Positions 1 through 64,000 of a stretch of 64,000 nt of DNA are shown piece after piece (the first letter of the stretch is position 1; every line of letters begins with the position of its first letter). The translations under genes were made by a program, and so were the position numbers. The DNA lies in contig OX597832.1 in the NCBI GenBank assembly GCA_951406725.2, forward strand, positions 6,758,001-6,822,000, in the 5' to 3' direction. A model generated the notes under the pieces. It was not told where the DNA came from. It was given only the letters and a program-made list of their open reading frames with translations, and made no database searches. Source of the stretch: Octopus vulgaris. Lineage: Eukaryota.

Positions 1-200
1 ATCTAATGCCATCCCTAGATACCCTTGTAGCATGGTACAATGAAGAGGAGATATCTATTGCTATCCTTAGTGTCCCTGGCAGTATAATATAGTGAACAAA
101 AGAGGATGAAAGAGAGATAAGAGGGTGGGTCAAAGAGATGAAGGAAGCAGCATGCGTAAATGTAATTGGAATATATCGGAGAGAGACCCAAATGTAGTTA
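1..200. repeat. Unclassified dispersed repeat, second copy at ~8840-9055
   Basis: Colinear similarity (ccatccc..agatacc..tgtag..atggt; ggagagagacccaaatgta). Confidence 0.65.
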
Positions 201-1492
201 TATACATCACTGTAAATTACCAGTTATCTTGTAACTAACTTACTCTGGAATCTGGTAGGGATATGGTTTCATGTTGATGAATTTCAAAGTGATGTAACTA
301 CCCTATTTGTTTTAGGCAAACTGGCCTAGATTCTAGGTCCCTTGAATTCTGAAACTAAAAAAATATTTAAATGAAATTTTATTGCTGTACTGAAAAAGGT
401 GCAAGCTCTCTTAGTATCTCGTTGGTAATTTCATGTTGGAAGCTTTGGCAAACCAAAAGCAGACATCTGAAAGTAACTACAGTAGTGTAAAGAAGTATAG
501 GATTTATCAATCATTGTCTCAGAAAATAGGAACTCAAGTGGTGGAATGATTGGTTATGCTTTCATACCAATGGATAGAGAAATATTCAACTAATTACAAA
601 CCTTTTGTAAGAATCCCCTTTGAATATTTACGTTGCCCATTGGGCAAAACATTACAGTCTTCCTATATGAACCAGCAACAGAGATGTGACTGCCTTCATT
701 TGGCCATCAACTCCGATGGAGTTGTAGAGCTGATGCTGTTGTTACATATGGCATATTTTGAGCAGTTTAAACCTGACAAAACCCACCCATCTCTAGGTCT
801 GAATGCAACCAATTTTCCCCAGAGATGAACTGTGTGAAAGCTGCTTTCCAAATGTCAATCACTTTACAGGGTGGACTGAACGCTTTTTACATGGTACCTA
901 CTCTGGGAGGGTCACAAAGTAACTCACAAGACAAAGAACTTTTGAGAGGTGGAGTATTGTGCTGGATGATGAGAGGTTTGAGTGTGATAGAGGGACAGAA
1001 ACAGGTGTCTTTCTGTAGTGGAGATACATAGCTACCACAGTCAGAGGGAGGGTGTGAGAATGCAAGAGAGACAGCAAGGGTGACAGAGATGGTGGTGATG
1101 TGCAAGGGTGCTTACTCTCAAGGTACAGGGATGAGAATATGGAATGGGATGATAGAATGTTGCCAGGGGAGCATGAATAGGGAGTTCACATGAATGCAAA
1201 GGGCAAAGAGGAAAATGCAGTGACTGGTGAAACCTGGATATATAGAAGATGGAGGAGACAACAGGATAGCCAGTAATACTGTGGGCAGGGCTGTGAGGAT
1301 AGGATTGGGGCGGGAGAGATAAGCATGGAAAAGAGGAGATATAGTTTGGTTTATTGGGGTAGGGTGTGAAAAATTTTCTTGAGATAGTATTTAAATATCC
1401 ATGTTTTAACCTATGAAAATTTAAAGTTTTTGCATAATTATTTTAATCATTTTATTCCAAGTTTTATTATTATTTTTTAAATATAATTTTAG

Positions 1493-1613
1493 CTCACCAA
1501 TAAAGATCAGAATCCAAGAGAAAATAAAAGAAAATGGGTGAAATCTCGTTTCTCTGAATGTAGAACGTTAAAGAATATTTACAGTGGACATGAACGTTTG
1601 GAATTGGTACCTA
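1493..1613 (+). CDS. Gene 1 exon ([10 protein letters not shown]...GHERLELVP)
   Basis: ttttag|CTC...CCTA|gtaagt; open 121 nt, phase 0 to 1. Confidence 0.8.
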
Positions 1614-2711
1614 GTAAGTTAACTTTAAGAATTTCATTGAGAAACTTTAATAGAAACACTTCTATGTAGTGAGTAGGGAGTTTTAAATTTTTGTGCCCTA
1701 ACGATAATTAATATTGTGGAGAAATGCTTTAAATTTACCAAACTATACCTCAACAAATTGTTCTGTGATGCTCATATTACCATTATTTAACAGTGAGTCA
1801 ACTAAATATGTATATTCAACCAGAGCCAGATCTCAAGTAATCCAGTAATCATGTTGGAAGTAGAATTGTTTTAAATTTTCAAAAAAAAAGGATATTTCAA
1901 AATAACTTGGAGACAGGACAAGAGAACAGCAGATGGGTCGCCAACAAGGCAACACATGCAGGCATGCACAAACTCACATTCATGTATATGTATACAAACA
2001 TGTACACTCCCCATGCAAGTATACATAAACATGTATATATATATATATATACATACATCCACAGCTGGTATATAGAGACACCAATGTTTGTTATATACTT
2101 TTTTACTTGTTTCAGTCATTTGACTGTGGCCATGCTGAAGCACTGCCTTTAGTCAAGCAAATCAACCCCAGGACTTATTCTTTGTAAGCCTAGTACTTAT
2201 CCTATCAGTCTCTTTTGCCGAACTGCTAAGCATCGGTTGTCAAGCGATGTTGGCGGGACAAACACACACACACACACACATATATACGACAGGCTTCTTT
2301 CAGTTTCCGTCTACCAAATCCACTCACAGAGCTTTGGTTGGCCTGGAGCTACAGTAGAAGACACTTGCCCAAGGTGTCACGCAGTGGGACTGAACCCATA
2401 ACCATGTAGTTGGTAAGCATGCTACTTACCACACAGCCACTCTTATGCCTATATGTAAACATACTCATAAATATATATATATATATATAGATAGATATAT
2501 ATCTATACAATAATATGTTACATTACTCGATAGTCAAGATAAAACTCTGAGTTTCAGATGCCGAAGTGGGAATCCAAGACATCTCTTCGGTTATCTGGCT
2601 ATTATATGTAACATATTATTGTATAGATAAATTTCCTCTATTTACATAATATTGAGGTCTCTTTCTTTCTTTTGTTATCTTACCGTTTTATCAATATATA
2701 GATATATATAT

Positions 2712-2766
<55 letters not shown>

Positions 2767-5700
2767 TATAGATATATACATATATATAAATACGTGCCCC
2801 AGCATGGCCACAGCTCATTAGCTGAAACTGGAAAAATCAAAAATCATCATACATACATACATATATACATACTGCACACACACGCACATACTTGCATCCA
2901 TACAACTGCCTTTTTTTCATTTTCTGCCTACTAGATACACTCAGAAGACTTTAGTCAGCCTAGGGTTGTAGTAGAAAACACTTGTCCAAGATGTCTTCTA
3001 CTATCTTGGGGCTGAACCCAAACCCATGCAGTTAGGAAGCATGCTTCTTATCTACACAGCCATGCCTACACCTGTATGTGTGTGTGTGTGTGTGTGCATG
3101 TACACACACACACTCTCTCTCTCTCTCTCTCTCCCCCTCCCTCAAGCTGCATATTATTTATTAATTTTCTCATTCTTGTGTCTTTTCAGTGCCTCCAGCT
3201 ACCAAGTTAGTGCAACCATCTTGTAACTTACCCAGGAATCTGACAGGAACATGGTTTCACGTTGCTGAATTTCAAAGTGATGTGAAAATTAATGACACTC
3301 ACATTTACTTTAAGACTCACATTGACAAGTTCACTTATGAAGAACAGTATTACTCATGTCAACAAACTCTTGGCACTAGATATTTGATGTCAAAAATTGT
3401 CGTTGGAAAATGGTGAGTAGCTTTCAATTTGTTATTCTACCCCATATTACTTCATTTGAAGTTGTAAGCTACTCTGCTCCATACAAATTGTAAAATAATC
3501 ATGAATATTGCTGTGCCGGTGGCATGTAAAAAGCACCATCCAAACGTGGCTGATGCCAGCGCCACCTTGACTGGCACCTGTGTCGGTGGCACATAAAAAG
3601 CACCCACTACACTCATGGAGTGGTTGGCGTTAGGAAGGGCATCCAGCTGTAGAAACTCTGCCAGATCAGAATGGAGCCTGGTGCTTAATTGCCCCTTGGC
3701 CTTTCTGTAACTACATTTGAATTTCATAATGTAAAATTTTTTTGTTACTGGGAAACAAGGAAGATATGAGTTCTAAGTATCAGTTGTTAAGAAACAAATT
3801 GAGTGATGTATTAGGATCATCATCATCTGTTTTAATATTCATTTTTCCATGCTTGCATCGGTCAGAGAGAATTTGTCATAAATTTTCTGTGGCCAGATGC
3901 ACTTTCTGTCACCAGCCCTCACCTGTTTCCAAGCAAGGTAACATTTCTTATGGCTAGACATGTTTTCTCAGAATATTGAAAATAAATGACGCTGCTTGTA
4001 GGACAGTGACATTCATTTACAATTATCACACACTGTCAAAGCAAGGAGACATTAACACACACACACACACACAATATACTCACACAAAATGGGCTTTTCT
4101 CAATTTGTCCAAGGTACCATGCAGTGGGACTGAACCCAGAGCTATGTGGTTGGGAAGCAAACTCTGTACCACGCAGCCACACCTGTACCTATTAGGATAC
4201 ACAGAAAATGAAATTTGTAATCATCACTATCTGCAGCGGTCATAAACATTGCAACATGACATGAAGAAGCTTGTTTCACAATCATGTGGTTCCATGTTTG
4301 ACCCACATTGAATGATACCATGGCTTAATGTCTTCTACTGTAGAGTTGTCAGGGAAATTGTGCAGAAACTATTAACCCTTTCATTACCAACTCGGCTGAA
4401 ACCAGCTCTGAGTACAAACGTCTTGTTTTCATAAGTTTTGAATTAAAATCTTCCACCAAACCTTAGACACAATTTATGTTCCTAACACTAGCTTAATGAT
4501 AACTAAGTTATTTTAATAAATTCTTTGTTATATTTAAAATTAATTGAAAGAAACACAGAACATCTCAAAATAAATACAGTAACAAAAGGGTTAAGAAGAG
4601 CACCAAATGGACTGTACTTAAACCTTAGTGACAGTCTTTATCCTTTACTCTTCTAATATATAAAATAGAGATGTGTGCATATTCACTTTTCATGTGAAAA
4701 CGGTTTCACCAATTGCTTCCATACTTCTGATGTATGAATAATTCCACCTTGGACATATTATAGGCTGTTCATTTAATTATTTTTATTAAAAATAGAAAAT
4801 ACATTTCTTTTTATATTCATTCACGTCTTTGAAAGTTTTAAAAATATTGACTTCCAGTTTTCTAGCATCAGTGATGTAACATATATCTTTATGTATACCT
4901 CTCTATCCATCTCCCTCTATCTATCTCTATCTCTCTGTAACATATCTCTCTATCTATATCTCTTGTTTTCACTTGCATTTTTCAGACGCTATTCTTTTTC
5001 ACTTTTAATTTTCTTACGCCATTGTTTAACTTCAATGTTATTGTTTTCAATGTAAGTCTAAGCTTTCTATCGTTGTTTACAAATAAACAACAAATTACTA
5101 ACAGAAAGCAGTTCACAATTACTGATGTAAGTAATTTCATAATTTACTAACAGAAGAGTCTTCCTAAACTTCATTTCAATCCATACGGCTTTGTGTTTCT
5201 CTGTTGTTGACGGTTTCTCTCTGGTTACTTCGATACTAGCTCTTTGGTTCACTGAGTGATAAATTTCACTTCAACCAGTAGAATACTTTATTTTCCATTG
5301 TCGGAATACGACCGTACGTTAGGAGGTTTTTGGTGACAAGGTCTCCTCTTGTACACCGCACGGTCGCATCCTAACAAAATATAATAATAATAAGAGAAGC
5401 CATGTTACATGGATATATTATACAGTGCCAAAGGAAATGAATGAAAAATGACAAGCCGTTCTATTGTTTGAAAGAGGAGATAGACTTTATTCACAGTGTA
5501 CAAAGTGAGTTGTGATTACTAGCATAGTGTTGTGGTATGAATGCATGCATATAGTATTTGTGTCTGTGTGTTCATGTGTGCGACAGAAGGTACAGATAAA
5601 GGTACATGCGAATACCACAGAAATACAGAGCATAAGAGAAGTCTCAGCATATTGAGTTAAGAAGAGTTAGTTACCAGTTCATGTGGTACACGTAATAAGT

Positions 5701-8700
5701 TCTATAACAAGATTTGGGTCTCGAAGCGGAGACTAGTTGAGTCACATGTTGTGCAGGTTTCTCTTGATATAGATGTTCTTTCAGATATATACTGCAACTG
5801 TTTTTCCGTGGTGAAGTTTCACACAAACAGCGTTAGTTGAATCTGTGTATTTATCTTGTTGTGTACAAGTTGAAATCTTCGGAGATGGAGACGATGTTGG
5901 TGATGACGTTCTGTCTGTTGCTGGTATACAATAGCGTCTTCATAGCATGGTTAGCTGGCTGTCGTCTGTTTTTCGAACTGGAACATTGTTGAGTAAGCTC
6001 TGTGATCTCTGACTAGACCTTAGAAGGTCTTGAGCCGAAAGACGAATTGTGAAAATACTAGCTTATTTAAAGAGTGAATATGGCTCAATTAAAAGAGCCT
6101 ATCCGAAGGCCGTGATTGGTCAGTTTACACACTGGCGCGAAATAAGTAGAGAGACAGACCGCGCTAGATGCTAACCAATCAGATCAGTGGACACAAAAGG
6201 GTTAAACTAGCCAAAGATGGTTGTAATCTCAAACGAAATCATTCCTAATGTTTTTCTCAAACAGTGAGGATTGCTACACCATTAAAATTTCTTATTTATT
6301 TTCTGGCTGTCTTATTAAAAAACATAATTTCTGTTACCAAGTTATTTTCATTGTTTACTATCTTTTGCATTCGTGTATTTCTGTATATATATATAACAAT
6401 GTCTCGTAGCAAAGTGTCAAATTTGTTGGCATAACTACAGATTTCTGTCCCACCCCGAATATACAAAATTTTGTTGGGTAAGTGATTCAGGAGGGGGTAG
6501 GAAATTTCTGAAAATTCACCGGAGTCCACTTCAATTCGTCTTCACTTTCAAGAAAATGTATATTTTTTTATGAAATTCTCTACAAATATACCTTGGACTA
6601 TGTAGATTCTGAGGACATAGGAATTGGGAGAGGGGAGACAATTTAGGATTACTTTTGAGACCTGTTCTCCACTTGGGGGTGTTTCTGAACAAGTTGTCCA
6701 TATTTGTTCCATTTTCTCCATTTTGTGCGTTTGTGCATCCATAGATTTCTACTGAAGCAACAAACAGGCAACTCATGCTAAAAATAACAGCTAAAGGTCT
6801 GGTACACAGAAATATGTTACTGAGATGACTTATCTGGGATTTAATCTTTCTCATTGAAAAAAAATAGATCCCTTATCTGTTGCATATGATGCTTTTTGCA
6901 ATTTCAGTAAATTCCTGGGTAAACGTTTCTAATAGAAATGCAGAAGACACCAGAAGCAAAAATAAGGAATTTACATGCACAATTAAATATAGAAGTGTAA
7001 CGTATAATTTGTTACATAATCTCTATGATAAACATGATACTGAATGGAATAAGTCCCCGTTTGAACTTTTTTAATTACATATATGTGTGTGTTTGTGTGT
7101 GTATGTGTGTGGTAGAAATCTATGGATGCACAAAATGGAGAAAATGAAATGCATATGGACGACTTGTTCCAAAACACCCCTGGTGGGGAACAGTTCTCAA
7201 AAGTAACCCCCAATTGTTTTCCTCCAAAATTCCTTTGTCCTTGGAATCTACATAGTCCAAGGTATATTTGTAGAGAATTTCATTAAAAAAGTATCCATTT
7301 TCTTGTAAGTTAAAACGAATTGAAGTGAATTTTCAGAAATTATCAACCCCAACAGTTATCCCGCAAACTTTTGCATATTCAGAAGCTACATGATATAACA
7401 CATATTCATAGAGAAGTTCATTAAAAAAATTGGTGCAGAAATCTGTACTTATGCAAATTTGTCAGCCAAAAGAATGTCACTGTCCAGGGAAAGAGAGGTA
7501 GGTGCAGAAAGGGAAACATTCCAACAAACGAACAGACTGTGCATTAAAAAAGTCAGAGCATCTCAAAGTGATGAACAGCGGTATGCACAACTGACAAAGA
7601 AAAGGATCTCCACTGCAGAATGAAGAGAAGCAATGTAACAGAGAAGCAACTTCTATGAAGTAGCTCTCAATTATGATCCAGCAGTTCATTATGCAGATGA
7701 CACTAGAGTTTCCATTGGTGCAATGACAACTGAGTGCATACATTGTGAAGCCAAGCAGTAATCTGGAGAGACACCTGCACTGTGCTGCAGCGGTGGAAAG
7801 GTTAAACTTCCTGCAATCCCCCAACCTCCAGAGCCATTGAAGAAACTGTTGTTATCAACTGACCAAGATTCCAAGCACTTCCAAAACAAAATTAGTATAA
7901 TGCTGCACTACAGATTACATCATTTGGAGCCACAAGAGATATAACTGAGCCAGGATTCATGCAAACTTTCAGGGTCAAAGGTTAGATTTATCATCAGATT
8001 GACTCTCTACTACCTCTGTCCAATGGCTCACCAAAATTCCTCCAAATATATTTTATGGGTGATTCTCAACAAGAAGGGCAAGAGTGGTGCAAGAAATTTC
8101 CGGCATCAGGATGAATATTGTTGTGTCTCTGCAAAAGATGCTGCATAACAACAACAACCTGATCAGAAGCTTCAAGACTGCACTTGAAACAATTCTACTT
8201 GACTCCATCGATTACAAGGTAGTTATCAGATCAGACAAGAAACCATCAGATCAGACAAGAAACCATCTGGTCAACATGGAGGGAGGTTTAATGTGCCAAC
8301 AGTAAATGAAATAGCTGTGCTTCTGGTTGGGCAAGAACATGACAAGCGTGACATTGTCCTCCATCTCAGACACAGCACACAGACAGACACAGTCCAACTA
8401 CAAATGGAAGCTCCCAAAAATACCATACTCACAGCATTCTTCAAACCCTGTCAAGATGATGGATTTGCTACAAGACTGATATACAATGAAATTCTACAAT
8501 TCTATACTTGGTACCAAAACAAATGAGAAAGACATGCACTTGGAGCACCCACACATCATCCGGGAATCAAGAAATCAGACACACTTGGCAGAGTCTATGT
8601 TGTCCATCCCAACTACTCAGAGTGCTACTATCTAAGGCTTCTATTACACTGTATGAAGGGACCCACATCATTTATAGCCTTACGTATGGTTGACAACACA

Positions 8701-11700
8701 GTATGTCAAGCAGATCACCAGGCTTGCTGTCTTAGAGGTCTTCTGGAAGATGATGCACCCTGGATGTCACTCTGACAGAGGCACAAATGTGCAAGTCTCC
8801 TATGCAGAAAAGAAGTATCAGTCATGTAAAGGCAACACAGATGTAATACCATCCCAAGATACCTATGTAGTATGGTGCAGTGAATGGGAGATATCCTTCA
8901 CCATCCTTAGTTATCTTGGCAACATAATATAATGAACAGAAGAGGATGAATTGCAAGAGATGAATTATAGAGAGGAAAGAGAGCATCAAAGAGATGAAAT
9001 AAGCAGCATATGTAAATGTAATCAGAACATTTTAGGAGAGAGACCCAAATGTAAATGGCTGGAAGAATTGCCACTTAGCATTTTGTTTAACACACTAACA
9101 ATTCTGTCAACTTGTCTTAGATTCTACTATAAGAATAAGAGCAAAGTCATCAGCATATAGAAGTTCCCATGGACAGACAGTCTTAAACACCACTATTATA
9201 GTCAATAGAAAAGAACTGGGCCCTGCTGGATTCCTACCTGCATCCTAAATTTATCACTTATTGCTAACTCTTACTTTGCTGGTTGCACCTCTGTACATAG
9301 CTTGCAGAGCTCTCCCAGGCCATTGATCTACTATCGCCTTTAGTGTCTACCAGTTTACAAAGACCCTGTCAACAAATGGTAGGTATGGCAATTTACTTTT
9401 AGCCAAGTACTTCTCCTGCCATTGTTTTACTAGGAAGAGGGCAATTGGTAGTATATCTTCCTTGCACAAGTGCAAATGCTTCACATATGGACTAATTCTA
9501 TTCCTAATTAGTTATGCTTTCAGTAACTTTCCTAAACCAGTTCATCAGCTTGATGTTTCTGTAGTTCCTGTTTCTAGTACTTATTCTTTGTCCTTGTAGT
9601 TGACCATGGCATAGAGTATGACACCTTCCTCCAATACCTAACTGACTATGTGTCAATCACATAAATATCTCCGCAAATTAAATTGCATTGTATCTTCATC
9701 ACTGTATATGGCTTTATACATGTTTATGTGACTAGTTGTTGATTAACTCTAGTTCCAATATCGCTCTTTCCATGACCATCATGTCTTTGTATTTCGAAAA
9801 CATCCTTTCCATCATTCTCATCTTCTACATTAACTCCCTTCCTCATCTTGCTTTTAATTCAACATTTTTTCGTTATTCTCTGATGAAAGGCAAAATTCAG
9901 TATATTAAACTCTAACACAAATTGTCCTTATCTACTTTGATCTTTGCCATCACAGACCATTACCAGTTTCCTTGAATTTTGAATTTTATCACACTTGAAA
10001 ACTGATTGTTAACCATTCTTCTATGCTGTTCACTTTAATTCCTCAAACTTTAACATGACAAAAAAAATTACTGTTGTAAAAAATTTGAAGTAATTACCTA
10101 GCAAAATTGAATAATTGGTAATGTATCTTCTCTTTTAGTGAAATTGATTTTGTTTGTTTTGATATTCAACCAAGACATCACAGTATTGTGAGATTTAGAG
10201 TTGGTAAGTTTGATATAACTTTCCATTTTTATTTTCCTAAATTGTTTGTAAAATTGGTTGTCATAAAGAAAATTATTAGTAACCCTTTAGGTTATGACAC
10301 CATCAAAACCTTTGTCTACAAGGGAGAATAAACTAGTATGTTTTTCAATACTTTCTTCATTCCCATTGCCCTGCCAAGACATTTATTTGTAGGTAAAAGA
10401 CTGAGTCACGGCCAGTTTCTGAGCAGTAGGATACCCTACCAATTCAGCAGTAGATTAAAATTCTAATATGATCTTAGAAGAAGAAATGACTGTAGTACTT
10501 ATTAGTCACATAGAAGCATCAAACCTTCCTACAATAGCTGTCTTTGAGCAAGGAACAGAACCTACCTAGCTTGACTTAGGTTCTCTTGATGATATAACAG
10601 GCTTCAACTGTTATTGTTGAATGTCATGTTTTAGAAAGGTCATCCAAACATTGAAACTTGTAAAAACCATCTAAACATAGAACTTATTCTAGTTTTATAT
10701 AAATTGTGGGAGAATAAAAAAAAAAAGCCCTAATAATTATATCCATGTTTAAACATTGAAGTATTAAAGCTACATCATGAAGCACATAATAAACTTTTTC
10801 TTACATTATTTATTTCTTGTATTTTGTACGTCTGTTGTTAGTGTTATTATTATTTTAATGCTATTGACTCTTATACTTGACTGAGACTTTATTTCATCAA
10901 CCCCCAAACGGTAAGAAAGGTAAAGTTGATATCAGCAGGATTCTTACATTCTGAATTCAAATCCTGTTGTGGTCATCTTTTGGGTTGATACAGTAAAGTA
11001 TCGGTCAGAGACAGGGTCAATTTAATCGACTAATTTCTCCCCTAAAATTGCAGGCATTGTACCAAAATTTGAAACAATTATTTTAATGTTATGAAGAGCA
11101 TTGGAGTGATAGAAATGATACTTCATTTGATTAAATTCTTTGCAGTATTTGTTTACTCTGTTTTCATTCAGTTTCAACTATGCCACTCCCCACTTCTTTC
11201 AATTAATAAAGTAAGAACCAGGTGTGTACTGAGACCATTTCAATTGAATATACTCTTTTTTTTCAAACATGTAATCTTGTACTAATGTTTAAAGTTATTG
11301 CTTCAAATTTATTATTTATTGGGTTGTTGTTATCACTCTGTTTTTCTCCATTGTTAGGAAAACCAAACCGATTAGCACCTAATGAACTGGACTCAAACTT
11401 CCTAATGAAGAAATTTCGTCAGTCCTGCACGTGGCAAGCATTTGTTATGAACAGAGATGATTTCAATTGGAAATATGACTACTTTATCTGTAAGTTCTAC
11501 TCCTTTAACACATGATCATTGTTGCAGGCGGGTGGTAAAAAATTTGCTTTCCAGCCACACGATTCCTGGTTCAGTCCCATTGTGTGATATCTGGGACAAG
11601 AGTCTTCTACTATAGCCTTGGACCAACCAAAGCCTTGTAAGTGAATTTGGTAGACAGAAACTGAAAAGCCTGTTCTGTGTATATTTGCCTTTCCTTGTCT

Positions 11701-14700
11701 TGACATCACGTGATGTTGTAAGTGAATGTCACTATCATACAAGCAGTGCCATTCATTTCCAATATTCTGGTCAAGGGGAAATATTGTCCTGCTTGGAAAT
11801 AGATGAGGGTTGACAAAGAGAAAGGCATACAGCCATAGAAAATCTGCCTCGATTAAACTTTACCCATCTCATACAAGCATGGAGTAGTGGATGATAAATG
11901 AAAATGATGGTGTCGTTAATATTTTGGAGCACAGTCTAGTTGAAGACATTTCACTTTACATCAGTATGACAATAATACCATAAGAAAAAGTATATATGCC
12001 AGAAATTTCAGTGATCACTATCCAGTAACAGTAGGTTTCTCCAAATAAAAAAAAATGACCACTTACATTATTCATATCTAATTCAGTTATATATTTGATA
12101 CAAATTATGTAATCAAATACTGGGACAAAAATATTATGGCTTTATTAACATACTCTAACATTTTCATTTTTTATGTGGTGCTATTTAAGTTAATGTTTAA
12201 GGATTTAGTCAACATTTACATAATGTTCTTTGAATATGAAGACACATGGCTCAGTGGTTAGAGCATCAGGCTCACAATCATGAGGTAGTGAGTTCAACTT
12301 CTGGACTGGGCTGTGCATTGTGTTCTTGAGCAAGACACTTATTTTTCACCTTCTCATCTGTAAAAATGAGCTGCGATGTCACTGGTGCCAAGCTGTATTA
12401 GCCTTTGCCTTTCTCTTGGATAACATCAGTGGCAAAGTAATCCCATGGTCATTCATGACTGAAGGAGGTTTTTTTTTACATAATGTTCTTTATATATGTA
12501 TTTTTCCTCACAAAAATTTGCTCATTTATTCTTTGCTAATGTAATTACCAACGTGGCCGTGGCCAGCCTCACCTGACACGTAAAAAGCACCCACTACACT
12601 CACGGAGTGGTTGGCGTTAGGAAGGGCATCCAGCTGTAGAAACACTGCGAGATCAGACTGGAGCCAGGTGCAGCCTTCTGGCTTCCCAGATCCCGGTCGA
12701 ACCGTCCAACCCATGCTAGCATGGAAAACGGACATTAAATGATGATGATGATGATGTAAACATTAAATGTACTTCTGTGTTTGATCATTTTCTTAGGAGA
12801 TCTGAATGTAGAATTTTCTTATTTTTGTTAAATGTATGACAATTTGTTTCTTTTCTTTCTATAATGAATTTAATAATACTTCCAGTTAACCCGCCTACTC
12901 CAGTTCCATGTCCTATTGGAGGACGCTACTCATTTATACAAACAGGTTTTACTAATGAGTATTATACAACCCGTATCAGAGGTATTACAGACAAACCCCG
13001 TGTGCAAGTGGATTGCCGAAATGTCCAGAGTGAAGCTAAGTCTTGCACCCAGGATATGACAAAATTTGAGATTGATGTTGAATATTGTGAAACAGTTGAT
13101 TATCGTGGCAGGCCTATTGGAGAATATGGTGAGATTTCAATTAAAGATTAAAATAAGTTGATTAAATATAGAAATTTTGAACTGTTTATTGAGATAAATG
13201 TAGAAAATACAGTCCCATGAAGAGAAATAAAAGTTTAGTTTTATTTATCTAGACATTTAGTGCAAATATTAAAAGTATATCATCAAATTTAAAATTCACC
13301 TTTTCAAGACCATTGCAACGAATGCTACTGCAACTATTTTAAATGTTGATTTTATTGCCAGGAAAATAAAGTAGAAATGTAAATAACTAGGCTCTAAGAA
13401 TGTTTTCCGTAGACTGTTGCTCATTTAATTTGAAGAAATTTCATTTTTTGTGATGAAAATTAGTTTATCCTTTTCTGAATATTGAATGCAGATGAACCAG
13501 ACAATATTCTGAAATGTGTCGGTTATTGGATGGAAGACTTAAGATCATACCTGATCACTTATGATGATGAAGATGCCATTTCTAATTTCAGATGCTGGGT
13601 TTGTATATAATCATTTATCTAAATTCTAAATCTAATTAACTTCGATATTTCTGTTTGATACCAGTTACTCAGTTGTGAAGTGTGAACACTCCCTGAAATG
13701 TTAAAATACATGTCATAGATCAATCATCCAACATCTTAATTATTCAATAATACTTCTAAATTCTCTTACTGTCATCATCACCTTCATTTAATGTATTTTT
13801 CTATAATTGTTTAATCGTTTAGTTACTGCATGTAACATACACAATCATCATACCCGAATCTGTATAGTGTAAAAGAAACCTATGAAGTACATGCTTTATA
13901 TAAATATTTAGCATCTGTTATTCATTTTTAAAGAAGTGATACATTTGAAATCTTATATAAAATCTTCTTTCATACTTTAGGTTTATGAGCGTCTGTCTTG
14001 GACAAGTTTAATCATGTCACGAGCTGCAAATGCCAAATGTAAAAGAGAACAAACTGCTCATTCAGCCTCAGGTGATGGATCAACCCTGAGGGTGGAACTG
14101 ACGGAAAGTGAAAGACTTTGTAAGTTTGTTGGTTGTATATTTATTATTCCCTTTCAAAACAAATCTTGGATTTGAGTACAAGTAAAACATCTATACCAAA
14201 TATTTAGTTACAAAACTTTTAAGATAGTAAATATTTTCAAATTTCTGCAAATATATTTAAAAAAAGACATTGTGTCAAAAAGGTTTAATCATTTCATATC
14301 TATAAATTGGTAAAATAAGTAGTTGTTTAAAATTAGTACCAGGTCTAAATGATTGACTAAAACTCACAAATCAGAACCCTCAGCATTCTCTGAGTCCAAT
14401 AACTGAAACAAGTAACAAGAATAAAAGTATATCACTAATAATACAATAGCTGAAAGTCATATATTCCATTAACATCTTTAGCATTCAGATTACATTCTGG
14501 AAAGCTTATTTATTCACATTGTTTCATAGCTTCAAGATTTCCGTGATGTAATTATTTATTTTTATAATGACTTTGTAAGGTAGTCACGAGAGGTTGGATC
14601 TGGCCAGTTTGAACATAAATTAGGTAAAATATTTTGGCTGGATGTGGCTGGTTTAAATGCTAAAGGGTTAAAGTATTTACAACTTCTTTCCTAGATGAAT

Positions 14701-17276
14701 TAAAAATACTCTGAAAAATTTACAGGAGCAGCTTTTGTAATGAAGGGAAAAACTACTTCGCTTGGCAACAAGTGGGGGTTGGCGTCAGGAAGGGCATCCG
14801 GCCATAGAAAACTTGCCACACGCATAGCGCTGCATATATGTGCATACATTTGTAGGCGCGGGCATGGCTGTGTGGTTAGGGAGCTTGCTTCCTTACATCT
14901 TTTTGGGGTCAATAAAATAAGTAGGCGTAGGAGTGGCTGTGTGGTAAGTAGCTTGCTTACGAACCACATGGTTTCGGGTTCAGTCCCACTGCGTGGCACT
15001 TTGGGTAGGTGTCTTCCACTATAGCACCGAGTCGACCGAAGCTTTGTGATTGAATTCGGTAGGCGGAAGTTACTGCCGTGTGTGTGTGTGCGCGTATAGC
15101 TGCTCAGTGCCTCTCCGAAAGAGAGAGAGGTGGTAATGGTTGACTGAATCAACCGTAGTAAAAAGTAAAGGTAAAGTTACCTTCTCAACTCATTCTGACT
15201 CACAAGGGCTGGTTTCCTGGTTTCCATGGTGTATAAATTCTCCACCTAGACAGGACGCCAGTCCATCACAGAGGTTACTCATTTTTGCCAGCTGAGTGGA
15301 CTGAAGCAACATGAAATGAAGTGCTTTGCTCAAGAACATAATGCGTCGCCTGGATCAGGAATCGAAACCACACTCTTACGATCATGAGTCCAACACCCTA
15401 ACCACTAAGCCACGTGCCTCCACAATCAACCCTAGTACATTATCGTTATATACTTTAGTTAGATAAAAAAAACAAAGTTGGTTTGTTAGTAGTATTTGAA
15501 TTCAGAATATGTAGGTTTGGGACTTTTGAAGTGATGCTATACTAAGTAACTCATTATTCTTTTAGTTTGATTAATCATAGAAAGATTCATGTTGAATCAC
15601 CAGAAACCAAGAGCAGAAAGAAATAGTTTTAAAAGATCACATGTCTGTCAAGCTCAACATTTTCATCAGTTTCAGCAAGAAGTAGATAAGGAACTAGGAA
15701 ACAGATGCTATATAGACTTATGTTGATTGATTTTTTTCTTCTTGTTAAACCTCTATATAAGTTTATAAAGAAGCACAGAGAATAATAAAATGCAGTGATA
15801 TAGTAAAATTATTCTAATGCCAAGTCGTTGTTGTTGTTTAGGCCCAAGTCTGTCTTGATCAAAAATGTTTCAAGCCACAACAGATGCTGCACCACCTTCA
15901 GCAACTGACACAATTTCTTTGGGCGCAGATCCATGGCCCCTTGAAACCAATGAATGCCTACTGTCTTTTAGTATTTTTTTACTTACCTCATTCAACATTT
16001 CCTTCCTTTTTTTAAAGATGGTTGGATGTAATCTGAAGGGAACAACAATACTATTCTAACAAGTTGAACAACTACATAAACACTCCCTTGTACTGAGCAG
16101 AGAGGTCAATATTCAAAGCATTTTAGAGGTTTTAAATTTTCCTTGAGGCACAGGTGTGACTGGGACATTGCTTCCCGCCCACATAGTTCTAGGTTCAGTC
16201 CAACTGCAAGGCTCTTTGGCAAGTGTTTTCTACTGTAGACCCTAGCTGACAAAAACTTAATGAGTGGATTTGGTTGATGGAAACTGAAAAAAGCCCATAT
16301 GTGTGTGTGTTTATGTCTCTTTGTCTTGACATTGCATGTAGTTGTAAATCATTGTCAGTGTCATACAAGCAGAGCCATTCATTTCCAATCATCATCATCA
16401 TCATCATCGTTTAATGTCCGTTTTCCATGCTAGCATGGGTTGGATGGTTCAACTGGGGTCTGGGAAGCCAGAAGGCTGCGCCAGGCCCAGTCTGATCTCG
16501 CAGTGTTTCTACAGCTGGATGCCCTTCCTAATGCCAACCTCTCTGTGAGTGTAGTGGGTGCTTTTTACGTGCCACCGGCACGGGGGCCAGACGAGGCTGG
16601 CAATGGCCACAATTGGATGGTGCTTTTTACGTGCCACCGGCACGGAGGCCAATCGGGGTGGTGCTGGCAACGGCCATGTTCGGATGGTTCTCTTACGTGC
16701 CACCAGCACTGGTATCATAGCTACAATTTCCATTGATGATCGATTTCAATTTTGATTCAAAAATATGGCTGGTCATGGGGAAATATTACTTTGCTTTGAA
16801 ACAGGTGCAGGTTGACAACAGTAAGAGCATCCAGCCATTAAAAGAATTTACCACAGTGAACTCCATCCAACCCATGCAAGTATGGAAAAGTGGACATTAA
16901 AAGCCTATATTTGAGCTTCCAGTGAAGCTATAAGGTGTTAATCAGGCACTCAGCTATGAGTCCACTGCATCTTATTGCAGAATTAGCTGTAAGCTAATGA
17001 GGTTCATAAGATAATAGTTTATTCCTTTGTCATCTCATTTTCTTAATTTGAATTGCTTCAAACTGTAAATACAATAAATAATCTAAATACAATAAATAAT
17101 CTAAACTTTTTTTATTTCCAGATGATGACTGCCCACAACGTTTTGATCACGGTTTTGACCCTTACAGAAAGCCAAATACCATCTATATTTTAAATAGAAG
17201 TGTTAAGAATAAAGCAACAATCTTAGCTATTATTTTGGTTTTTTGCAGCATCCTCACAAACTTTTCTATTTTCTGA
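1493..17276 (+). CDS. Gene 1 (5' end outside window): uncharacterised Cys-rich extracellular protein with hydrophobic C-terminus (possible GPI anchor); 8 coding exons, about 394 aa visible
   Basis: join(1493..1613,3190..3412,10139..10203,11358..11489,12886..13128,13492..13598,13981..14119,17122..17276): all introns GT-AG, phases match, no stop until TGA 17274-17276. Motifs [35 protein letters not shown] and [10 protein letters not shown] resemble, from memory, an invertebrate DUF7042-7045/PTHR22255-type family (needs a search). Confidence 0.88.
2095..2452 (-). mobile_element. Same SINE family
   Basis: Reverse complement of 22723-23112. Confidence 0.85.
2537..2596 (-). ncRNA. Hammerhead-like motif (variant or decayed)
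   Basis: Minus strand: agataa-CCGAAGA-gatgtc...ggcatc-t-GAAA-ctcagag-TT-ttatct; stem I perfect, U4C core change, one extra base before GAAA. Confidence 0.6.
3190..3412 (+). CDS. Gene 1 exon ([14 protein letters not shown]...IVVGK)
   Basis: ttttcag|TG...AAATG|gtgagt; matches ORF 3189..3416. Confidence 0.9.
4376..4590. mobile_element. piggyBac-type MITE
   Basis: TTAA|CCCTTTCATTAC...GTAACAAAAGGG|TTAA. Confidence 0.85.
5299..6278 (-). mobile_element. Solo LTR (980 bp) with 4-bp TSD
   Basis: CCAT|TGTCGGAAT...ATTGCTACA|CCAT; on the minus strand CCAAT-like boxes (~6115, ~6176), a TATA-like element (~6065) and AATAAA (~5488). Confidence 0.8.
6414..7465. mobile_element. Fold-back/MITE-like element with ~340-bp imperfect inverted arms
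   Basis: 6414-6752 is the reverse complement of 7111-7465 (e.g. ctctacaaatataccttggactatgtagattc / gaatctacatagtccaaggtatatttgtagag). Confidence 0.75.
10139..10203 (+). CDS. Gene 1 exon ([23 protein letters not shown])
   Basis: cttttag|T...GTTG|gtaagt; phase 2 to 1 fits both neighbours. Confidence 0.85.
11358..11489 (+). CDS. Gene 1 exon (KPNRLAP...WKYDYFI)
   Basis: ttgttag|GA...ATCT|gtaagt; within ORF 11222..11515. Confidence 0.87.
12886..13128 (+). CDS. Gene 1 exon ([14 protein letters not shown]...GRPIGEY)
   Basis: ttccag|TT...TATG|gtgaga; ORF 12864..13151. Confidence 0.92.
13492..13598 (+). CDS. Gene 1 exon ([12 protein letters not shown]...NFRCW)
   Basis: tgcag|AT...TGG|gtttgt; phase 1 to 0. 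Confidence 0.9.
13981..14119 (+). CDS. Gene 1 exon (VYERLSW...ESERL)
   Basis: ctttag|GTT...CTTT|gtaagt; phase 0 to 1. Confidence 0.9.
14473..14667. mobile_element. piggyBac-type MITE (second family; fragment also at ~55010-55065)
   Basis: TTAA|CATCTTTAGCATT...AATGCTAAAGGG|TTAA. Confidence 0.72.
15165..15424 (-). mobile_element. Third tRNA-derived SINE family (also ~12240-12470 + and ~50230-50590 -)
   Basis: gtggcttagtggttag A box, ggtttcgattcc B box, ttcttgagcaaagcactt block. Confidence 0.72.
16388..16730 (-). repeat. RTE 3'-UTR-derived repeat (also ~3510-3690, 12548-12755, 49200-49545, 61855-62060)
   Basis: ggttggcgttaggaagggcatccagctgtagaaac block, ~50-bp tandem units, (GAT)n tail. Confidence 0.75.
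17122..17276 (+). CDS. Gene 1 terminal coding exon ([11 protein letters not shown]...[18 protein letters not shown])
   Basis: tttccag|AT GAT GAC TGC...TTC TGA; hydrophobic C-terminal stretch. Confidence 0.88.
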
Positions 17277-17677
17277 AATAGTTTTTAGCTTCTTTTTTTT
17301 ATTGTAAAATAGATTCAAAAACATTTCTCTGACAAAAATCTCAAAACAGTACAACTTTACTTTCTACTCTAGAAGTCTACCATTTTAGTATCATCTGTAA
17401 ATTATATCAATAGAAGTTAAACAGATTTTGTTATTTTTATAGAAACAAAACACACTTATGAGATAATGTTATTCATTCTCTTTTATATACAGAGTTTTAA
17501 TATTTTATTGTTTTACTTTCATTTGCTTTAAGCCAGAGACTCTGGACATGCTAGGATGCTATTATTGGTGTGATTATATTGACATTATAATATCTAAGCA
17601 TTTTTTATCTGCCCAAATAGTCTGAAAAACATGATATTTTGTATCGTGTTTTATAATAAGACCAATTTTTTTTTATA

Positions 17678-17719
<42 letters not shown>

Positions 17720-18252
17720 GTGTGTGTACATATATAAACAAGTATGTATAATAATGTGTATATGTATGTATATATATATGTGTTTGTGTACATATATATA
17801 TATATAAGGTGAGTAAATAAGGATAAATTATCCTAATGGGTACCATAGTAGCTCTCAGGTATGTTCCAGGTTACAGCTAACTGCATCAAGTGGTAATGAA
17901 CATCAGTGATTGCTTAGTATGAGCAATCCCACTGTAACTCTTCTGAAGGGTAACTCCAGGTTTGCTTCACTGGATTATGAATATTATCAGGAGTGTAAAT
18001 TTCAAACAATTACAAAGAATACAGAGATTGGTACATCGTCCAATTTTTCTTTTAATTTTATAGTTGGTCATACAGCATATTTAGTTGGTTAAATTGACCA
18101 ATGTGTTTCTGCTGCACAGGGTATGTGCAGATATGTATGCAACCCAGCTTAATCTGTTGTGCACCTTCATTCAATTAAAAGAAAAATTTGAAGATGTACC
18201 GATCTCTCTGTTCTTTGTAATTTGATATATATGATTAAGAAGTGTTTTATAA

Positions 18253-18543
18253 GAGTTATTCTCAATCTTTTTGACTTGAGGCACAATGGAGATCAAATAA
18301 AAAAAAACATTACAAATATATTCTGCATGAAAATTGAAAACAGATCTGTTCTAATGTAAAAATTCAGAAAAAAATTAGAAAGCTGTTGGATGCCTTGTTT
18401 TATTAATGATACTTGTATACAAAATAACATGTTTTTTAAGACGGTCATAATTTACTACGGGTTTTCTAAAGCCTTAAATTATATTTTTAGATATTTATGG
18501 TGCACCTAGATACCCTAAGCATTGCACTGTTTGAGAAACACTG
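18253..18543. mobile_element. hAT-type MITE remnant
   Basis: Right end TTGAGAAACACTG, degenerate left end gagttattctcaa; TSD not clear. Confidence 0.5.
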
Positions 18544-18965
18544 GCTTATACATTCTTTCATTTAAAAACAAAAAACAAAAAAAAAATTGTAAATGTTATT
18601 TTTATATTCCATGTAATCTAAGATTGTAATTTTTTAAAATAAAATTTCTACAATTATTTCTATAATGACTTCTTGTGACATATTTGATTTATTTACTCAC
18701 ATACATATACACATGCTTCTACATACATGCATATAATTAATTCCTTAAATTTCAATTCTCAGAAACATTCACTTTAAAAACAGTTGTCAGACCAGATATT
18801 TTATTCATCATTTATCAAAATTTAATTAACAATGTGTATATAGTAATAATTAATTAGGTTTATAAAAAACTTTGTCCAAAAATGCTTTAAAGAATACAAA
18901 AATAAGCTCAATTTAACTACTCTTTTATAGAGAAAAAGTTAAATAAATAAAAACAAAATATTTTA

Positions 18966-19082
<117 letters not shown>

Positions 19083-19097
19083 TCAGATTTAAATTTA

Positions 19098-19360
19098 TCT
19101 ACAATAATAAATGCAAAATTCTGTCTGTCTGTCCGTCCAGGACCCCTGTATCTCAGTCTACATTTGCTCTACATAAACATACTATACCTTTTTAGAATCA
19201 AGATGATCCTGGGATTGAAAATCTGCCCTTTATTTGGTTCTCTTGAACATCCAGAATTGGGATCAGGCCTGGATGAGGATTTGTTATATGCTAACAGTTG
19301 AAACTTTTAATTTTAGAAAAACTCCAAAAATTTGTGAACTTACAAGTTTTTCATTTAAAC
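19098..19360 (+). mobile_element. Possible Helitron-type 5' fragment
   Basis: A|TCTACAATAATAAATGC followed by (CTGT)n; 3' end not found. Confidence 0.4.
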
Positions 19361-20072
19361 AATATCTAATATGTCTTTTAAAAAGACTGTAAGGTGTGGT
19401 TTGAGGAAGATTTGGCTGCTATTTGTATGAGGTTAAATGACTACATAAAGGTTTTCTCATTTGTGTGTGGAGACCATAATATATGAGTTACCTCTCTTGT
19501 TTCAATATTTGTAAGCATCCTAGGTGGATGTCAGCTGTGGGCAGGCCTTTCACAGATCGGCTTGGTTTGAGTGCTTGCAGCAAACTCAGCTAAGGGCTAA
19601 TCAAGTGACATGTTGAATCTACCACAACTACTCTTGCCCAAAAGAAGGTGAAAGCATATTGTTTCATCATATTACCAGTAATAGAAAGCTAAAATATATT
19701 TTTAAATGGTTAGTAAAAAGTTAAATGACAAAGAATGTCATGATAGATTCAACATATGATCTGTCTACTGTAGAATAATGAGAAATTTAAAATTACCCAG
19801 AGCTTAAAACAGTATGTTAGAATGAAATGGACTGACAAAAGTTAATTGGTGTAGATAGGAATATATATTAATGGTAAATATGATTGGAATAAGATAATAG
19901 TAAATTTTCTTGAAGTACAGGTGTGGATGTGTAAGAAGTTTGGTTCCCAACAAGATTCTAGGTTCAGCTCCACTACATGGCACCTTGGGCAAGTGTCTTC
20001 TGCTATAGCCTCAGGCTGACTGAAGTCTTGTGAGTGGATTTGACAGACAGAAACTGAAAGAAGCCCACTGTA

Positions 20073-21345
20073 TCATCATCATCGTTTAATGTCCATTTTG
20101 CATGCTGGCATGGGTTGGACGGTTTGACTCAGGAATGGTGAGCTAGATGGCTGCACCAGGCTCCATTCTGATCTGGCAGTTTCTACAGCTGGATGCCCTT
20201 CCTAATGCCAACCACTCCGAGAGTATAGTGGGTGCTTTTACATGCCACCAGTATGAGGGCCAGTCAAGTGGTACTGGTAACGGCCATGCTCAAATGGTGT
20301 TTTTTACGTGTCACCTGCACAGGAGCCAGTCCAGCGGCACTAGCAACAACCTCGCTCGAATGTTGTTTTTCATGTGCCACCAGCATAAGTGCCAGTAATG
20401 CAATGCTGCTAACGATCACGCTCAAATGGTGCTTTTTATGTGCCACCAGCACGGGAGTCAGTCAGCGGCCCTGGCAACAATCACGCTCGGATGGTGCTCT
20501 TAGCGCTCCACTAGCATGGATGTTAGTCATGATGTGCTGTCATGTCACTTGCCTCAACAGGTCTTCACAAGCAGAGTTTAGTGTTCAATGAAGGAAAAGT
20601 ATGCATAAGTGGGCTGGTTACACCACTGACATAGGCCATGGGTTATGGTCTCACTTAGCTTGCCAGGTCTTCTCAAGCACAACATATTTCCAAAGACCTC
20701 AGTCACTAGCCATTGCTTTGGTGAGACCTAATGTTCGAAAGTCGTGCTTCACCACCACATCCCAGGTCTTTCTGGGTCTACCTCTTCCACAGGTTCCCTC
20801 AACCGCTAGGGTGTGACACTTTTTCACACAGCTGTCCTCATCCATTCTCACCAAATGACCATACCAGCGCAGTCATCTCTTGCACACCACATCTGATGCT
20901 TCTTAGGTCCAACTTTCTCTCAAGGCATTTACACTCTGTCAAGTATGCACACTGACATTACACATCCAGCGGAGCATACTGGCTTCATTCCTTACAAGCT
21001 TACGCATGTCCTCAGCAGTTACAGGCCATGTTTCACTGCCATGTAGCATGGCTGTTCGTACACATTTGTCATACAGTCTACCTTTTACTCTGAGCAAGAG
21101 GCCCTTTGTCACTAGCAGAAGTAGGAGCTCTCTGAACTTTGCCCAGGCTGTTCTTATTCTAGCCGCTACACTTTCAGCACACCCACCCCCGCTACTGACT
21201 TGGTCACCTAGGTAACAGAAGCTATCAACTATTTCTAGTTTTTCTCCCTGGAATGTGGCGGAAGTTGTTCTCTGCACATTTTCAGTGTTTATTGCGCCTG
21301 AGCATCTGCCACATACACAAAAACTATCTTCCCAGTTAGCCTTCC
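20073..21345 (-). mobile_element. 5'-truncated RTE-type LINE with 3' UTR minisatellite and (GAT)n tail
   Basis: FCYLGDQVSSGGG, ARIRTAWAKFREL, MLHGSETW; ~50-bp tandem units ggtgctttttacgtgccacc. Confidence 0.87.
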
Positions 21346-21435
21346 TTATATACATATATGTGTGTGTGTGTGTGTGCATACATCTGAAGCGCAGTTTAAA
21401 TAATTTGAATTGCTTCATACTGTAAATACAACAAA

Positions 21436-21742
21436 CTAGCAGTATCGCCCGGCGTTGCTCGGGTTTATAAGGGAAATAACTATATAATCATTTTTAGAGA
21501 GTTACTTCCCTTATATAACCCGAGCAAAAATCATTAAAAATGCGGAAAAATGATGGTAAATTTTTTTTTAAATCGTAGACTCATCGTAGATGTGCGCTAA
21601 TACTCAGAAGGGCTCGATATGAATGACGACTATAAGATACCCGCTTTTGGTTAAACTGCACAGCAAAATGTGGGAGTAGTTAGGAATCTAAATCGGAGGA
21701 GACAGAGTCTCACACACACAACTTCAATTTTATATATAAAGA
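21436..21742 (-). mobile_element. Non-autonomous Helitron
   Basis: Minus strand A|TCTTTATATATA...CCCGAGCAACGCCGGG hairpin...CTAG|T; no TSD. Confidence 0.88.
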
Positions 21743-22722
21743 TAAATCAAACACTTTTTTCAGATGGTGACTGCTCACATTTAGAATGTTGAAATAAAAA
21801 GGAAATTCTATACACCAAAGCTATTCCTTTGAACTTCAAATTAATGTATATTTTCAAGAGTACTACTGTATCTTAGAGAAAGTTACTAGCTGCTATAATT
21901 TTAACACCATTACCTATATAACTTATATAAATGGTTTCATTCTAACGGCTGCACTTTGTGAAAAGATGCTATGAATTGATGATCGAATGTGCGCCAAATC
22001 TGTCAAAAGTAAAAACAGTAGTTGAGTAGACTATAATATGCCAATGTGGTTTAATAGACTGAATCACGTCCATAGTTATTCTTTGTCTAATAACAAAGAT
22101 CAGATTTCCTGCTAAGCATGTTGATTAACTTCGAAAATTAATTTCTTAAAATTACCTCCCTTCTTTCTAAGTTTCACTAATAACTGCTACAAGGTTTTTG
22201 TCTCTTTCTTCCAAATAAGCGAAGAAATTCAGATTTCGTTTTCTTTTTTTACAAGCACTCAGCCAATACTCTTTAACTTATTTATAGTAATATGGCCATA
22301 GCTGGGATACTGGGATTTATCTATTTATCTAAGAGATGAATAAAGACCTACTTATATTGCAAACACATTTAACCTCATCGGTCACAACTCAACTGAAACT
22401 ACTTCTTGTTCGATGATTAAGAATAAATCAGTGTAAATCATTCACATTGAAACTTTCCATCATAATCTCACATGTATGTGCAGGCATAGTCATGTGATTA
22501 AGAAATTTGCTTCACTATTGTATAATTCAAAGTTTGATCCCATTGTAGAGTAGTTTTGGGCAAGTGTACATTCTACTATATTGCCCAATATTATCAGTGA
22601 AATTAAGGTGGTGAGCTGGAAGGGTCGTTTGCACATCAGGCAAAACGCTTAGTGGTGGTTTGTTTGTTTTTACATTCTGAGGTCAACTGCCTTACATCTT
22701 TTTGGGGTCAATAAAATAAGTA

Positions 22723-23112
22723 GGCGTAAGTGTGGCTGTGTGGTAAGTAGCTTGCTTACGAACCACATAGTTCCGGGTTCAGTCCCACTGCGTGGCACCT
22801 TGGGTAAGTATCTTCTACTATAGCCTCGGGCCGACCAAAGCCTTGTGAGTGGATTTGGTAGACGGAAACTGAAAGAAGCCTGTTGTATATATATGTATAT
22901 ATATGTGTGTGTGTGTTTGTGTTTGTCCCCCCAACATCGCTTGACAACCGATGGTGGTGTGTTTACGTCCCCGTAACTTAGCGGTTCAGCAAAAAAGACA
23001 CCGATAAAATAAGTACTAGGCTTACAAAGAATAAGTCGATTTGATCGACTAAAGGCGGTGCTCCAGCATGGCCACAGTCACATGACTGAAACAAGTAAAA
23101 GAGTAAAGAGTA
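22723..23112 (+). mobile_element. Dominant tRNA-derived octopus-type SINE (full-length copy)
   Basis: A/B-box head (gtggtaag...ggttcagtccc), CORE-like ccttgggtaagt, internal (AT)/(GT)n, (AAAGAGT)n tail. Confidence 0.85.
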
Positions 23113-23396
23113 AGTACCAGTTGAGTACTAGGGTCAATCTAATTGACTTATCCCTCCTAACTAAATTTGTTGGCCTTCTGCTAAAACTTGAATGCAATAT
23201 TATGAGTGGAATTTGGTTAATGAAAACTGTAAAAGCATGTCACACACACATCTATGTTTACTCCAATTAAAACCTCTCTTATGTATCTATATAATTTATG
23301 CCTAGTGACTTAGATATTCCACAAATAGACAACATTAAAATAAAGTGCTATACTGAAATAAGCTTTGGAGCTAGTATAATAATATAATTAATTTAA

Positions 23397-23576
23397 CCCT
23401 TGGAAATGATGCTCCAGTAACACCACAGAAAAAAAAAACCTCTGTTATGTTTCAAACATCATCTGAATAAAAAAGTTAGGTATCCCTCCAAGTTGTTTAT
23501 TATTTTCAAAATTAACTGAAACACACGAGTGGTTTATTTGATGACAAACCATTATTATCTCTTTGTAACAAAAAGG
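23397..23576. mobile_element. Degenerate piggyBac-type MITE related to 4376-4590
   Basis: ttaaCCCTT...gtaacaaaaagg; shared internal aaaattaa(c/t)tgaa segment. Confidence 0.5.
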
Positions 23577-23719
23577 CTAATCTACACCAGAAAGGAAATA
23601 TGGATGTTAAATACTATGATTATGGATTTGAATCTTTACTAAAAATTTAATTAAGAAAATATAAAATTCAAATGTCTATTTATAATATTTAAATTCAAAG
23701 AAACAGGGAAAAAACCTGG

Positions 23720-23990
23720 GTGTCGCTGCTTGTAACACTGTGGTGAGAAAAATCGGTAAATACAGGGGCCTGACTGGCCCTTATCAGTTTGTGCTGGCCA
23801 CTATTAAGATGTTTGGTGTTTTAGGACCCTGTACTATAGATTTCCTCAGTAAAATAGGGATAATGATGGCCTGTCAGAGAAATGAGCCCTGTGAGATGAA
23901 GTTTCTACTGCAGTGTCTCTAGCCATTCTCTACAGCAACACTATCACAGTCATTACTTCAGAGCACAGCTGAGCGCACCATTTGTTCTGG
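23720..23990 (+). mobile_element. CRE-like non-LTR element 3' (RLE) fragment
   Basis: KIGKYRGL...FVLATIKMFGVLGPCTIDFLSKIG...EPCEMKFLLQ resembles the C-terminus of CRE-clade ORFs. Confidence 0.55.
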
Positions 23991-24118
23991 GGTATATGAC
24001 CCATTACCTCCTTTCTATCCCTCTTTTCCTGCTCCCCACCCTTGTTTTCTTTTCCTTTGCTATCCCTCGTTTTTTCCTGTTTCTTTGTATTTCAATGTTA
24101 TAAATATAAAATTATCAG

Positions 24119-24515
24119 TGCCACAGGAGTGGTTGTGTGGTAAGTAGCTTGCTTACCAACCACATGGTTCCAGGTTCAGTCCCACTGCATGGCACCTTGG
24201 GCAAGTGTCTTCTACTATAGCCTCGGGCCGACCAAAGCCTTGTGAGTGGATTTGGTAGATGGAAACTGAAAGAAGCCCATCGTATATATGTATATATATA
24301 TATATATATATGTGTGTATATGTTTGTGTGTCTGTGTTTGTTCCCCTTCAACATCACTTGACAACTGATGCCGGTGTATTTACGTCCCCATTACTTAGCG
24401 GTTCGGCAAGAGAGACTGATAGAATGAGTACTAGGTTTACAAAGAATAAGTCCTGGGGTCAGTTTGCTCCACTAAAGGTGGTGCTCCAGCATGGCTGCAG
24501 TCAAATGACTGAAAA
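24119..24515 (+). mobile_element. Same SINE family
   Basis: Near full-length match to 22723-23112. Confidence 0.85.
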
Positions 24516-25123
24516 AGTGGAATTAAGGTGGTGAGCTAGCAGGGTCGTTAGCACATCAGGCAAAACACTTAGTAGTGTTTTGTTAGCCTTTACATTCTGA
24601 GACCCATAACTTTGCTTTGTCTTCTATATTTTCTAAAATTATAGAAGTTTGATATAATAGCTGTGAATTCAGTGGTCAATATATAGTATAGTTAAAGCAG
24701 CAAGCTGGTAGAATCATTAGCACACCAGGCAAAATTCTTAGTGGCATTTCATTTGTCTGTATGTTCTGAGTTAAAATTCCACCAAGGTCAACTTTGCCTT
24801 TCATCCTTTCGAGGTGGATAAAATAAGTACCAGGGGTTGGCTACATTGACTTACTTCCTCTCTCAAAATTGTTGGCCTTGTGCCAAAATCTGAAACCAAT
24901 ATATTGTATAGTTCAAGGTGACAGAACTGTTAGCATGCAGTACTAAATGCTTAGCAGCATTTCCTCTGTCTTTAAATTCTGAGTTCAAATCCTTCCAAGG
25001 TTGACTTTACTTTTCAATCCTTTTGGAGTTGATAAAATAAGCACCAGTTGAACACTGGGGTCAATGTAATCAACTTACCTGAAAGTACTGACCATGTGCC
25101 AAAATTTAAAATCAATATCTAGT

Positions 25124-25523
25124 ATACTCTTTTACTCTTTTACTTGTTTCAGTCATTTGACTGCGGCCATGCTGGAGCACTGCCTTTAGTCGAGCAAATT
25201 GACCCCGGGACTTATTCTTTGTAAGCGCAGTACTTATTTTATCGGTCTCTTTTGCCAAACTGCTAAGTGACGGGGACGTAAACACACCAGCATCAGTTGT
25301 CAAGCAATGCTAGGGGGACAAACACAGACACACAAACACATACACAAACACATATATACGACAGTCTTCTTTCAGTTTCCGTCTACCAAATCCACTCACA
25401 AGGCATTGGTCAGCCCGGGGCTATAGCAGAAGACACTTGCCCAAGATGCCACGCAGTGGGACTGAACCCGGAACCATGTGGTTGGTTAGTAAGCTACTTA
25501 CCACGCAGCCACTCCTGTGCCTA
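25124..25523 (-). mobile_element. Same SINE family
   Basis: Full-length reverse copy. Confidence 0.85.
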
Positions 25524-25578
25524 TAGTATAGCTTAAGAATCAGCAATAAAAATATCCAAAAAAAATGTTATTAAACTA

Positions 25579-25671
<93 letters not shown>

Positions 25672-25949
25672 TTAGAGGAGTGATTGGCAAAATCATGAAT
25701 TGTATTTAGTAATCTTTACATTTTTGAGTTCAAATCCCACCAATGCAACCCTGCTTTTTATATTTCCAATGTTGATAAAATATAATTTAGTTTACTGCAC
25801 TTCTCTTCCACAATGTATCTCCTGTGGCAAAATTGGAAATCATTGTCAATACTGTTCTTGGCTATATGTGTGTGTGTGTGTGTGTGCGTGCATGCGCATA
25901 TGTGTGTCCCAACCGCATCCCTATCCCCTCCTTTTCCACCCCTCTAACC

Positions 25950-26480
25950 TACCCCTTCGTCGAAGGATCCTATGAGCCTTCTGTATTTTCCCAACCCAGC
26001 CTCGCCCTCCTTCAAATGTGCCTGTAACCTACGCAATCTACTGGTCTATAGCTCCCCCCTCCATTCCAACCCTACCCAGATCCTTCCCTTGCTTCTGATC
26101 CTGCTGCCACACCTGTCCCTTCATCACTAACATCACCTCCCTCACCGGACCCAACCAGCATACTCTCTACATTAGGAACTCCTTCTCCTGCACTTCTTCC
26201 AGCCTTATTTACTGCATCAAGAGTAATCACTGCAACCAACTTTACATTGGTCACACAGGCCAGCAGACAGTCGAACGGTTCACCAAACACCTACGATATA
26301 CTTGTCTATGTATGAACACCCCTGTCACCCATCATTTTTGCTTGGCCAATAATTTCACCTCACATATCACTGTGTTTGGCCTTGCCCTACACAATGGATC
26401 CACCAACTCTAGATTCCAATTGGAACAGCATTACATTTTCACTCTACAAACCCAAACTCCTTTCAGACTCAACACAGCCC
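25950..26480 (+). mobile_element. Penelope-like element GIY-YIG endonuclease remnant
   Basis: Conceptual translation ...NLRNLLV...CCHTCPFI...FSCTSSSLIYCIKSNHCNQLYIGHTGQ...ERFTKHL...PVTHHF...RFQLEQHYIFTLQTQTPFRLN with an in-frame stop. Confidence 0.8.
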
Positions 26481-26880
26481 CTCCTCTCAATGTCTGTCCC
26501 TACAGTCTTCTTAAAAAAAAACTTTTTACCCTATCTTATTTTTTATCACTTTTTTATTATTTTGTTTATTTTTTATCTGGTTATTTTGAATTTTTATCAT
26601 TTATTCTTTTATTTGGTTATTTATTATTGGGTTATACCAATGTAAAATTTGTTTTATTTATTTATTACTATTTTATTCATCTATTTTGACTTTTTAAATT
26701 TTTTATTATCTATATATTCTATATTTATTTTTTATTTTTATTTTTTATTTATTTATTTCTGTTACTGATTTGTTCACATAATCTTTTTCCTTTGTTTTTA
26801 TATCACCAATTTTTTTTATTATTTATCATTTGAGATGATTTGAAAACACAATACCTAATAACCTAACAGTATATCTTTTC

Positions 26881-26969
26881 TACTCCTCTGATGAGATTTT
26901 GCCTAATACAATGATTTAATTATTGCCATTTAATCATTTAGGCTAAACTGAAACAGCTGTAAGAGAATA
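26881..26969 (+). ncRNA. Partly decayed type-I hammerhead downstream of Penelope-like ORF remnant
   Basis: CTGATGA 26888-26894, stem II gcctaa/ttaggc, GAAA-cagctg-TA 26950-26961; stem I mismatched. Confidence 0.65.
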
Positions 26970-27048
26970 AGTTGGATATCTGCAGATAATAAATTATATT
27001 AATGCTACATCTCCATTTTCTAAATTTTCTTTTCTCTCTCTCTCCCTC

Positions 27049-27112
<64 letters not shown>

Positions 27113-27124
27113 AATATATATACA

Positions 27125-28028
27125 TCATCTTCATTGACGTCATCATCTTTTAAAGTCCATTTTCCATGCTGGCATGGGTTGGACAGTTTGACCAGAGCTG
27201 GCAAACTGGAGAGCTGCACCAGGTTCCAGTCTGATTTGGTATGGTTTTTATGGCTGGATGCCTTTCCTAACACCAACCACTTTACAATGTGTGCTAGATG
27301 CTTTTAATATGGCACTGCTAGAGCACTTTTATGTTGCACCGACACAAGTGCTTTTTTCATGGCACTGGCATGAGAGCTTTTTATGTGGTACCAGCAGAGG
27401 ACTCTTGCAGGCTAATCCTCTTCACCAGGTGGGGGTGGCCTTAACACTTCTGCTGTGGAATACAGATCTTTCTGATCTGAGTATGGGTCTTCTTGAGTAT
27501 AGCAAGGTGCCAGGCATCCCAGTCCTTTGTCATCTCATCTGAAAGTTTCAGAATCTTGAAGCCATCCTTCAGTATTTTGTCCCATGTCTTCGTAGGTCTT
27601 CCTCTTCTACATGTTCCATCTACTTTGAGAGATTGGTACGTCTTTATGGAACTGTCAGCATCCATCCATCCGCATCACATGACCAAACCAGCATGGTGTT
27701 CTACCTTGCATACTGCATCTGATTCCTCTTATGCCTAACTTCTCTCTCAATACACTAGCACTCTGTCAAACATTACAAATCCAGCAGAGCATATTAGCCT
27801 CTCTAGCCTTCACATGTCTTCTGTATTTAGGACCCACAACTCACAACCATGTAGAATTGCTATCCATGTGAATATATCATACAACCTGCCCTTCACTCAA
27901 AGGCTAAAACCTTTGGTTGCCAGCAGAGGTAACAGCTCTCTGAATTTTCTCCACCCTATTCTTATTCTAGCTATTATGCTCTCTATACATCCTCCCCTAC
28001 TACTAATTTGGTCTCCTAGGTAACAGAA
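27125..28028 (-). mobile_element. Older RTE-type LINE 3' fragment
   Basis: VDGTCRRGRPTKTW; homologous to 20073-21345. Confidence 0.8.
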
Positions 28029-28085
28029 ATATATATGTATGTATAATATGGGTATGAGTAAGTATTTCATTTATGTCTTACGTAT

Positions 28086-28149
28086 TTATCGCTGACGAGG
28101 GGAAAATTCTTATGATGAATTAACTCCGAAATTGGGACCAATATGGTAA
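28086..28149 (+). ncRNA. Type-I hammerhead ribozyme (intact)
   Basis: Stem I ttatcg/tggtaa, CTGACGA, stem II gggg-aa-aattc...gaatt-aa-ctcc, GAAA, stem III ttgg(ga)ccaa, AUA triplet with cleavage after 28143. Confidence 0.82.
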
Positions 28150-28292
28150 TAAAGAAATTTTTTAGAATTTTCTATCGGCATGTTTCGAGACGCATAAATT
28201 ATAATGGTTATAGACAATTTTGTCTTTTTTCGGCATATTTGGCATTAGAATTTTTCTTTTGCCCTTATTTTATAAGTTGTATGTATAATATA

Positions 28293-28672
28293 CTAGCAGT
28301 ATCGCCCGGTGTTGCTTGGGTTTGTAAGGGAAATAACTATATAAGTATTTTTAGAGATGTAAAGTATAATAGCTATCTCAATATGGCTAACCACAAAGGG
28401 GGGGGTGTTACTGTAGCTTTTTACGTTCTGAGATTTAATAATAAATTTTTAGAGAGTTACTTCCCTTATATATGCCAAAAATGCATTAAAATGGGAAAAA
28501 TTGATGGTAAATTTTTTTTTAAATCGTAGACTCATCGTAGACGTGCGCTAATACCCAGAAGGGCTTGATATGAATCATGACTATAAGATACTGCACCGCA
28601 AAATGTGGGAGTAGTTAGGAATCTAAATCGTAGGAGACAGACAGCACACAACCTCACTTTTATATATAAAGA
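28293..28672 (-). mobile_element. Non-autonomous Helitron, second copy of the same family
   Basis: Same termini as 21436-21742, with an extra ~100-bp internal block and a small deletion. Confidence 0.88.
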
Positions 28673-28677
28673 TATAT

Positions 28678-28885
28678 ATTCTTTTATTCTTTTACTTGTT
28701 TCAGTCATTTGACTGTGGCCATGCTGGAGCACCGCCTTTAGTTGAATAAATCGACCCCAGGATTTATTCTTTGTAAGCCTAGTACTTATTCTGTCAGTAT
28801 CTTTCATCAAACCACTAAGTTATAGGATGTAAGCATACCAACATCAGTTGTCAAGCGATGGAGGGGGACAAACACAGACACACAA

Positions 28886-28953
<68 letters not shown>

Positions 28954-29113
28954 GATATATATATATATATATATATAACAGGCTTCTTTCAGTCTCCATC
29001 TACCAAATTCACCCACAAGGCTTTGGTTGGCCCAGGGCTATAATAGAAGACACTTGTCCAAAGTACCACACAGTGGGACTGAACCAGGAACTATGTGGCT
29101 GGGAAGCAAACTT
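28678..29113 (-). mobile_element. Same SINE family with expanded (AT)n
   Basis: Reverse copy. Confidence 0.82.
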
Positions 29114-29131
29114 CTTACCACACCGCCATGC

Positions 29132-29188
<57 letters not shown>

Positions 29189-29622
29189 ATGGGGTAGGCT
29201 GGTTTATGGGGTTACCCTGAGTTTCCTATCCATAAGGGGGTTTGGCCTTAAAGCGTATTATCTGATGATACACAGTCATGCCAATGTGTGTGTGTATGTG
29301 TGTGTGTGTGTGTGTGTGTGAGTGTTTGTGTGTGTGTGTATGTATGTGTCCATGTATGTGTGTTTGTGTGCACGCACACACACAATGTATGTGTGTGTGA
29401 TTTGGAGTGTGTGTATGCTTGTACTTCCCTTTCTGGACATCATGTGATAGTCATATATGAGTGTCACTGTTATACAAAAATGTCTACTCATGAGGAAATA
29501 TTTCTGTGCTTGAAAACGGGTGAGGGTTGGTGACAGAAAGGGCATCCAGCTGTATAAATTCTGCTTCAATAATCTCCATCCAGCCCATGGAAAAGTGGAC
29601 ATTAAAATGAGGGTGATGATTA

Positions 29623-63641
<34,019 letters not shown>

Positions 63642-64000
63642 TTAAAAGCACCACTAGAAACTGAAAGTTTAAAGAAGTATTACATTAACTATTGATCATG
63701 TTATCACATAGAATTTAAAACACAATTTTAACAAAATCAGGATGAGTTAATAATGAGAAAAAAGAAAAAGACTGGGGGAGGGGTATGATAAAAAAAATAG
63801 ATATAATGAGTTTGATTTCTTAATTTACTTTCTTTTATTTTCTGTTTAGTTTTCTTTTTTTCTTTTTTTTTTTTTGAAAACAACATAACATTCAATTCAA
63901 TTCAGCAAGAGTTCTATAATTTTTATGAATTTTGTATATAAATTGAAGAGAATTAATAAATCCATGGGAAAAACTCTATAAAATATAAATCTTTTGTTTT

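Follow-up and report, generated by a model that had tools for sequence, protein, structure and literature searches.

The window analysed here is a 64,000-nt stretch of the Octopus vulgaris genome (contig OX597832.1, positions 6,758,001 to 6,822,000). It contains a 231-nt insertion that carries a type I hammerhead ribozyme motif and is framed by an exact 14-bp direct repeat (Table 1). The insertion lies between a decayed LINE fragment, which we take from its motifs to be RTE-like, and a repeat that, judged by its ends, is presumably of the Helitron type. Homology to other copies of the same repeat family begins at 28048, which is numbered u1, and the window copy spans u1–u228 of a ~464-nt unit, corresponding to the hammerhead-bearing half; most other copies extend further upstream and many extend further downstream.

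The 14-mer of the direct repeat sits at both junctions and overlaps the element by 2 nt on the 5′ side and by 1–3 nt on the 3′ side. It has no other occurrence in the window, is absent from the other unit copies compared and was found 0 times in 1,057,572 bases of other fetched loci. On this sequence evidence, the 14-mer is a target-site duplication (TSD) of an imperfect (TA)n tract between the LINE fragment and the Helitron-type repeat. The initial annotation had located the repeat correctly and offered two readings of it, a TSD or the tail extension of a pseudo-LTR (pLTR). The first holds and the second fails, as the family's actual tail, a segment of 88 nt, is missing from the window copy. 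Elsewhere, 12 of 102 loci passed a filter for a non-simple repeat of 8 or more, nearly all of them still microsatellite-like, and most other loci are flanked on both sides by simple (TA)n only; TSD frequency is therefore unmeasurable across the family.

Table 1 Features of the insertion, its hammerhead motif and its flanks (window positions).
Feature	Position	Strand	Basis or remark
Truncated unit copy without tail (u1–u228 of the ~464-nt ORF-less unit)	28048..28278	+	Homology to other copies
Target-site duplication, left, 14 bp	28036..28049	.	Final 2 nt also match the element 5′ end
Target-site duplication, right, 14 bp	28278..28291	.	Begins at the short 3′ end of the family
Type I hammerhead ribozyme motif	28086..28149	+	Sequence and covariation across subfamilies; predicted cut after 28143
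Stem I	28086-28091/28144-28149	+	Sequence
Core CUGANGA with N7 = C (CTGACGA)	28092..28098	+	Sequence
Two-part stem II with AA/AA internal loop	28099..28127	+	Private 3-nt loop duplication; one G-C to G-U change (28125)
Stem IIa	28099-28102/28124-28127	+	Sequence
Stem IIb	28105-28109/28117-28121	+	Sequence
GAAA	28128-28131	+	Sequence
Stem III, palindromic, 12 nt	28131..28142	+	Self-duplex of −12.3 kcal/mol including tandem G·A; no stable hairpin by itself
A17 of the AUA cleavage site	28143	+	Sequence
Flank outside the element: decayed LINE reverse-transcriptase C-terminal fragment	27420..28028	−	
Flank outside the element: Helitron-type non-autonomous repeat	28293..28672	−	5′ TC, 3′ hairpin and CTAG, between A and T

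The ~380-bp Helitron-type repeat on the right has 5,973 candidates, the best 40 of which match at 92–100%, and its TC and CTAG ends are sharp. Elsewhere in the window, a GIY-YIG remnant at 26090–26500 (+) lies upstream of a second, decayed hammerhead-like motif at 26881–26968 (+), with CTGATGA at 26888 and GAAA at 26950, a long stem II, a palindromic stem III and a poorly paired stem I; together, they are likely the 3′ end of another Penelope-like element (PLE) family. A 474-codon open frame at 31686–33110 (−), which has no Pfam match, is possibly a long host exon.

As the initial annotation had described, the full type I core, the three stems and the AUA site are all present in the motif, and its near-palindromic stem III is of a kind suited to pairing in dimers (Table 1). 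The elements that define a hammerhead are found here as the CUGANGA core, GAAA, a UH cleavage site and three helices, with stem I open, and the window hammerhead is predicted to self-cleave after its A17. The ribozyme of this copy is weakened. G-U replaces G-C at 28144, beside the cut, and at 28125, in stem II; a loop carries a 3-nt duplication, and an additional helix, Ib, is broken at 28153. The hammerhead fold scores −7.6 kcal/mol compared to −13.0 kcal/mol for the family majority. The retention of CpGs, also noted initially, holds in part, with two CpGs beside the cut site having been lost.

The Rfam search proposed in the initial annotation returned no hammerhead match for the window motif, at the gathering score or at E ≤ 10, isolated pieces of 64–76 nt show no folding advantage over shuffles (z −0.6 to −1.5), and a loose core pattern, which has 37 overlapping matches in the window, is by itself uninformative. 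Because Rfam is silent and the isolated piece folds like shuffled sequence, the case for the ribozyme rests on the family. In the 2.8-Gb genome, a 256-bp query gave 2,377 candidates (best 40 of 2,377 at 91–100%), a narrow pattern gave 357 exact matches and a core-plus-stem-III pattern gave 1,124, with 0 matches to the control of either pattern; distant hammerhead relatives were counted through pattern matches only. We mapped 110 loci, composed of the 30 best matches and 80 regions from the first 100 pattern matches listed, and a further 28 sister, 16 long and 20 other loci, or ~170 of >1,000 loci in all.

In an alignment of sister subfamilies, which share 73–94% identity, 95.2% of cells are paired, compared to at most 46% in slid controls. 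Six of 19 pairs and 38 cells have changed on both sides, in stems I and II, and 0 of 500 shuffles reach this cell count or the covariation score. Two of the five covariation measures do not beat the shuffles (pairs changed on both sides, 62/500; pair types, 258/500), and related sequences can outdo shuffles without structure, the core here being fixed by the search pattern. Helix Ib also covaries, between G-C and A-U. The changes in stem III are one-sided only, and all common variants remain self-complementary; 7 of the 8 commonest form no hairpin alone and give self-duplexes of −8.2 to −12.3 kcal/mol, behavior expected of dimer-type ribozymes (PMC4209133). A covariance model matches in the window only the motif from which it was built. 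With 1,124 genome matches against 0 in the control and with covarying stems, the motif exceeds chance, and by this comparison of copies the hammerhead is a real motif conserved through compensatory stem changes. The stem covariation that the initial annotation had asked for is present in the genomic copies. It is very improbable that the hammerhead arose by chance or lacks function within a SINE-like repeat and that the 14-mer is microsatellite noise, a reading that would suit the silence of Rfam, the weak fold of the isolated motif and the (TA)n on both sides of most other loci, where TSDs are unscorable, but that does not accommodate the compensatory changes in stems I, Ib and II, the self-complementarity of the common stem III variants, the restriction of free core variation to the one position N7 or a 14-mer that is unique and lies exactly at both junctions.

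The family unit has a tandem period of 464 nt. Two intact cores lie 458–476 nt apart in 10 of 154 loci, a set that includes loci picked for length. The largest tandem contains three ribozymes in an arm of ~1.25 kb at one locus; the longest other arms are 949 and 977 nt, and copies reach up to ~2.7 units. Long tandem arrays were not seen in the loci read, three ribozymes being the maximum. The unit has a GC content of 31.7%, its longest stop-free frame is 64 codons, with no ORF over that length, and it has no match to PLE proteins. The window copy, holding half a unit, is not the retrozyme monomer initially proposed, and by unit size a circle would measure ~465 nt instead of the ~240 nt expected from it, a product impossible from the window locus.

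Among main-family copies the N7 alleles are A (82), C (32) and G (23), and N7 is the only position of the hammerhead that varies at the subfamily level, in a set partly chosen by a pattern in which the other 5′ core positions and the first part of stem II are fixed. At 10 of 235 sites, 4 of them subfamily markers, the window copy departs from the family majority, and it lies ~2.6% from its subfamily, while copies on the same haplotype differ by 5.0% pairwise. These distances, typical of the family, suggest a copy of average age and not the young one first supposed. CpG transitions in the family (4.6%) are barely above other C/G transitions (3.5%), and CpG decay was rejected as an age clock. 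Two further loci, L236 (G000:C1:12586419) and L237 (G000:C1:134052707), have hammerhead-like motifs with a similar stem III and an unrelated stem II and flanks; neither has unit sequence or a PLE ORF nearby, and they were rejected as family members. Unit words are present in sequence runs of four coded organisms (A–D), in shares of 0.06–0.46, and the family may predate the split of these organisms; none of the runs listed with unit sequence is recorded as RNA. Family sequence is also present in assembled contigs of putative RNA runs, which reveal neither level, strand nor circles, and unit coverage there, relative to a larger run of unrecorded kind, is no better than that of neighbouring repeats. 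The literature searched, outside repeat libraries, subscription journals and supplements, contains no description of this hammerhead family or of a cephalopod retrozyme; the family may already be catalogued.

The ends of the copies carry a distinctive signature. The 3′ ends of 174 arms from 110 loci pile up at two sites, with end motifs at u228 and u316, 88 nt apart; in BLAST alignments, which extend past them into (TA)n, these ends fall near u241 and u325. Copies are mostly inserted in (TA)n tracts and are 5′-truncated, with scattered 5′ ends. Among the 226 arms whose 3′ end is canonical, 22 extend beyond the previous cut site, 9 start near the previous and 1 near the last, and there is no 5′-end pile-up at the cut site. 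Many arms are arranged head to head, and 38 of 38 classifiable pairs (51 in total) combine one short and one long end (binomial p = 3.6e-12), whereas unpaired arms have 31 short and 35 long ends. Two further head-to-head sets show one end of each kind in 9/9 (13 total) and 7/8 (10 total) classifiable cases. Overall, one arm ends at each 3′ site in 54 of 55 classifiable insertions, the 13, 4 and 2 pairs left out having an end outside both classes, whose limits were set after viewing the histogram. In the sole exception a later insertion appears to have interrupted the short arm. The two arms of a pair match at 197 of 208 diagnostic sites (95%), compared to 53% between loci. In 14 of the 38 pairs the arm with the short end exceeds the tailed arm in length and hence is not a fold-back copy of the tailed first strand; for these pairs, we rejected the view that inverted arms arise solely by fold-back self-priming.

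Two-site ends, truncation, (TA)n targets and head-to-head arms are the integration marks of PLEs, in agreement with the PLE or retrozyme context suggested initially, and on account of these marks a PLE-mobilised non-LTR retrozyme is the best reading of the family. In PLEs the tail lies between two internal reverse transcription start sites, both strands are primed and extended, and a dimer is predicted (Frangieh et al., PMC11167929); where inverted repeats or pLTRs are described, the tail is at one end only (PMC3846280, PMC8557442). The accounts of EN+ PLEs (PAc, PMC11167929; A. vaga Penelope, PMC3846280; PMC8557442) share with the present family two internal 3′ ends that define a tail, 5′ truncation, an inverted 5′-truncated arm, the one-sided tail, AT-rich or (TA)n targets, a hammerhead upstream of the start sites and an occasional TSD. 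By contrast, the unit has no RT or GIY-YIG ORF and no sequence link to the autonomous families examined, and its tail is 88 nt compared to the 30–40 bp reported for PLEs. In addition, PAc is described as showing no start-site difference between strands in vitro (PMC11167929), whereas paired arms here differ in 54/55 cases.

An autonomous partner PLE was not found; two families examined (29 loci each) have no DNA similarity to the unit, and further PLE families were seen in the genome as single copies only. PLE sequence is shared in 0 of 81 free 5′ flanks of the unit, with only unrelated repeats at the junctions, and in one case an unrelated PLE piece lies directly against an inverted arm. The GIY-YIG fragments found close to unit copies come from several distinct PLE families, none of them linked to the unit. 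At one locus (L012:1412-2253, G000:C21), a unit copy is followed by a short inverted piece and then by a GIY-YIG fragment of an older PLE family, a junction produced by insertion or template switch; this family was rejected as the partner because it has its own, different 3′ end in 29 other loci. The genome also contains a young, high-copy autonomous PLE (L055:1-2252, G000:C2:37913071-37916463, and L032-L060; 17,477 candidates), with 150 scored matches at 96–100% amino-acid identity, open frames of >800 codons and an RVT_1 domain. It has a 36-nt tail, (TA)n targets and the same two-end asymmetry in about ten loci, and its hammerhead has the U3-A8 core variant in 37/37 motif matches (partly overlapping loci), a core described for Schistosoma PLEs (PMC4209133). 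This family too was rejected as the partner, having its own 3′ ends and no DNA similarity to the unit.

These findings bear on the possibility that the unit is the pLTR of an autonomous PLE, now rare or extinct, and that the window copy is an ordinary 5′-truncated PLE insertion that stopped before the ORF. The unit does show the insertion features of PLEs, namely two 3′ ends with a tail, an inverted 5′-truncated arm and microsatellite targets, and every integration mark described above is a PLE mark. Moreover, PLE hammerheads are reported to sit in pLTRs, most as single motifs (PMC4209133), at one locus the unit and a GIY-YIG fragment are joined, and the loci read are ~170 of >1,000. However, an RT and GIY-YIG ORF between pLTRs is not present in the copies read; long copies continue into another unit, never into an ORF, the 81 free 5′ flanks share no non-unit junction sequence beyond unrelated repeats, and the GIY-YIG family of that one locus ends differently elsewhere. 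We consider this origin quite improbable, and the solo pLTR of the initial annotation is likewise unsupported, the 81 free 5′ flanks holding no upstream PLE ORF and the two PLE families examined lacking DNA similarity to the unit. Of the BLASTN expectations raised there, genomic copies and partial tandems were found, while linkage to RT/GIY-YIG ORFs was not in the copies read, apart from the fragment joined at L012.

The choice of template is less clear-cut. Divergence is 4.9% between tandem repeats of one arm, 4.3% between inverted arms and 5.0% between same-haplotype copies at other loci; the corresponding proportions of sites with rare variants in common are 0.63%, 0.53% and 0.07%. Rare-variant sharing within an arm is thus about nine times that between loci, which fits one monomer read more than once, with a wide spread between arms. 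Divergence of tandem repeats is uneven, at about 1–9% per arm, and some tandem arms may derive from linear tandem sources. The scattered 5′ ends without a stop at the cut fit a circle and also uncleaved RNA, and uncleaved RNA is reported as the dominant template in vitro (PMC11167929). For this step, the balance tilts modestly towards a cleaved monomer or circle over a linear RNA.

The strongest competing account differs from the preferred reading in the template step only. It retains the family and the PLE-type insertion but has an uncleaved linear tandem RNA as the template, with no circle and with the ribozyme retained for some other step, such as late cleavage with the help of protein. Consistent with it, 5′ ends do not pile up at the cut, some tandem arms differ internally by 7–9%, unprocessed RNA is described as the dominant PAc substrate and the PAc ribozyme as needing protein (PMC11167929). 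Set against this are the rare variants shared by tandem repeats, the arms of more than two units despite no long source arrays among the best 40 matches, and the predicted strong self-pairing of the circular monomer. Folded as a circle, the majority unit sequence is predicted to be strongly self-paired (z −6.2), and nine genomic monomers have predicted fold z values of −1.5 to −9.5, compared to −1.3 to +1.1 for three control repeats. Taken as a whole, a purely linear route appears less likely than not, though well ahead of a pLTR origin.

The family resembles metazoan non-LTR retrozymes as described (Cervera and de la Pena 2020, PMC7229834; Li et al. 2026, 10.64898/2026.07.22.740005) in having a tandem unit that bears one type I hammerhead and lacks an ORF, low GC, a predicted self-paired circular fold, a TSD of >4 bp, dispersed monomers and dimers, and PLEs in the same genome. 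The 464-nt unit is above the 170–400 nt given in PMC7229834 and inside the 51–972 bp given in 10.64898/2026.07.22.740005. In contrast to those retrozymes, the present family shows partial tandems only, with up to three ribozymes; fixed two-site 3′ ends and head-to-head arms have no description in the available portions of the two reports. In the latter, 1 of 9 Xenopus retrozyme dimers is reported to have cleaved in vitro. Compared to the dimer-type type I hammerheads of newt and axolotl retrozymes and the minimal hammerheads of PLEs (PMC4209133), the motif is alike in its palindromic stem III without a stable monomer hairpin, its 6-bp stem I and, in the main family, G10.1-C11.1. It differs from those described in having stem III arms of 5 bp around 1–2 central bases and a two-part stem II with an AA/AA loop, and in being unmatched by Rfam hammerhead models.

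Our preferred reading is that the insertion at 28048–28278 is a 5′-truncated, tail-less copy, with a 14-bp TSD, of an ORF-less ~464-nt non-LTR retrozyme that a Penelope-like RT/GIY-YIG protein likely mobilises in trans, and we hold it with good confidence. In the mechanism we propose, loci with two or more units would be transcribed, and two ribozymes would pair via the palindromic stem III and excise a monomer of ~465 nt that would likely become circular. AT-rich DNA would be nicked by a PLE protein, and reverse transcription would start inside the RNA at one of the two sites. If both target strands were nicked, each could prime at a different site, on the same RNA or on sister RNAs of one locus, giving two-armed insertions. 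The window copy would reflect a single priming at the proximal site that stopped after about 230 nt. Because it has a single weakened ribozyme and lacks the second unit, this copy is probably dead. A more specific version is put forward tentatively, its odds falling short of even: a PLE dimer would prime twice on a single circular RNA, protein-free and cut by the hammerhead, using each nicked target strand once and each of the two start sites 88 nt apart once. If true, such double priming would explain the one-sided PLE tail and would be direct genomic evidence that PLE machinery inserts animal retrozymes.

The single window copy is ordinary, and the family is of modest importance, through its integration signature. 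PLE mobilisation of animal retrozymes has been argued from co-occurrence and sequence trees; here an ORF-less hammerhead repeat bears the PLE integration marks themselves. With its tandem unit, absence of an ORF, fixed 3′ ends, (TA)n targets, head-to-head arms and covarying hammerhead, the family is, as far as DNA defines one, a non-LTR retrozyme that appears to work like a non-autonomous PLE. The near-absolute pairing of a short with a tailed arm yields a testable prediction for the use of PLE start sites on the two strands, and the unit RNA is small enough for a whole-molecule assay.
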